64,000 nucleotides of DNA from Syntrophaceae bacterium UBA6087 (GTDB taxonomy: Bacteria; Desulfobacterota; Desulfomonilia; UBA1062). Each line of letters starts with the position of its first letter. Positions within the stretch are counted from its first letter, which is position 1. The stretch spans positions 137,136-201,135 of the forward strand of contig DIXF01000001.1 of assembly GCA_002448235.1 (NCBI GenBank), in the 5' to 3' direction. Positions 1 to 64,000 of this stretch are shown piece by piece. The position numbers and the translations under genes were made by a program. Under the pieces are notes generated by a model. The model worked only from the letters and a program-made list of their open reading frames with translations, ran no database searches and had not been told where the DNA came from.

Positions 1-2063
1 ACGGCAAGGTTCTGCCTGATCTCGATCGTGGTCGGCAGCGAAGCACGCAGGAATTTGATGGCCTCATGTACAATGGTGACGATTTTCACCGGCTTCTTCT
101 CCTGCTCGGTTTGGCGGCTGAAGGTCAGGATCTGCCTGACAAGGTCTTTTGCCCGGTTCGCTGCCCTAAGAATCTGCTCCATGCCCTGCTGGACCTTTGG
201 CCGGTCCTGGACCTGGCTCTTGTACAGCTCGGTGAACCCGATGATCGCCCCGAGGATGTTGTTGAAGTCATGGGCAATGCCGCCGGCCAACGTACCGATG
301 GCCTCCATTTTCTGCGCCTGGGCAAGTTTTTCATGGAGTTTTCGCCGTTCGGTAACGTCGCGTGCGATACCGTGGAAGCCTACCTTTTTCCCTGTATCAT
401 CCCTGATCAGGGAATTTGATGTTTCGACAAAGCACAGGGAACCGTCCCTTCTGATCAGCTCCCAGTCGTAAATTCTGGCCGGCTGACCGGTTATATAGAC
501 TTCCTTGAATATGGAGAAAACCTTTTTGGCCTTTTCATTGTCGATGAAAGCCCGGTAGCTCTTTCCCGTCAGTTCCTCGGGGGCGTACCCGAGGATTCTG
601 GCAAGGACATCATTGAAGAAGACTAGGTTGCCTTTGAGATCCACCTCGAAATATCCGTCCTCGATCTCCTCCAGGAGCTCGCTATAGCGCCGCTCGCTTT
701 TGGCAAGGGCATCTTCCTTGCGCTTGAACTCCGTGATATCCCTCATCACCTCGATTGCGCCGCCGCGGTTTCCGTCCTTGTCGTACAAGGCCGTGGCCAC
801 AGCCCATATATGTGCCCCTCTGCCGCCGTAGACACTCGGCAGATAACATTCGGCAAAGATCTGCCCTTCTTTCCGGATTACATACTTGTACAAGGACTCG
901 ATGCTTTCGTCCGGCGTATCGAGGAGATCGACGAGGATAGGCCTTTTCTCGCCGTAAAAAGGCCTCGCATACTCATAGCCGCTTGAGTTCAGCATGGACT
1001 CTTTCTTCAAACCGGTCATATCCTCGGTGGCCCGGTTCCAGGCGATGACCTTCTTATCCTGGTCTATGACGAAGACTGCATCGGGGATAAACTCGATGAT
1101 ATCGTTGAGTCTCTGGGTCAGGGATATCAACTCTTTTTTTATCCGTGTCTGCTCGGTGACATCGGAGAAGAATCCTACGTTGCATCTCCTGCCGTCGATG
1201 GTCATGGCGGACGTACGGATATCGGCATAGAAGACAGTCCCGTCCTTGCGTTTACAGGGGACATCCATCGCTATTCTGCTATCCCCCTGTCCGGGGGCTT
1301 CGAATTGAGCCATGATGCCCGGAAGGTGCTCAGCCGGGCGAATATCGTTCACGGAAAGCTGCATCAATTCATCGACACTGTAGCCCAGCAAGGAGCAACT
1401 GGCGGGATTGGCATGGAGAAACTTCTTGGTTTCCATGTCTGCAATCAGGATGCCTTCCGCCGCATTTTCGAAGATGATGTGATACTTGTCCTCAACCAGT
1501 TGCAGGACGGCCTCGGCGTGAAGGCGCTTGATCTCCTCCCTGTTTTTCTCCAGAGTGACGTCCTGGAGACTTTTTCCAAGGTCTCGGAGTTGCTGCATCC
1601 GCTTCTCCATCTTCTGCAGCAGCCGTTCGTTGTGAGCCATGAGGTATTCCGAGTCGTCTTGAATCTGCGGCGCTGCTGAGCGGATCTTTCCTTCTTCGTG
1701 TCCCCGGATGACCTGCTCGACTTCTGCGAGGAAGACCTCCGGCTCCTCCGGCTTGATGATGAAGCGGGAGGCGCCGAGTTTGAGCGCCAGGTCCCTGTCC
1801 TTTTCCTCGGTATATGTCGCAGTATAGATGATGACGGGGATGTCCCGTAACGCCTCTCTTTTTTTCACTTCACGGCAGAGCTGGAATCCGTCCATGACGG
1901 GCATGAGGATATCGGTGATGATAAGGTCGAAGGGCTCCCGTTCGAGACGCTGCATGGCCTCCTGACCGTTAGTGACCGATGTGACTTCGTAGTTCCTGGT
2001 CTTCAGCAGGGCCTCTATGAGGTAGAGGTTGGACTGATTGTCGTCGGCGCTCAGGATCTTCAT
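1..2063 (-). CDS. Hybrid sensor histidine kinase, 3'-truncated by the window edge. Order of domains is N-terminal receiver, then PAS/PAC repeats, then HisKA. The start codon is the ATG at 2063.
   Basis: Manual translation of the minus strand from the ATG at 2063 gives MKILSADDNQSNLYLIEALLK...DLIITDILMPVMDGF, a CheY-like receiver. Further on are PAS-like segments and an H-box, EAIGTLAGGIAHDFNNIL. The reading frame stays open to position 1, so the protein is not complete in this window. The ORF track does not list it because there is no in-window stop. Confidence 0.8.
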   Translation of the reverse strand, partial: MKILSADDNQSNLYLIEALLKTRNYEVTSVTNGQEAMQRLEREPFDLIITDILMPVMDGFQLCREVKKREALRDIPVIIYTATYTEEKDRDLALKLGASRFIIKPEEPEVFLAEVEQVIRGHEEGKIRSAAPQIQDDSEYLMAHNERLLQKMEKRMQQLRDLGKSLQDVTLEKNREEIKRLHAEAVLQLVEDKYHIIFENAAEGILIADMETKKFLHANPASCSLLGYSVDELMQLSVNDIRPAEHLPGIMAQFEAPGQGDSRIAMDVPCKRKDGTVFYADIRTSAMTIDGRRCNVGFFSDVTEQTRIKKELISLTQRLNDIIEFIPDAVFVIDQDKKVIAWNRATEDMTGLKKESMLNSSGYEYARPFYGEKRPILVDLLDTPDESIESLYKYVIRKEGQIFAECYLPSVYGGRGAHIWAVATALYDKDGNRGGAIEVMRDITEFKRKEDALAKSERRYSELLEEIEDGYFEVDLKGNLVFFNDVLARILGYAPEELTGKSYRAFIDNEKAKKVFSIFKEVYITGQPARIYDWELIRRDGSLCFVETSNSLIRDDTGKKVGFHGIARDVTERRKLHEKLAQAQKMEAIGTLAGGIAHDFNNILGAIIGFTELYKSQVQDRPKVQQGMEQILRAANRAKDLVRQILTFSRQTEQEKKPVKIVTIVHEAIKFLRASLPTTIEIRQNLA

Positions 2064-2067
2064 GGCT

Positions 2068-2448
2068 TTACTCCTTCGGTAGTGAGGGGAGGTGCCGTTT
2101 AATCTGCCCGATGAACGTGTCGGGATCGATGGGTTTTTCTATATAATCGTTGGCGCCTACTTCGATGGCCTTTTCCCGGTCGCCGACCATGGCATAAGAG
2201 CTGACCGCGATGATGGGCGTTTTGTCGAATTCCCTGTTCCGCCGCAGTTCCTTTGCCACGGAGTAACCGTCCATCACGGGGAGCTGGATATCAAGGAGTA
2301 TGAGCTGCGGCTTTACCTTTTTCGCGGTTTCAATCCCGGTCCTTCCGTCTTTCGACTCGACCACGGTAAAACCATGCTTCTCCAGAAGAAAATGCATGAG
2401 ATAAAGGTTCTGTTCGTTGTCTTCGATGACGAGGACGACGGTCTTCAT
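2068..2448 (-). CDS. Single-domain response regulator (CheY-like receiver).
   Basis: The listed ORF is 2068..2505. The internal start MKTVVLVIEDNEQNLYLMHFLLEKHGF...LILLDIQLPVMDGY is a canonical receiver domain. That start overlaps the stop of the upstream kinase gene as ATGA. Confidence 0.85.
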   Translation of the reverse strand: MKTVVLVIEDNEQNLYLMHFLLEKHGFTVVESKDGRTGIETAKKVKPQLILLDIQLPVMDGYSVAKELRRNREFDKTPIIAVSSYAMVGDREKAIEVGANDYIEKPIDPDTFIGQIKRHLPSLPKE

Positions 2449-4439
2449 GATATCCCTCCCTTGCTTTGCGGAAGAGAAACGGTGAAGGTGCTTCCCTTGC
2501 CCCATTCGCTTTCCGCCCGGATGGCCCCTCCCATCATTTCCACAAGTTTTCTGGTGATGGTGAGACCGAGTCCCGTTCCCTCCTGTACTCTGGTAATGCC
2601 TATATCCACCTGGTGGAAAGGACTGAAGATAACCTCCATGTCTTCCGGTTTGATGCCCATGCCCGTATCCGTCACGGACAGGATGATAACATCGTTATCG
2701 GCATGACACTTGAGATCGATATCCCCTTGGTCGGTGAACTTGACGGCATTGCTGAGCAGGTTCATGATCACCTGCTCCATCCTCCGCTGGTCCCCGAGGA
2801 TGGTGTCGATTTCATCCCCGATACGGCAGCGGAGCTTGAGTCCCTTCTTTTCGGCAAGGGGCAGTACCATCTGCGCAACCTTTTCGATGGAGCCTTTTAA
2901 GTTGAATGCCCCGGACGATATGGAGAGCTGTCCGGCCTCGATCTTTGAGATATCAAGGATGTCGTTGATGAGCGCCAGGAGATGCCGGGCGCTGCTGCGG
3001 ACCATGCCCATCTGCTTGGTCTGTTCCTCGTTTAAGGGGCCGGCCAGGCCCTGGAGGATCATCCCCGTAAAGCCGATGATCGAGTTCAGAGGGGTCCTGA
3101 GCTCGTGGGACATTGTGGCCAGAAAGGCCGATTTGATCTTGTCGGCCGCTTCGGCGCGCTCCTTGGCAAGGGCCAGCTCATCGAGCGTTCTGACGCGCTC
3201 GGCTATCTCGACCGAAAGCTTTTCATTGGCCTCTTGAAGACTTGCCGTACGCTCATTCACCAGTTCTTCGAGATGATCCCTATGCCTGATGAGATCGCTC
3301 TCCGTATCTTTTAACGACAGGTATGTCCGGTTGAGGGTGTCCAGCATACGGTTGTAGGAATGGGCCAGCGATCCGATCTCATCGGCGGAACTGATATCGA
3401 TGCGGCGCTCGAGGTCCGATGTCTCCGCAATGTAGCGGGTACCCTCGATGAAGGTTGTAAGAGGCCTCACCACATATCTGGCGAGGCCCATATAGGTCAG
3501 GAAGCTCAGCAGTAATAGGCCCAAAGCCAAGCCGATAATGGTTATCAGGATTTGAGATTCAATCTGCTCTTTGATATTCCGGGACGGAATCATAACGACG
3601 ATCTTCCAGTCATAAGCGATGGCATTGCGGGAATAGACGTAAGCTTCGCTGCCTTGAACCTGTACGGGAATCAGAGCGTGCCGTGTGTCCGATAGCTTGT
3701 CCGCAAGGTCGCTTGAATAGTCCTTTATATTCTTAAAAAGCATCTCCTCGGAGAGCCCGGCCATTACCCGATTGTTCCTGTCGAGGAGAATGATGGCGCC
3801 CGGGGGATTGGTCTTAAAATTGGAGACATAGCTCGTGAGATTCATCAGTGTCACATCGGCGCCCACAACGCCGTAAAATTCACCTTTTTCGTCCACAAGG
3901 GCACTGACGACGCCGATGTTGATGTCCGGTGTGGTAAGTGCGGGGTACGCCGGAGTCATCGTTGCCGTTTCAGGGCTATTCTTGGCAAGAATATACCACG
4001 GTCTTTCCCGGGGGTCATAACGTGTGGGCCGCGCCCGCTTATGCGAACGGACTGAGCCGCCGTTCTCCCGTCCCATATAGACGGAGCTGACATAGGGATG
4101 GGTCGAGCGATAATTATTGAATATACCGATGATTTTCTGTTCCGTCTCCCCGATACGGTAGACGAAGGTTCTTTCGTCTGCGTTTAAAAAGCTGGTAAAG
4201 TCCCGGTCGTCCCTTGTTCGCACGAGGTCGTTTGCCGCCAGCTCGTTCACATCGTTTTTTACTTCGGTGAAGAACGAATCAAGAGCGAAATCGATATGCT
4301 GAAACTGGCTGGAGATGTCTGCCTGGATGGACAGCAGACGATCCTCCCAGAGGCGGGAGTAAAGGACGATGCCCAGGATGACCATGATAAGGCCCGTGGT
4401 GAGGAGATAAAGGACCAGCAGCTTGGCCTGAAGTTTCAT
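2445..4439 (-). CDS. Sensor histidine kinase with a periplasmic Cache-type domain, a HAMP linker, HisKA and HATPase_c domains.
   Basis: Translated ORF is 664 aa with an N-terminal transmembrane segment, a roughly 270-aa periplasmic region, a second transmembrane segment and a coiled coil. The H-box is ATMSHELRTPLNSIIGF. N, G1 and G2 boxes are present (NLLSNAVKFT, DTGMGI, GTGLGL). Confidence 0.85.
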   Translation of the reverse strand: MKLQAKLLVLYLLTTGLIMVILGIVLYSRLWEDRLLSIQADISSQFQHIDFALDSFFTEVKNDVNELAANDLVRTRDDRDFTSFLNADERTFVYRIGETEQKIIGIFNNYRSTHPYVSSVYMGRENGGSVRSHKRARPTRYDPRERPWYILAKNSPETATMTPAYPALTTPDINIGVVSALVDEKGEFYGVVGADVTLMNLTSYVSNFKTNPPGAIILLDRNNRVMAGLSEEMLFKNIKDYSSDLADKLSDTRHALIPVQVQGSEAYVYSRNAIAYDWKIVVMIPSRNIKEQIESQILITIIGLALGLLLLSFLTYMGLARYVVRPLTTFIEGTRYIAETSDLERRIDISSADEIGSLAHSYNRMLDTLNRTYLSLKDTESDLIRHRDHLEELVNERTASLQEANEKLSVEIAERVRTLDELALAKERAEAADKIKSAFLATMSHELRTPLNSIIGFTGMILQGLAGPLNEEQTKQMGMVRSSARHLLALINDILDISKIEAGQLSISSGAFNLKGSIEKVAQMVLPLAEKKGLKLRCRIGDEIDTILGDQRRMEQVIMNLLSNAVKFTDQGDIDLKCHADNDVIILSVTDTGMGIKPEDMEVIFSPFHQVDIGITRVQEGTGLGLTITRKLVEMMGGAIRAESEWGKGSTFTVSLPQSKGGIS

Positions 4440-4882
4440 CCCGCCCGCAGCTCCTTTCCCGCTGCGACCGCCGGTTTCCGGTCATGAAGAAACGAGTCTG
4501 CCGAACGCCTGTGAGCACAGAGGCAGAGACCGGAGCGGTAAAAAGAAAGAAGGAAGGCAATGGAGAGTGAAGCATCTTCGTCTGGTGGGAGCAATCCGTC
4601 CCCGCATTGCCGGAATAAAACCGGGTCTGTCGCCATGGAAAAGCACTATATAAGAAAGGGTGATCGTTCAGCAAGAAATATCCTGCTGAGATATCAGTTT
4701 CTTGCACAAGCGGATCGCTGAAGAAAGGGAATCGAGGCGAAGAGCTCTCATGCACCCGATCCTGCCGGCGGACAGGAGATGAGATATCATGGAAGGTCTT
4801 CTCCTGCAGGGGGGGAAGAAGCCATGATTCCGGGGGTAAAGGGGAAATCATTTTTCTAATAATCGTGAAATTCACTACATCC

Positions 4883-4911
4883 TTGACATTCCACATGCTC
4901 TTCTTATATAG
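4883..4911 (+). promoter_or_regulatory. Candidate sigma-70 promoter for the rpsU operon.
   Basis: TTGACA at 4883-4888, a 16-17-nt spacer, then a TATATA-like -10. This lies about 55 nt upstream of the rpsU RBS (GAGAGGGGG). Confidence 0.3.
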
Positions 4912-4964
4912 ATTCTATCTCTTGAATAAAAAGCTCCTAGAAGAGAGGGGGTGTACATAATCGA

Positions 4965-5168
4965 ATGCCTGGAATAAAGGTGAGAGAAACAGAGCCTTTT
5001 GAGGGCGCGCTCAAGCGCTTCAAGAAGCAGGTAGAGAAAGCAGGTGTTCTCTCTGAGGTCCGCAAGCGCGAATTCTATGAAAAGCCGAGCGTTAAGAAAA
5101 AGAAAAAGGCAATAGCGGCGCGCAAAAGGGTTTTAAAGAGAATGAATAAGGTTAGGTCATACTACTGA
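4965..5168 (+). CDS. rpsU: 30S ribosomal protein S21.
   Basis: 67-aa translation [48 protein letters not shown]... matches the conserved S21 sequence. Confidence 0.95.
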
Positions 5169-5605
5169 TGCTCGTTGATACGATCAAGTCTGACTTAGTA
5201 AAAGCAATGAAGGCAGGGGATAAAGATAAGATCTCCTGCCTTCGTTTGATATTGTCCGCGTTCAAGTACAAGCAGGTCGAATCGAAAAAAGAGCTCGACG
5301 ATGCGGAAGCGCTCCAGGTCTTGCGCACCCAGGTCAAACAGGTGACGGATTCCTACGAGCAGTACAAGCAGGGCGGCAGGGAAGACCTCGCAGCAAACGA
5401 GGAAAAGAACCTCGCCATCCTGAAATCATACCTTCCGCAGGAATTGAGCGATGAAGAGATCGGCGGGATCGTGAAACGGATAGTTGCAGAGACATCGGCT
5501 ACGAAAAAAGATTTCGGCATGGTCATGAAAAAGACCATGGCAGAGGTCTCGGGCCGGGCTGACGGGAAACGGGTAAGCGCTGTCGTATCCCAACTCCTGC
5601 ATTGA
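5168..5605 (+). CDS. GatB/YqeY-domain protein.
   Basis: 145-aa translation with the YqeY-like pattern (...ALKAGDK..., ...LKSYLP...). It immediately follows rpsU, which is the conserved position for this gene. Confidence 0.85.
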   Translation: MLVDTIKSDLVKAMKAGDKDKISCLRLILSAFKYKQVESKKELDDAEALQVLRTQVKQVTDSYEQYKQGGREDLAANEEKNLAILKSYLPQELSDEEIGGIVKRIVAETSATKKDFGMVMKKTMAEVSGRADGKRVSAVVSQLLH

Positions 5606-5659
5606 TTTCTTAAGAATTCTAAACGATAAGCCGGCCTCCGCCGGAATACCTGGACATTC

Positions 5660-7924
5660 ATGGGACAGGATCTGCTCGAATTTTCTTCGCTCAAGGGATA
5701 TATCCGGTCGTTTGTCGCGTCCGATGCAGGGCTGAATGCTCTTGCCGAGCTGCGCCCTTTCGATACCTGGGACGAGGCAGCTCAGCGCTGGGGCATGCTG
5801 CAGGAGATGATCTCGCTCGTTGCCTTAAGCGAACCGCTTGGGTTCTCCGCCCTGTCGGAGATCAGGGAACTCCTCAATTTCCGCGAAGGGGCCGTGTTCG
5901 AGGGCAAGGATATCGTGATGGTATCGGACGTCATCTTGGAAACGGCGCGGATCAAGCGTCTGCTGGGAAAACCGGGAGGCCCCCTTTCGAGCATAACGGC
6001 GGGGATCGAGCCTTTGGAGGGCCTGACCACAGAGATCAATGATCTTCTGCTGCCCACCGGAGAGATTTCCGATGAGGCAAATCCATTCTTAAGAAGGCTT
6101 CGCAAGCAGGCGAGGTCGCTTCGCAGCGTGGTACTGGAGAAGCTCCAGGGCATCCTCGATTTTCTGAAAACCAAGTCCATGGTCATGGAGGACCTCATCA
6201 CCGTCCGCAACGACCGCTACGTCATTCCCTTGAGGCACGACTACGGCAGCCACGTCAAGGGCATCACCCATGACTTCTCCCGCACGAACAAGACCGCGTT
6301 CGTGGAGCCTCTGGCCGTCGTGGAGGAGAACAACGAGCTGGGCCAGGTGCGCTCGGACATCAAGGAAGAAGAGAACAAGATCCTGCGCGATCTTACGGCT
6401 CAGATCCTCGTGCACGGAGTGAGTATCCGGAACAATCTTAAGCTCTACGGTCTTCTGGACCTTATCCATGCATGTGCGGCGTGGGCCGTGAAGCACAATG
6501 CAGTCGTTCCCTCACTGTCGAGCGACGGGATCGACCTCAGAGGTGCCCGGCACCCCATCCTGATCGAACGCCTGGGCAAGAGAACCGTCCCGCTTGATAT
6601 CGTCATGCCGGCGGGCAAGGACTGCCTTATCATCTCCGGACCCAACGCGGGCGGAAAGACCGTGGCGCTGAAAACCCTCGGGCTCCTCATGGTCATGGCA
6701 AAGAGCGGGCTCGCCATCCCGGCAAAGGAAGAGTCGAGGATCTTCCCGGTGAGATCCGTGCTCGTGGAGATGGATACGAGCCAGGACATCCAGCACGATC
6801 TCTCATCCTTTACCGCCCATGCCCTGACGCTGAAGCGCATATACGAGCAGGCAGGTCCTGGAGACCTTATCCTCCTCGACGAACCGGGCACCGGCACCGA
6901 GCCACAGCAGGGTGCGGCCATCGCGGTGAGCTGCATCGATGCCTTCCGGAAAAAGGGCGCACGGGTGGTAGTTACCTCTCATGCCGATCTAATCAAGCTC
7001 TACGGCCTCTCCAGCGAGGGCGTGGAGAACGCGGCGACCGCCTTCGACGATACGGGACTGAAGCCGCTCTTCAGTCTCCAGTACGGGGTGATCGGGCAGA
7101 GCAGGGCCTTCGATATCTTAAAGTCCGTAGACTTTCCGGCCGAGATCATCCGCGACGCGATAACGATCACCACCGGTGACGGGGGATCGGCTTTGGCAAA
7201 GGCAATGGAAGACATATCCCAGGCTTCGTCCATGAGGCTCAAAGCCGAAGAAGAGCTCGCCCGGGCAAGGGAGCTTACGCTGCAGGCAGAAGAAAAGGTC
7301 AAAGAGGTGCAGCGGGAAAAGGTCACCTTCGCGCTGCGGTACAAGCGCCTCATGGACAGGGTGGAAATACTTGCCGCCAAGCCGCAGCCAAGGGAAAAGG
7401 TGGAAGAGGTCAGGTCTTCGCAAGAGGCGCATGAGCTCGAAGAGATCCGGAAAGAAAACGAGCCGGCGTTAGCGCTCGCCGTGAGGAAGGGAGGACCGGT
7501 CGTGCTCAAGGGGACGAACACGACCGGCGAGGTCGTGGAGCTTTTGGGAGAGCATGCGGAGATCCTCATAGGACAGAAGCGGCTCAAGGTGAGCTTGGAC
7601 CAGATAGAGGCCGTTCAAGAGGAAGAAGACCGCAAACCCAAGCGCGTGGGCATGCGCGTCCGGGCAATCTCGGAGTATGTGCTGCCGATCAATGTCGTAG
7701 GGATGCGCGTGGACGAGGCCCTGCCGGTAATCGAGAAGGCGGTCGACCAGGCGCTTCTCTCGGGACAGAAGAGCATCGAGATCATCCACGGCGCAGGCAC
7801 AGGGAGATTAAAAGCCGCCATCCGGGAATACCTGAAAAGCCTCGACGCGGTGAAAGGATATTCCGACAGCACGATCAGGGAAGGCGGCGGGAACAAGACG
7901 ATCGTCATGTTCGAAAAGGGCTGA
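5660..7924 (+). CDS. mutS2: Endonuclease MutS2 (MutS-family ATPase with a C-terminal Smr domain).
   Basis: 754-aa translation. Walker A is GPNAGGKTVALKTLGLL. The C-terminal Smr region reads HGAGTGRLKAAIREYLK. The stop overlaps the dnaG start. Confidence 0.9.
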   Translation: MGQDLLEFSSLKGYIRSFVASDAGLNALAELRPFDTWDEAAQRWGMLQEMISLVALSEPLGFSALSEIRELLNFREGAVFEGKDIVMVSDVILETARIKRLLGKPGGPLSSITAGIEPLEGLTTEINDLLLPTGEISDEANPFLRRLRKQARSLRSVVLEKLQGILDFLKTKSMVMEDLITVRNDRYVIPLRHDYGSHVKGITHDFSRTNKTAFVEPLAVVEENNELGQVRSDIKEEENKILRDLTAQILVHGVSIRNNLKLYGLLDLIHACAAWAVKHNAVVPSLSSDGIDLRGARHPILIERLGKRTVPLDIVMPAGKDCLIISGPNAGGKTVALKTLGLLMVMAKSGLAIPAKEESRIFPVRSVLVEMDTSQDIQHDLSSFTAHALTLKRIYEQAGPGDLILLDEPGTGTEPQQGAAIAVSCIDAFRKKGARVVVTSHADLIKLYGLSSEGVENAATAFDDTGLKPLFSLQYGVIGQSRAFDILKSVDFPAEIIRDAITITTGDGGSALAKAMEDISQASSMRLKAEEELARARELTLQAEEKVKEVQREKVTFALRYKRLMDRVEILAAKPQPREKVEEVRSSQEAHELEEIRKENEPALALAVRKGGPVVLKGTNTTGEVVELLGEHAEILIGQKRLKVSLDQIEAVQEEEDRKPKRVGMRVRAISEYVLPINVVGMRVDEALPVIEKAVDQALLSGQKSIEIIHGAGTGRLKAAIREYLKSLDAVKGYSDSTIREGGGNKTIVMFEKG

Positions 7925-9653
7925 TGGAAAGAGACAACGTAGAAAAGGTCAGAAGCGCCATTGACATCGTCTCCGTCATTTCAGGGTACGTGAGCCTGAA
8001 GAAGAGGGGCAGGACACATGTCGGACTGTGCCCGTTCCACACGGAGAAGACGCCGTCGTTCCATGTGGACGCCGCCCGGCAGACGTACAAGTGCTTCGGG
8101 TGCGGCAAGGGGGGCGATGTCTTCAACTTCGTGATGGATAAGGATGGCTTGAGCTTCCCCGAGGTATTGAAAAAACTGGCTGACCAGGCAGGCATCACCA
8201 TAGAAATGCCGGCCAGGGGCAGGAGCTCTGAGAAGGCGGTGTTTTTCGAGGCCAACAAGTTCGCCCTGGAGTTCTACCGGAAGACGCTGCATTCCTCAAA
8301 AGGGGCGGATGCGATGGATTACCTCAGGAAAAGAGGCTTGAGCTCTGAGACCATCGGCGCTTTCGAGCTTGGATACGCACCCGACTCGTGGGAAGAGCTG
8401 GGACGCTTCCTGAAAACAAAGGGGGTGCCGCTGGAGGCGGCATGCAAATGCGGCCTTCTCGCAGAGCGAAAGACAAACGGGTACTACGATCGCTTTCGGA
8501 ACCGGGTGATCTTCCCGATAAGGGACATCACCTCGGACGTGATCGGCTTTGGCGGGAGGATTCTGGACAAGGGGGAGCCCAAGTACCTCAATACTCCCGA
8601 ATCGCCGGTCTTCAAAAAGCGGATGGTCCTGTACAATCTCTGCAGCGTCAAGGGGAACATCAGGGAAAAAGGCGTGGTGATCGTGGAAGGGTATATGGAT
8701 GTGGTCTCTTTGAGCAATGCAGGCTTCAAAGAAGCGGTTGCCACCCTGGGCACCGCCCTGGGCGAAGACCATGTTCGCCTCCTGAGCCGCTTCACGGATA
8801 AGATCAACCTGGTGTTCGACGGGGACAAGGCGGGACGCAACGCGATGGTCCGCTCGGTGGATCCCTTTCTCGCCTGCGACGTCATCCCCAAGGTCGTCCT
8901 GCTGCCCGATGGAAAAGACCCCGACGATGTCGCCAGGACAGACCCTGAATTGTGGAGGGATCTGCTCGGCATGGCTCCTTCCATATGGGATTTCATTTTT
9001 AATGAATCTTTTTCGACCAGAGATACATCAAAACTGGAAGATAAAAAGACTCTTATGAAGGAGCTCGTTCCCGTCATATCCCGGATAAAAGATCCGCTTG
9101 TCCGGGAGCTTTTAAGCCAGAGACTCGCTGTTCGGCTGAAGGTATCGGAGGAGGTGGTCACCCGGCAGATCACGAGCGAAAAGGCTGTTCCGGCCGGGGG
9201 CAACCAAGCGGCTTCCCGCGAGCACTTGCCCATGGATGAAATTGTCGCGCGGCTGATGCTCTTCGATGAATATGCAATCCGGGTGGTGAAAGGGCTTGAG
9301 ATCGCAGGCACCGTAAAGGACAGCGACCACTCCCGGCTGATCCGTTTTCTGGTGGAAAAAGGCAAGAGGGGCCTCGATGCCTACGACTGTCCGGATGATG
9401 TCAGAAGACTGGCTTCCAGGATCATGGCGGAAGGCGAGTTTCCCGGAGATGCAAAAAAAGCCTTGCTTGATATGGCTTGCCGGTTTAAGAGTCTTTCGAT
9501 CGAATCGGATATACAGCGGATACAGCGTGAATTATCTCAGGCTGAGGAAAGCGGAGACCGCGCACGAAGAAACGAACTGCTGAAAGCAAGACAGCAGAAG
9601 ATGGACGAGAGAAAGCACATACGAGAGTATGTGACGGAGGTGCTACAGAGCAT

Positions 9654-9657
<4 letters not shown>
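7924..9657 (+). CDS. dnaG: DNA primase.
   Basis: 577-aa translation. It has a CHC2 zinc finger ([13 protein letters not shown]...[11 protein letters not shown]) and a TOPRIM region (EGYMDVV, DGDKAG). Confidence 0.95.
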
Positions 9658-11372
<1,715 letters not shown>

Positions 11373-11409
11373 GCGGATAAGCAATAAAAGAATAATTTTG
11401 ATTCGGTAA

Positions 11410-11452
11410 GGGGCCGGAGACGGATGTTCATCTGTCTCCGGCCTTTTGTTTT
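11410..11452 (+). terminator. Rho-independent terminator after rpoD.
   Basis: Hairpin GGCCGGAGACGGATGTTCATCTGTCTCCGGCC followed by TTTTGTTTTT. Confidence 0.6.
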
Positions 11453-11558
11453 TATAAGACAAATCCTATCGGTCTCGACAGTTGAGAACTAATGAATGAT
11501 TCACCGCACTGAACGGCGGGGTGCTTTGTGTTGACTGGCAGGGAGAAATGAACAGGCG

Positions 11559-11595
11559 AAAAAAAAGCCCGCCTGTTGGCGGGCTTTTTTATTTG
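11559..11595. terminator. Bidirectional intrinsic terminator.
   Basis: AAAAAAAA-GCCCGCC-TGTT-GGCGGGC-TTTTTTATTT. An A-run precedes the GC stem and a T-run follows it, so it can terminate both the rpoD operon (+) and the convergent porin gene (-). Confidence 0.55.
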
Positions 11596-11609
11596 AACCT
11601 TAGACCTTC

Positions 11610-13022
11610 TTAGAAGGTGAACTCAAGAGCATTGGCCAGTATGTAAGCCGCATCAGGATCGTCTACGCCGTCAACGTCGTAGTTCATGTCTGCATAGGCT
11701 GCATAAGGCTTGTAGCTCAGGTTTTCGGTGATCTTGTAGTTTGCGCCAACGCCGAGTTCCCAGGCTGTTGCATCTTCATAGTCAGTGTCTTCCTGGTTGG
11801 ACATGACATAGGCTGCATAGGTGGAAATGGTCAGCGGAGCCATGCCTGTCTTGATGTTGTCCACATAGAACTTCAGCATGGTCATACCCTGGAGGTCGTC
11901 TCCGGGGCCGCCCCAGCAGAATTCATCGCCAAGGATGACGGTGGAGTTGAAGTCGTCATCGAAGTCGAATGCGGTGAACTGGGAAATTGTGTTAAGGCTG
12001 GTTGCGGCAGTTGTTGCTGATGCAGCGCCTGCCTGAAGTGCGGCGACCTGTGCTGCCTGGGCAGCGTTGTATGGAAGCGGAACTGCGGCAGCGGCAGCGG
12101 TAGCGGCAGCGGCCTGAGCAGTCAATGCAGCAGAAGTGCCAGCGAAAGAATTTCTGGCGTTCTTGTCAAACGAACCATAAGCAAATACGAAGCCGGGGGT
12201 CATGCTGTCCATTGCTTTCCAGAGGTTAAGGTAATATCCCCAGACCTTCCAGTGCTCTTTCACTGCTACGGTGTCCCATTTCAATTTGTAATCGTTGTAG
12301 TTCAACTCTGTCTCGAAGTTGATGCCGACATCGCCATTGAATGCCAGGGCGAAGTTTTCTCTCTTCAGGTAATCCTCACCGGGCAGAAGGCCGTCGGTGT
12401 CAACATGGAACCAAAGGGGTTTGATGAATACGTTTCCGACCTTACCAATGTAGAAGAGACCATAGTTATCGGAATCGTTATTCTCATCATCAGCATTCTG
12501 GCCAATTGCGCCGTTGTCAGTGATCTTCTCTAATACCTGGCCGAAAGCACCGAGCTTCGTGGTTTCGACGAACTTCACTCTCCAGCGGCCGGTCTTGTCG
12601 TCGCCGAACGTGGTGCCCCACTGGGTGCCGTCCTGGAGACCGACATCAACGGTGAGGACATCGTTGAATTTGTGTTTTACCCATGCGCGCTCGATGGCGA
12701 TGTTGTCGTCATTGGAAGCATCGTTTCCTTTGGTGTTCTCGTCGCCGTCAGCGGCTGCTGCGCCCCAGTAGATGTCGGTGATGGCGAGCTTGAAGTTCAA
12801 TGAGGTGTCTCCAGCCGTGATCTTCGGATAGAGGTTGATATCCTGCTCGTAGAAACCGAAGCTGCTGTCGTTGTAATTTGCATCGGTATCCGGAGCCGAA
12901 TTGTAATTGAACCAATACTTGCCCTCAGCCCAGAAATCACCCGTCATGCTGAATGTCGCCTGTGCATATGCCGAGCCTGCAAAAAGCAACACCAGCATCG
13001 TGGCTAATAAAACTTTCTTCAT
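11610..13022 (-). CDS. Outer-membrane beta-barrel protein (porin-like) with a signal peptide and a C-terminal Phe.
   Basis: Translation begins with a signal peptide, MKKVLLATMLVLLFAGSAYA, and ends ...ALEFTF. There is a low-complexity Ala-rich internal segment encoded by GCGGCAGCG-type hexanucleotide repeats at about 12085-12116. Confidence 0.6.
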   Translation of the reverse strand: MKKVLLATMLVLLFAGSAYAQATFSMTGDFWAEGKYWFNYNSAPDTDANYNDSSFGFYEQDINLYPKITAGDTSLNFKLAITDIYWGAAAADGDENTKGNDASNDDNIAIERAWVKHKFNDVLTVDVGLQDGTQWGTTFGDDKTGRWRVKFVETTKLGAFGQVLEKITDNGAIGQNADDENNDSDNYGLFYIGKVGNVFIKPLWFHVDTDGLLPGEDYLKRENFALAFNGDVGINFETELNYNDYKLKWDTVAVKEHWKVWGYYLNLWKAMDSMTPGFVFAYGSFDKNARNSFAGTSAALTAQAAAATAAAAAVPLPYNAAQAAQVAALQAGAASATTAATSLNTISQFTAFDFDDDFNSTVILGDEFCWGGPGDDLQGMTMLKFYVDNIKTGMAPLTISTYAAYVMSNQEDTDYEDATAWELGVGANYKITENLSYKPYAAYADMNYDVDGVDDPDAAYILANALEFTF

Positions 13023-13481
13023 TTAAAACCCTCCCTCTTATGATTTGTTTTTTTCATTTATCAGGCCCTTGCCCCAACGAGCGTCCCAACAACGACCGAA
13101 ATATAAGGGCCTGTGAAACACGTACGCAAAACTCCATCCGTACATGGTTATACAACTAGCATGCCAAGAAAAAAAGAATTAAAATATCAAGCGATTAAAA
13201 AGGACAGCCTGGCTCGTATGTTAAATTTGCAACACAAAGGACACCTATTGGTTGTAAAAATAATACATGAATTATCAGGAATTATGGCTTTTCAAGGCCC
13301 TGTCAAAAATAATGTGAACGGTGTCGGAATCCCGTCCATATCTTTTTCAAACGTAAAGGCAGTGAGCCCCGGCTCAGGGTTCGCCTTTACCTCAAGTGCA
13401 AAATGGTATAGGTAATTGACACGAGCCCTTTGCGAAGGGACAACCAAGACCTGCCGTGCACCAACACAGTCTGGAGGGGAA

Positions 13482-14840
13482 ATGAATCCGCAGGTGTTCA
13501 GGGAATACGACATAAGAGGCGTTGTAGAGAAGGATCTCGACGAGGAGTTCGTGCGGCATTTCGCTCAGGCGATGGGAGTGTACTGGTCCCGCCAGGGGGT
13601 GAAAAAGGTTTCTCTTGGCATGGACGCCCGGTTGAGCTCTCCCTGGTTCATGGAGATCCTGAAAAAGGGCATAGCGGGAAGCGGCATCGACGTGTTCGAC
13701 CTCGGGATGGTGCCCACGCCGGTGATGTATTTTTCCCTGTTCCGGCTCGACCTGGACGGCGGCATTCAGATCACGGGCTCACACAATCCTGCGGATAACA
13801 ACGGCTTCAAGATAGCCGTAGGCAAGAGCACCATCTACGGCAAGGATATCCTGGACGTCCGCACCGTCATGGAGCAGGGCTCCCGTGTGGAGGGGCAGGG
13901 CAGTATCCGGGAGTACGACATCCTGCCGGAGTATATCGATGATATCGTCTCCCGCATCGGCGAGTGCCCGAAGGCCCTCAAGGTGGTCATCGATCCGGGC
14001 AACGGCGTGGGCGGGGAGTCTGCCATGGAGGTTTGCCGTCGCCTGGGCATGGACGTGAAAGGGATCTGTCTCGAGCCCGACGGCAATTTCCCGAATCACC
14101 ATCCCGACCCGACAACGGTAAGCGGCATCGCCATGCTCCGGGAGGAAGTCCTCAGAAGCGGCGCAGATATCGGCATCGGGCTTGACGGGGATGCGGACCG
14201 CATCGGTGTGGTCGATGCAAAAGGCAATCCCGTGTACGGGGATATGATCACCTCGATCCTCGCCCGGGAGATCCTCAAGCGGCAGCCCGGCGCGAAGATC
14301 ATCGGCGAGGTGAAGTGTTCGAAGGTCTTTTATGACGAGGTGCGCGGGGCTGGGGGAATACCCATCATGGCCAAGGTCGGGCATTCGCCCATGAAGGCCC
14401 GCCTGCATCAGGAAAAGGCTGCCCTGGCAGGGGAGATGAGCGGCCATATATTCTTCCGGGACCGCTGGTACGGGTTCGACGATGCGGTGTATGCCATGGC
14501 CAGGCTCCTGGAGATCCTCTCGGCGGAGGAGAACCCCCAGGCGGTTTTCGACAGGATTCCCAAGATGCACAATACCCCCGAGATCAGGATCGACTGCCCG
14601 GACGAGATCAAGTTCCAGGCAGTGGAGGAATTCAAAGCCTATGCGAAAAGCATATCGACCGATTGTGTGGATATCGACGGGGTGAGGTTTACCCGGGACG
14701 ATTCGTGGGGGCTTGTCAGGCCGTCGAATACCCAGCCGGTGATCGTCTTGAGATTCGAGGCCGGGACAAAAGAAAAGCTCGATGAGATAGAAGGAAACAC
14801 AAAGGCTTACCTCGACGGGATCATCAGAAGGCTCATGTGA
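13482..14840 (+). CDS. Phosphomannomutase/phosphoglucomutase (alpha-D-phosphohexomutase family).
   Basis: The internal start MNPQVFREYDIRG is preceded by the RBS GGAGGGGA. The active-site serine loop reads ITGSHNPADNNGFK. The listed ORF begins earlier, at 13416. Confidence 0.85.
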   Translation: MNPQVFREYDIRGVVEKDLDEEFVRHFAQAMGVYWSRQGVKKVSLGMDARLSSPWFMEILKKGIAGSGIDVFDLGMVPTPVMYFSLFRLDLDGGIQITGSHNPADNNGFKIAVGKSTIYGKDILDVRTVMEQGSRVEGQGSIREYDILPEYIDDIVSRIGECPKALKVVIDPGNGVGGESAMEVCRRLGMDVKGICLEPDGNFPNHHPDPTTVSGIAMLREEVLRSGADIGIGLDGDADRIGVVDAKGNPVYGDMITSILAREILKRQPGAKIIGEVKCSKVFYDEVRGAGGIPIMAKVGHSPMKARLHQEKAALAGEMSGHIFFRDRWYGFDDAVYAMARLLEILSAEENPQAVFDRIPKMHNTPEIRIDCPDEIKFQAVEEFKAYAKSISTDCVDIDGVRFTRDDSWGLVRPSNTQPVIVLRFEAGTKEKLDEIEGNTKAYLDGIIRRLM

Positions 14841-14925
14841 GGATGTACGCGATGTTGCGTGGAGGTATGCTAATGGGATATGGTACATGCACAGTGTAAC
14901 GCAAGAAGGATTGTGAGGTTTAAGA

Positions 14926-15609
14926 ATGATGAATAGAGGAACGACTATTATTGCTGTGTCGGCATTGGTTCTGTTCATAATGCTGCCGGTGCAGATTCTG
15001 TATGCAGCAGGACTCTACGTGCGCGAAAGCTCGAACGCGGCCGTCCGGGAAGCGCCCTACAGCAATTCGAAGATGATCGGGGTAGCAGAGAGCAACGATT
15101 ATCTCGAAATTTTCGAAACGCAGGCCGACTGGTCGAGGATCAAAACCCCCAAGGGGGATGAAGGCTGGGTCCTCAACCGTCTCCTGACCAAGCAGATGCC
15201 CAAGGTCCTGGTGATCAACCAGCTCAATGAGAAGATCAAGGCGCTGACGCAGGAGAATATTACCTTACGGGAAGAGAACACCCAGCTTCAGAGAGACAGC
15301 AGGGAGCGCACGTTCAAAATGAGCGGGGCATCCAGGGAAATAGAAGACATCAAGAGGCAGTACGAGAATCTCAAGCTGGAATCCGGCCAGTATCTTCAGC
15401 TCAAAGACCGTTACACGGAACTCGACAAGCAGTATAAAGCTGCATCGGATACCCTGGTCAAGCTTACCCGGGAGAACTCCAAGCTGAAAACCTCCGAAAG
15501 ACTCATATTCACCCTTCTGGGAGGCGGCTTTATCGTTATCGGCCTCGTCATCGGATCGCTGCTCCAGATGTTCCGCGGAAAGCCGAAGAAGGGCGGGTAT
15601 AAACTCTAG
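14926..15609 (+). CDS. SH3b-domain protein with a coiled coil and a C-terminal membrane anchor (TIGR04211-like architecture).
   Basis: Signal/anchor sequence, an SH3-like segment (YVRESSNAAVREAPYSNSKMIGVAESNDYLEIFE...GWVL), a long coiled coil, and a C-terminal transmembrane segment LIFTLLGGGFIVIGLVIGSLL. Confidence 0.65.
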   Translation: MMNRGTTIIAVSALVLFIMLPVQILYAAGLYVRESSNAAVREAPYSNSKMIGVAESNDYLEIFETQADWSRIKTPKGDEGWVLNRLLTKQMPKVLVINQLNEKIKALTQENITLREENTQLQRDSRERTFKMSGASREIEDIKRQYENLKLESGQYLQLKDRYTELDKQYKAASDTLVKLTRENSKLKTSERLIFTLLGGGFIVIGLVIGSLLQMFRGKPKKGGYKL

Positions 15610-15627
15610 GCATTCAAAGGGGGTTGC

Positions 15628-16626
15628 ATGTTGAAGAAATATGAGAAGGCAAGCGAGCAGGTCTCCATCAAAGGAGTTTTAAAGGCACGGGAAGCCATTT
15701 CTCACTATATCCGGCAGACCAACCTCACGTACTACTCGGAGCTCAGCAGGCTGCTCGGCTGCGATGCCTTTGTCAAGCACGAGAATCACATGCCGACCGG
15801 CTCGTTCAAGATACGGGGCGCCATCAATTTCTTCCATACCATCCCCAAAGAGAAGGTTGAGAGCGGGGTCCTGGTCTCCACCCGGGGAAATCACGGCCTG
15901 GCCATGGCCTGGGCCGCACGGTGGTTCAATGTTCCCTGTACCGTTGTCGTCCCCGAGAACAACAACCCCGAGACCAACCGCATCATCGAAAGCTTCGGCT
16001 CGGAGCTCATCGAGCACGGCAAGGATTTTTACGACGCCCAGTTCTACTGCGACGAGCTTGTCGCCTCCGCAGGGTATTATTACGTGGAGCAGGGCAACGA
16101 GCCCGAGATGCTCAACGGGATCGGAACCATGGGGCTGGAGATCTTCGAAGAGCTGAGCGATGTTGATGTCATTATCTGCCCCATCGGAGGGGGCGCCGGG
16201 TGCGCATCGCTCCTCAAGGTGGCGAGTGCGATCAACCCGGGGGTAGAGATCATCGGGGTCCAGGCGGAAAAAGCACCGGCCTTCTCGCGATCGCTCCAGG
16301 AGGGAGACTGGGTCGTCATCGACAAGGCCGAAACCATAGCGGACGGGTTGGCCGCCCGGAGCGTTTTTCAGCTGCCGTACATGATCATGAAGGACCATAT
16401 CAAAGATGTCGTGCTGCTGACCGAAGACGAGATCCTCGAGGGGATAGGCCTCGCGCTTACAACGACGCATAATCTTGCCGAAGCGGCAGGGTCCGCCTCG
16501 ATCATGGCTGCAATGAAAAGGAAGGAAAAGCTCGCGGGCAAAAAAGTTGCACTGATCATGTCGGGAGGCAATCTCGACAGGAGCCATCTCGATCAGGCCC
16601 TGCAGTATTCGGCGGGCAAGCGGTAA
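15628..16626 (+). CDS. PLP-dependent threonine/serine dehydratase (tryptophan-synthase-beta fold).
   Basis: PLP lysine motif HMPTGSFKIRGAINF and a Gly-rich loop ICPIGGGAG. Length is 332 aa. Confidence 0.75.
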   Translation: MLKKYEKASEQVSIKGVLKAREAISHYIRQTNLTYYSELSRLLGCDAFVKHENHMPTGSFKIRGAINFFHTIPKEKVESGVLVSTRGNHGLAMAWAARWFNVPCTVVVPENNNPETNRIIESFGSELIEHGKDFYDAQFYCDELVASAGYYYVEQGNEPEMLNGIGTMGLEIFEELSDVDVIICPIGGGAGCASLLKVASAINPGVEIIGVQAEKAPAFSRSLQEGDWVVIDKAETIADGLAARSVFQLPYMIMKDHIKDVVLLTEDEILEGIGLALTTTHNLAEAAGSASIMAAMKRKEKLAGKKVALIMSGGNLDRSHLDQALQYSAGKR

Positions 16627-16628
16627 GG

Positions 16629-17549
16629 CTATTCTTCCGCTTCGAAATCGTCCAGGGAATCGAAGTAGGATTCCCACCGTGCGTTGATAAGCTTCTGGAC
16701 CCGTTCGATCTCTTCTTCGGGCACGAGGGTGAATCTGCCCTGCGACTTGAAATATTCCCGCACCGGCAGCAGCTTTCTCTTGTCCATGAGCTTGCGCGAC
16801 GCGCCGGTGTGGCGCAAACGGCCGTGTTCTCTTTCCCAGAGCTCGAACAGGCCTGTCTCCACGGCGAGCTTGCCTACCTTGACCGAATATCGCGGTTCGA
16901 ATCCCCATCCGGGCGGGCACGGGGTGTGAATATGGATGTATTTTACGCCCGAGAAGGTCAATGCCTTCCGGATCTTGTCATAGAGGTCCAGCGGATAGGC
17001 CGCCGAGGTGGTTGCGACATATTCGATCTCGTGGGCTGCCATGATGGCCGCCACGTCCTTCTTGGCCTGGAGCTTTCCTTTGATGGGCGTATTCGCCGTG
17101 ATCGCTCCCTTAGGCGTCGTGCCCGAGCGCTGGACGCCGGTGTTCATATACCCCTCGTTGTCGTAGCAGATATAAAGGAAGTCATCGCCCCGTTCGCACG
17201 CCCCAGAGAGCGCCTGAAGGCCGATGTCGCTCGTGCCGCCGTCTCCTGCCCATCCCACGACGTTGATCCCTTTCTTCCCCTGGGACCTCAAGGCAGCGAG
17301 CACGCCGGTGGATGCCGCGGCGGTGGAGGCAAAGGTGACGTTCAATGACGGGATCTTCGTTGCGGCAATGGGGTAGAGCCCCTGGAGCACGGTCAGGCAG
17401 CTCGGCGGCACCACGATGATCGTGTCGGCGCCGAGCGCCTTGAGCCCTATCCGGTAGGCGATGCCAAGGCCGCATCCTGCGCATGCCCTGTTGCCGGGGT
17501 GTACGAGTTCCTCTTCGGGAAGGCTCAAGATATTGGTTTTTACCTGCAT
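16629..17549 (-). CDS. 2-oxoacid:ferredoxin oxidoreductase, beta subunit (TPP-binding).
   Basis: The N-terminus ...HPGNRACAGCGLGIAY and a GDGG region are typical of the PorB/VorB TPP-binding subunit. Confidence 0.85.
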   Translation of the reverse strand: MQVKTNILSLPEEELVHPGNRACAGCGLGIAYRIGLKALGADTIIVVPPSCLTVLQGLYPIAATKIPSLNVTFASTAAASTGVLAALRSQGKKGINVVGWAGDGGTSDIGLQALSGACERGDDFLYICYDNEGYMNTGVQRSGTTPKGAITANTPIKGKLQAKKDVAAIMAAHEIEYVATTSAAYPLDLYDKIRKALTFSGVKYIHIHTPCPPGWGFEPRYSVKVGKLAVETGLFELWEREHGRLRHTGASRKLMDKRKLLPVREYFKSQGRFTLVPEEEIERVQKLINARWESYFDSLDDFEAEE

Positions 17550-17594
17550 CGTATGTAAGATCTCCTCTTTTTAGGGATCGAGTCTGTTTCGATA

Positions 17595-18800
17595 CTAAAA
17601 TTTAAGCCCGATCCATCTGGTTTCTTCGCCCTTCATGCCGTCCGGTGAGCATGATGACTTGAAGGCCTCGTAAAGATGATGCGTGGCGATCTCTCTTCCG
17701 CCGAGTCCGAGTATGTAGTTCACGATGGACGGACGGGCGCTGCTGTCTTGCGTGTGGCGGTACAGCGCCGACTTGATATCCGAGGTCAGTGCGCCCTGGT
17801 ACCCGTAGCTCAACGCCTTTTCGAATATGATGACGCCCCTGCAGGAGCTCAGAGCCTGTGCGATGATCTCCGCCGGGAAGGGCCGGTAGAGGTGCACGCT
17901 CATGACGCCGGCCTTTATCCCCTCGCCCCTGAGCATGTCCACCACATCGCGCAGGTGATAGGAGAGCGAGCCCAGGCTCACTGCGACATATTCGGCGTCT
18001 TCGCAGAGATACGGTTCGATGAAGGGAGCGCCGCCCCGTCCGAACACGGACGCGAACCGCTCGTCGATTTTTTTCAGCGCGGGTATGGCATCGAGCATGC
18101 TCTTGTGGAGCAGGTACCTGATCTCCATGTATCCGTGCGCCATATCTCCCCGGATATCCGGCCGGACATCGGGCAGGGTTACGGTGTTGAGGTTTGCAGG
18201 CCTCTTCGGATCGAGGCTGTAGGCCGGGTTGTAGGGAGGGAGGAACCTGTCCGTGAGCGAAGAGTCGGGTACATCGAAGGGCATGTACGTATGGGAGAGG
18301 AGGTATCCGTCATAGCAGACCATCACCGGAACCATGACCTCTTCGGCCAGCAGGAACGCCTTGAGCACGGTATCGATGATCTGCTGGTGGTCGTTCGCAT
18401 AAAGCTGAATCCACCCCGTGTCGCGCTGGGAGATGGAGTCCTGGTGGTCGTTCCAGACCGTCCAGGGGGCTCCGACGCCCCTGTTGACCACGCACATGAC
18501 AAGGGGGAGCCTGGCGCCGGCAGCCCAGTGGATCTGCTCGTGCATGTAGAGCAGCCCGTTGGCGGACGTTGCGGTAAAGGCCCTGGCGCCTGTGGAAGCG
18601 GCTGCTATGCATACGGCCAGCGCGCTGTGCTCGCTCTCAACAGGAATGTACTCCGCATCCATTTCTCCCGACTCGATATACTCCGAGAGCTTTTCCGTGA
18701 GCGGCGTCTGGGGCGTTATGGGGTATGCTGCAATGACTCTGGCCCTGGCAAGCTTTACCCCCAGCGCTGCGGCCACATTTCCGGATTCGATCACTTGCAT
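17595..18800 (-). CDS. 2-oxoacid:ferredoxin oxidoreductase, alpha subunit.
   Basis: 401-aa translation beginning MQVIESGNVAAALGVKLARARVIAAYPITPQT..., typical of PorA/VorA. Its stop overlaps the delta subunit gene. Confidence 0.85.
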   Translation of the reverse strand: MQVIESGNVAAALGVKLARARVIAAYPITPQTPLTEKLSEYIESGEMDAEYIPVESEHSALAVCIAAASTGARAFTATSANGLLYMHEQIHWAAGARLPLVMCVVNRGVGAPWTVWNDHQDSISQRDTGWIQLYANDHQQIIDTVLKAFLLAEEVMVPVMVCYDGYLLSHTYMPFDVPDSSLTDRFLPPYNPAYSLDPKRPANLNTVTLPDVRPDIRGDMAHGYMEIRYLLHKSMLDAIPALKKIDERFASVFGRGGAPFIEPYLCEDAEYVAVSLGSLSYHLRDVVDMLRGEGIKAGVMSVHLYRPFPAEIIAQALSSCRGVIIFEKALSYGYQGALTSDIKSALYRHTQDSSARPSIVNYILGLGGREIATHHLYEAFKSSCSPDGMKGEETRWIGLKF

Positions 18801-19114
18801 GGGTCTTCTTCAGCTCCTTCGAGGAAACTCGATTCATCCACCATGGTGATTGCCTTGGTGGGACATTCCTGGGCGCATATCCCGCAGCCCTTGCAGTATT
18901 CATAATCGATTTTCGGCGGAATCCCCCGGGTGATCACCCCGTCCGGGCAGTAGAGCCAGCAGATGTAGCAGGCCGGGGCGTTCCTCTTTCCGGGCGTGCA
19001 GATCTGCGGGTCGAGAACGGGCCGTGCGATCCTCCACGATCCGGTCTTTCCGGCGTCGCCCGGTCCGGCCTCGCTGAAGGAGATGTCTTTGCAGTAGTTT
19101 TTTTTGTCTTTCAA
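18791..19114 (-). CDS. 2-oxoacid:ferredoxin oxidoreductase, delta subunit (2x[4Fe-4S] ferredoxin).
   Basis: Two Cys clusters, CYICWLYCPDG and CKGCGICAQECP. Length is 107 aa. Confidence 0.8.
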   Translation of the reverse strand: MKDKKNYCKDISFSEAGPGDAGKTGSWRIARPVLDPQICTPGKRNAPACYICWLYCPDGVITRGIPPKIDYEYCKGCGICAQECPTKAITMVDESSFLEGAEEDPCK

Positions 19115-19677
19115 CGGGGGCCTCCGATGATGGTGTTCTCATAGCAGAGCAGGGCTGCACGGGCATTTTCCTTTGGCCTCCTGCCGCTGAATTCTTCTTC
19201 GATGGCACTGGTCAGGCCGTCCATCGCGACAAAGTGCGCGGCTTTCGCGAATGCCCCGATGATGCCGCTGTTGACCACCCCGGCAGGAAGGCCTGCCCTG
19301 ACCGACAGATCGGTCACATCGGCAACGGCAATTTTCCTCCCGTTAAAGGAATAATTTGCCGGTTGACGGGGGGAATTGATGACGATGAGGCCGTCCTTTT
19401 TGAGCCCCGAAGCTACATCGACCTCTTCAAGCAGAAGGTAGTCGAGGACCACCACGATGTCGGGCCTGGTCGTGGGCGAGAGGTCGAATATCTTGTCTTT
19501 CGACACCTTGAGAGAGGTGAAGACAGGAGCTCCCCTTCTCTCGGTGCCGAAGGTCGGGATCATTGCAACGCCGGTATAGCCTGCAGCGAACATCGCCTTT
19601 GCCACTATCTTTGCAGCGGTTATTGCTCCCTGTCCGCCTCTCCCGTGCCACCTTATCTCGATGCATTCTCTTTCCAT
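19111..19677 (-). CDS. 2-oxoacid:ferredoxin oxidoreductase, gamma subunit.
   Basis: [20 protein letters not shown]... is the conserved gamma-subunit N-terminus. The gene is ATGA-coupled to the delta subunit gene. Confidence 0.85.
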   Translation of the reverse strand: MERECIEIRWHGRGGQGAITAAKIVAKAMFAAGYTGVAMIPTFGTERRGAPVFTSLKVSKDKIFDLSPTTRPDIVVVLDYLLLEEVDVASGLKKDGLIVINSPRQPANYSFNGRKIAVADVTDLSVRAGLPAGVVNSGIIGAFAKAAHFVAMDGLTSAIEEEFSGRRPKENARAALLCYENTIIGGPR

Positions 19678-19910
19678 AGCTCACCTACCCGTGATTATCG
19701 GCAGCATACAGGAGGGACTCCCGCAGCATTCGAATCCGGCCGCGTAAAACTATACACTAGTTGCGGTATTTAATCAACGGAGGCGAATCAGGGCAGGGCA
19801 GTACCGGGTAGAACTCTTTGAGGAAGCGCCCGGCCCTGCCAAGGCACGCACCTTGCATAATTATCAGGCATGTTTACAGGGAAGAGGTTTTCACCAGAGG
19901 AGGAGATATC

Positions 19911-20891
19911 ATGATCAGCAGGGAAGCCAGAAGGGTCCGAAGCAAAGAAGGTTTTATCCCGGACGACCTGTCGCAGAACAGGTCGCTGGCGCTTTTCACC
20001 GAGAGCATCGTCTCTCTGCTGTCGAGTCCTTCCCTGAGCAGCGCCATGATCGATCTCGTATCCCTGATGGGGCAGACATTCCCACTGGCCGCGCCCGCGC
20101 TCTACATCAGCATGAATGGGTCCCAGGCACAGGCATATTCCGTGCTCGACCGAAACGGGGTCGGGCCGGGCGATGCCGGGAGGGTATTGGGGCACAACCG
20201 CTTCAACTATATCCCGGTCCCGGTGGGAGGCCATCCTCCGCTCATACAGCGCCGGGTCGATATGCTGCTCGTTGATACTCCTGTCACCAAGGTTGTCCTG
20301 TCGATAAACTCAGGAATCCATGACGGAATATTCCGCGAATGGGTCAAAATCTTGACGCCGGCCGTTTCCAAGCTCATGGACAATGAGGTGCTCCTCAAGA
20401 TGGCCTACCGGGACGGGCTTACGGGCCTGCTCAACTTTCGTGCATTCGAGGAGATGCTCTATGCGGAAGAGGATAGGGCGCGAAGATACCGGACGGCATT
20501 CTCCGTTATGATGGTAGATGTCGACTGGTTCAAGAAAATCAACGACAGCTACGGCCACCAGATAGGCGACGTGGTGCTGAAGTCGCTTTCAGACAGGCTT
20601 ATCCACTGCGTCCGGAAGAGCGACAGCGTATTCAGGTACGGAGGGGAGGAGTTTGCCGTTATACTTCCCCACACAGGCCTTCTCAAAGCCGTTAAGCTGG
20701 CAGAAAGGATCCGGTACATGGTCGAGAAGACGGATTTCATCGCCGGTCTGCATATCACCGTGAGCATCGGGATCAGCGAATATGAAGAGGGTCTGGAGAC
20801 CTGCGACCTGGTCAAGCAGGCCGACAAGGGCCTTTATCTGGCGAAGGAACGCGGGCGGAACCGTGTTGAGATGATGAAAGGCGTTTCATGA
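19911..20891 (+). CDS. Diguanylate cyclase (GGDEF domain) with an N-terminal sensory, GAF-like region.
   Basis: The ATG at 19911 follows the RBS GAGGAGGAG; the listed ORF starts upstream at a TTG. The GGDEF core reads RYGGEEFAVILP, with LTGLLNFRAFEE and DVDWFKKINDSYGHQIGD. Confidence 0.85.
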   Translation: MISREARRVRSKEGFIPDDLSQNRSLALFTESIVSLLSSPSLSSAMIDLVSLMGQTFPLAAPALYISMNGSQAQAYSVLDRNGVGPGDAGRVLGHNRFNYIPVPVGGHPPLIQRRVDMLLVDTPVTKVVLSINSGIHDGIFREWVKILTPAVSKLMDNEVLLKMAYRDGLTGLLNFRAFEEMLYAEEDRARRYRTAFSVMMVDVDWFKKINDSYGHQIGDVVLKSLSDRLIHCVRKSDSVFRYGGEEFAVILPHTGLLKAVKLAERIRYMVEKTDFIAGLHITVSIGISEYEEGLETCDLVKQADKGLYLAKERGRNRVEMMKGVS

Positions 20892-21715
20892 ACATAGACA
20901 GTCTGCTCAACTTGAAATTGGGCATCCATGCCCAGGCGTCCGGAGGGGGCAAAGTCCCGGGAGAGGTGGCAGAAATCCTCGACCAGGATCTGTTTGTCTT
21001 TGTACCGGAATCAGGCCTGGATGTTTCGGAGGGAACGCTCCTGAGGCTCTCGGACGGCCAGGATTCGATCCTTGCCAGGGTCAAGGAGATTACCGGAAAC
21101 GGCATCCTGATGACCATCGAGTGCTATGCGTCTCCCGGAAACGAGCGCCGGCAGGATGTCCGTATCTATGACAGGGTCTACTTCCACGCCAAATTTCTCT
21201 GCCGTTCCGACAAGAAATTCGAGGTCCTCCCCGAGGCAATGGAGAGGATAAAGGGCAACAAGCTCATCATCGAATCTTTTCTGAAAGGGAAATACGGTTA
21301 TGCCGGCTCCTACGAGCCGCCCTCCTCGCGGGAGCCTTCGTTCAACCAGTCGCTCTGGGAGCTGAACCGGAAGGTCGACCTGCTTATCCACATGTACCTG
21401 GCGGAAGACTTCATGACCCTGATGAAAACCTCGCCCAGGGACGTCAATATCAGCGCCTCGGGCATCAGGTTCATTACCAGGGAAAGTTTCCGTCCGGGCG
21501 ATCTCCTGGAGATCAGCCTCATTCTGCCCATGGCGCCGTTGCTCTTCATGAGGCTCGCGGCCGAGGTCATCCGCCTGAAACCCGTCACCTCTAACGAATC
21601 CGAGCGCTATGCGGTAGCGACCAGGTTCCTCCAGGTGGACTCCGAAACGAGGGAAGACATCATCCGCTATCTCTTCAGGCGGCAGCGGGAGTTTCTCAGG
21701 AAGAGGCAGGCCTGA
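20888..21715 (+). CDS. PilZ-domain c-di-GMP receptor with an N-terminal YcgR_N-like region.
   Basis: RxxxR motif (RRQDVR) and D-x-S-x-x-G motif (DVNISASGIRF). The start overlaps the GGDEF gene stop as ATGA. Confidence 0.75.
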   Translation: MNIDSLLNLKLGIHAQASGGGKVPGEVAEILDQDLFVFVPESGLDVSEGTLLRLSDGQDSILARVKEITGNGILMTIECYASPGNERRQDVRIYDRVYFHAKFLCRSDKKFEVLPEAMERIKGNKLIIESFLKGKYGYAGSYEPPSSREPSFNQSLWELNRKVDLLIHMYLAEDFMTLMKTSPRDVNISASGIRFITRESFRPGDLLEISLILPMAPLLFMRLAAEVIRLKPVTSNESERYAVATRFLQVDSETREDIIRYLFRRQREFLRKRQA

Positions 21716-21801
21716 GAAGGTCATAAGCGTAAAGAGCCTGATAAGCTTTAGCCACGATTGGGATTGACACTTACGGGCACTCACGCCTATAGTTTGCCAT
21801 C

Positions 21802-24084
21802 GTGAAAGGTGCTGTCCCATACCGTAAGGCAATCCGGGTATCCCTTGCAATCGTCGCTTTCGTCCTGGCTTCCGGAGTGCTTTATTTCAGCCTGGACGCC
21901 TACCGGGAAATTCAGAGGCTTAAAACGGGTTCTATCTGGCACTTGCCGTCAAAGGTCTACAGCCGTCCGTACCCGATCGAGGTGGGGAGCGATATCGTGC
22001 GAAGCGGCCTTATAGAAAGGCTTGGCCGTCTGGGATACCGGAAAGTGACAAAGGTGAGTGCTCCGGGCCAGTTTTCGCGGGACTCCAGGGGGATCACCCT
22101 TTACACCCGCCCCCATTCGTACATGGGAGAGCCGCGCGAGGCATGGAAAGTCAGGCTCGGGCTCGAAGGATCGAAGATAGGCAGCATCGTGCTCTCCGGG
22201 AAGAAACAGCCCGTCCGGAGCGTTCTGCTGGAACCCGAGTGCATTGCCGAGATCTTCGACGGCCGGAACGAGGACCGGACGCTCGTAGACCTCTCGGAAT
22301 GTCCGAAGAACCTCATCGATGCAATCATTACGACCGAAGACAAGCGGTTTTACCAGCACCGTGGCATTGACACGAGGTCGCTTTTCCGGGCCGTATTCAT
22401 CAACGTGAAGCACCGGAGCATCCAGGAGGGCGGGTCCACGATCACCCAGCAGCTCGTCAAGAACCTTTTCCTTACGAACAAGCGCACCTTTTCGCGGAAG
22501 ATCAAGGACATGTGGATGGCCGTCATCATGGAGACGGTTTATCCCAAGGACCGGATCTTGAGCATGTATGTCAACGAGATCTACATGGGAAGCTACGGCC
22601 ATGTCGGTATATGCGGCCTGGGAAGGGCATCGAAGGTGCTTTTCGACAAAGACATCTCCGAGCTGGAACTCCACGAGTCGGCGCTCCTGGCGGGGATGAT
22701 CAAGGCGCCCAATGCGTATTCCCCCTATGCCAATCCGGCAAAGGCCCTTGCCAGGAGAAACACCGTTATTGCCCTCATGCACGAGGAAGGCAGAATCACC
22801 CGCAGCGAATACGAGAAGGCCAGACGCATGCCCCTGAACGTGGTCGATCTGGTTCCCCGGAAGAGGCAGGCGCCGTACTTTATCGACTATGTCCTGTCTC
22901 TTACCAGGGACCAGTTCCCAGAGGCCCTGCTGGAAAAGGGCGGATACCGGATCTATACCACCCTCGACATGCATATGCAGAATACGGCCGAGCACTTCCT
23001 CGCCCACGGCCTGGCGAAAAAGGACAAGGAGATCGACGGGGCCGCGGTCATCATGGAGCCCGATACCGGAGAGATCCTGGCGCTGGTGGGCGGCAAAGGA
23101 TACGCAGTGTCGCAGTACAACCGTGCGGTAAAGATACGGCGGCATATCGGCTCGCTCGTGAAGCCTGTGATCTACTATACCGCCCTGCGGAGAGGCTATA
23201 CCCTTTCCTCCTATGTGGAGGACGCCCCCATCAGCATCCCCCTGCACGACGGCACCGTGTGGACGCCGGTGAACTATGACCGGATGTATCACGGCCGTGT
23301 CATGCTCAAGGACGCCCTTGCCCATTCCTACAATCTTGCCACCGTGAAACTCGGTATGGACCTCGGAGTGTCGAGCATTCTCATGGAGATCGGCAAAGTC
23401 CTTCCATCGGCCGGGAACAACACCAATCCTTCGGTCCTCCTCGGCGCCCTGGAGTGCTCCCCCCTTGAGGTGTCTGCATTCTACAGCGCATTCGCCAACA
23501 GCGGAAACCAGGTCAAACCTGTCGCGCTTAAGGGTATTGTGGACGCAAACGGCGTAATCATCAGAAAAGAAACGGAGCCTGCTCCCGCCCAGGTGCTGGA
23601 TCCGTCCATCGTATACCTGGTCAATGCGGCGCTGCAGGAAGCAGTGGTCGCCGGCACGGCCAGGGAATCCAGGATCTACGGTATGCCTGCCGGCGTCTGC
23701 GGGAAGACCGGCACCACGGATGACGCCAGAGATTCCTGGTTTGTCGGGTTCACCCCGCAGATGGTCGTAACCATATGGCTCGGGGCCGACAAATACCGGT
23801 CCATCGGGCACAGCGGCGCAACAGGAGCCATGCCGATCGCTTCCATGATCCTTGCACGCCTCACTCAGCCGGTGACGTGGCCCGTGCCCGAGGATGTCAT
23901 CGTCTGCTCCGTCGACGCCGGCAACGGAAAGCTCGCGGGTATGTGGACGCCTGACGTGGTGGATATCCCGTACATCCGCAATACACAGCCCGTGGAGATT
24001 TCGAATTCCGGCGCTCCTTCAATCCGTGATGTGCCCAAGGTATGGAACTATCTCAAATCGCTGTTGTGGAAGTCTTCCGAATAA
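21802..24084 (+). CDS. Class A penicillin-binding protein (GT51 transglycosylase plus transpeptidase).
   Basis: N-terminal transmembrane anchor. The GT51 motif reads IITTEDKRFYQHRGID. A transpeptidase region follows. Length is 760 aa. Confidence 0.85.
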   Translation: MKGAVPYRKAIRVSLAIVAFVLASGVLYFSLDAYREIQRLKTGSIWHLPSKVYSRPYPIEVGSDIVRSGLIERLGRLGYRKVTKVSAPGQFSRDSRGITLYTRPHSYMGEPREAWKVRLGLEGSKIGSIVLSGKKQPVRSVLLEPECIAEIFDGRNEDRTLVDLSECPKNLIDAIITTEDKRFYQHRGIDTRSLFRAVFINVKHRSIQEGGSTITQQLVKNLFLTNKRTFSRKIKDMWMAVIMETVYPKDRILSMYVNEIYMGSYGHVGICGLGRASKVLFDKDISELELHESALLAGMIKAPNAYSPYANPAKALARRNTVIALMHEEGRITRSEYEKARRMPLNVVDLVPRKRQAPYFIDYVLSLTRDQFPEALLEKGGYRIYTTLDMHMQNTAEHFLAHGLAKKDKEIDGAAVIMEPDTGEILALVGGKGYAVSQYNRAVKIRRHIGSLVKPVIYYTALRRGYTLSSYVEDAPISIPLHDGTVWTPVNYDRMYHGRVMLKDALAHSYNLATVKLGMDLGVSSILMEIGKVLPSAGNNTNPSVLLGALECSPLEVSAFYSAFANSGNQVKPVALKGIVDANGVIIRKETEPAPAQVLDPSIVYLVNAALQEAVVAGTARESRIYGMPAGVCGKTGTTDDARDSWFVGFTPQMVVTIWLGADKYRSIGHSGATGAMPIASMILARLTQPVTWPVPEDVIVCSVDAGNGKLAGMWTPDVVDIPYIRNTQPVEISNSGAPSIRDVPKVWNYLKSLLWKSSE

Positions 24085-24138
24085 GGCGGATTCTTTTCTC
24101 ATCTCACCTCCTTTGCCTGTAAAGACCTGTCCGACCGC

Positions 24139-25827
24139 ATGAAGGACCCGGCGGGCGCCCTTGCCGAAACCCGGTACGAGCCCGCTCCTGCAGGAATTTG
24201 CCTATTGCCCTTTAAAAAAACTCACAGTATGGTATGCGCCATGGATTTCAGAGGTGCTATGTGTGCGTGGTGCAGGCTGAGTAAAGGACCGGCCGAAGAC
24301 TGCATCCCATGCCCCCGCTTCCGCAAGTGCGAGCTCAAGGAAAACCTTGTGCTCGATTCCGAGATATTTTGCGGGATGTGCAAAAACAGAGACGACGCCG
24401 GGCTTCGCGTGTTCTGCGAGACCAACAGAAAACTCCAGAAAGATTCCGATGAGCCGTTCGACTGTTACCGGTACGATCCCGACATACAGCCCCCGAAAGA
24501 AAGCCAGGCACACGTCGTCACGGTATTTCCGACGCATCGCGGGAAAGTATGCCTCGTGCGCCGGAGCGGGAAGGTCGGAACATACCAAAGACGCTGGTCA
24601 GGGATCAGCGGGTACCTCGAAGGCGATCCGGGAGAGCACTACATGCAGGAACTGCGTGAAGAAACATCGCTGAAGCCGGGAGAATACGTACTCCTGCGGC
24701 GCTCCGAAACCGTGGTGGTTCAGGATGAGGAGCACGGCCGGATCTGGTGCGTGCATCCGTTTCTGTGCGAAGTTCACGACCCCTCCCGAGTTACCCTTGA
24801 CTGGGAGAATACCGAGCTCCGGTGGATAGACCCGGAGGAGATCAAAGAGCTCGACACGGTACCGGGCCTTTGGGAGGTGTACGAGCATGTATCGAGACTT
24901 CCTCTGGAACGCGAGCTCTCGGCCTTCCTGCAGGAACTGAGAGACGACCGCTACAGCGGGGCAAGGCAGCTCGCAGCCCAAGCGCTGGCTTTCCTCGGCC
25001 GGGTTGTCCGGTCATCCAATGCCGCGGGAACCGTAACGCTCCTGGACGATCTTTTTTATGCATGTCATGAAATAAGCCTGGCCCGCCCTTCCATGGGTAT
25101 CATTTCGACCTCGCTCGACCTGGTGATCCGGGACGCGAGGGCGTTCAGTCCTCTGGACATAGCGGAGGCGAGGCCACAGATCGCCTTCCTCGCAGCAAAA
25201 CACCTCAAGGAGATGGAATCCGCTCTGGACAAGGCAATTGAGCATCTCGACGCGATCGTGCCGGAGAGAGCGACCGTCCTGGTTCACTCGTACAGCTCTT
25301 CGCTGATTCATGCCCTGCCATTGCTGAAGAAGAAACGGTGCTCCCTGATCGTGACGGAATCGAGGCCCGGGTTCGAGGGAAGGACGACCGCGCATGTAGC
25401 GGCCGAGACGGGGATCAACGTCAGGCTTATCACCGATGCCTGCGCCGGTCACGAGCTTCTCTCCGCGGACGTTGTCCTCATGGGAACGGACAGCATTGAG
25501 CCCGACGGCTCGGTGATCAACAAGGCAGGGTCGTCCTTGATAGCCATGGCGGCGCATGCCTCGGGCGTCAAGGTATACTTTATCGGCGAGATCAGAAAAT
25601 TGAGCTTCAGGCAGGGAGGCGCTGCGCTTGAAGAATACGATCCGAGCGAGGTATGGGAGAACCCCCCGCACGGAGTCGGGGTGGGGAACCTCTATTTCGA
25701 CCGGACCGGCCCTGAGTTTATTAGCGGAATAATCCTCGAAAGGGGCGTCGTTGAACCGGGACGGATAAGGGAGATTGCCGAGTCTCTTTTTTCTCTGGAT
25801 GCCCACGGCGACCGCAAGACCTGTTGA
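24139..25827 (+). CDS. Fusion protein with three parts: a Cys-rich N-terminal region with several CxxC pairs, a NUDIX hydrolase domain, and a C-terminal eIF-2B/MtnA/ribose-1,5-bisphosphate-isomerase-family domain.
   Basis: Cys pairs CAWC, CIPC and CGMC. A Nudix-box-like sequence, GYLEGDPGEHYMQELREETSLKPGE. A C-terminal IF-2B family pattern, VLVHSYSSS...IVTESRPGFEGR...GINVRLITDAC...ADVVLMGTDSIEPDGSVINKAGS...AHASGVKVY. The start codon is uncertain; an alternative ATG lies at 24229. Confidence 0.6.
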   Translation: MKDPAGALAETRYEPAPAGICLLPFKKTHSMVCAMDFRGAMCAWCRLSKGPAEDCIPCPRFRKCELKENLVLDSEIFCGMCKNRDDAGLRVFCETNRKLQKDSDEPFDCYRYDPDIQPPKESQAHVVTVFPTHRGKVCLVRRSGKVGTYQRRWSGISGYLEGDPGEHYMQELREETSLKPGEYVLLRRSETVVVQDEEHGRIWCVHPFLCEVHDPSRVTLDWENTELRWIDPEEIKELDTVPGLWEVYEHVSRLPLERELSAFLQELRDDRYSGARQLAAQALAFLGRVVRSSNAAGTVTLLDDLFYACHEISLARPSMGIISTSLDLVIRDARAFSPLDIAEARPQIAFLAAKHLKEMESALDKAIEHLDAIVPERATVLVHSYSSSLIHALPLLKKKRCSLIVTESRPGFEGRTTAHVAAETGINVRLITDACAGHELLSADVVLMGTDSIEPDGSVINKAGSSLIAMAAHASGVKVYFIGEIRKLSFRQGGAALEEYDPSEVWENPPHGVGVGNLYFDRTGPEFISGIILERGVVEPGRIREIAESLFSLDAHGDRKTC

Positions 25828-25956
25828 ATGTTCTTCAGCGTAAGCCAGCTGCCGTGCATTCACGAAGAACGGATAAGGACAGTATACGGTAACAGCGGGT
25901 GCAGACATACGGAAGATTTCCCGTATCGATCATGATCAGTACCGGAAACAGGAGGT

Positions 25957-27444
25957 ATGATGAATATTTACCAATGGATAAAGGATCATGCGAAAGAAAG
26001 GCCGGAGAAGGTAGCCGTACGTTTCAGGGACATCAGCATTACGTACGCCGAGCTGTTTTCCTTGACGGGAAAGCTGGGGACAGCCCTGAGGGACTCGGGG
26101 ATAGGACGGGGCGACCACGTGACGATCGTACTCCCCAATTCGCCGGAATTCATTATCTCATACATGGCTGTCGTGAGCGTAGGGGGAATCGTGGTGCCGG
26201 TAAATCCTTCGTTCACCTCCCGGGAGCTTTCGCACATCCTGAAGGATTCCGACTCGAAGGCGGTTGTCATCGAAGAAAGCAATTCCGCCACATATGACGA
26301 TATCCGCGAACTGTGCCCGCTGGGGACGGTGATAACCACGGGCGAGGGAGGGAACTTCTCCCAGTGGACAAGCGGCAGCGACCGGGGCATCATCGAGGAA
26401 ATGGATAAGGATGACGTTGCATCCATGATCTACTCTTCGGGACTCACCGGGTATCCCATGGGGGCCATGCTCACCCACGGCAACCTGGATCATAATTCCG
26501 ACCTGATGAGGCGGTGCGCCGATGCCGACGATACGGACACCACACTCACCATTATCCCGTGCTTCCACTCGTTCAGCGCGAGCGTCAACATGCTTGCCAT
26601 GCTGCGGTACGGCGGGACGGTCTACATGGTCAAGAATCTGGACTTCAAAGAGCTCAACCATGTGCTCACCAATGGCGGGATCACCTGCATATGTGCCGTT
26701 CCGACGCTGTTTTACGGGCTCCTGCTCCATCCGGATGTCCAGAGCGTAGACTACACCAGGATGAAGATCCTGATAGCGGGCGGGTCCGCGCTCTCCATGG
26801 AGATCTATACCGGGTTCAAAGAGCGTTTCGGCGTCGATCTCAGGCAAGGCTACGGCCTTACCGAGGCGTCACCCGTGTGCGCGTACAACAGTCCCCACGT
26901 GAAGCTGAAGCCCGATTCCATCGGTCCCGCCGTGCCGGATGTTCAGGCAAGGATCGTCGATGAGCAGGGAAGGGTGCTTACGCCCGGAGAAAAGGGCGAA
27001 ATCCTGTTCAAGGGCCCCAACGTCATGAAGGGATATTACAAGAGAAAAGAAGAGACGCGGGAGATCATCAAAGACGGCTGGCTCTATACCGGCGACCTGG
27101 GATATATGGACGAAGAAGGCTATATCTATATCACCGGGTACAAAAAGGATATGATCATCACCTCGGGCTTCAACGTATACTGCAAGGAGGTGGAGAATGT
27201 CCTGAATTCGATCCCCGGGGTTCGGGATTCCGCCATCACGGGTATCCCCGATCTCATGAGGGGAGCCATCATCAAGGCATACGTGGTGGCGGACGGCTCC
27301 GACATCACCGAAAACGAAGTGAAGCGCCAGGCCCGCAGACTTCTGGCCTCCTATAAGACGCCGCGCAAGGTGGAGTTCGTACCCCAGATCTTCAGGGACA
27401 ACAACGGCAAGGCCCTTATCGAGGAGATCGAGCAGAAAAAATGA
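25957..27444 (+). CDS. AMP-forming acyl-CoA synthetase/ligase (adenylate-forming enzyme).
   Basis: AMP-binding motifs YSSGLTGYPMGAMLTHGN, GYGLTEASPV and YTGDLGYMDEEGYIYITGYKKDMI. Length is 495 aa. Confidence 0.85.
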   Translation: MMNIYQWIKDHAKERPEKVAVRFRDISITYAELFSLTGKLGTALRDSGIGRGDHVTIVLPNSPEFIISYMAVVSVGGIVVPVNPSFTSRELSHILKDSDSKAVVIEESNSATYDDIRELCPLGTVITTGEGGNFSQWTSGSDRGIIEEMDKDDVASMIYSSGLTGYPMGAMLTHGNLDHNSDLMRRCADADDTDTTLTIIPCFHSFSASVNMLAMLRYGGTVYMVKNLDFKELNHVLTNGGITCICAVPTLFYGLLLHPDVQSVDYTRMKILIAGGSALSMEIYTGFKERFGVDLRQGYGLTEASPVCAYNSPHVKLKPDSIGPAVPDVQARIVDEQGRVLTPGEKGEILFKGPNVMKGYYKRKEETREIIKDGWLYTGDLGYMDEEGYIYITGYKKDMIITSGFNVYCKEVENVLNSIPGVRDSAITGIPDLMRGAIIKAYVVADGSDITENEVKRQARRLLASYKTPRKVEFVPQIFRDNNGKALIEEIEQKK

Positions 27445-28343
27445 CGGGGTGCGTGCTGTGTCCGAGGCGCTGTCCGGCCGACAGATCAAGGGCTGAAGGC
27501 GCCTGCGGAGTCGGTGAGGACCTGCTCGTCGGCTCCATCGTCATCCACCGGGGCGAGGAGCCGCCTCTGGTAACGGGTGCGGGCTCCGGGGCGGTGTTCT
27601 TTTCCGGGTGCCCGCTCAAGTGCGCCTACTGCCAGAATAGCCGGATAAGCCACCAGGCCTTTGGAAAAACTGTTACCGAGTCAGAGCTTGCCTCTTTCAT
27701 GCTCCTTCTCCAGGATTGCGGGTGCTCCAACATCAACCTGGTGAGCCCGACCCACTTCGCCCCCGGGATCATTCGTTCCCTGACCCTTGCCCGCGAGCAG
27801 GGCCTCGACCTTCCCGTCATGCTCAATTCGAGCGGGTATGAGAGCATTGAATCTCTCGAAAGATGGGAGGGCCATGCGGACCTTTTCCTCATGGACCTGA
27901 AATACGGCGACAACGAAACAGGGAAGCTCCTGAGCCGCGTAGCCGATTACTGGGACCGGGCGCGCGAGGCCGTCGCATACCTCTGGGAAAAAGGGGGTGC
28001 GTTATGCGTCGATGAAAACGGCCGGGCCTTGTCCGGACTGATCGTACGGCACCTCGTGCTTCCGGGCATGCGCTCGAATCCTTTTGCCGTGCTTGAATTC
28101 CTGGCCGGACTCTCCCTGGATATCCCCGTCAGCATCATGTCCCAGTACAACCCTTCTTTCTACTCGGGGACTTTGGCCGAGATGAGCCGGACGGTGTCAC
28201 CCGGGGAATACGAAGTGGTTCTGGAGAAGGCCGTCGATTTCGGATTCGCCACGATATATGCCCAGGAAATGGACTCTATTGAAAACTATACGCCCGACTT
28301 TGCATCCGATACACCCTTTGGGGACGGCTTGAAAATATTTTGA
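27441..28343 (+). CDS. Radical SAM enzyme, PflA-like (activase) subfamily.
   Basis: Cx3Cx2C motif GCPLKCAYCQN. There is an additional N-terminal CVLCPRRC...ACGV motif, as seen in activase/AmmeMemoRadiSam-type radical SAM proteins. The start overlaps the ligase stop as ATGA. Confidence 0.75.
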   Translation: MTGCVLCPRRCPADRSRAEGACGVGEDLLVGSIVIHRGEEPPLVTGAGSGAVFFSGCPLKCAYCQNSRISHQAFGKTVTESELASFMLLLQDCGCSNINLVSPTHFAPGIIRSLTLAREQGLDLPVMLNSSGYESIESLERWEGHADLFLMDLKYGDNETGKLLSRVADYWDRAREAVAYLWEKGGALCVDENGRALSGLIVRHLVLPGMRSNPFAVLEFLAGLSLDIPVSIMSQYNPSFYSGTLAEMSRTVSPGEYEVVLEKAVDFGFATIYAQEMDSIENYTPDFASDTPFGDGLKIF

Positions 28344-28401
28344 CGGATTCGCTGCCGCCGTCTCCCCGGACACGTAAATCCATTAAATTTCTCTTTTTAG
28401 A

Positions 28402-30150
28402 GTGCCGATAGTGATAGATGGTATGCTATCAATTGAAGACGATTACGAACGCAGGTACAACGAAGAGACCGGGGATCTCTTATATCAGCGCGTGCTGGCT
28501 GTACTCCTGGTGGGCATTATCCTCATCCCGTTCTTCAGCGTCCTGGATTATGTGGTGGTCCGTGAGCACTTCGGCCTCTTCTTTTTCTACCGCATTACCT
28601 GTTCCGGATCGCTCCTGGCGCTTCTGCTTGTTTACTATTCAAGGTACGGCAAAGACTCTGCGTTTGCCCTGGTGACCGTCGCCTATATCATTGCGGCCTT
28701 CACCATCGCCATGATGTGCGTGAAAATGGGCGGGTACTCGTCATTTTACTACGTCGGACTCATCATGGTCCTCGTCACGATCGTCATCCTGCCCTTAAAC
28801 GCTCCGCAGGCATTCCTTTCCGGGCTCATGCTCTACCTGATCTATGCCCTGCCCATCATCTTGCTCAACAACCCCAGTCCGGACAGCCTGAAAGTATTTT
28901 TCAGCAACAGTTTCTTTTTTGCCTTTTTCATCGTGATAACCACGCTTCAGGCATATGAAGAGACAAAGATGCGCAAGAGGGAATGCAGGCTCAAAACAGA
29001 GATGGACGGTCTTGCAGAGCGTCTCTCCTATTACGCACACAACCTCGAGGCAGAGGTGGAGAAGCGCCTTATCGAGCTTGAGGAATCCGAGCTCCGCTAC
29101 CGGGAGCTCTATGAGAATATCATCGATATCGTCATCCTCGTGGACCGGAACTCAAAGATACTCATGGCGAATCCCAGGTTTTATGACACGATCGGCATTC
29201 CATCGGAGCAGAAGCTCGATTTCAGCTTTATGAAGCTCGTGAAGGGGCCGGATACCCTCCTCGTGGAGAGGATGTTCGACCGTCTGCCCACCGAGCAGAC
29301 GGTAAAGGATTTCCAGTTCAGGGTCGAAAACCGCCAGGGAAAGATCTTTGAGGTCGAATGCAATGCCAAGTGCATCTACAAAGAGGGCGAACTCGTCGGC
29401 TTCCAGATGGTAATAAGGGATATCACCGTACGCAAGAAGCTGGAAAACGACCTGCTGGAATCTTATAAAAAGGTCCAGAGCGCACGGAACGCGACGATCC
29501 TCGGCTTAGCGAAGCTGGCTGAATACCGTGACGCGGATACGGGCGCCCATCTGGAGCGCATACGGGAATACTCGAGGGTCATCGCCCAGGACCTGGCCAA
29601 GAGAGCGAAATTCGCCGAGTACATCACCCAGGATTATATTGATGATATCTACAATTCGTCCATTCTCCACGATATCGGAAAGGTGGGCATCCCGGACTCG
29701 ATCCTGCTGAAGCCGAGCCGTCTGACCAAGGACGAGTTCGAGGTGGTCAAGCGCCACTCATCCCTGGGCGGAGACGCCCTCAGGGCCGTGGAAACGAAGA
29801 TCGAAGGCCAGTCCTTCCTGAGCCTGGGAAAAGAGATCGCCTATTACCACCACGAGAAATGGGACGGCACCGGATATCCCAAAGGGCTCAAGGGTGAGCA
29901 GATCCCCTTGTCTGCAAGGATAGTCGCCCTTGCGGACGTCTATGATGCCCTTACCTCAAAGCGGGTCTACAAGGAGGCCTTTTCTCATGAAAAGGCCCTG
30001 GAGATCATTCTGGAGGACAGGGGCAAGCATTTCGATCCGGAAATCGTGGACGCATTCATGGACCACGAGGCGGACTTCCGCAGCATCCGGGAGGAAATGT
30101 TCAGAGACCACGCCGCAAATCAGCAGAAGCAGGCAACCACACCGTCATAA
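28402..30150 (+). CDS. Membrane-anchored PAS/HD-GYP c-di-GMP phosphodiesterase.
   Basis: About six N-terminal transmembrane segments, a coiled coil, and a PAS region. The HD-GYP signatures are ILHDIGKVGIPD and HHEKWDGTGYP. Confidence 0.85.
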   Translation: MPIVIDGMLSIEDDYERRYNEETGDLLYQRVLAVLLVGIILIPFFSVLDYVVVREHFGLFFFYRITCSGSLLALLLVYYSRYGKDSAFALVTVAYIIAAFTIAMMCVKMGGYSSFYYVGLIMVLVTIVILPLNAPQAFLSGLMLYLIYALPIILLNNPSPDSLKVFFSNSFFFAFFIVITTLQAYEETKMRKRECRLKTEMDGLAERLSYYAHNLEAEVEKRLIELEESELRYRELYENIIDIVILVDRNSKILMANPRFYDTIGIPSEQKLDFSFMKLVKGPDTLLVERMFDRLPTEQTVKDFQFRVENRQGKIFEVECNAKCIYKEGELVGFQMVIRDITVRKKLENDLLESYKKVQSARNATILGLAKLAEYRDADTGAHLERIREYSRVIAQDLAKRAKFAEYITQDYIDDIYNSSILHDIGKVGIPDSILLKPSRLTKDEFEVVKRHSSLGGDALRAVETKIEGQSFLSLGKEIAYYHHEKWDGTGYPKGLKGEQIPLSARIVALADVYDALTSKRVYKEAFSHEKALEIILEDRGKHFDPEIVDAFMDHEADFRSIREEMFRDHAANQQKQATTPS

Positions 30151-30284
30151 TTCCGTTACAGATAGTTTGCGAATACCGTCACTCGCACTCTGAAGCACTC
30201 AAGCTCTGGAATTACTCAACATAATCCGGTCAAAATTCGTGTAATTTTCAAACGATTGGTTTGGAGGGGATGTTGGTTCGGAGG

Positions 30285-30485
30285 AGAAGGGGAGGCAGGG
30301 GGCCTTAAGGGGCCGCGAAGGCGCTTTTTGATGCATCGGCGGTAAAACGAAAAAGGCTGACCCGTAAACTCGCTCCGCTATCGCTGCGCTCAGACAGTAC
30401 GGGTCAAAGATGCCTTTTTCGCTTTGCCGGGATGCATTGACAAAAAGCGCCAACGCGGCCCCTTAAGGCCCCCTGCCTCCCCTTC
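30285..30485. repeat. Roughly 200-bp imperfect giant palindrome in a convergent intergenic region, with inverted arms of about 95 nt.
   Basis: The left arm, GAAGGGGAGGCAGGGGGCCTTAAGGGGCCGCGAAGGCGCTTTTTGATGCATC..., is the reverse complement of the right arm, ...GATGCATTGACAAAAAGCGCCAACGCGGCCCCTTAAGGCCCCCTGCCTCCCCTTC. The outer roughly 45 nt are near-perfect, and the inner part is imperfect (GACCCGTA/TACGGGTC, AAAAAGGC/GCCTTTTT). Confidence 0.6.
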
Positions 30486-30544
30486 AGCACGTCCGGTGCC
30501 GGCTCCTTCGCCGTCCAACGCCCAAAGGCGTCACCCCCCAAATT

Positions 30545-31126
30545 TTACTGCTGCTGGGGCTGAACTCCAGGTGCGGCGGCGGTTGCCGGGGCCGGTTCCA
30601 ATGCTGCAGGCTCCGAGACCTGTCTTTTGCGGTTGCTCATGAGCCTCTTGGTTATTGCTGCTGCTTTCTGGGCGTCCATGTAGGAGAGGATGCCGCCTGC
30701 TATCTCGCCTTTCATGTTGAGGAAAACCTCTGTAGCGACCTCCAGGTCTATCTGGTTCATGAGATTGGCAGCCGCGTTCGGCTTCATGGAAGAATAGATT
30801 TTGACGAGATGCTTGATGCGGCCGTCGCTTAACTGTTTGTATGAGACGAGATCGATCTTGATGGATGCTTCGAGCTCCGAGAGACGCCTGAGCTTTTCAT
30901 CGATCCGTTTTTCGAGTTGATTAAGTTCGGCCTGCCTGATTCTTAAAAGGTCTTCCCGCTGCCTTAAGGAATCCCATGCTGCCCTGGTATCCTGCGCTGC
31001 CTCTTTTCTGGCAGGGGCTTGAGTCTGTTTCTCCTCGGCTGCGGAAAGGGGATTGATGGAAAAATATATTCCGAGAAAGAAAAGATTCACGATTAATGCG
31101 ATAAAAAGGAGCTTTTTTCCTTTCAT
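30545..31126 (-). CDS. Flagellar MotE/FlbB-like protein (MgtE_N-type domain).
   Basis: Signal/anchor, a coiled coil, and a C-terminal segment AANLMNQIDLEVATEVFLNMKGEIAGGILSYMDAQKAAAITKRL. The gene is overlap-coupled to fliJ. Confidence 0.5.
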   Translation of the reverse strand: MKGKKLLFIALIVNLFFLGIYFSINPLSAAEEKQTQAPARKEAAQDTRAAWDSLRQREDLLRIRQAELNQLEKRIDEKLRRLSELEASIKIDLVSYKQLSDGRIKHLVKIYSSMKPNAAANLMNQIDLEVATEVFLNMKGEIAGGILSYMDAQKAAAITKRLMSNRKRQVSEPAALEPAPATAAAPGVQPQQQ

Positions 31127-31563
31127 GATACTCTCCCATGCCGCTGTATTGCGATCTCATTGATGAAATTCATTTCCTGCCTTGCCTCTTCAGCCGAATA
31201 CCGCTCTTTATCGATTTCCTTCAGGCGCTCGATTGCTTTTGCTTCTTTTTTCTTCTTGAGCAGTTCCTGACGTTTTGTTTCAAGCATTTTCCGTGCCTTG
31301 GCGATCTGTTTTTCCACCTGGGTGATCCCGGATTCCAGATAAAATATATAATTGTTATACGAGATGATCTCCTGCGCCGTGATTCCCGAATCCATTTTCT
31401 CGGTGAGGTTCTGCCAGACAGAAGCTCTCCGGGAAAGAATGGCGGTTTTCAGGTTTTCCAGGTCCATGAGCACTTTCTGAGCCTTGGAGAATTCCTGCAG
31501 TGCCAGGTCTTCTCGAATCTTCCTGACTCGCGAAAGGGTCTCGAAACGGAAACGGAATCCCAT
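31123..31563 (-). CDS. fliJ: Flagellar export chaperone FliJ.
   Basis: 146-aa coiled-coil protein located directly downstream of fliI. Confidence 0.7.
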   Translation of the reverse strand: MGFRFRFETLSRVRKIREDLALQEFSKAQKVLMDLENLKTAILSRRASVWQNLTEKMDSGITAQEIISYNNYIFYLESGITQVEKQIAKARKMLETKRQELLKKKKEAKAIERLKEIDKERYSAEEARQEMNFINEIAIQRHGRVS

Positions 31564-31572
31564 GGTTATCCC

Positions 31573-32892
31573 CTACTTCGCTGCGGGCAGGATCTTTTTC
31601 ATCATGCCCAGAGCGTTTTCTATGCTCACCTTTGCATCGATATCCTGCTTCAGAAAGTCGTTTATGGCGTCGATATGTTTGATGGCGGTGTCTATCTGGG
31701 GGTTGTTCCCCGAGACATAGGCGCCGATGTTGATGAGATCGCGCGCCTCTTCATACACCGCCTTGTATTCGAGGATCTTTCGGGCCATGTTCATATGGTC
31801 CTTGCTCACGATATCGTTCATCACCCTGCTCACGCTTCTGAGGACATCCACCGCCGGGTAATGATTCCTCGCTGCAAGATCACGGGAAAGCACGATGTGG
31901 CCGTCAACGATCGAACGGACGCTGTCCGCAACCGGTTCGTTCATGTCGTCGCCTTCGACGAGGACGGTATAGAGGCCCGTGATGCTTCCCTGGGAAGCGG
32001 CATTCCCGGCCCGCTCCAGGAGCTTGGGAAGTCTGGCGAAACAGGAAGGTGTGTACCCTTTGGTTGTGGGAGGCTCGCCCACAGCGAGGCCGATTTCCCT
32101 CATAGACATGGCAAACCGGGTCACGGAATCCATCATGAGGAGCACGTCGAGCCCCTTATCCCTGAAGTATTCCGCAATGGCGGTAGCGAGGTATGCGCCC
32201 CGGATGCGGATGAGCGCAGGCTGGTCGGATACGGCCGCAACGACCACCGAGCGCTTCAGGCCTTCTTCTCCCAGGTCCCTTTCGATGAACTCCTTTACCT
32301 CTCTGCCGCGCTCGCCGATGAGCGCGATCACGTTTACATCGGCCTTGGTATGGCGGGCCATCATGCCCATGAGGACGCTCTTTCCAACGCCGGAGCCCGC
32401 CATGATCGCCATGCGCTGTCCCTTGCCGATGGTCAGAATGCCGTTGACCGCCGAGATCCCGAGGTCCAGCGGTTCGGTGATGCGTTTCTTTTTCAATGGG
32501 TTCATGGGATGGCCGTACAGGGGCGTTTCTTCCCCGAGGAGAAGCATTCCATGACCGTCCAGGGGGTTGCCCATGCCGTCTATCACCCTGCCGAGGAGCT
32601 CACGGCCGACCTTGACGGTCGGGTGGGATTTCCTCGCGATGATGGTGCTGCCCGGGCCGATGCCGCTTAGATCCCCGAGCGGCATGAGGAGGACCCGTTT
32701 GTCCCTGAATCCGACGACCTCCGCCATAATGGATGAGTTCATTTGCTTGGAGTATATCTCGCACATGCCGCCCATGGAGCTGCCCGGTCCGTGGCCTTCC
32801 ACCACCAGGCCCACGATGTTCGTGACCTTGCCGCGCACCTGGACGGGGTCGGTATCTTTGAGAATAGCGGCATATTTTGCGAGGCTAGTCAT
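31573..32892 (-). CDS. fliI: Flagellum-specific ATPase FliI.
   Basis: Walker A motif MAGSGVGKSVLMGMMAR. The Walker B and F1-like fold sequence reads LLMMDSVTRFAMSMREIGL. Confidence 0.95.
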   Translation of the reverse strand: MTSLAKYAAILKDTDPVQVRGKVTNIVGLVVEGHGPGSSMGGMCEIYSKQMNSSIMAEVVGFRDKRVLLMPLGDLSGIGPGSTIIARKSHPTVKVGRELLGRVIDGMGNPLDGHGMLLLGEETPLYGHPMNPLKKKRITEPLDLGISAVNGILTIGKGQRMAIMAGSGVGKSVLMGMMARHTKADVNVIALIGERGREVKEFIERDLGEEGLKRSVVVAAVSDQPALIRIRGAYLATAIAEYFRDKGLDVLLMMDSVTRFAMSMREIGLAVGEPPTTKGYTPSCFARLPKLLERAGNAASQGSITGLYTVLVEGDDMNEPVADSVRSIVDGHIVLSRDLAARNHYPAVDVLRSVSRVMNDIVSKDHMNMARKILEYKAVYEEARDLINIGAYVSGNNPQIDTAIKHIDAINDFLKQDIDAKVSIENALGMMKKILPAAK

Positions 32893-33556
32893 GATCGAGA
32901 ATCACTTCCTTCATATGTTCGATCTCCGACCGGACGGTTGCATCGATATCTCCGAACTCGGTCTCAATGATGACCCCGCCGCGTTCTATGGAGCTGTCGT
33001 CAACGACATGGACGGCGTTCTTTCCGGTGAGCTTCTTGGAAAGAATGGTTTCGATATCCCGGATATATTCGAAATCCGAAGGGTGGAGGCGAATGCGGAT
33101 CTCTTCCGTTTCGGTAAGGTGACTGGTCGCCGCGCGCACCGTATCCAGGATGATGTCGGGAGACAGGTGTATCTGGCGGTGTATGACTTTTTCTGCAATC
33201 AGGAATATTATCTCCAGGATCTGTTCATGATGCTTTTCGATTATGGACGATCTAAGCCCGGACAACTCTTCGATGGTGTTTTTCAGGGTATCGAACAGGG
33301 GTTCGATCTGTTTTATGGCCATCTTGCGGCCTTCTTCCTGGCCTTTGAGTATCCCCTCTTTGTAGGCCTCCATCTCGATGGATTCTTTCATCGCCCGTGC
33401 ATTCCTGATGATGTCATCGGCGTTTAGCGATGCCTCTTCCTTTTTCCCAGGCTTTGTCTTGGACTCCATCTCCTTGATGGTATAGGAGGTCACGGAAGAA
33501 TGCTTCTTGTCTCCTTTGAGTATCCTAGACGAGGACATCCTCACCACCCTTTCCAC
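32885..33556 (-). CDS. fliH: Flagellar assembly protein FliH.
   Basis: 223-aa protein between fliG and fliI, with the FliH C-terminal pattern GGVIIETEFGDIDATV. Confidence 0.75.
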   Translation of the reverse strand: MERVVRMSSSRILKGDKKHSSVTSYTIKEMESKTKPGKKEEASLNADDIIRNARAMKESIEMEAYKEGILKGQEEGRKMAIKQIEPLFDTLKNTIEELSGLRSSIIEKHHEQILEIIFLIAEKVIHRQIHLSPDIILDTVRAATSHLTETEEIRIRLHPSDFEYIRDIETILSKKLTGKNAVHVVDDSSIERGGVIIETEFGDIDATVRSEIEHMKEVILDHD

Positions 33557-34541
33557 CGATGACGATTTTGCCTCCCGCCTCGAGCTTTCTCACCACGCGG
33601 ACGATGGACTGCTGCGCGCTCTCTACATCGGAAAGCTTGACCGGTCCCATGGCTTCCATGTCGTCCAGGAGCATCTCGGAGGCTCGCGAGGACATGTTTT
33701 TCAGGATAAGGCTCTTCAGATTTTCGCTTGCCGTCTTCAGTGCAAGGGCGAGTTCCTCGTTCGTTATCTCCTTGAGGATGGTCTGGATGCCGCGGCTGTC
33801 GATGCCGACGATGTCTTCGAACACGAACATCTTCTGGCGGATGCCCTCGGCAAGGTCTGCATCCATTTCTTCGAGGAACGAGAAGATATTGTTCTCCGTA
33901 TTGTGGTCCATCTGGTTCATGATCTCGGCAACGGTCTCGACGCCGCCGAGCTTCTTGCTATCGGTGGAGCCCATGGCCTCGATCTCCTTGCGCAGGACCT
34001 GGTCGAGGTCTTCGATGACGCCTGCGGGCACCATGCCCAGGTTGGCCATCCGGAAGATGATCTCGGGCTGGAGCTTTTCGGGCAGTTCCTTGATGATCTG
34101 GGCCGCCTTGGCATAGTCGAGATGGGCAAGCACCAGGGCCACGGTCTGCGGATGCTCACCTTTGAGATAATCCACGAGGATCAGCGGGTCCACCCCTTTC
34201 AGCGATGAAAAGGCCGTGGTATCGGTAGCCATGGAAATGGATTCCAGGATCGGTTTTGCCTTATCCGCACCCAGGGCCGAGACAAGGGCGTCTTTGAGAT
34301 AGTTCATACCCTTGCCGGTTACTCCGCTGACCTGGGAGCTCAATGTCGCATATTCGTCCATGACGGTCTGCACAACATCCACGGGGATGGTAGCGTCTTC
34401 GAGGCTTGCCAGCCGTTTCCCCAGCAACTTGATCTCGTACTCCGTCAAACCTTTGAACACGTTGCGGGTAAATTCGTCGCCCATGGCCATGAGGAAGATG
34501 GCCGCCTTCTGGGGGCCGTCGATTTTCTTCAACTTCATCAT
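33525..34541 (-). CDS. fliG: Flagellar motor switch protein FliG.
   Basis: N-terminal GPQKAAIFLMAMGDE; 338 aa. The start overlaps the fliF stop. Confidence 0.9.
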   Translation of the reverse strand: MMKLKKIDGPQKAAIFLMAMGDEFTRNVFKGLTEYEIKLLGKRLASLEDATIPVDVVQTVMDEYATLSSQVSGVTGKGMNYLKDALVSALGADKAKPILESISMATDTTAFSSLKGVDPLILVDYLKGEHPQTVALVLAHLDYAKAAQIIKELPEKLQPEIIFRMANLGMVPAGVIEDLDQVLRKEIEAMGSTDSKKLGGVETVAEIMNQMDHNTENNIFSFLEEMDADLAEGIRQKMFVFEDIVGIDSRGIQTILKEITNEELALALKTASENLKSLILKNMSSRASEMLLDDMEAMGPVKLSDVESAQQSIVRVVRKLEAGGKIVIGGKGGEDVLV

Positions 34542-36157
34542 CAGACGTTCTCCTGCAACCAGGATTTCACAACCGCGGTGGCAGTGTTCATATCATCCTT
34601 GCTGGACTTTTCGATCACCTTGCGCTTGCCCTGAACCATATGCTTCAATTCCTCGCTTCTCGTGAGGGCCTCGATCTGGGGCAGCTCCTCGCCCGTTATT
34701 TCTGGCAGATCCTCTGATGAGGGCAGGGATCTTCTCTTGTCCGCGCCCCGTTCGATGACCTTGAAAGATTTTACGAGCCACCGCATGAGAGGACGCACCA
34801 CGAACAAAAGGATAAGCAGCGTGGTTACGAGAAAGACGGCCGGCTTTATGAGCGAAGCCAGGAGCTCGTTCTTTTTCGCCTTATCCGCCAGGGCGGCCAT
34901 CTCGGGTCCTTCCTGTATAAAGGGCATGCAGGAGATGGAGAACGTATCCTCGCGGTCGGCGCTGAAGCCCACGGTCTGCTTCACCGCATCTTCGATGCGT
35001 TTGAGCTCGTCCGCAGTCCTTGTGGTGAATGCGTTGTTCCCCTTCGCATCGGTCTTGTAGGTGCCGTCAACAACAACGGATACACTTAAGCGGGTGACGT
35101 TTCCCGGCGATTTGACCCGTTCGGTCTGGTTCCGGGCGATCTCATAGTTGCGGATGACATTTGACCGGCCTGCCGCTGCGTTGTCAGAGAAGGAGCCCGG
35201 TCCCCCCCTGCCCGTGGGCAGGTTTGACTGGGTCCCCGCGATGCCGCCGCTGACGGCATCGTCGCCGGTATAGGCGTTCTTCAGCTCTTCGCTCCTCACC
35301 ACATGGATCTCGGGGTCATAATTGTCTTCGACGCTCTTGACCATGTCCATGTCGATGTCGGCGCTTACCTTCACCACCGCGGTGGCAGGCCCCAGGATCT
35401 TTTCCAGGAGGTCCTGGGCGCGGCCCTGGAGGGTATTTTCGATGGTATGCTTGACATCGAGGTAGTTGTTGGCAAGGGATATGGATGCGGCATCCTTTTT
35501 GCCTTCATAGAGCACCTTGCCCCGGATATCCACGATGCTGATATTCTCGGGATCGAGGCCCCGTACGCTCTTTGCCACCAGGTACACGATTCCCTGCACC
35601 TGACCCTGGGGGATGGTGAGCCCCTGCTTCGGCTTCACGACGATGGAGGCCTTTGCGGGCTTTTCGTCCTCGATAAAGACGCTCTCTTTGGGAAGCGCGA
35701 TATGGACCCTGGCGTAATCCACTTCCTCCAGGGCCATGATGGTATTGGCCAGCTCGTTCTGGAGGGCGCGCTGATAGTTGATCTTCTGGACGAACTCGGA
35801 TGTGGAGAATCCCGTATCGTCAAACAACGCAAACCCTTCACCCGTGCCGCCCTTGGGCAGGCCTTTGGAAGCCAGGTCCAGCCGGGTCTCGTACACGCTC
35901 TTTTCCGGGATCATGACCGCTGTTCCCGCCTTGGTCAGCTTGTAGGGGACGCGGTTTTCCTTCAGGTGCTGGACGATCATCGATGCATCCGACTCGGCAA
36001 GGTTGGTGAACAGATACTGGTACTTGGGTTCGAACGCCCACATCAGTGACACGATGATGACGGCTGCCGCCAGACCGAACATCCCGAAAACGGTGAGTTT
36101 CTGGCCGGTGCTCGTACGGGAGAACCATGCCTTTAAGTTGGAGAGAATGTCGTTCAT
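34541..36157 (-). CDS. fliF: Flagellar M-ring protein FliF.
   Basis: 538-aa protein with two transmembrane segments and the conserved FliF periplasmic region. Confidence 0.9.
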   Translation of the reverse strand: MNDILSNLKAWFSRTSTGQKLTVFGMFGLAAAVIIVSLMWAFEPKYQYLFTNLAESDASMIVQHLKENRVPYKLTKAGTAVMIPEKSVYETRLDLASKGLPKGGTGEGFALFDDTGFSTSEFVQKINYQRALQNELANTIMALEEVDYARVHIALPKESVFIEDEKPAKASIVVKPKQGLTIPQGQVQGIVYLVAKSVRGLDPENISIVDIRGKVLYEGKKDAASISLANNYLDVKHTIENTLQGRAQDLLEKILGPATAVVKVSADIDMDMVKSVEDNYDPEIHVVRSEELKNAYTGDDAVSGGIAGTQSNLPTGRGGPGSFSDNAAAGRSNVIRNYEIARNQTERVKSPGNVTRLSVSVVVDGTYKTDAKGNNAFTTRTADELKRIEDAVKQTVGFSADREDTFSISCMPFIQEGPEMAALADKAKKNELLASLIKPAVFLVTTLLILLFVVRPLMRWLVKSFKVIERGADKRRSLPSSEDLPEITGEELPQIEALTRSEELKHMVQGKRKVIEKSSKDDMNTATAVVKSWLQENV

Positions 36158-36161
36158 ATGC

Positions 36162-36452
36162 CTATCTCAGTTGTGTAAGCTGGTTGTAGCCTTCAATGAG
36201 CTTGTTGGCCGTCGTGACCAGGAGGCGGAGGTTGATGTCGGCCTTCTGCATGGCGATCATGGTCTCGTGTATGTTTCCGCTCTCTCCCCTGGCAAGATCC
36301 AGCATCGATTGTTCGGCGTCCTTGGCCTGCTTGTTCGTGGTTTCGACCGCCTGCTTCAATGCATCGACAAAGCTTTCCCTCGGCGATTTCGTCTGACCGC
36401 GTTCGCCCTGGTCAATAGTCAAGCGTGGAAAATCCGACAGTTCTATACGCAT
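36162..36452 (-). CDS. fliE: Flagellar hook-basal body protein FliE.
   Basis: 96-aa protein with the FliE C-terminal sequence MIAMQKADINLRLLVTTANKLIEGYNQL. Confidence 0.8.
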   Translation of the reverse strand: MRIELSDFPRLTIDQGERGQTKSPRESFVDALKQAVETTNKQAKDAEQSMLDLARGESGNIHETMIAMQKADINLRLLVTTANKLIEGYNQLTQLR

Positions 36453-36856
36453 TATTGCCTCCCTATGCCGAGCGCCTTCAAGGCCATGTCTTTCTCGGCC
36501 TTGACCGCGGTGGTGTTTGCCTCGAAGGCCTGCGATGCGCCCATCATATTGACCATTTCCTCCATGAGGTTGACATTGGGCAGCGTCACGTATCCTTCTC
36601 CGTCCGCATCGGGATTGCTCGGATCATAGATGCGCTTGCCGGGAGTGGGGTCGCTGGTGATTGCCTCCACCTCTACGCTGCTGAGCTGATTCTCGAAGGT
36701 GTTCTCCTTGAAGATCACGTCCCTGCGCTGATAGGGACCCCCCTTGTCCGTCCTGGTGGTATGGGCGTTGGCGATGTTCGACGAGATCACGTTCAGACGG
36801 GTTCTCTGAGCTCTCATGCCGCTTGCGCTGATATCCATCGAAGTGAAAAGGTCCAT
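36452..36856 (-). CDS. flgC: Flagellar basal-body rod protein FlgC.
   Basis: MDLFTSMDISASGMRAQRTRLNVISSNIANAHTT is the conserved FlgC N-terminus. Confidence 0.9.
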   Translation of the reverse strand: MDLFTSMDISASGMRAQRTRLNVISSNIANAHTTRTDKGGPYQRRDVIFKENTFENQLSSVEVEAITSDPTPGKRIYDPSNPDADGEGYVTLPNVNLMEEMVNMMGASQAFEANTTAVKAEKDMALKALGIGRQ

Positions 36857-37245
36857 TATCTTATCCCTCGTATCGCTTCTTTCAAAGCGTTGATCTTTCC
36901 CTGCACAGCCTGTGCGGACGCTTCATAGAGCAGCTGGTTCTGGCTGAGCTTCATCATTTCCCGATCTAAATCCACGGTGTTGGAGTCGTTTCCGATTCGG
37001 GAATACGGGTCTTCCGCGATGCGGAAAGACACTTCCCCGGGGGCGTTGGAAGACGGGATGTGCTCCGGTGTGGTGGTGCTCATCTGCAGGCGGGATGTAA
37101 GCTCTTCATCGAAGGTTGCTTCCTTTGCCTTGTAGCCCGGGGTGTCGATATTAGCGACGTTACTGGAAATGACCCCCTGGCGGAACAGGCGGTAGTTCAT
37201 GGCCGAGGCGAGTTCCGAAAGTCCGTTTCCAAAGATTCCTGGCAT
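36856..37245 (-). CDS. flgB: Flagellar basal-body rod protein FlgB.
   Basis: The N-terminal sequence LSELASAMNYRLFRQGVISSNVANIDTPGYKAKE matches the FlgB pattern. Confidence 0.85.
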   Translation of the reverse strand: MPGIFGNGLSELASAMNYRLFRQGVISSNVANIDTPGYKAKEATFDEELTSRLQMSTTTPEHIPSSNAPGEVSFRIAEDPYSRIGNDSNTVDLDREMMKLSQNQLLYEASAQAVQGKINALKEAIRGIR

Positions 37246-37272
37246 AATTCCCTCCTCTCTTCAAAAGAAATA

Positions 37273-37289
37273 AGCAATACTCGTACCAA
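37273..37289 (-). promoter_or_regulatory. Sigma-54 (-24/-12) promoter upstream of flgB.
   Basis: The minus strand reads TTGGTAC-GAGTA-TTGCTT, that is GG-N10-GC with TGGYAC-N5-TTGC geometry. It lies about 30 nt upstream of the flgB ATG. Confidence 0.5.
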
Positions 37290-37315
37290 GGGGAAAAAAG
37301 GGCTTTTTATGCCGA

Positions 37316-38647
37316 TCAGGGGTGCTCGATGTCTGCGGAATTGACCGATTCTGCGTCGGAAAATTGACCATTGCCCGAATACTCGTTGAGTTTGTTGCGC
37401 AGGGTACGGATGCTGATGCCCAGGAGCGATGCAGCCTTTGTCCGGTTTCCTTCCACGCTCTGCAAGGTAGTCATGATGAGGCTCTTTTCCATGGCATGGA
37501 TCGTGGTGCCCGCCTCGACAGACTGTCGGGAGGTCTCCTCGCAGCCTTCCATGCCAAGGGTAACGGTGTCGGGATATATTTCCGGACCGTCGGTCAGGAT
37601 CATGGACCGCTCGATCACATTTTCAAGCTCCCGGACGTTGCCCGGCCAGGAATAACTCAGGAGGGCATCTTTTGCCTGGGGCGTCAAATTCTTCTCGCTC
37701 ATCCCTTCGCGACCTGCAATTTTTGTAATGAAGTGCGCGGCAAGGGGGAGGATATCGTCCTTCCTGGACCGAAGCGGCGGCACTTTTATGGGGATAACGT
37801 TGAGCCGGAAATAAAGGTCTCTGCGGAACCTGCCTTCTTTCACGTCGATCTCGATGTCGCGGTTTGTGGTGGCGATCACCCGGAAGTCCACGTTGATGGG
37901 TGCCTTGGACCCGACCCGGTCGATCTGTTTCTCCTGAAGCACCCGTAAGAGCTTTGCCTGGAGGCCGATGCCGACCTCGGTGATTTCATCGAGGAGTATG
38001 GTGCCTTCGTGGGCGAGCTCGAACTTTCCCACCCTCGTGGCATAGGCGCCGGTGAACGCCCCTTTTTCGTATCCGAACAGTTCGCTCTCCAGCAGGGTAT
38101 CGGGGATGGCGGCAAGGTTTATCCCCACGTATGGGCCTGTCTTACGTTTGCTGAGTCTGTGGATGTAGCGCGCAATGACTTCCTTGCCCGTTCCGGATTC
38201 TCCCTGAATGAGCACCGGGGCCTGGGTGGGGGCCACTTTCTCGAGCATCTCGATAATCTTCTTCATGCCTTTGTCATGTGCGATGAACGATCCGGCCTGT
38301 GGCGATCCCTTGGTTTTCCCCGCATGGAGGAGGATATTGATGACCTGGCGGAATTCATCGGCAAGGAAGGGCTTCTTCAGATAATGCGCGGCCCCTGCCT
38401 GGAGCGCGAGGTCACAGAAAAGCGTGCCGGTGGCTACGATCTCTATGTCCTGATATACCTGCTTGGTGCCCTCGACCACGTCAAGAAAGTCGTCCGATAT
38501 GATGGCAATGGAATGGGATTTCGGGTTGATGGCGCCCAGAAACTTGTCCTTGTCCGTGAAGGGACACGGCGTTTCGCCCATTTCGTCAATAAGCTCTGCG
38601 AGTATGGTGACGGTGGACTTGTCAGGATCGAGGATCGCGATTGACAT
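37316..38647 (-). CDS. Sigma-54-dependent transcriptional activator of the FleQ/FlrA type (receiver-like N-terminal domain, AAA+ domain, Fis-type HTH).
   Basis: AAA+ sigma-54 activator motifs GESGTGKEVIARYIH, GAFTGA and ESELFGYEKGAFTGA. There is a C-terminal HTH. Confidence 0.8.
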   Translation of the reverse strand: MSIAILDPDKSTVTILAELIDEMGETPCPFTDKDKFLGAINPKSHSIAIISDDFLDVVEGTKQVYQDIEIVATGTLFCDLALQAGAAHYLKKPFLADEFRQVINILLHAGKTKGSPQAGSFIAHDKGMKKIIEMLEKVAPTQAPVLIQGESGTGKEVIARYIHRLSKRKTGPYVGINLAAIPDTLLESELFGYEKGAFTGAYATRVGKFELAHEGTILLDEITEVGIGLQAKLLRVLQEKQIDRVGSKAPINVDFRVIATTNRDIEIDVKEGRFRRDLYFRLNVIPIKVPPLRSRKDDILPLAAHFITKIAGREGMSEKNLTPQAKDALLSYSWPGNVRELENVIERSMILTDGPEIYPDTVTLGMEGCEETSRQSVEAGTTIHAMEKSLIMTTLQSVEGNRTKAASLLGISIRTLRNKLNEYSGNGQFSDAESVNSADIEHP

Positions 38648-38655
38648 GGCGGCTG

Positions 38656-41331
38656 CTATTTCCTTCCAAAGAGGTCTTTGAATCTCGTATATTCGCTTAT
38701 CTCGTTGTCGAGAGCCACTTCGCGAAGAGAGTTGTTCGCAAGATTTTGCAGCGTCTTATCTTTTGTCTGCTGAAGCACTTGGGTCAGGAGCTTTGTCGCC
38801 TCTTCGTCGTTGCCTTCGCCATGGTGTACCTGGGCAAGGTGGTAGAGTGCCCATTCCCTGATGGGCGTCTGCGGATAGGTATTGAGCAGCTTTGTGTAGA
38901 GCGCTCGCGCCCTTGCCGGTGTTTCCGTCTGTCTGAGCTCGTTGGCCCGGGCATAGAGGGCCTCTTCTATGACGGGAGATTTCATGGAATCGGCGTAGGC
39001 GACGATCCGGTCGAGAGCTGCAGCCTCGCCCGCCTTGTTGCCGAGCTTGCGATGGGTTTTTGCCAGATACAGGAGATCGAAAAGCGCCCTCTCGCCGCCC
39101 TGGCGTATGGAATGCTCAAGGAAGGGCACGGCCTCGGCGAAGTGGTTCGTCCGGTAGAGGATTTCACCCCGGATTGCCTGCATCTTTACATAGTCTTTTC
39201 CCTGGGGGTATCCCTTCAGATATCTCGTGTTCCATACAAGTGCTCCGGCGTAGTTCCCTTTCCGGTAGTCGACGGAGAACAGGATGGACAAAGCACGGTC
39301 GGTTCTGTCGGACGGATACTTGATGCAGGCCCGAAGCATTGCGTGCGCCTGGTCCAGATAGCCCAGCTCGTTCATGGCCCTGCCGAGGGCGAACAGCGCT
39401 TCCGGGCTCTTCAGGTCCCGCATGAAGCTGTCCTGAAAGAGGAGATAGAGGTCCCAGACCCGGTCATGCTTTCCCAGGGTGTCGAGGTTTCCGAGATGGA
39501 CGGCCAGCGCTTTCTCCGCTTCTCCCTGGGCATATTTGTGGATGGGATCGTTTTTCTTCGTGCTCAGCCATGCAAGCTGGTATGCATCCAGCGCATTGTC
39601 CCATTCGCTGCGCTTCGCATAGGTCTGGGCGAGGCGTATCTTGATGATCGACCCCAGCGGTCCTTCCTCGTACTCCTTTGTCGACTTGAGATCTTCGTAG
39701 ATATACACCATCTGGTGGAACGCCTTGTCGGAGAGCTTGCCGTCATTCTTCTCCAGATCCTTTTCCTCGATCATCCGGGCTGTCTTGAGCTTGGCAATGA
39801 CGTCGCTCTGGCTGTCGGGCGACATGTTCTCCACCTCGGACAGGACCCCCATCGCCTTCCCGGTCTGCCCAAGCTGGTAGAGGCAATCGCCGAGCGATAT
39901 GAGGTACGGCGCCTTGTCTTCCTTGCGGCTTACGTTGATGGCGAGAAGGAGATAGTCTTTTGCCGTGGCGTAATCGCGCGAATAGTAGGCCGCCTCTCCC
40001 ATCCTGGCATAAAGCCCCGGATCGGCGATAAAGAGTCCGGGGTCTGCCGCAAGGGCGTTCCGGTAGAGCTTCATGGCCCGGGAATGGGCATTGAGGCCGA
40101 GATACGTATCGGCGAGGATTGAATGGTAATATGCCGTGAGCTTCGGGGGGATGCCTTCTTCCTCGAATACGCTCAGCATGCGCCTGTTCTCGACAAAAGC
40201 ATCCTGGAACATCTTCTTGTTGTTCAGGATATCGATCTCGATGAGGTGCGTCTCTGCGGAGATTTCCGTATCGATGGAATCCTTGAGGAACTTTACAAAC
40301 TTCTCCGCTTCGGTGAACATCCTGGAGCGGTTGAGCATTCTTAAATATTCGAGCATGACCGACTCCCGAACAATCCCGGGGGTCATGCCCTGGATGCCTG
40401 AGCTCATGTGCTTCAGGGCTTTCATCGAGTATGCTTCCATATAGTAGGGGTATGCGATCTTCCAGTAGGCCTTGCCGAGAAGGATGCTCTCCTGGGGGGT
40501 GAGTGAATCCTTGTAGTGCTCAAGCGCGTGAATCGCCGATGCGGTATCGTTCTGCTCCAATGATTTTTCTGCAAGCGCCAGGGTGTTCGCCCGGCTCATC
40601 CGGCCGGAAGTGTTGATGTCGAGGATTATCCTGCTCTCTTTTTGGAGAGTCTTTATCTCCACGTCCACCTGCGGGTCGGTGATGCTTATGGCCAGAGCAG
40701 TGCCGCCAAGCATCCTGATAGGCTCTTCGAGGCTCAGCGAAGGAACCCTTGAGATCTTGTCGCCGATGTTCGCGCAGGTTACGTCTCCTTTGAAGATGAG
40801 GAACACACGGCGGTTTTTCGCGTACCGCACCTCGGGCCACATGCCGTTCTGCACAAAGATCTCCACGTTGATTCCGGTATTGTTGGGTTTTGCCTGAATA
40901 TCCCCGATCGGGCAGATTGCCTCCCTGCCTTTCTTCTCGACGATATCGATCACATACCGGGCAGGCTTCTCGGTAAAGCTGGTGGAGAATTCGAAAGACT
41001 GCTTCATGGATATCTTGGCGGTCTTGCCGTCAAAGGCGAGGTCCTGGATCATGAAACTGTCCGTTATCGAGACAGGATCTCCGATAGTGTCCGGAAAATT
41101 GACGATCAGCGACTGGTCTTCCTGTATGATTCTCGGGATAACAAGCTCCTGAAGGTAGAAGACCAGACGCGACTGGCCCGGCCGCCCGCCCGCCTGGATA
41201 ACGTCTTTAGCCGCCGTCAGCGGTGACGGGAGGCATATGGCCGCGAGCAGTGCCCATAGGGCAGAGACGCAAAAGGCGCTGATCGGATGTTTTCCTCGTT
41301 TTTTCACTCCCTCAAGAAATACAACTTTCAT
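38656..41331 (-). CDS. Large secreted tetratricopeptide-repeat (TPR) protein.
   Basis: 891 aa with an N-terminal signal/anchor and many TPR-like repeats (...AYYSRDYATAKDYLLLAINV..., ...ALFALGRAMNELGYLDQAHAML...). It sits directly upstream of the FleQ-like gene with an 8-nt gap. Confidence 0.7.
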   Translation of the reverse strand: MKVVFLEGVKKRGKHPISAFCVSALWALLAAICLPSPLTAAKDVIQAGGRPGQSRLVFYLQELVIPRIIQEDQSLIVNFPDTIGDPVSITDSFMIQDLAFDGKTAKISMKQSFEFSTSFTEKPARYVIDIVEKKGREAICPIGDIQAKPNNTGINVEIFVQNGMWPEVRYAKNRRVFLIFKGDVTCANIGDKISRVPSLSLEEPIRMLGGTALAISITDPQVDVEIKTLQKESRIILDINTSGRMSRANTLALAEKSLEQNDTASAIHALEHYKDSLTPQESILLGKAYWKIAYPYYMEAYSMKALKHMSSGIQGMTPGIVRESVMLEYLRMLNRSRMFTEAEKFVKFLKDSIDTEISAETHLIEIDILNNKKMFQDAFVENRRMLSVFEEEGIPPKLTAYYHSILADTYLGLNAHSRAMKLYRNALAADPGLFIADPGLYARMGEAAYYSRDYATAKDYLLLAINVSRKEDKAPYLISLGDCLYQLGQTGKAMGVLSEVENMSPDSQSDVIAKLKTARMIEEKDLEKNDGKLSDKAFHQMVYIYEDLKSTKEYEEGPLGSIIKIRLAQTYAKRSEWDNALDAYQLAWLSTKKNDPIHKYAQGEAEKALAVHLGNLDTLGKHDRVWDLYLLFQDSFMRDLKSPEALFALGRAMNELGYLDQAHAMLRACIKYPSDRTDRALSILFSVDYRKGNYAGALVWNTRYLKGYPQGKDYVKMQAIRGEILYRTNHFAEAVPFLEHSIRQGGERALFDLLYLAKTHRKLGNKAGEAAALDRIVAYADSMKSPVIEEALYARANELRQTETPARARALYTKLLNTYPQTPIREWALYHLAQVHHGEGNDEEATKLLTQVLQQTKDKTLQNLANNSLREVALDNEISEYTRFKDLFGRK

Positions 41332-41371
41332 GCCAATGGGAAAAAAGAGGTGATGATATTGGACCGGTACG

Positions 41372-41411
41372 CTAAAAAAAGGCCTTTGCCTCCCGGCTCC
41401 GGCAAAGGGGG
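41372..41411 (-). terminator. Rho-independent terminator downstream of the NtrC-family regulator gene.
   Basis: The minus strand reads CCTTTGCCGGAGCCGGGAGGCAAAGG followed by CCTTTTTTTAGC. Confidence 0.5.
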
Positions 41412-41414
41412 AAG

Positions 41415-42818
41415 CTAATCCAGCTTTACTTCTGCGGGTTTTTCAAGCTTCTGCTTCTTGATCTTTTCGACCAGGGTGGTCCGGTTTACGTGCAGGAGTT
41501 TTGCCGCGCGGTTTTTGACCCAGTTGCTCTTGGTGAGGGCCTGCATGATGATGCTTTTCTCAAACTCGCTCACTGCCGTGGAAAGATCTATCCCTGACTC
41601 GGGCAGGTCCAGCCGGGGTACGGTCGATGAAGACCCGGCAGCGCATATCAGAAGCTTTTCGGGGAGGTCGTTTACGTCTACTTCCGTGCCTTCGCATAAG
41701 ACCAGCACGCGCTCCACGAGATTCTCCAGCTCGCGGACATTCCCCGGCCATCGGTACTGCATGAGCACATTCATGGCCCTTTTGGTGAAGCCGGTCACCG
41801 CACTGTTCTTTTCTTTGCCGTACTTGCTCATGAAATGCTTTACGAGCAGAGGAATGTCCTCTTTCCTGTCTCTTAAGGGCGGCAGATTCAGAGGTATGAC
41901 ATTGAGCCGGTAGTAGAGGTCTTCGCGGAACCTGCCTTCGGCAACCTCTTCTTCGAGGTCTTTATTGGTGGCCGCGATAATCCGGACATCGGTCTTGATC
42001 GACTTGACTCCTCCGACCCTCTCGAACTCCCTTTCCTGCAGGACGCGAAGCAGTTTGACCTGGAGGTTCGGGCTCATTTCCGATACCTCGTCAAGGAAGA
42101 TGCTCCCGCTGTGGGCGAGTTCGAAGCGGCCGATCCTGGTCCGGAATGCGCTCGTAAAGGCTCCCTTCTCATGTCCGAACAGCTCGCTCTCGAGCAGCTC
42201 TTCGGGGATTGCCCCGCAGTTGACGGGGACAAAGGGATTCTGCGCCCTCGGGGAATTGTAGTGCAGGGCACGGGCAACGAGCTCTTTGCCTGTTCCCGAC
42301 TCGCCGAGGACCAGCACGGTCGAATCCGTGGACGATACCTTGTCGATGAGGCTGAAGACCTTCTGCATCCTGTCAGAGGTCCCGATGATGTTCTCGAACT
42401 TGTACTTCGCCTTGAGCTGCTGCTTGAGGTATGTATTCTCTTCCTGCAGGGCGAGATGGTCCAGGGCCTTCTTCACTACGACCTTGATCTCGTCGGCCTT
42501 GAAAGGCTTGGTGATGTAATCGAAGGCGCCGAGCTTCATGGCATCGACTGCCGTCTTGACGGAGCCGTACCCCGTGAAGATGATCCCGATGCAGTTCAGC
42601 TTGTTCTCCACGAGGTAGCGGATGACGCCAAGCCCGTCGAGCTCGGGCATCTGGAGGTCGGTCAGCACGACGTGAAACTGGTCCTGTGAAAGCTGGGAGA
42701 TAGCATCCTTGCCGTTGGAGGACGAGCTTACGTTATAGTCTTCCTGAGAAAGTATCTCAGTGAGATAATCCCTGTTCTGCCCTTCGTCATCGACAATAAG
42801 TATATTATATGCGCCCAT
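41415..42818 (-). CDS. Sigma-54-dependent two-component response regulator (NtrC/FlrC family).
   Basis: Receiver domain (ILIVDDEGQNR...VVLTDLQMPELDGL), an AAA+ domain (GESGTGKELVARALH, GAFTSA) and a C-terminal HTH. Confidence 0.85.
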   Translation of the reverse strand: MGAYNILIVDDEGQNRDYLTEILSQEDYNVSSSSNGKDAISQLSQDQFHVVLTDLQMPELDGLGVIRYLVENKLNCIGIIFTGYGSVKTAVDAMKLGAFDYITKPFKADEIKVVVKKALDHLALQEENTYLKQQLKAKYKFENIIGTSDRMQKVFSLIDKVSSTDSTVLVLGESGTGKELVARALHYNSPRAQNPFVPVNCGAIPEELLESELFGHEKGAFTSAFRTRIGRFELAHSGSIFLDEVSEMSPNLQVKLLRVLQEREFERVGGVKSIKTDVRIIAATNKDLEEEVAEGRFREDLYYRLNVIPLNLPPLRDRKEDIPLLVKHFMSKYGKEKNSAVTGFTKRAMNVLMQYRWPGNVRELENLVERVLVLCEGTEVDVNDLPEKLLICAAGSSSTVPRLDLPESGIDLSTAVSEFEKSIIMQALTKSNWVKNRAAKLLHVNRTTLVEKIKKQKLEKPAEVKLD

Positions 42819-42920
42819 ACATGGAATCCTAAGCAGATGCTATAGCACATCCCTCATGGTGCGTCAATATCTAGACGCTCAAGGGAAAACAAAAAAGAAG
42901 AGGCGGTTGCGTAAGGGCGT

Positions 42921-43205
42921 CTAACTCTTGCTCTCGTTTACGCGATCTCTCATGTCCTTGCCGGATTTGAAGAAGGGGAGCGTCTTTTCTTTGACCTGTA
43001 TCTTCTCTCCGCTCTTCGGGTTCCTGCCGATGTAGGGCTTATAGTCTCTCATTACGAAGCTGCCGAATCCGCGAATCTCTACCCGGCGGCTGTTTTTCAT
43101 TGCATCGACCATGGAATTCAGTATTGTATTTACCATTGCTTCGGCTTTCTTGGGATGGATAGCCATACGCATTGACAGCTCTTCTATCAGTTCGGATTTA
43201 TTCAT
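42921..43205 (-). CDS. ihfB: Integration host factor, beta subunit.
   Basis: MNKSELIEEL...RRVEIRGFGSF...GRNPKSGEKIQV...PFFKSGKDMRDRVN matches the IHF-beta/HU-fold consensus. The internal start MNKSEL is preferred over the listed start at 43217. Confidence 0.8.
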   Translation of the reverse strand: MNKSELIEELSMRMAIHPKKAEAMVNTILNSMVDAMKNSRRVEIRGFGSFVMRDYKPYIGRNPKSGEKIQVKEKTLPFFKSGKDMRDRVNESKS

Positions 43206-43275
43206 CTGTACCTCCACACATTAGGTTACATAATTAAATATAGGGGGTTGTGGAACTATGTCAAGGTTTTTTATG

Positions 43276-43992
43276 CTATTTTAATGTCTTATGAAGTTTT
43301 TCGATTTCGGGTTTCGACAGTTTTCTTACCTCGCCGGGTGCCATTCCTCCCACGGTAATGGGACCCACCGAAACGCGTTTGATGGAAACCACCTCTAAAC
43401 CTACTGCTTTAGCCATTCTCTTGATCTGGTTCTTGAGCCCCTGGCGCAAGGTGATCTTTATCAGGGAACCGTTGTCCCGATGCCTTAAAAGATCTATTTG
43501 TGCGGGCCGCGTCTTTTTCCCGTCAAGGGTGACGCCCTCGGACATCATATCAAGCTGTTCGGGCGTTGCCTTGGGTAAAAGTGAAACGATATAGGTCTTG
43601 GGTACATTGTGGGAAGGGTGGTGCAGGGTATGCGCCAAATGACCGTCATTCGTCAGGAGGAGCAGCCCCTCGGCGTCAAAATCGAGCCTTCCGATCGGGA
43701 AGACCCCGTCATACTGTATCGGGATGAGATCCTTGATGCACTGCCTGCCTTCTGGGTCGTGCAGCGTGGTGACGACATTCCTGGGCTTGTACGCGGCCAG
43801 ATATACAAGCTCCTGGGGCCTTACCTCACGGCCGTCTATGGTTATCGTGTCGCGGTCGGGATCGACGGTGCCTCCCAGCAAGGCCGTGCGGCCGTTCAGG
43901 CCGACCCGGCCGTCGCGGAGGAGCTCATCGGCCTTCCTGCGGGATATGGCCCCGGTAGAGGCGATATATCTGTTGATGCGTACCTTTGACAT
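43276..43992 (-). CDS. rRNA pseudouridine synthase (RsuA/RluB family) with an N-terminal S4 domain.
   Basis: S4 domain (INRYIASTGAISRRKADELLRDGRV) and catalytic motif GRLDFDAEGLLLLTNDG. Confidence 0.85.
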   Translation of the reverse strand: MSKVRINRYIASTGAISRRKADELLRDGRVGLNGRTALLGGTVDPDRDTITIDGREVRPQELVYLAAYKPRNVVTTLHDPEGRQCIKDLIPIQYDGVFPIGRLDFDAEGLLLLTNDGHLAHTLHHPSHNVPKTYIVSLLPKATPEQLDMMSEGVTLDGKKTRPAQIDLLRHRDNGSLIKITLRQGLKNQIKRMAKAVGLEVVSIKRVSVGPITVGGMAPGEVRKLSKPEIEKLHKTLK

Positions 43993-44120
43993 AGAAAGCT
44001 ACTATATACAGGTTTTTGTCTCCGTGTCTAATGCTGCTGTATCCGGGATATCCGTGTATAGCCCCATGTCGGCGGGTGAGATGAACGGCGGGCCGGGAGG
44101 AAAGGGTTTGGGGAAGGCGA

Positions 44121-44600
44121 TCAGTCGAGCTGCTCTTTGCACAGCTCGCATCGCTCGAAACAAAACGGCTCGGTGTCGTCGTATACAATGAGACCTACTT
44201 CATTCTGCACCCCGTATTCGAGGATGCATCTGCTGCAGAAAAGACGGCCCAGGGTATCGACATATCCGATGATGTTGCGGTCTTTGGTATCTTTTGTGAC
44301 GCTCGAATATTTATATTCGCTGATGATTCCCAGAGATCCGCACTCCGGGCATTCGTATCCCTGTTCGGAATCCCAGAAGGTTTCTTTACAGGACGTGTTC
44401 GGGCAGTAATAAGTCGCTACCCGCTTCCTGCTTTTTTCGAACATCCCCTGGATGATTTCTTTATAGAGCCCGGGAAGCTTTGTCTTATGTGTACGAAAGT
44501 CCTGAATCGCATTCTGAACGGTTTCAGAAGGTGTATATTCCTCAACGCCCTCTTCATGCCGGACTTCAAATTCCGGCTTTCCATTAGTCTTTTTCGTCAT
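44121..44600 (-). CDS. Hypothetical Cys-rich protein with paired zinc-ribbon-like CxxC motifs.
   Basis: 159-aa ORF with CPNTSC...CPECG and CSRC...CELC pairs. No further family was recognised. Confidence 0.45.
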   Translation of the reverse strand: MTKKTNGKPEFEVRHEEGVEEYTPSETVQNAIQDFRTHKTKLPGLYKEIIQGMFEKSRKRVATYYCPNTSCKETFWDSEQGYECPECGSLGIISEYKYSSVTKDTKDRNIIGYVDTLGRLFCSRCILEYGVQNEVGLIVYDDTEPFCFERCELCKEQLD

Positions 44601-44689
44601 ATACTCACTCCCTTCCCCCTAAATCCTTGAATAAGGTCGGCATGGCCCGATTTCAATTCCTGCCTGGCCGGGTCCACGGCCGAGTGGCT

Positions 44690-45403
44690 TCAGGCCAGCG
44701 ACAGGGGAACGCGGCAGCCCATCGCCATGCCGGAGGCAGTGATGGAGGTGGAGTATATCAGGACCTCGATACCGCCGGCATATGCCTTTCTCAGCTCACT
44801 GCCCCATCGGGGATCGATATGATCCGCGGGCCGGAACTGGTGTGCATCCATGCGCTGGATCAGGATCAAAAGGACCGAGCGGCAGCCCTGAGCGAGCACC
44901 TCCTGGAGATCCACAAGATGCTTCAGACCTCTTGAACTTACGGCATCCGGAAACATGGCGGTCCCGTCCTGGACATAGGTGCAGCTCTTGACCTCTACGA
45001 AACACTTCTGAACGCCCTCACCACTCAGGAGAAGATCAAGTCGGGATTTCTTGCCCCAGGGGACTTCCTTCCTGACTTCCGAATATCCGGCGAGCTCCGG
45101 GATCAGCCCTTTGCGAACGGCAGAGCTTGCAGCCTCGTTGGCCCTCAGGGTATTCACGACGACAGGGCTTGAGGGCATCTCGATAATTTCCCAGGTATGG
45201 ATAAGCTTTCTTGCAGGGTTGGACGAGCGCGACATCAGGACCCTGCATCCGGGCTGAGAGCATTCCAGCATCCGTCCGGAATTGGGGCAGTGCACGGTGA
45301 TGGTCCCTCCTGAAGGAAGCTCGATATCGGCCAGAAAGCGCTTGTATCGTCTGATGAGGGTGCCGGATTCGAGCTCCGGCCACTGGATGATAGTATCCGG
45401 CAT
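44690..45403 (-). CDS. sfsA: Sugar fermentation stimulation protein SfsA (DNA-binding nuclease-like fold).
   Basis: GTLIRRYKRFLADIEL... is the SfsA N-terminal signature. The internal start MPDTIIQW is preferred. Confidence 0.8.
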   Translation of the reverse strand: MPDTIIQWPELESGTLIRRYKRFLADIELPSGGTITVHCPNSGRMLECSQPGCRVLMSRSSNPARKLIHTWEIIEMPSSPVVVNTLRANEAASSAVRKGLIPELAGYSEVRKEVPWGKKSRLDLLLSGEGVQKCFVEVKSCTYVQDGTAMFPDAVSSRGLKHLVDLQEVLAQGCRSVLLILIQRMDAHQFRPADHIDPRWGSELRKAYAGGIEVLIYSTSITASGMAMGCRVPLSLA

Positions 45404-45476
45404 CCGTTGTTTTTTCACCGCGGAGCTCCTCACTCCCTACTCCTTTCCGACCGGGAGTATGCTAAAACGCCCTTTT

Positions 45477-46754
45477 TTAGAGAACCTCGTTCAGACGTTT
45501 GATGGCGCAGAATTTGCCGCACATGGTGCATACATCGTCCTTGCCGATCTCGCTGGACTCTCTCAAACTTTTTGCCTTGTCGGGATCGAGGCAGCACTTT
45601 ATCTGGCTTTCCCAGTCCAGTTTCTTTCGCGCGTTTGCCATCTCGCATTCCTTTTCCTGTGCGTACTTCATGCCCTTGGCAAGGTCTGCTGCATGGGCGG
45701 CGATCCGGGAAGCGACCACGCCCTCGATGACGTGCTCCACGGTGGGAAGCCTCAAGTGCTCGGCCGGGGTGACATAGCAGAGGAAATCCGCGCCGAAGTA
45801 TGCCGCGAGCGCCCCGCCGATAGCGCCTGCAATATGGTCGTATCCTGCCGCGCAGTCGGTCACGAGGGGTCCGAGCACGTAGAAGGGAGCCCCCTTGCAC
45901 AGGGACTTCTGAATGCGGATGTTCTCCTGGACCATATGGAGAGGCACATGCCCCGGGCCTTCGATGAGCACCTGGACGCCCTTGTCCCAGGCGCGCTGGG
46001 CGAGCTCGGCAAGGGTGACCAGTTCGGTTATCTGCGCGCGGTCGGTTGCGTCGCCCGTTGCGCCGGGGCGCATCCCGTCGCCGAGCGAGATGGTGATGTC
46101 GTACTCCGCCATGATGTCCAGAATCTCGTCGTAATGCTCGAACAAAGGCGATTCCTTGCCGTTCTTCTTCATCCACGACACGAGGAAGGACCCGCCCCGG
46201 CTCACCACATTGAGCAGGCGCTTCTGCGATTCGAGGGCCCTAAGGGCCTGCAGGTTGACGCCCGAGTGGATGGTCATGAAGTCGACGCCTTCTTCCGCCT
46301 GGTTCCGGACGGTTCTGAGAAAATCATCGATGGTCATGTCCGTGATGTCTCTGCAATTGGAGCTGAGCTCGAAGGCCGTCTGGTAGATCGGCACCGTGCC
46401 GATCATCACGGGGGATTCCCTGACGATCTCCCTGCGTATAGAGATGAGCTCGGCGCCGAGCGAAAGGTCCATCACCGCATCTGCGCCGTAGTGAACCGCT
46501 GCGCGGAGCTTCTCGATCTCTTCTGCGGTGTCCATGTGGTAGGGTGACGAGCCGATGTTTGCGTTGATCTTGGTGCGGAGCCCTTTCCCGATGCCCCGCA
46601 CGTTCGGGAAGGATCTCCCCGAGTTTTTCGGTATGGCGATGGTCCCTTCGGCAACACCCGACCGGATAATCTCCGGGTCGAGCCCCTCGTACAGGGCAAC
46701 GGCTTCCATTTCCGGGGTGATCGTTCCGTTCAGAGCGTCTTGTCGCTGCGTCAT
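45477..46754 (-). CDS. thiC: Phosphomethylpyrimidine synthase ThiC.
   Basis: ITPEMEAVALYEGLDPEIIRSGVAEGTIAIPKN...GIGKGLRTKINANIGSS is conserved ThiC sequence. There is a C-terminal Cys motif, CTMCGKFCAIK. The internal start MTQRQD is ATGA-coupled to the thiE stop. Confidence 0.95.
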   Translation of the reverse strand: MTQRQDALNGTITPEMEAVALYEGLDPEIIRSGVAEGTIAIPKNSGRSFPNVRGIGKGLRTKINANIGSSPYHMDTAEEIEKLRAAVHYGADAVMDLSLGAELISIRREIVRESPVMIGTVPIYQTAFELSSNCRDITDMTIDDFLRTVRNQAEEGVDFMTIHSGVNLQALRALESQKRLLNVVSRGGSFLVSWMKKNGKESPLFEHYDEILDIMAEYDITISLGDGMRPGATGDATDRAQITELVTLAELAQRAWDKGVQVLIEGPGHVPLHMVQENIRIQKSLCKGAPFYVLGPLVTDCAAGYDHIAGAIGGALAAYFGADFLCYVTPAEHLRLPTVEHVIEGVVASRIAAHAADLAKGMKYAQEKECEMANARKKLDWESQIKCCLDPDKAKSLRESSEIGKDDVCTMCGKFCAIKRLNEVL

Positions 46755-47800
46755 AATATCTCTCCAATCCTTGTGTGTATGGCTCTCATTTCTGCTGAAG
46801 GGTCCGGGGACATGGCGACGGCCCCGATGCATGCGACATTCCGGCACGGAATACCGGCGAACCCCTCGATCCGTTCGCGGGTGATCCCTCCTATGGCCAC
46901 GACCGGGTGTTTCGACCGGCCGACCGCCGCCCGAAGAGTCTCCACCCCGGTGACCGGGTCCGGATCCTCCTTCGAGAAGGGGGTGAACACCGGGCCGAAC
47001 CCGATGTAATCGACCGGCTCGGACCCTGCCTGCTCGACCTGGTCGAGGGTGTGGGTGGACAGGCCGATCAGCAGCCGGCCGCCTGCAAGCCTGCGCGCCT
47101 CCTTAGGCGGTATGTCGCCCTGTCCGAGGTGGACGCCGTCGGCATGCGCCAGGAGCGCGATGTCCACGCGGTCATTAACGATGAACAGGGTTTCGGATCC
47201 CTTCGTGATCTCCCGGAGCGTGCACGCAAGCTCCAGAAATATTTTTGAATCGGTGCCCTTATACCGGAGCTGCAGGGCCGGTATCTTCTCCGCAACGGCC
47301 ATCTCGGCCATCCTCCCGTACCCGGAAGGCGGATCGGTCAGAATGAGATAAAGGCCTTTGGGCAGAGTCTTTTTCCCCATGAGCTCCATATCGCGCTCGA
47401 TCTGGTAGCAGGCGTACCGTATCTCTTTCATGATGCGGGAAGCGGCGAGAGAATGGAGCTTCATCATTTCCTCCAGGACGCGCAGTGCCTCCTGAACCCG
47501 CTTCATGTTCGATCTGAAGATATCCTTCAGAGACGATCTCTTGTCTTCAAGCGCGCCCTTCGCATCGAACCCCACATCGGCCGATGCATCCCGGGAGGCT
47601 ATGAAAGGGCCGGAATCCACAGCGGAGGCGAGCCGGTGCCGCATGCTTTTCAGCTTCTGCTGCATGCGGGAATCATCGAGGCCGTACCGGAAGATATCCT
47701 CTACTACGCGCAACCCTTCGGTTGCACGGTTGAGGTTGGCATCAATGATTCTTTCACTGTCTCTGTCCATAGTATGAGCGTTTATTCCTGAGTGATGCAT
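46751..47800 (-). CDS. thiE: Thiamine-phosphate synthase ThiE with an N-terminal extension of about 130-140 aa.
   Basis: The C-terminal half carries ThiE motifs: LYLILTDPP, ADGVHLGQGD, IGLSTHT, DYIGFGPVF and VVAIGGI. The N-terminal region is unassigned. The listed ORF start at 47896 is impossible because it lies upstream of the riboswitch terminator. Candidate starts are 47800 or 47770. Confidence 0.8.
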   Translation of the reverse strand: MHHSGINAHTMDRDSERIIDANLNRATEGLRVVEDIFRYGLDDSRMQQKLKSMRHRLASAVDSGPFIASRDASADVGFDAKGALEDKRSSLKDIFRSNMKRVQEALRVLEEMMKLHSLAASRIMKEIRYACYQIERDMELMGKKTLPKGLYLILTDPPSGYGRMAEMAVAEKIPALQLRYKGTDSKIFLELACTLREITKGSETLFIVNDRVDIALLAHADGVHLGQGDIPPKEARRLAGGRLLIGLSTHTLDQVEQAGSEPVDYIGFGPVFTPFSKEDPDPVTGVETLRAAVGRSKHPVVAIGGITRERIEGFAGIPCRNVACIGAVAMSPDPSAEMRAIHTRIGEIL

Positions 47801-47840
47801 CACGGGATAAAAAGGAGCTCCCTTTGCCTTGCCATCCTTT

Positions 47841-47998
47841 GCAAAAAGAGCCGTCCCTTTTATGCAAAGGAGACGGCTCTTTGAAGTTCCTTTCAAACGA
47901 CTCGTGAATGCACCTTCTGTCTCCCTTCGCCGGCATTATCCGGATCAGGTTCGATGGGTATGATCTCAGGCTCTTCAAAATGAACCACCCCATATAAA
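47841..47998 (-). ncRNA. TPP (THI-box) riboswitch with an intrinsic-terminator expression platform, in the leader of thiE-thiC.
   Basis: The minus strand reads GGGGUGGUUC...GCCUGAGAUCAUACCCAUCGAACCUGAUCCGGAUAAUGCCGGCGAAGGGAGA, matching the THI-box consensus (CUGAGA, UACCC, ACCUGAUCYGGAUAAUGCCRGCG.AGGGA). A terminator hairpin AGAGCCGUCUCC...GGGACGGCUCU plus a U-run follows. Confidence 0.85.
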
Positions 47999-48165
47999 AG
48001 AGCCCTGTTTTTATATACCAGCACCCGGGGGCAGTCAAGGAACAATCAGGTTATCCGTCAGCTGCCGAAGAGCGGTACAAAAAAAAGAATTATGGTTAAA
48101 AAGGGACCAGACGTCTGCGGTAAAATTTTGACACCGCCGCAGCCATGCGGTATAAGGCGCGCATA

Positions 48166-48780
48166 ATGAATACATACATTCAACAACTCATCCTCCTCAT
48201 CGTGCCGGTGCTCTTTTCCATCACCGTTCATGAGGTCAGCCACGGATATGTCGCCTACCGGTTGGGTGACCCCACAGCAAAGAACGCGGGAAGGCTTACG
48301 CTCAATCCCATCAAGCACATCGATATCGTAGGGCTCCTTGTCCTTGTTATCACCCGGATGATCGGCTGGGCCAAGCCGGTGCCGGTAGATCACCGGTATT
48401 TCAAGAACCCGAGAAAGGACATGATGCTGGTTTCCCTGGCAGGACCTGCCTCAAACCTTATGCTCGCAGTAGCCTTCGCCCTCGCGTACAAGGTGTTCGG
48501 CGGCATGCTCATGACGGCGTACCTCTACCCCCTGAGCCTCATGCTCCAGATCATGATCAGCATCAATGTGGGGCTGGCGATCTTCAATCTTATCCCCATC
48601 CCGCCCCTTGACGGGAGCCATATCATGGAAGGGCTTCTCCCTCCTGAGATGGCACGGGAGTATTCCAAGATAGCGCCGTACGGGTTCATGATCCTGCTGA
48701 TCCTGATATTCACCCGGGTCGTAGATTTCGTGATCTTCCCGATCATCAGGGTAATAGCCAATCTTTTATTAAGTTTATAG
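48166..48780 (+). CDS. Site-2 protease family (peptidase M50-like) membrane zinc metalloprotease.
   Basis: HExxH motif (VHEVSHGYVA) in a transmembrane helix, a second conserved Asp motif (LIPIPPLDGSH), and multiple transmembrane segments. Confidence 0.75.
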   Translation: MNTYIQQLILLIVPVLFSITVHEVSHGYVAYRLGDPTAKNAGRLTLNPIKHIDIVGLLVLVITRMIGWAKPVPVDHRYFKNPRKDMMLVSLAGPASNLMLAVAFALAYKVFGGMLMTAYLYPLSLMLQIMISINVGLAIFNLIPIPPLDGSHIMEGLLPPEMAREYSKIAPYGFMILLILIFTRVVDFVIFPIIRVIANLLLSL

Positions 48781-48791
48781 CGAGGAATCCT

Positions 48792-49784
48792 ATGGAGAGG
48801 AAGCGCATCGTATCCGGCATCAGACCGACAGGAGATCTTCATGTCGGGCATTACCTAGGCGTATTGAAAAACTGGGTGGAACTCCAGAAAGAGTATACGT
48901 GCTTCTACTTTATTGCAGACTGGCACGCCCTGACCACTGAATACCGTGACCCGTCCATTATCCGGGACAGCGCCCGCGATGTGGTCGCCATATGGCTGAG
49001 CGTGGGCATCGACCCGAATGAATCGGTGATATTCAGGCAGTCGGACATCAGGAACCACGCAGAGCTTTTCGTCCTTCTGTCCATGATCACGCCGCTGTCC
49101 TGGCTGGAGAGGAACCCTACCTACAAGGAATTGAAAGAGGAGCTCAAAGAGAAGGACTTGAGCAATTTCGGGTTCCTGGGATACCCCGTGCTCCAGGCGG
49201 CGGACATTGTCATGTACCATGCGGACAGAGTGCCTGTCGGCGAAGACCAGCTTCCTCATCTGGAGCTCACCCGGGAGATCGTGAGGAGGTTCAATTTCAT
49301 CTATGGGGGCGAAATCCTCAAGGAGCCGAAGGAGATCCTCACCGAGGCGGCCAGGGTCTTAGGCATCGACGGCAGGAAGATGTCCAAGTCGTACAACAAC
49401 GCCATCTTCGTCTATGAAACAAAAGAGAGCCTTAAATCAAAGGTCATGCAGATGCTCACGGATGCAAAGCGCATGCGGAAGAAAGACCCCGGCGAGCCGG
49501 GCGACTGCAACCTCTACCCCCTGCACGAATACTTCACGGATGAGGAGAAGCGGTCCGAGATCCGCACAGGGTGCCGGAGCGCCGGACTCGGGTGCGTCGA
49601 GTGCAAGCAGATCCTGATGGAGAATCTGATAAAAGAATTTGAACCCATCTGGGAAAAGATAGCATATTATCGAGGAAACATGTCGCTGATCGACGAGGTC
49701 TTGCGCGAAGGCAACCTCAAGGCCGCCCGCGAGTCGGAAGAGACCATGGAAAAGGTCCGGTCGGTTATGAAGCTGGCGCATTAG
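48792..49784 (+). CDS. trpS: Tryptophanyl-tRNA synthetase.
   Basis: HIGH motif (TGDLHVGHYLG), KMSKS motif and a class I Rossmann fold. Length is 330 aa. Confidence 0.95.
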   Translation: MERKRIVSGIRPTGDLHVGHYLGVLKNWVELQKEYTCFYFIADWHALTTEYRDPSIIRDSARDVVAIWLSVGIDPNESVIFRQSDIRNHAELFVLLSMITPLSWLERNPTYKELKEELKEKDLSNFGFLGYPVLQAADIVMYHADRVPVGEDQLPHLELTREIVRRFNFIYGGEILKEPKEILTEAARVLGIDGRKMSKSYNNAIFVYETKESLKSKVMQMLTDAKRMRKKDPGEPGDCNLYPLHEYFTDEEKRSEIRTGCRSAGLGCVECKQILMENLIKEFEPIWEKIAYYRGNMSLIDEVLREGNLKAARESEETMEKVRSVMKLAH

Positions 49785-49792
49785 GAGAGCAG

Positions 49793-50503
49793 GTGCAGGC
49801 AGTCCAGAAAAACTTCGAAACTCATTTCGTGCTTCGTCTCCCCACGTTTGAGGGGCCGCTCGACCTCCTGCTTTATCTCATCGAAAAGAACCGTTTCACA
49901 CTGGAGAACCTCGAAGTCTACCCCATCATCGAGCAGTACCTGCACTATATCGAGCAGGCGAAATCTCTGGATGTAGCGCTGGCGGGGGAATTTCTGGACA
50001 TGGCTTCGTACCTCATCTGGCTCAAATCCTGCCTGCTGCTTCCCTCCTCGAAAGAAGAAGCAGGAGAAGTGGGGCACAATCCTGCACAGGATCTCAAAGA
50101 AATGCTCATCGCTTACCGGGCCATCAGGATGGCGTCTTCGGACCTTTCTTCACGGCCCATGCTGTTCAGGGATAAGTTCCCAAAGGGGCTCTCGCAGGAA
50201 GATCGCGACCTCTCTTCCCTGGGCGTCGGCGTGCTGCTTCAGGCAATCGATGCAATAAAGTCCCGCACGAAGAAGCACATCCTGAACATCGCCTATAAGC
50301 GGTTCAACATCCAGGGCATGATCGACAGGATCGAGGCGTTGCTGAAAAAGAAGGAAAGGGTTGCCCTGTTCGATGTGGCCGAGGGGAGGGACCGCATGGA
50401 GATTATCGGGGCGTTCCTTGCCGCGCTCGAGCTCTCCAAGAGATCGATCGCCCGCATCATACAGCTCAAACTTTTCTCGACGATTTATATCGCAAGGCGG
50501 TAA
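49793..50503 (+). CDS. scpA: Segregation and condensation protein A.
   Basis: FEGPLDLLLYLIEKNRFTLENLEVYPIIEQYL is the ScpA N-terminal signature. Confidence 0.85.
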   Translation: MQAVQKNFETHFVLRLPTFEGPLDLLLYLIEKNRFTLENLEVYPIIEQYLHYIEQAKSLDVALAGEFLDMASYLIWLKSCLLLPSSKEEAGEVGHNPAQDLKEMLIAYRAIRMASSDLSSRPMLFRDKFPKGLSQEDRDLSSLGVGVLLQAIDAIKSRTKKHILNIAYKRFNIQGMIDRIEALLKKKERVALFDVAEGRDRMEIIGAFLAALELSKRSIARIIQLKLFSTIYIARR

Positions 50504-50558
50504 GCTGGATGAAGAATGGGGCTTTGCATGCTGACACCGGCGGAGGCCGTGAAGACCG

Positions 50559-51089
50559 ATGAATAAGAGAGAGATCATCGAGGCGCTCGTCTTTTCGGCG
50601 AGCGGCGCGCTTGGCGTCCGGGACATACTCAAGGCAGTCCCTGAGACAAGCTTGGAGGAGGTGGAATCCTGTGTGGCGGACCTCAACAGGCATTACGAGG
50701 AAACGGGCAGGAGCTTCCGCATCGATCGGGCCAGTGCAGGCTACCTCTTCGTAACCAGGGAGGAATACGCCCCATACCTCAAATCCCTTCATACCCCGGC
50801 CAGACTCTCTCCGGCATCTCTCGAAGCTCTTGCCGTGATCGCGTACAAGGGGCCCTGCTCAAAGCAGGCCATCGATTCCATCCGGGGGGTCGATTCATCG
50901 TCCTCGCTGAAGAGCCTGCTCAAGCACCAGCTCATCGATATCAAGAACGGAAAGCCTTTGACCTATTTCACAACGGGGAGGTTCCTGGAGGTCTTCGGCC
51001 TGGACTCGCTCTCCGACCTGCCGGATTTAAGGCAGTTCGAAGAGGTTTTCCGCGAAGAGATAAAGGAAGGCGTACGGGAAGAAGGCTAG
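50559..51089 (+). CDS. scpB: Segregation and condensation protein B.
   Basis: EIIEALVFSASGALGVRDI..., IAYKGPCSKQAIDSIRGV and winged-helix repeats, downstream of scpA. Confidence 0.85.
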   Translation: MNKREIIEALVFSASGALGVRDILKAVPETSLEEVESCVADLNRHYEETGRSFRIDRASAGYLFVTREEYAPYLKSLHTPARLSPASLEALAVIAYKGPCSKQAIDSIRGVDSSSSLKSLLKHQLIDIKNGKPLTYFTTGRFLEVFGLDSLSDLPDLRQFEEVFREEIKEGVREEG

Positions 51090-51111
51090 GGCCTCTCCTT
51101 TCCCGTCTTTT

Positions 51112-53868
51112 TCAGTTCTCCAGCGCCCGCCTGATCACTTCCTTGAGCTCTCTGGTGCCGGCCGGCTTCATGAGCAGCTCCCGGATGCCCAGGCTCTTGA
51201 TCTCGCACTCGTCGATGGTATCGCTGAATCCGGTACACAGTATGACGGGGATGTTCGGGCGGATGTCCGTAATCCTCGAAGAAAGCTCCAGGCCGTTCAT
51301 CTGCGGCATAGTGAGGTCGGTAATGACCAGATCGAAGGCGTGAGACGATTGCGCGAACAGCTGAAGGGCTTCTACGCTGCTCTTTATGGGATGAACGTCA
51401 TAGCCGAGCTTGTCCAGCGCCTTGCTCACGCTGGAGAGGATGATATCTTCATCGTCGATGAGCAGGATCTTCCCCTTTCCACTGCCCGGCAACGCCGCTT
51501 TTCCGTCCGCTGCCCGGTCATGCGCCCGCTCATTCGTCAGAGGGAGGTATGCGATGAACCGGGACCCTTTCCCGGATGTGCTCTCAACAGTGATGGTGCC
51601 GCCGTGGTCCTTGAGGATGCCGTGGACGACGGCAAGCCCCATGCCGCTGCCTTTGCCCACATCCTTGGTGGTAAAGAACGGTTCGAAGATATGCGGGAGT
51701 ATCTCAGGATCCATGCCGCAGCCTGAATCTTCAACCGAAAGCTGGAGATAGTTGCCCGGTTTAATGTCCAGGCCGTGATCCGCCGAGTCCAGAAGGGTAT
51801 TGAGAAGGCTCACTTCTATGACGCCTTTCTTCGAATCGATCGAATCAGCGGCATTTTTACACAGGTTCATAATGATCTGCTGGATCTGTGTCGGATCTGC
51901 CAGGATCGAGTCGTCTGTCGCGTTGAAGTTGTGGCGGATCTCTATGATGCTCGGGAGCGACGACCGCAGGAGGACGAGCGTTTCCTCTATCAGCGGGGTG
52001 ACCTCTGTCGGTGAGAACTGTTTTTCCTTACGCCTGCTGAACGAGAGGATCTGCTTGATCAGATCTCTCTGCCGGTACGCTGCCTGGAGCATCTGCTCCA
52101 GCGTCTTATGCAGAGGGGTGTCCTGCCCCGTTTCCTCCATGAGCATCTCGGTGTTGATAATGATCGGGTAGAGGATATTGTTCAGGTCGTGGGCTATGCC
52201 GCCTGCAAACCTGCCCAGAGCCTCCATTTTCTGGGCTTGTATGAGCTGGTTTTCGAGATCTTTCTTCTCTTTCTCCGCACGCCTGCGCTCGGCGACTTCA
52301 TCCTCGAGCTGCTTGTTTCTCGTTTCCAGCTCGATCGTCCGTTCTTTTACCAGCTCTTCCAGATGGTCACGATGCCTGCGCAGCTCTTCCTCGGCTTTTT
52401 TCCGTCCGGTGATGTCCACGAACGACCCTACGCAGCCGCGGACCTGTCCCTCCGCATCCAGGAGAGGGCTGGCATTGCCCAGGATCGTGATCGTTTTTCC
52501 GCTCGGCAGCAGGACATCCATCTCGGAGTCCAGGATGTCCTTGCACTTGGCTGCGGCCTCCTGCATCGGGAGCTTTTCGGGGCGCAGTTCGATGCCTCCC
52601 CGGAAAAAGCGCCTGGTCGTGTCGTGAACGTCCGGATCAGGTCCGGCAGAGACGTTTTCGTTTTCATAGGACTCATAGAAACGATTCGCTGCAGTATTGC
52701 CGGTAATGGTGTGGCAGTGCGGATCGCGGGACACCCAGATTGCCGTGGGGGCGAGGTTCATGAGCTTTTCCACTTCCTCGGCGCGCTGACGGGCTGTCTC
52801 TTCGCTCTCCCGCAATGCCCGCTGCATCCGGATGGTCTGGAGTGCGTTGCCGCATTGGGCGGCCACCCACTCGGCCAGACGGAAGTGGTGATCGCTCCAT
52901 TCCTGCGTGTGCCTGCAGTAGATCGTTATGGCACCAATAGATTTGCTTTCGCTATGCATCGGGGAACAAAGGACAGACCGGAACGCATCCGCTTCCGGGA
53001 CTTTCAGAGTCCACAGGTCGGGCCTGAGCGAAGTGTCGTGCAGGCATGCAGTGCGGTTTTCGCGGATCGTGAGATCCATGAAGGAGCTCTCCAGCGGCCA
53101 TGGTCCGGAAATCTGGGTATCCAGGCCTGTTTGCGCCAGGGCCGACAGCAGGCCGGCCTGAATTTCATAAATCACGACTGCCGATGCTGCATCGCCGAAT
53201 AATCTTGTGGCATCGATGCAGAGGTCTGTTATCACTGTCTGCTCGGAGCTGACGAGACGAGACGAATCCAGCAGTTTCTGCAGCATCTCTTCACGCCCGC
53301 TCAGCTCGACATTCAGCGTCTGGATATCTTCCGACTGAACCTGAAGCTCTTCGGACTGCGCCTGAAGCTCCTCATTCTGCTGGGAGAGCTCTTCTGACTG
53401 CTGGGCCAGCTCCTCGTTCTGCATCGAGAGCTCTTCCGTCTGCTGGGCGAGCTCGTCGTTCTGCTGGCGGACTTGCGCATTGATCTGCGCCAGGTCGTCA
53501 AAGGCTTTTTCCAGGCGGGCCAGCAGGAGAATGATCAGGTGAACTGCTGCAACACCGACAGAAATATTGATCAGGGTGGGCAGAAGAAGATGCAGGGTCG
53601 GGTCTTGCGGAGCCGACCCTGAAGGCAGTAACAACTCGAACTTCACGACGGCCATGAAGGCAAATATTCCTGCCATTATCCACAGCAGCCTCTTCCTCCG
53701 CGTCCAGATGCAGATCAGCAGAGGCAGGGTATAGGTGAGGGGGAACGCGGCGTCACTGAAAATGAACATCCGGATGATCCCCCAGAGAACTACGGTACCC
53801 ATGGCAACAGCCCAGGCAACAAAAGTCGAGGGTTTCCGCCGTAAGAAAACAGGGAGTTCGTTCATCAT
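51112..53868 (-). CDS. Hybrid sensor histidine kinase. It has a 4-TM membrane module, then a Q/E-rich heptad coiled coil, then GAF, PAS, HisKA, HATPase_c and a C-terminal receiver.
   Basis: The coiled coil reads QQNDELAQQTEELSMQNEELAQQSEELSQQNEELQAQSEELQVQSEDIQ. The H-box reads LGRFAGGIAHDLNNIL. HATPase motifs are DSGCGM and GSGMGLAV. The receiver reads ILLIDDEDI...LVITDLTMPQMNGLEL. The start at MMNELP overlaps the cheR stop as ATGA. Confidence 0.85.
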   Translation of the reverse strand: MMNELPVFLRRKPSTFVAWAVAMGTVVLWGIIRMFIFSDAAFPLTYTLPLLICIWTRRKRLLWIMAGIFAFMAVVKFELLLPSGSAPQDPTLHLLLPTLINISVGVAAVHLIILLLARLEKAFDDLAQINAQVRQQNDELAQQTEELSMQNEELAQQSEELSQQNEELQAQSEELQVQSEDIQTLNVELSGREEMLQKLLDSSRLVSSEQTVITDLCIDATRLFGDAASAVVIYEIQAGLLSALAQTGLDTQISGPWPLESSFMDLTIRENRTACLHDTSLRPDLWTLKVPEADAFRSVLCSPMHSESKSIGAITIYCRHTQEWSDHHFRLAEWVAAQCGNALQTIRMQRALRESEETARQRAEEVEKLMNLAPTAIWVSRDPHCHTITGNTAANRFYESYENENVSAGPDPDVHDTTRRFFRGGIELRPEKLPMQEAAAKCKDILDSEMDVLLPSGKTITILGNASPLLDAEGQVRGCVGSFVDITGRKKAEEELRRHRDHLEELVKERTIELETRNKQLEDEVAERRRAEKEKKDLENQLIQAQKMEALGRFAGGIAHDLNNILYPIIINTEMLMEETGQDTPLHKTLEQMLQAAYRQRDLIKQILSFSRRKEKQFSPTEVTPLIEETLVLLRSSLPSIIEIRHNFNATDDSILADPTQIQQIIMNLCKNAADSIDSKKGVIEVSLLNTLLDSADHGLDIKPGNYLQLSVEDSGCGMDPEILPHIFEPFFTTKDVGKGSGMGLAVVHGILKDHGGTITVESTSGKGSRFIAYLPLTNERAHDRAADGKAALPGSGKGKILLIDDEDIILSSVSKALDKLGYDVHPIKSSVEALQLFAQSSHAFDLVITDLTMPQMNGLELSSRITDIRPNIPVILCTGFSDTIDECEIKSLGIRELLMKPAGTRELKEVIRRALEN

Positions 53869-54767
53869 CGGTACTTCTCCTTGGTGTGGTACAGGCATCT
53901 GCTCATGCCTGTGCAATAAACATCGGCCGGCGGCCGTTCGGCCTTTCCGGACACAAGAATTCCTCCCGGCGCAAGGATCGGAGCCAGATCACGCCATACC
54001 GAGGCAGCGGCAGTCGGGTTGAGATAAATGGCGGCATTCCGCCACAGAATGATATCCCATGGGCCTTGCTCCGGGCCGTTCAGCACATCGGCAACCTTCC
54101 AGACAGTCTTGGCGCGAAGGGCCCGGACGGGCCTGAACATCCCTGCCTGAGCAGTGAAGTACGCACGCCGGAGTGCGGGGGGGAGAAGAGAAAGCTCCTC
54201 TGTATCGTAGAGCCCTTCCCGGGCCTGCTCGATTGCATCCTCACGGCAGTCCGTACCGAGGAGGAAGCTTTCCTCCAGCAGGCCGGCCTCGGAGAGAAGG
54301 ATCGCCATGCTGTACAGCTCGGCGCCGGATGAGCAGGCAACGCTCCATACCCGCAGGCCTTTTCTCCGGACAGCAAGCTCGGGCAGGACATGCGTTCGGA
54401 TTGATTCAAAAACGAACGGGTCGCGGAAGAACTCGGTAACACCGATCAGAAGCGCGCTGACCGCAGTCGCGAGCAGATGGGGCTGGTGCTCGATGAGTAT
54501 TCGTGCAGCAAGGGGCGAGGGGGCTTTCAATGCCCGCAGGCATGCAGGAATCCTCCGGTGCAGGGGCTGTACCCGATAGGACCGGGAGTTCAGTCCCGCC
54601 CTGCAGAGAACCCATGCAACGAACTCGTCCATGGGCGTCTCTTGATGCTTTGTTATAGACCCGCTGGAAGCCTTTTTCTGAGATCCGGCCGTCAGGCTCC
54701 GGCGAGGGAGCATACCCGGCTTGCCTTCAAAGGATATGTGGCGCAGGTCGGCCGTACGACTGTTCAT
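53865..54767 (-). CDS. cheR: CheR-type protein-glutamate O-methyltransferase.
   Basis: TEFFRDPFVFESI is the CheR signature. The SAM-binding motif reads LRVWSVACSSGAELYSMAILL, and RNAAIYL is also present. The N-terminal start is uncertain. Confidence 0.8.
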   Translation of the reverse strand: MNSRTADLRHISFEGKPGMLPRRSLTAGSQKKASSGSITKHQETPMDEFVAWVLCRAGLNSRSYRVQPLHRRIPACLRALKAPSPLAARILIEHQPHLLATAVSALLIGVTEFFRDPFVFESIRTHVLPELAVRRKGLRVWSVACSSGAELYSMAILLSEAGLLEESFLLGTDCREDAIEQAREGLYDTEELSLLPPALRRAYFTAQAGMFRPVRALRAKTVWKVADVLNGPEQGPWDIILWRNAAIYLNPTAAASVWRDLAPILAPGGILVSGKAERPPADVYCTGMSRCLYHTKEKYR

Positions 54768-55387
54768 CAGCTGCTTCCTTGGCCGGGCAGGGACAGGCGC
54801 GGACCCGAAAGTACCGGAACATCATTGACGATCAGGGACGATATACTGCTGATTTTAATGTAATATATCATACGTTGTATTCAGAAAAACACACCACTGA
54901 GCAACAAAGCACGAGTGCAAAATGCATGACATAGTTATTCGAGAAAGCAACCTTACATGGTGCAGATTTTTTTCGCAAGACGAATATTATAGTATCTTGA
55001 GGAATGTAATAGTATGACACTGCTTACTTTTTCATTCAAGCGTTCATCTATTGAAAGCAGCTTCCCGCAGGATCTTTATCCGTCACGATCCGCCCCTTTA
55101 AGGCGTATGGGTGTGTCCCATCTCATCCATGGGATGTCGGGTCAACGGTTTTGTATCTTGACGCACCATATCAATTATGGCACAAAGGCTCAACTTGAAG
55201 GCGGGTCCGGGAATGTGCCTTCGATTGAGATGGTCGGGCCGTCATCCGCTGATGAGACTGCGGCTTTTCTTTTTCTCAAGGCATCGTCGGGATCCGGCAA
55301 GGCCGGTCTTCACGTCATCGAAATATTGAAGCATGAGCGATAAAAACAAGCTGGGGCATATCCCAGGAACTCTCGCGGAGGTGATGT

Positions 55388-55939
55388 ATGATGAAAAAAA
55401 GAATTGGCATAACCGTCTTATGCATAATAGGATTGGCGCTTTTTATCGGCGGCTGTGCGCAGAAGAAGCCTGCGCAGGAGATCGAGTCTTCCACCCAGCA
55501 GGAAATGGAGATGGCGAAGCCGGGCGGCATTCAGCCGAGCGGAGAGGTGGGAGAGACCCCCGCACGTGCCAATACGGCAGGTCTTGAGGCCAGGATCGCA
55601 GAATTCGAGAATACGTACGTCTATTTTGACTATGACAGCTACACGCTGGATTCCCGGGCACAAGAGATCCTCAAGGCAAAGGCCGCATTCCTGAAGGAAC
55701 GTTCCGACCTGGCGCTGCGGATTCAGGGAAACTGCGATGAGCGCGGTACGAGCGAGTATAACATGGCCCTGGGCGAGCGGAGGGCAAAGGCTGCACAGGA
55801 TTATCTCGTGTCGCTGGGCATTTCAAAGGGGCGTATCACCACGGTCAGTTACGGCGAGGAAAGGCCAGTTGCCCCTGGTCACGATGAAGAAGCCTGGGCC
55901 AAGAACAGAAACGCCCAGTTCATCATCGCCAATAAGTAG
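55388..55939 (+). CDS. pal: Peptidoglycan-associated lipoprotein (OmpA-family C-terminal domain).
   Basis: Lipobox LFIGGC. The OmpA_C region reads VYFDYDSYTLDSRAQEILKAKAAFLKE...LRIQGNCDERGTSEYNMALGERRAKAAQDYLVSLGI. Confidence 0.85.
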   Translation: MMKKRIGITVLCIIGLALFIGGCAQKKPAQEIESSTQQEMEMAKPGGIQPSGEVGETPARANTAGLEARIAEFENTYVYFDYDSYTLDSRAQEILKAKAAFLKERSDLALRIQGNCDERGTSEYNMALGERRAKAAQDYLVSLGISKGRITTVSYGEERPVAPGHDEEAWAKNRNAQFIIANK

Positions 55940-56017
55940 ATTTGCTCTGACAAGGAGAGGATTGTACAGAACCCTCGGATTATTCGACCGTTAAAGCTTT
56001 TTTATAGCTTCAAGTGG

Positions 56018-56050
56018 AGCCGGGCTGCGTGGCAGCCCGGCTTCTTCCCG
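56018..56050 (+). terminator. Rho-independent terminator after pal.
   Basis: AGCCGGGCTGC-GTG-GCAGCCCGGCT followed by TCTTCCCGTTT. Confidence 0.5.
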
Positions 56051-56117
56051 TTTCATGAGGAGGCGTTTTTTTCGTTGCCGGATGTCCGCGACCGGAAGCC
56101 GGTCTGTCCGGCGAAGG

Positions 56118-57578
56118 TCAAGGTTTTCCTGACGGCTTGGTGATGTTGAGGAAAAGATTGACGCCTTCAGCTTCCTTCTCGACAACGACTGTCACATCCT
56201 CGGGCAGACCCGAGGCAAGGCTCTTGAGTTCTTCTTCGCTCCTGTGAATCAGGAACCATTCCGAACCGTATTCCATCTTGAATCTCTGTGGGTTGTAGAC
56301 CCCGAAATTTCCGATGATCAGTTTCCCGCCTGGTTTCAGGTGACGGTACAGTTCGAGGATGAGCCGGCTGACGGCGTTGGGGGACAGGTAGTCGCACAGG
56401 CCTGCGGTATAAATGAGATCGGCATGGGAATAACGTGCCTTTTCCTTGTTCCTCCCCAGGATGAGGTGTTTGATATTATCCTCGGCGAAGTCCATATGGA
56501 CACCGGAGAGCGTTTTAGCTATGGGAACGAGTCTCTGTTTTGCGTTTTCAAGCGCATGCGTATCCTGATCCATGGCAAGGAGCTCCAGTTTCACCGGCTT
56601 GGGCTCATCGCTGATCGCGGTGAGAAAGTCATGAATCTCGACGCAGGGGCCGCAGGCGACGCTGACGATCTTGCAGGTGCTGCCTTCGGGGAGTGAATCG
56701 TACAGAGAGGTTATCTTTCTGCACAGATATTCGCGCCGGTTCCTGACGGCCTTTGCAGCTGACCCTTCGCAGTCTACCTTGTTCATGACCTGGGAGAAGA
56801 TATCCTCTCCTTCGAAGCCGTTCCGGTATGTGATGTTCATCATTTCATAATCTCCGGCGTACCCCAGCGGTTTTGTGTATGCCCTGCGGAATAACGCCGA
56901 GGCCGTGAAGAATTCGTTGAGCATCTTCTGGAAGTATTCCCGGTGTATGAAATGCTGCTTGGAATCCGTAAATTTCCCGACTATTTTTGTAAACTGGTCG
57001 CAGTATTTCAACGTTACGTCGTTGATGACGGTAAAGGTCAGAGAGCGCAGCGCTTCATAGAGCTCTTTTTTAACGAGCTCTTCCTCCCTGCTGACTTTCT
57101 CCTCCTCTTCCTTTAGCCTGTTTCTGAAGTTCGTGAGGAGGTAGTGGAGGTGGGAGGTAAGGTGAACGAATTCTTCATCGAGATTATCTTCCACAGCCAG
57201 AGACTGGATAAAGTCGAGGTAGTCGTGTCTGAGGCGTGTGAGCTTGTCGCCCTTAATGATCGTGGAGATGTCCATGACATTCTCCAGGCGGCAGCCGATC
57301 CGGGAGATAACCTTGCCGTCCTGGTAGTCATCCTGGATATGGACGATCGTAGCCGTATCGGAGTGCACTTCCTTGTTGTGCGAGATAAAGCAGAGCCCGG
57401 AGATCATGTCGCCGATGCGGAAGACAAGGCTGCCATCCTGCAGGAGGAAAGACAGGCCTGTCCGTGAGAAGTCCCTGACTTCACAGGTGCGCTCGATCCC
57501 CTGAAAATCGTTGAACCTGACCGTTTTGCCCGATTCGCCTGGCTCAGTCAGATAACGCGGATCTCTTCTCAGCCTCAA
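56118..57578 (-). CDS. Fusion of an N-terminal PilZ domain with a C-terminal class I SAM-dependent methyltransferase.
   Basis: PilZ motifs RRDPRY (RxxxR) and RDFSRTGLSF (DxSxxG). Methyltransferase motif I reads KIVSVACGPCVE. The post-motif II/III region reads HADLIYTAGLCDYL...LKPGGKLIIGNF. Confidence 0.7.
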   Translation of the reverse strand: MRLRRDPRYLTEPGESGKTVRFNDFQGIERTCEVRDFSRTGLSFLLQDGSLVFRIGDMISGLCFISHNKEVHSDTATIVHIQDDYQDGKVISRIGCRLENVMDISTIIKGDKLTRLRHDYLDFIQSLAVEDNLDEEFVHLTSHLHYLLTNFRNRLKEEEEKVSREEELVKKELYEALRSLTFTVINDVTLKYCDQFTKIVGKFTDSKQHFIHREYFQKMLNEFFTASALFRRAYTKPLGYAGDYEMMNITYRNGFEGEDIFSQVMNKVDCEGSAAKAVRNRREYLCRKITSLYDSLPEGSTCKIVSVACGPCVEIHDFLTAISDEPKPVKLELLAMDQDTHALENAKQRLVPIAKTLSGVHMDFAEDNIKHLILGRNKEKARYSHADLIYTAGLCDYLSPNAVSRLILELYRHLKPGGKLIIGNFGVYNPQRFKMEYGSEWFLIHRSEEELKSLASGLPEDVTVVVEKEAEGVNLFLNITKPSGKP

Positions 57579-57665
57579 CGCAATCCTCCAGAAAAGGAAA
57601 TGGTATGTACATCCGGATCGGTAAGGGCTGTTGATTTCTTTAATCTTCCGGGGGTGTCACGTCCT

Positions 57666-58154
57666 TTAGGAGGCGCAGTCGCTCATATCGCCGCCGAGCT
57701 TGGACAGGGCATGCGTCAATGCAGGCGCAACGCTCTCCAGGCACTCGGTCGCCCCTTTCGGACTGCCCGGGAGGTTGATGATCAGGGTTCTCTTCCTGAC
57801 TCCCACAACCGCCCTCGAAATCATGGCATGAGGCGTTTTCTGAAGGCTTACGCTCCGCATGACTTCTTCCATGCCGGGAACGCGCTTATCGATGACGGAC
57901 AACGTGGCCTCAGGGGTGACGTCCCTGTCGGAGAGGCCGGTGCCCCCCGTTGTAATGATAAGATCGAGACAGATCTCGTCGGTCCAGGAGACGAGCATGC
58001 TCCTGATGAGCTCGGTCTCGTCCGGGATGATCTCGTAGCGCTCGACTGAGATACCCAAACCTTTGAGAATGGCCTGGACGAGCTCGCCGCTCTTGTCTTC
58101 GCGCTGTCCTCTGGATCCTTTATCGCTTAAGGTGAGCACACCTGCTTTTTTCAT
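57666..58154 (-). CDS. moaB: Molybdenum cofactor biosynthesis protein MoaB/MogA family.
   Basis: The internal start MKKAGVLTLSDKGSRGQREDKSGE is followed by LDLIITTGGTGLSDRDVTPEA. It is ATGA-coupled to the upstream hypothetical gene. Confidence 0.8.
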   Translation of the reverse strand: MKKAGVLTLSDKGSRGQREDKSGELVQAILKGLGISVERYEIIPDETELIRSMLVSWTDEICLDLIITTGGTGLSDRDVTPEATLSVIDKRVPGMEEVMRSVSLQKTPHAMISRAVVGVRKRTLIINLPGSPKGATECLESVAPALTHALSKLGGDMSDCAS

Positions 58155-58585
58155 TTCTTCACCTGTTTGAGCCGCTGCTGGGCAAGGACAACCAATGCCC
58201 TGGGAACGCCTTTTGACTTTGCCAGGCTCGCAAGCTCCCGCTGTTTGAGAAACGCCACCTGCTTCATCGCCTCCGGCAAAGGGGTCTTGGGGTTGTTCGC
58301 CAGGGCAACCCTGATCTGGTAGTTCCTCAGCCATTCGCGGTTGACCGTAATGTGCTTGAGCACTTCCTCATTGACCTGCCTGTTGTTTGCAACCATCAGG
58401 ACCTCGCCTTCCGTGATCTTCGGCGACTGGATGACCGCAAGCTGAACGAGCTTGTTCGAATCGCGCATGAGGATGGTCCTTGCTTCTTTGCTGCCCTTAT
58501 GCGCGAGATCCATCTTCTCGGCCACGCTCATGGCCTGTATGGTCTGGAACAGATTCTTGGTGCCGTCTGTTTCGTTATTTTCCAT
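58151..58585 (-). CDS. Hypothetical protein of unknown function, possibly an alpha-helical repeat protein.
   Basis: 144-aa ORF lying between the EF-G paralog gene and moaB, overlapping both. No motif was recognised. The start codon is uncertain. Confidence 0.4.
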   Translation of the reverse strand: MENNETDGTKNLFQTIQAMSVAEKMDLAHKGSKEARTILMRDSNKLVQLAVIQSPKITEGEVLMVANNRQVNEEVLKHITVNREWLRNYQIRVALANNPKTPLPEAMKQVAFLKQRELASLAKSKGVPRALVVLAQQRLKQVKK

Positions 58586-60659
58586 CTTTCTCCGCGTTCA
58601 CCTCTGCCACGACCTTTTCCTGGATGCTGTACGGGACAGGCTCCATGTGGGAAAAGCTCATGGTGTACGTGCCTCTGCCCGAGGTCAGGGAGGTGAGGTT
58701 CGGGGCATAGGTGAGCACTTCCGCGAGCGGCACCTGGGCCTTCAGCTCCTGGTACTTTCCGCGGGCGTTCATGCCCTCTATCTTTGCCCGTCTGGTGTTG
58801 AGGTCGCCCATGATGTCACCCATGGTTTCCTCGGGGATCACGACCGTAATGTTCATGATGGGTTCCAGCAGGATGGGGCGGCATTCCTCCATGGCCTTTT
58901 TGAAAGCCAGAGATCCGGCGATCTTGAACGCCATTTCCGAGGAGTCCACTTCATGGTAGGAGCCGAAGTCCAGAGTCACCCGTATGTCCACAACCGGGTT
59001 TCCGGTCAGCGGGCCGTGCTGCATGGATTCGATCACGCCTTTTTCCACGGCGGGGATGTAGGTCTTGGGAATGACGCCGCCGACGATGGCGTTTACGAAC
59101 TCAAATCCCTTTCCCCTCTCCTGGGGCTCGACCTTTATCCAGCAGTCGCCGTACTGGCCGTGGCCGCCGGTCTGTTTCTTATGCTTGCCCTGGACCCTGC
59201 AGGTCCCGGTGATGGTCTCTTTGTACGGAACTTTCGGCGTTTTCAGCTCCACTTCGACGCCGAACCTTCTCTTCAGCCTGTCCACGGCGATCTCGATGTG
59301 GAGCTGGCCCAAGCCGGAAAGGATAAATTCGCCGGTCTGCTCGTCACGGTATACCGTGAGCACCGGGTCTTCATCCATGAGCTTATGCATGGCGGGCATG
59401 ATCTTCTCCACATCCGCCTTGGTCTTGGGGTTCACGGCCATGTTCATGATGGTTTCCGGGAACTCGGGCGAGGGCAGCACAAAGTTCACCGAGTCGCTCA
59501 GGAGGGTATCTCCGGTCTTGGTTTCTTTCAGCTTTGCGATGGCGAAGATGTCTCCGGGTCCGATTTCCTCAAGAGGCTTCTGCGCCTTGCCTTCCAGGAG
59601 CATCAACGTTCCGATCCTCTCCTTTACGCCACGTGAGGAGTTGAACACGGAAGAGTCAGGAGTCAGTTTCCCGGAATAGCAGCGGATGATGCTCAGCGTG
59701 CCCGTATAGGGATCGCTCATGGTCTTGAAAACGTATCCGCAGAACATCTGATCTTCGCTTGGCTTAAGCTCCTTCTTTTCACCCTGCTTGTTCGTCAGTT
59801 CGGGCAATTTGCCGTTCAGAGGGCTTAAGCCCGAGTTGTTGATGAAGTCCATCAGGGGCTGCACACCGATGTTCAACAGGGCCGAGCCGGCGAACACCGG
59901 GAGGAACACACCGCCTGCCAGGCCTGCAGAGAGGGCCGAGGCGAGCTCTTCCGTGGTCAGTTCGCTGCCTTCGAGGTATTTTTCCATCAGGGCATCGTCT
60001 ACCTCTGCGAGGTCTTCCACCACCCTTCCGTATACTTCTTCGGCCTTGTCCTTCAGGTCGGCCGGGATATCCGTCTCGCTGAACTTGCCCGAGCCGTCTT
60101 TTTCAAAGATGAGCGCCTTTTTTCTCAGCACGTCGATCACGCCTTTGAAGTTATCTTCCGCGCCGATGGGCATCGTCAGGATCAGGGGCTTTATTTCGAA
60201 TACTTCCTGGATATCGGCTAGGACCTGATCGAAATCGGCACGCTCGCGGTCGATCTTGTTGATGAAACAGAAAGCCGCGAGGCCTTCTTTTTTCACGAGA
60301 TTCCACAGGTTCTCGGAGTGCGGTTTGATGGAGTCTATGGCATCGATGACAAAGAGCGCGTTGTCGGATGATTTCAGTCCGAGGATAGACTCCGAAGAAA
60401 AGTTCGAATCGCCGGGGGTGTCGAGAATGGTCACTCCGATGTTCTTCCATTTATAATTATGAAGTGCGCTGAAAATGGATGACTGCCGTTTCTGCTCTTC
60501 GGGTTCGAAATCCAGTATGGAGTTGCCTTCCAGTACCTTACCCAGACGTGTAGTCGCCTTCGCATTAAACAGGAGAGCTTCACCCAAAGAAGTCTTGCCC
60601 GATCCCGAATGAGATAGAATGACTACATCCCTTACATTTTCAGTCCGATATCTCCTCAT
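58575..60659 (-). CDS. Elongation factor G-family translational GTPase, a divergent paralog of EF-G2 type.
   Basis: Five-domain EF-G architecture with domain IV/V patterns (HEVDSSEMAFKIAGSLAFKKAMEE). The G1 motif is atypical, ILSHSGSGKTSL, where AHxDAGKTT would be expected. The internal start MRRYRT is preferred. Confidence 0.85.
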   Translation of the reverse strand: MRRYRTENVRDVVILSHSGSGKTSLGEALLFNAKATTRLGKVLEGNSILDFEPEEQKRQSSIFSALHNYKWKNIGVTILDTPGDSNFSSESILGLKSSDNALFVIDAIDSIKPHSENLWNLVKKEGLAAFCFINKIDRERADFDQVLADIQEVFEIKPLILTMPIGAEDNFKGVIDVLRKKALIFEKDGSGKFSETDIPADLKDKAEEVYGRVVEDLAEVDDALMEKYLEGSELTTEELASALSAGLAGGVFLPVFAGSALLNIGVQPLMDFINNSGLSPLNGKLPELTNKQGEKKELKPSEDQMFCGYVFKTMSDPYTGTLSIIRCYSGKLTPDSSVFNSSRGVKERIGTLMLLEGKAQKPLEEIGPGDIFAIAKLKETKTGDTLLSDSVNFVLPSPEFPETIMNMAVNPKTKADVEKIMPAMHKLMDEDPVLTVYRDEQTGEFILSGLGQLHIEIAVDRLKRRFGVEVELKTPKVPYKETITGTCRVQGKHKKQTGGHGQYGDCWIKVEPQERGKGFEFVNAIVGGVIPKTYIPAVEKGVIESMQHGPLTGNPVVDIRVTLDFGSYHEVDSSEMAFKIAGSLAFKKAMEECRPILLEPIMNITVVIPEETMGDIMGDLNTRRAKIEGMNARGKYQELKAQVPLAEVLTYAPNLTSLTSGRGTYTMSFSHMEPVPYSIQEKVVAEVNAEKDGK

Positions 60660-60775
60660 CTGTTCTCCCTTCCATGACCAATATAGAGCATAGGCTATTA
60701 TCCGAAAACATGTAGGCAAGTCAAGCCGGACGAGGGGATTGCTTTGGATTGCGGGCTTGATATATGATAAACGCC

Positions 60776-61705
60776 ATGTGGAAAGATATCATCGGCTGCG
60801 AAAGCCAGATCGAAGAGCTCAAAGGCTATATCAAGACCGGCAAGCTGCCCCATGCATTCCTTTTTGCAGGTATGGCGGGACTCGGGAAAACAAAAACGGC
60901 CCGGGAATTTTTTAAGGCGGTCAATTGCTCCGGCAGTACGGGAGACGGTTGCGACTCCTGCCGCACCTGCCTCAAGGTCCTGAACGGGTCTCACCCCGAC
61001 CTTGTCTCGGTTAGCCCGTCGAACGGCTGGATAGTGGTCGAGGACATCCGCACGATGATCTCGGAGGTGGGCTTGAAGCCTTTCGAGGCCAGGACGAGGT
61101 TTATCATTATCGAACCCGCCGAACGGATGAACAAGGCAAGCTCCAATGCCCTGCTCAAAACGCTCGAAGAGCCTCCGGACGGCTCCCTCATCATCCTCAT
61201 CAGCCACAAGCCCGCCCTGTTGCTTCCTACCATCGTCTCTCGCTGCCAGATAATACGGTTTGCGCCGCTCGATGCGTCCGCCGCTGAGAAGAGCGCTATC
61301 GATCCCGTGCTGCTGCGCCTGACGTCAGGGACCATGGGAGGGTTGCCCTCGGGGGACGCAGAATACCTGCTCGAAGTACGGGAGGCGGTCTTGGATTCGA
61401 TCCGGGACGGCGACCCGGCAGGGCTGGTCAACAAGTATTTTTCGGATGCGGAACAGGGGCCGGAAACGCTCTCGGTCTTTCTCCTCGTGGCAGAGTCGAT
61501 CCTGAGGGACCTCCTCGTGCTTTCACACGGGGGGGGGAGCATCATCAACGAAGAATTGCGGGAGGCCGTACGGCGCGGCATCGGCAGCCAGGGAGCGGAA
61601 GAGATAGCGCTCTGCATCCGGGACATCCGCAGAGGAGTGAACGAGAACATCAACCAGCGTGTCGCAATGAGCGACCTGCTTTTCAGGCTGAAGGGGATCG
61701 TTTGA
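60776..61705 (+). CDS. holB: DNA polymerase III delta-prime subunit.
   Basis: GKLPHAFLFAGMAGLGKTKTAREF... is a Walker-A-like motif. A zinc module reads CSGSTGDGCDSCRTC, followed by HPDL. Length is about 310 aa. Confidence 0.8.
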   Translation: MWKDIIGCESQIEELKGYIKTGKLPHAFLFAGMAGLGKTKTAREFFKAVNCSGSTGDGCDSCRTCLKVLNGSHPDLVSVSPSNGWIVVEDIRTMISEVGLKPFEARTRFIIIEPAERMNKASSNALLKTLEEPPDGSLIILISHKPALLLPTIVSRCQIIRFAPLDASAAEKSAIDPVLLRLTSGTMGGLPSGDAEYLLEVREAVLDSIRDGDPAGLVNKYFSDAEQGPETLSVFLLVAESILRDLLVLSHGGGSIINEELREAVRRGIGSQGAEEIALCIRDIRRGVNENINQRVAMSDLLFRLKGIV

Positions 61706-61724
61706 AGGGCCTTACCCCCTGATC

Positions 61725-62417
61725 CTATAACGGCCGCTTGAAGGTGGACTTTTTCGGCCGTCTTTTCAGCAGCACATAAAGAGCCCCGGTCCCTCCGTCG
61801 CAGGGTCTGGCCGAGCAGAACGCCAGGACCAGATGCGAGAGGCTGCCGGTCGTGAGCCGCCTGACGAGATATTCTTTCAGCACGGGGCCTCCGCTCGACT
61901 TGAGCCCCCTGCCGTGAATGATGAGCACGAGCCGGTAGCCCAGGGCATGGCCGTTAGCGATGAACGACTGCAGCGCCTGTTCCGCCGCCGGCTTTGTATG
62001 GCCATGCAGATCGAGATGCGCCTGTATGGTGAATTCCCCGGCTTTGAGCTTTCGCATGGTGTTCGGGTCGACCGGAACGGCATGGCCTTCCAGATATTCG
62101 CCGGTACAGGTGATATCGAATCGTGTGGTACCGCTGACGAGCCCGTGGAGGATATCGATGACCTCCTGATCCTGCCGTTTCAGGTTTTCCCGGATCGAAC
62201 CAACCGTTTTTTTCGGGTCTGCCGGCTCCGGTGCGACGAGATCGTTGTCCATGGGGGCAACCCCCTTCATGGCCAGCGTGAACAAGTCTTTGTCATCGGG
62301 GTCGCGCTTGCAGGGAGCGGCTTTCTTTTCCCCGGGAGGCGACGTCTTCTTGGACGGAATTTTTACCCCTTTGAGTTTTTTGAAGGGGCCGTGGAAGGGT
62401 TCCTCTTTTTTTGCCAT
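61725..62417 (-). CDS. Smr-domain protein (MutS2 C-terminal-like nicking-endonuclease domain) with a basic, disordered N-terminus.
   Basis: The C-terminal sequence LDLHGHTKPAAEQALQSFIANGHALGYRLVLIIHGRG is the Smr signature. Confidence 0.75.
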   Translation of the reverse strand: MAKKEEPFHGPFKKLKGVKIPSKKTSPPGEKKAAPCKRDPDDKDLFTLAMKGVAPMDNDLVAPEPADPKKTVGSIRENLKRQDQEVIDILHGLVSGTTRFDITCTGEYLEGHAVPVDPNTMRKLKAGEFTIQAHLDLHGHTKPAAEQALQSFIANGHALGYRLVLIIHGRGLKSSGGPVLKEYLVRRLTTGSLSHLVLAFCSARPCDGGTGALYVLLKRRPKKSTFKRPL

Positions 62418-62430
62418 GTATCATTCCTTA

Positions 62431-62551
62431 GCAAAAAAAAAAGGCCCACTCAATCAAGAGGTGGTAGTGGGCCCAAAAAGGAGGTCTATAGCCCTTGAAA
62501 GAAATGCTATAGGCTAGTGCCCACATATAACGCCTATTTTATCTGTGTCAA
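62431..62551 (-). ncRNA. Candidate small RNA or leader-attenuator. A sigma-70-like promoter, two hairpins and a strong intrinsic terminator lie immediately upstream of the Smr gene RBS.
   Basis: On the minus strand: TTGACA (62551-62546), a 16-nt spacer, then TATATG (62529-62524). Next a hairpin GCCTATAGC...GCTATAG. Then GGCCCACT-ACCACCTCTTGATTG-AGTGGGCC followed by T10 (62474-62431). The Smr ATG lies 14 nt downstream. Confidence 0.3.
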
Positions 62552-62605
62552 ATACAATTATCTTATGATATACTTAAAGAAAAGTAAATCCGATGCGGGG
62601 AGTAG

Positions 62606-63520
62606 ATGAACATCCACCAGGTTCATATTTTCAATATTGCGGCAAAAACCTTGAGCATCACGAAGACTGCCAAAAAGATGCACCTCTCGCAGCCTTCCGT
62701 GAGCATTCAGATCAAGGACCTGGAAGATTCCCTGAACGTAAAGCTCTTCGAGCGGATCAACCGGAAAATTACGCTGACCGATGCCGGCAAGGTGTTCTAT
62801 TCCTATTCCGAAAAGCTCCTGAACCTCATCGACGAGGTCAACGCCGTGATGAACCAGTTCAGCTCCGGTGACGTGGGCAAGCTCATTTTAGGCACCTCCA
62901 ACACGGTCGGCATATACGTGCTGCCGCAGTTCTTAGGCGAGTTCAAGGAATTGTTCCCCAAGGCAGCCATATCGATGACGATCCTCAACCGGCAGGAGGC
63001 CCTTGAGCAGTGCATCTCGGGCGAGCTGGACTTTGCCTTCCTCCAGGACCCCCCGAAGCACCCCGACCTGCATGCGGAGTTTTTCATGAAGGACGAGCTC
63101 GTGATCGTGTGTTCGCCGAAGCACCGCTGGGCCAAGAGGGACCACCTTACCCTGAAGATGCTCACCTCTGAGCCCGAGCCGATCATCCTCAGAGAAGAGG
63201 GTTCCGGCACCCGGGGCTTGATCGAATATGTGCTCAAACGCTATGGGATCGAGCGGAACGTCACCATGGAGATGAGCTCTTCGGAGGGTATCAAGCGGGC
63301 CGTGGAAGCGAACTTGGGCGTGGCCGTCCTTTCCAGGAACGTCATCAGGAATGAAGAGAAAAACGGCAGCCTTGTCGCGCTGGACATCAAGGATCTCAAT
63401 ACAAAGAGAGATTTCTATATACTTTATAATAAAAAGCGCAAGTTCATGCCGTTGATGGAAAAATTCCACGACTTCATTATCAAGAAGCGGGCGCTGATCG
63501 ATCCTGCCCTGAGAAATTAA
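62606..63520 (+). CDS. LysR-family transcriptional regulator.
   Basis: The N-terminal HTH reads IHQVHIFNIAAKTLSITKTAKKMHLSQPSVSIQIKDLE. A LysR substrate-binding fold follows. Length is 304 aa. Confidence 0.9.
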   Translation: MNIHQVHIFNIAAKTLSITKTAKKMHLSQPSVSIQIKDLEDSLNVKLFERINRKITLTDAGKVFYSYSEKLLNLIDEVNAVMNQFSSGDVGKLILGTSNTVGIYVLPQFLGEFKELFPKAAISMTILNRQEALEQCISGELDFAFLQDPPKHPDLHAEFFMKDELVIVCSPKHRWAKRDHLTLKMLTSEPEPIILREEGSGTRGLIEYVLKRYGIERNVTMEMSSSEGIKRAVEANLGVAVLSRNVIRNEEKNGSLVALDIKDLNTKRDFYILYNKKRKFMPLMEKFHDFIIKKRALIDPALRN

Positions 63521-63889
63521 ACCCCGAGCCCCGCATACATACCCCGCTTCGAAAGATGAATTTTTACGGGCAACGTTCATTTTCCCTGCTCCGTCCCTCG
63601 TGCCGGAGGTGGAGAAACACGCATGCATGGACCGGATTTCCCCTGAATCCTTCTCCGGGGGGGAGCATCTAAAAGAGCAATGAACGTGGTGGCCGTATTG
63701 TCTGTCAATATGTCTCGTATCGATTAAGGAAGCCGTGAATTCCCCAAGTACGATATAAATTTGCCAAGGGTCCGGCACCGTCGGAAGTGGAAAAAAACGA
63801 GTCACACTGGGGAGAAAGCATCATCTTTTCTTGACACTTTACAAACAGGGATGATATGAATCACCATTCAGAAATTTGCAAGGAGACGG

Positions 63890-64000
63890 TATGCTAGAGA
63901 TCAGATTCCATGGGAGAGGCGGACAGGGAGCTGTCACCTCGGCGGAGCTCATCGCCATTGCAGCGATCAACAAAGGCAATTTCGCTCAAGCATTCCCCAG
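63890..64000 (+). CDS. 2-oxoacid:ferredoxin oxidoreductase gamma subunit (second paralogous locus). It is 5'-partial and continues beyond the window.
   Basis: [36 protein letters not shown] matches the gamma-subunit N-terminus (compare [20 protein letters not shown] at 19111-19677). The RBS is AAGGAGA. Confidence 0.7.

Follow-up and report, generated by a model that had tools for sequence, protein, structure and literature searches.

A PilZ domain fused to a PhcB-type SAM-dependent methyltransferase in Syntrophaceae bacterium UBA6087, a candidate for direct control by c-di-GMP

The window, which is the whole 64,000-nt stretch of contig DIXF01000001.1 analysed here, carries on its minus strand a complete ORF of 486 aa plus stop, located exactly where an earlier note on this DNA had placed a fusion of PilZ and methyltransferase domains. 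Translation was assigned to a TTG at 57578, the first start codon past the in-frame stop, and this start position is common to the ORF and its relatives. No NCBIfam model matched the 486-aa protein. The features of the locus are as follows.

56118..57578, minus strand: complete ORF, 486 aa plus stop, encoding a PilZ domain, a helical cap and a class I SAM methyltransferase (PhcB family by homology)
57585..57589, minus strand: GGAGG ribosome-binding site, 6 nt 5′ of the TTG, seen in the sequence
57270..57578, minus strand: PilZ domain core, residues 1-103, an Arg-rich N-terminal tail and beta-barrel (strands 18-98), from Pfam, models and Foldseek
57555..57569, minus strand: RxxxR motif R4-R5-D6-P7-R8, with L3 before it, from alignment with R-K-E-P-R of VCA0042/PlzD
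57456..57473, minus strand: [D/N]hSxxG motif D36-F37-S38-R39-T40-G41, from alignment with D-L-S-R-S-G of PlzD
56694..57269, minus strand: extended PilZ C-terminal helix (104-132) leading into an all-helical cap (135-295), from model secondary structure
56835..56873, minus strand: family signature K236-P-L-G-Y-A-G-D-Y-E-M-M-N248, K236 to D243 invariant
56121..56693, minus strand: Rossmann-fold class I SAM methyltransferase domain, residues 296-486, from Pfam and Foldseek
56637..56663, minus strand: SAM-binding motif I, S306-V-A-C309-G310-P311-C-V-E314, with invariant C309, G310, P311 and E314
56568-56570, minus strand: D337, invariant acidic residue ending beta-2
57666..60719, minus strand: conserved same-strand upstream block of an EF-G paralogue, a 144-aa ORF and a MoaB/MogA-like gene (context only)

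The two PilZ strings reported in the earlier note, RRDPRY and DFSRTG, were present as R4-R-D-P-R8-Y and D36-F-S-R-T-G41, and alignment with PlzD and relatives showed them to be intact, although that note had allowed for their being degenerate. In a phmmer search, RLRRDPRY...CEVRDFSRTG paired residue for residue with QLRKEPRF...CELRDLSRSG of V. cholerae VCA0042/PlzD, the c-di-GMP complex of which has been solved as 2rde. Taken by itself the motif pair counts for little, since a loose regular expression also matched 7 other six-frame ORF fragments in the window, and the PilZ case is therefore based on domain-level evidence. Pfam placed PF07238 (PilZ) at residues 28-103 with a marginal score, 22.6 bits where 22.5 is required, and found PilZ independently in 27 of 35 aligned homologues (best E 2.6e-23). 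Models presented barrel strands at 18-98 followed by a helix at 104-131, which is the six-stranded PilZ barrel with its C-terminal alpha-helix. When the AlphaFold model of residues 1-135 (pLDDT 85.8) was searched with Foldseek, the significant PDB matches were c-di-GMP-binding PilZ structures only, comprising MrkH, YcgR, MotI, PlzA, VCA0042, PP4397, a P. aeruginosa PilZ domain, Alg44 and BcsA, many of them entries deposited as c-di-GMP complexes. All of the top 12 (12/12) were PilZ proteins, with TM scores of 0.64/0.66 to the YcgR PilZ domain 5y6g.

In the alignment of relatives, G41 was invariant, D36 and S38 were conserved in at least 90%, and R5, R8, D/N36, S38 and G41 were kept across clades at about 30% identity. 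Position 4 of RxxxR was K in 34, R in 28 and another, non-basic residue in 14 of 76 close relatives, with R5 and R8 invariant; judged by the alignment, the invariant pair has RxxR spacing, which is not validated for c-di-GMP binding. L3 is similar to L135 of PlzD, at which PDB entry 3kyg carries a mutation, and this would presumably suggest a c-di-GMP monomer.

The earlier note had described the C-terminal part as a complete SAM methyltransferase of 300 aa. A Rossmann core with its SAM-binding residues is indeed present, but about 190 aa form a helical cap that was overlooked. This region, residues 104-295, had pLDDT values mostly above 90 in the full-length model and no Pfam family, and it bears KPLGYAGDYEMMN, the most conserved motif in the family; K236-D243 was invariant in the alignment of Desulfomonilia, Myxococcota, Verrucomicrobiota and the PhcB clade. 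The same model (pLDDT 89.1) had a Rossmann methyltransferase fold at 301-480, to which domain Pfam assigned the CheR SAM-binding domain and Methyltransf_12/25/11. The methyltransferase strings named in advance, VSVACGPC and GGKLIIGNF, were found from V305 and G417, and the SAM-binding residues, the loss of which had been considered, are intact (C309, G310, P311, E314, D337), with motif I and D337 aligned to motif I and the TDID motif of CheR 5ftw. Foldseek matched the catalytic half to small-molecule methyltransferases, with 3ocj on top. This "putative exported protein" of Bordetella parapertussis, from structural genomics, was the best match to cap and Rossmann fold together (E 3.3e-12, TM 0.65 on target); it has 305 aa, no PilZ-like barrel, 17% identity and a profile E of 0.099, and its function is uncharacterised.

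The earlier note gave this domain no nearest family, and BLASTP and shared invariant residues point to the PhcB type. Residues 46-476 matched a Paraburkholderia methyltransferase with 28% identity over about 430 residues (E 3e-47). The operon of the latter has the order methyltransferase, histidine kinase, response regulator, response regulator, which parallels Ralstonia phcBSRQ, and its relatives in Cupriavidus, Paraburkholderia and Massilia (64-92% identity) carry the KEGG name PhcB, as do many close relatives of the window protein in JGI. Around 30 invariant residues are common with the PhcB clade, including R232, KPLGYAGD, R281, CGP..E, D337 and N424. By homology, then, we assign the enzyme to the PhcB family, as neither a generic nor a CheR-like methyltransferase, an assignment that rests on the orthologue-like Paraburkholderia operon and annotation names and not on the Ralstonia PhcB sequence. 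PhcB of Ralstonia did not appear in the top 80 genome loci nor, its gene being chromosomal, in the plasmid set. In Ralstonia, PhcB makes the quorum signal, a 3-hydroxy-fatty-acid methyl ester (methyl 3-hydroxymyristate or methyl 3-hydroxypalmitate), and homology to a PhcB-type methyltransferase over residues 46-476 or so therefore points to a concrete substrate class.

The family comprises at least 2,472 clusters at 50% identity in many phyla, and the signature motif K236-N248 retrieved at least 587 species genomes. Family alignment established that the PilZ/SAM-methyltransferase fusion, the conservation of which had been in question, is genuine and conserved. A PilZ-like barrel stands at the N-terminus throughout, and hhalign of PilZ-type against PhcB-type N-termini gave a probability of 79.9% (E 1.4e-5, 80 columns). 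The c-di-GMP motifs were kept in Desulfomonilia, Myxococcota and Bdellovibrionota, and 2-3 tandem PilZ copies are carried by many relatives. In the PhcB clade (120/120) and in Verrucomicrobiota members both motifs are absent and the barrel is retained; in the former it has no Pfam PilZ match and has also lost the N-terminal tail. We read the barrel, from its distribution, as an ancestral part of the PhcB family that degenerated in the PhcB clade, and not as a recent add-on. Because the PhcB clade and Verrucomicrobiota work without the motifs, the barrel also has a role independent of c-di-GMP.

In most lineages the methyltransferase gene is followed by one for a shared Phc-type sensor with multiple transmembrane segments, which is fused to a kinase or cyclase; clustering by blastp put it next in 50 of 63 loci, and tblastn in 54 of 80. 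A Phc-type sensor lay within 6 kb in 0 of 8 loci of the window's own subfamily, in comparison with 54 of 72 other loci. It also accompanies Myxococcota members that bear canonical PilZ motifs, and a FadL-type channel occurs at Verrucomicrobiota loci as well. These neighbours speak for signal synthesis as the role of the family. In the 64-kb window we found no Phc-type sensor, adenylate cyclase partner or FadL channel, only generic kinase and receiver matches. The 87-nt gap between the upstream block and the methyltransferase gene contains no terminator-like site, and a promoter and terminator scan of the upstream region returned no convincing promoter of the gene's own. At 53865-54767, 1.3 kb from the methyltransferase gene, is a CheR gene; together with a hybrid kinase gene it forms an insertion that is missing from the locus of an 85%-identical relative. 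As for a wider c-di-GMP network, the expected GGDEF protein is encoded at 19818-20891 and a PAS and HD-GYP-type (HD_5) protein at 28402-30150, but the second PilZ protein claimed for the window did not appear in a partial search by regular expression, family HMM or Pfam on 20 ORFs. Rfam gave a TPP riboswitch only, and no c-di-GMP riboswitch.

Among known systems, PhcB shares the architecture of barrel, helical cap and Rossmann methyltransferase and the family-invariant residues, including KPLGYAGD, but its clade has lost RxxxR, [D/N]xSxxG and the N-terminal tail, all three of which are retained by the window protein; the window gene, in turn, has no adjacent phcS/phcR-type sensor. Structural alignment with the canonical receptor PlzD/VCA0042 matched the fold and the motifs L-R-x-x-P-R and C-E-x-R-D-x-S-R-x-G at 23-24% identity. 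Whereas PlzD, YcgR, MrkH and MotI are two-domain adaptors with RxxxR in the inter-domain linker, the window protein has it at the extreme N-terminus (residues 4-8), and its output is a fused enzyme. BcsA and Alg44 likewise use a fused PilZ domain and c-di-GMP to control a biosynthetic activity, and the PilZ domain of Alg44 is also N-terminal; however, these are membrane exopolysaccharide synthases or co-polymerases and not a soluble-type SAM methyltransferase. In Pseudomonas aeruginosa, MapZ (PA4608) and CheR1 already couple c-di-GMP to a SAM-dependent methyltransferase through a PilZ protein with C-terminal helices as its output. The claim that such control is not a characterised output had overlooked this pair. 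As an adaptor protein of its own, MapZ works in trans on a chemoreceptor methyltransferase, whereas here PilZ stands in cis to a methyltransferase of the small-molecule type.

With both motifs and the SAM-binding residues intact, and with enzymes of c-di-GMP turnover encoded in the window, gating of the methyltransferase by c-di-GMP, as proposed earlier, remains the best hypothesis. At chances we put near even, the gene would encode a cytoplasmic, c-di-GMP-responsive PhcB-family SAM-dependent small-molecule methyltransferase, with ligand binding and substrate taken from motifs and homology. In the model, the PilZ C-terminal helix (104-132) is continuous with the cap (135-295), which is seated on the Rossmann core (296-486). 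In a PhcB-like reaction, the methyl group of SAM would be transferred to the carboxylate of a fatty-acid-type substrate, for example a 3-hydroxy fatty acid, so that a hydrophobic methyl ester is formed. c-di-GMP would be held by the D36-x-S38-x-x-G41 turn on one side and the N-terminal tail (R4/R5...R8) on the other; as the tail becomes ordered against the barrel, the long connecting helix would move and with it the cap over the active site, so that methyl-ester output could be switched, by activation or inhibition, according to the cellular c-di-GMP level. The allosteric path from PilZ tail to cap is conjecture. A diffusible, Phc-like signal as the product is less certain for the window's subfamily because no Phc-type receptor gene is nearby.

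The barrel could instead be a structural or degenerate PilZ domain that does not bind c-di-GMP, serves a PhcB-like ligand-independent role in folding, dimerisation or substrate delivery, and carries its motifs as relics, a reading that we consider unlikely. It is in line with the retention of a motif-free barrel in all 120 PhcB-clade sequences and in Verrucomicrobiota, with the variable first Arg of RxxxR in close relatives, with the marginal Pfam score, and with R22C of PhcB, a published adaptive mutation in the barrel which lowers quorum-sensing responsiveness in a protein without any c-di-GMP motif. However, the persistence of R5, R8, D/N36, S38 and G41 at about 30% identity is hard to explain without selection on a ligand site, the PlzD motifs are matched exactly by the window protein, and the repeated tandem amplification of motif-bearing copies in relatives suggests sensing. 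PilZ domains in fusion proteins are also found to retain their binding motifs (Galperin and Chou). Binding of c-di-GMP might, on the other hand, leave catalysis unaffected and act by way of the long C-terminal helix of PilZ on oligomerisation, localisation or the binding of partners, which we regard as rather improbable. MapZ, MrkH and Alg44 use this helix in such a way, it is a known interaction surface (bioRxiv 10.1101/814665), it is unusually long here (104-132), and the stable synteny with the upstream genes hints at other partners. Since the helix is covalently continuous with the protein's own cap, though, an intramolecular effect is the simplest reading, and the loci of the subfamily offer no conserved candidate partner of related function.

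A protein glutamate methyltransferase gated by c-di-GMP and acting on chemoreceptors, in effect a fused MapZ-CheR, seems very improbable. For it speak the precedent of MapZ-CheR1, the Pfam match to the CheR SAM-binding domain (PF01739, a marginal 28.5 bits against a cut-off of 27), the CheR gene 1.3 kb off and CheR 5ftw, which was the best PDB match by sequence (E 1.9e-6 with a profile). The similarity does not extend beyond the Rossmann core (residues 290-443), Pfam reports no CheR N-terminal domain, no CheR is found in the top 50 Foldseek matches, and full-length homology is to the PhcB type; on these grounds, and because the neighbouring CheR belongs to the insertion, we rejected both a CheR-like identity and a coupling to that gene.

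Returning to the c-di-GMP-responsive PhcB-type enzyme, we searched the literature on PhcB with PilZ, PilZ with SAM methyltransferases and PhcB with c-di-GMP, and the fusion was not described there, nor do two PilZ surveys analyse it. Control in cis of a small-molecule methyltransferase has not been described, while control in trans is known from MapZ-CheR1. To our knowledge, links between second messengers and cell-cell signalling have so far been mostly transcriptional or made by receptor proteins such as RpfR. If c-di-GMP gates the enzyme, PilZ would gain a new class of output, small-molecule methylation and possibly signal synthesis, and there would be a direct biochemical bridge from a second messenger to cell-cell signalling, by which an intracellular messenger sets a quorum-sensing-like output at the enzyme level. 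Modules of a PhcB-type synthase and receptor are regarded as a peculiarity of Ralstonia. Our data suggest that Phc-like modules of synthase and sensor occur in Myxococcota, Bdellovibrionota, Verrucomicrobiota, Acidobacteriota and others, some of them wired to cyclic-nucleotide cyclases. Tentatively, and as a possibility more than an expectation, we propose that a PhcB-type enzyme making a hydrophobic methyl-ester signal is under direct allosteric control by c-di-GMP, that Phc modules are an ancient cross-phylum system whose synthase was originally a PilZ protein, and that the N-terminus of Ralstonia PhcB is a degenerate PilZ domain. For PhcB itself this would provide a structural handle, in that its unannotated N-terminal region would be a degenerate PilZ barrel with R22C inside it. 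The idea that R22C hits an RxxxR motif was rejected, as the PhcB clade lacks the motif and R22 sits in one of the barrel strands, some 8 residues ahead of the DxSxxG equivalent. The Cupriavidus, Paraburkholderia and Massilia relatives have Arg at position 22, matching the published site.

The ORF of the PilZ/methyltransferase protein occupies 56118-57578 on the minus strand and encodes 486 aa, exactly as the earlier note had it. Its TTG is the earliest start possible downstream of the upstream in-frame stop, lies 6 nt 3′ of a GGAGG, and gives the same start residue as in aligned homologues. The strings quoted for the two domains (RRDPRY, DFSRTG, VSVACGPC and GGKLIIGNF) were each found in the protein. 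However, a loose pattern of RxxxR, 12-40 residues and [DN]xSxxG had 7 further matches among the six-frame ORF fragments of the window; the motif pair alone thus proves little, and domain-level tests were made. The Pfam PilZ match was marginal, with 22.6 bits at a threshold of 22.5, and 27 of 35 aligned homologues matched PilZ independently, with a best E of 2.6e-23. In a phmmer search of PDB sequences, residues 2-61 aligned with V. cholerae VCA0042/PlzD, pairing RLRRDPRY with QLRKEPRF and CEVRDFSRTG with CELRDLSRSG, so that both c-di-GMP motifs and the Leu preceding RxxxR coincided. The AlphaFold2 model of residues 1-135 (pLDDT 85.8) matched only PilZ proteins at a Foldseek E below 2e-3, namely MrkH, YcgR (TM 0.64/0.66), MotI and PlzA, followed by VCA0042, PP4397, a P. 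aeruginosa PilZ domain (4xrn), PA0012, Alg44 and BcsA, and many of the PilZ entries matched are c-di-GMP complexes. In alignments down to about 30% identity, R5, R8 and G41 were invariant, and D36 and S38 were at least 90% conserved. Among 76 close relatives, position 4, where the strict RxxxR begins, was Arg in 28, Lys in 34 and a non-basic residue in 14; although the window protein has the canonical RxxxR, the invariant pair family-wide is R5/R8. The two PilZ motifs are intact by alignment, and alignment, Pfam and fold together identify a canonical PilZ domain at the N-terminus.

In the full-length model (pLDDT 89.1, pTM 0.71), residues 1-10 form a disordered tail (pLDDT about 60), and the PilZ C-terminal helix, residues 104-132, leads directly into an all-helical cap (135-295) placed on the Rossmann methyltransferase (301-480). 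A canonical PilZ output helix is thereby shown to be covalently continuous with a PhcB-type methyltransferase cap. The cap, which no Pfam family covers, carries the motif that is conserved best in the whole protein, K236-PLGYAGDYEMMN. The best fold match was 3ocj, a Bordetella structural-genomics protein, followed by natural-product O-/C-methyltransferases, the fatty acid synthase pseudo-methyltransferase, UbiG and CmoA.

Many relatives bear the KEGG PhcB name in JGI annotation. A tblastn search of a plasmid collection found a Paraburkholderia graminis locus encoding a 468-aa methyltransferase, a HisKA/HATPase kinase and two receivers, in that order, which parallels Ralstonia phcB-S-R-Q. Window residues 46-476 were 28% identical to this methyltransferase (E 3e-47), in which KPLGYAGDYQMVN is also present. 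Its relatives of 64-92% identity, some of them named 'Regulatory protein' or with the KEGG PhcB name, come from Paraburkholderia, Cupriavidus, Massilia and Janthinobacterium, in agreement with the statement that PhcB homologues of at least 64% identity occur in Ralstonia, Cupriavidus and Paraburkholderia (PMC6989110). About 30 residues were invariant in the cross-clade alignment, including R232, K236 to D243, R281, C309-G-P..E314, D337, A392-G, D396-Y, N424, W441 and R446; the SAM-binding residues among them (C309-G-P..E314 and D337) are intact. Because of this nearly full-length homology and the shared invariants, the window protein is assigned by sequence to the PhcB family, the comparison being made via the P. 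graminis protein and not Ralstonia PhcB itself.

The next same-strand gene encoded a shared multi-transmembrane sensor (motif SPYYAGLNL) at 50 of 63 loci by clustering and 54 of 80 by tblastn. The fusion partner of the sensor was either HisKA-HATPase-REC-HisKA-HATPase, resembling PhcS joined to PhcR, or an adenylate/guanylate cyclase domain. The pairing of methyltransferase and sensor genes occurred in Myxococcota, including canonical-motif members (e.g. RMRAR...DLSLTG, L011), Bdellovibrionota, Verrucomicrobiota, Acidobacteriota, Nitrospirota and Pseudomonadota (loci L011-L082). Since the sensor gene follows the PhcB-like gene across these phyla, Phc-type synthase/receptor modules, treated in the literature as Ralstonia-specific, look much more widely distributed than that. 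At 11 loci, mostly of Verrucomicrobiota, a FadL/TodX outer-membrane channel was encoded, usually just upstream of the methyltransferase gene, which fits a fatty-acid-derived signal needing to cross the outer membrane.

Example loci of relatives (L-numbers)
L011:7323-9851, synthase-sensor
L046:7407-10079, synthase-sensor
L037:7368-8780, synthase-sensor
L074:6900-8255, synthase-sensor
L046:4497-5819, FadL/TodX-type hydrophobic-compound channel

Searches with two signature peptides matched at least 587 species-representative genomes; an exhaustive profile search gave 2,472 clusters at 50% identity (E <= 1e-30). Among the top 150 representatives, 22 had the strict motif pair, 14 KxxxR, 52 [DN]xSxxG only and 26 neither. 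Many members are 590-800 aa long with two or three PilZ copies. Tandem PilZ domains precede the cap and methyltransferase in P0091 (796 aa), P0136 (793 aa), P0191 (784 aa) and about 35 further representatives of 590-650 aa, both motifs often being retained in some copies only; in the giant P0223 (2920 aa), the C-terminal 300 residues match the methyltransferase domain.

The barrel at the N-terminus of PhcB-clade and Verrucomicrobiota proteins follows the pattern 'VVSFRNSQGxxVRGT..L.R...V.EVYNPYSI', and these N-termini had neither the two c-di-GMP motifs, the Arg-rich tail nor a Pfam PilZ match. Profile-profile comparison by hhalign aligned PilZ-type with PhcB-clade N-termini over 80 columns (79.9% probability, E 1.4e-5), with NLQRNS opposite DFSRTG, and a PilZ-like barrel is, judging from these profiles, ancestral to the whole PhcB family. 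The unannotated N-terminal region of the betaproteobacterial PhcB clade (L083:4476-5882 and P0267-P0386) is such a degenerate barrel. PhcB R22C has been published as an infection-adaptive mutation that lowered quorum-sensing responsiveness, in a region to which the authors could assign no domain. Arg was found exactly at position 22 in 60 PhcB-clade sequences, and this residue, matching the R22C site, is predicted to lie in the degenerate PilZ barrel.

BcsA and Alg44 are classic examples of PilZ-gated enzymes. In the window protein, c-di-GMP would bind between the N-terminal tail and the DxSxxG turn and reorient helix 104-132 and the cap, altering access to the substrate pocket or its geometry; by analogy with PhcB, the reaction may be carboxyl O-methylation of a fatty-acid-type substrate. 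That the barrel is instead a ligand-independent module, as in PhcB, is unlikely given the motifs described here for the window protein, and it is somewhat less likely still that c-di-GMP acts on partner binding or localisation rather than catalysis. We consider a fused MapZ-CheR-type protein methyltransferase very improbable: the similarity to CheR, the sole PDB relative by sequence, was restricted to the Rossmann core, and none of the top 50 Foldseek matches was CheR. The claim that c-di-GMP control of a methyltransferase is uncharacterised fails for control in trans, as MapZ binds CheR1 when c-di-GMP is elevated, and stands for the fusion: our literature search found no paper that describes a PilZ-SAM methyltransferase fusion, reports a PhcB-like protein as binding c-di-GMP, or assigns PhcB a PilZ-like domain. 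Automated annotation calls relatives 'PilZ domain-containing protein', 'class I SAM-dependent methyltransferase' or PhcB (KEGG), never integrating these. The PilZ-PhcB-type methyltransferase is a real, large and uncharacterised architecture uniting two known systems.

The subfamily of the window protein comprises Desulfomonilia and 'Deltaproteobacteria' MAGs (52-85% identity), and a Phc-type sensor was found at 0 of its 8 loci and nowhere in the 64-kb window. Its loci share an upstream same-strand block made up of an EF-G paralogue, a 144-aa ORF and a MoaB/MogA-like gene, and a convergent pal downstream. The 144-aa ORF is conserved there and has an overlap of a few bases with each neighbour. 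Of the c-di-GMP network proposed in the earlier note, the GGDEF diguanylate cyclase and the HD-GYP-type protein (PAS plus HD_5) were confirmed, while regular-expression and family-HMM searches and Pfam scans of 20 ORFs found no second PilZ protein. A TPP riboswitch (RF00059, 67.8 bits) was the sole Rfam match in the window, which therefore has no c-di-GMP riboswitch. Between 15600 and 19100, long ORFs overlap on opposite strands, e.g. 17595-18800 (minus) and 17676-18905 (plus, no Pfam match), making gene calls ambiguous there. Compared with the syntenic locus of an 85%-identical relative (L001), a CheR-domain ORF followed by a hybrid kinase ORF (51112-54767), the two overlapping by 52 nt, are inserted between pal and scpB.

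Features in the window
19818-20891, plus strand, GGDEF diguanylate cyclase
28402-30150, plus strand, HD-GYP-type protein
47905-48002, minus strand, TPP riboswitch
51112-53916, minus strand, GAF-PAS-HisKA-HATPase-REC hybrid kinase
53865-54767, minus strand, CheR SAM-binding domain only, 300 aa
58151-58585, minus strand, 144-aa ORF, no Pfam match, between EF-G paralogue and MoaB/MogA-like gene
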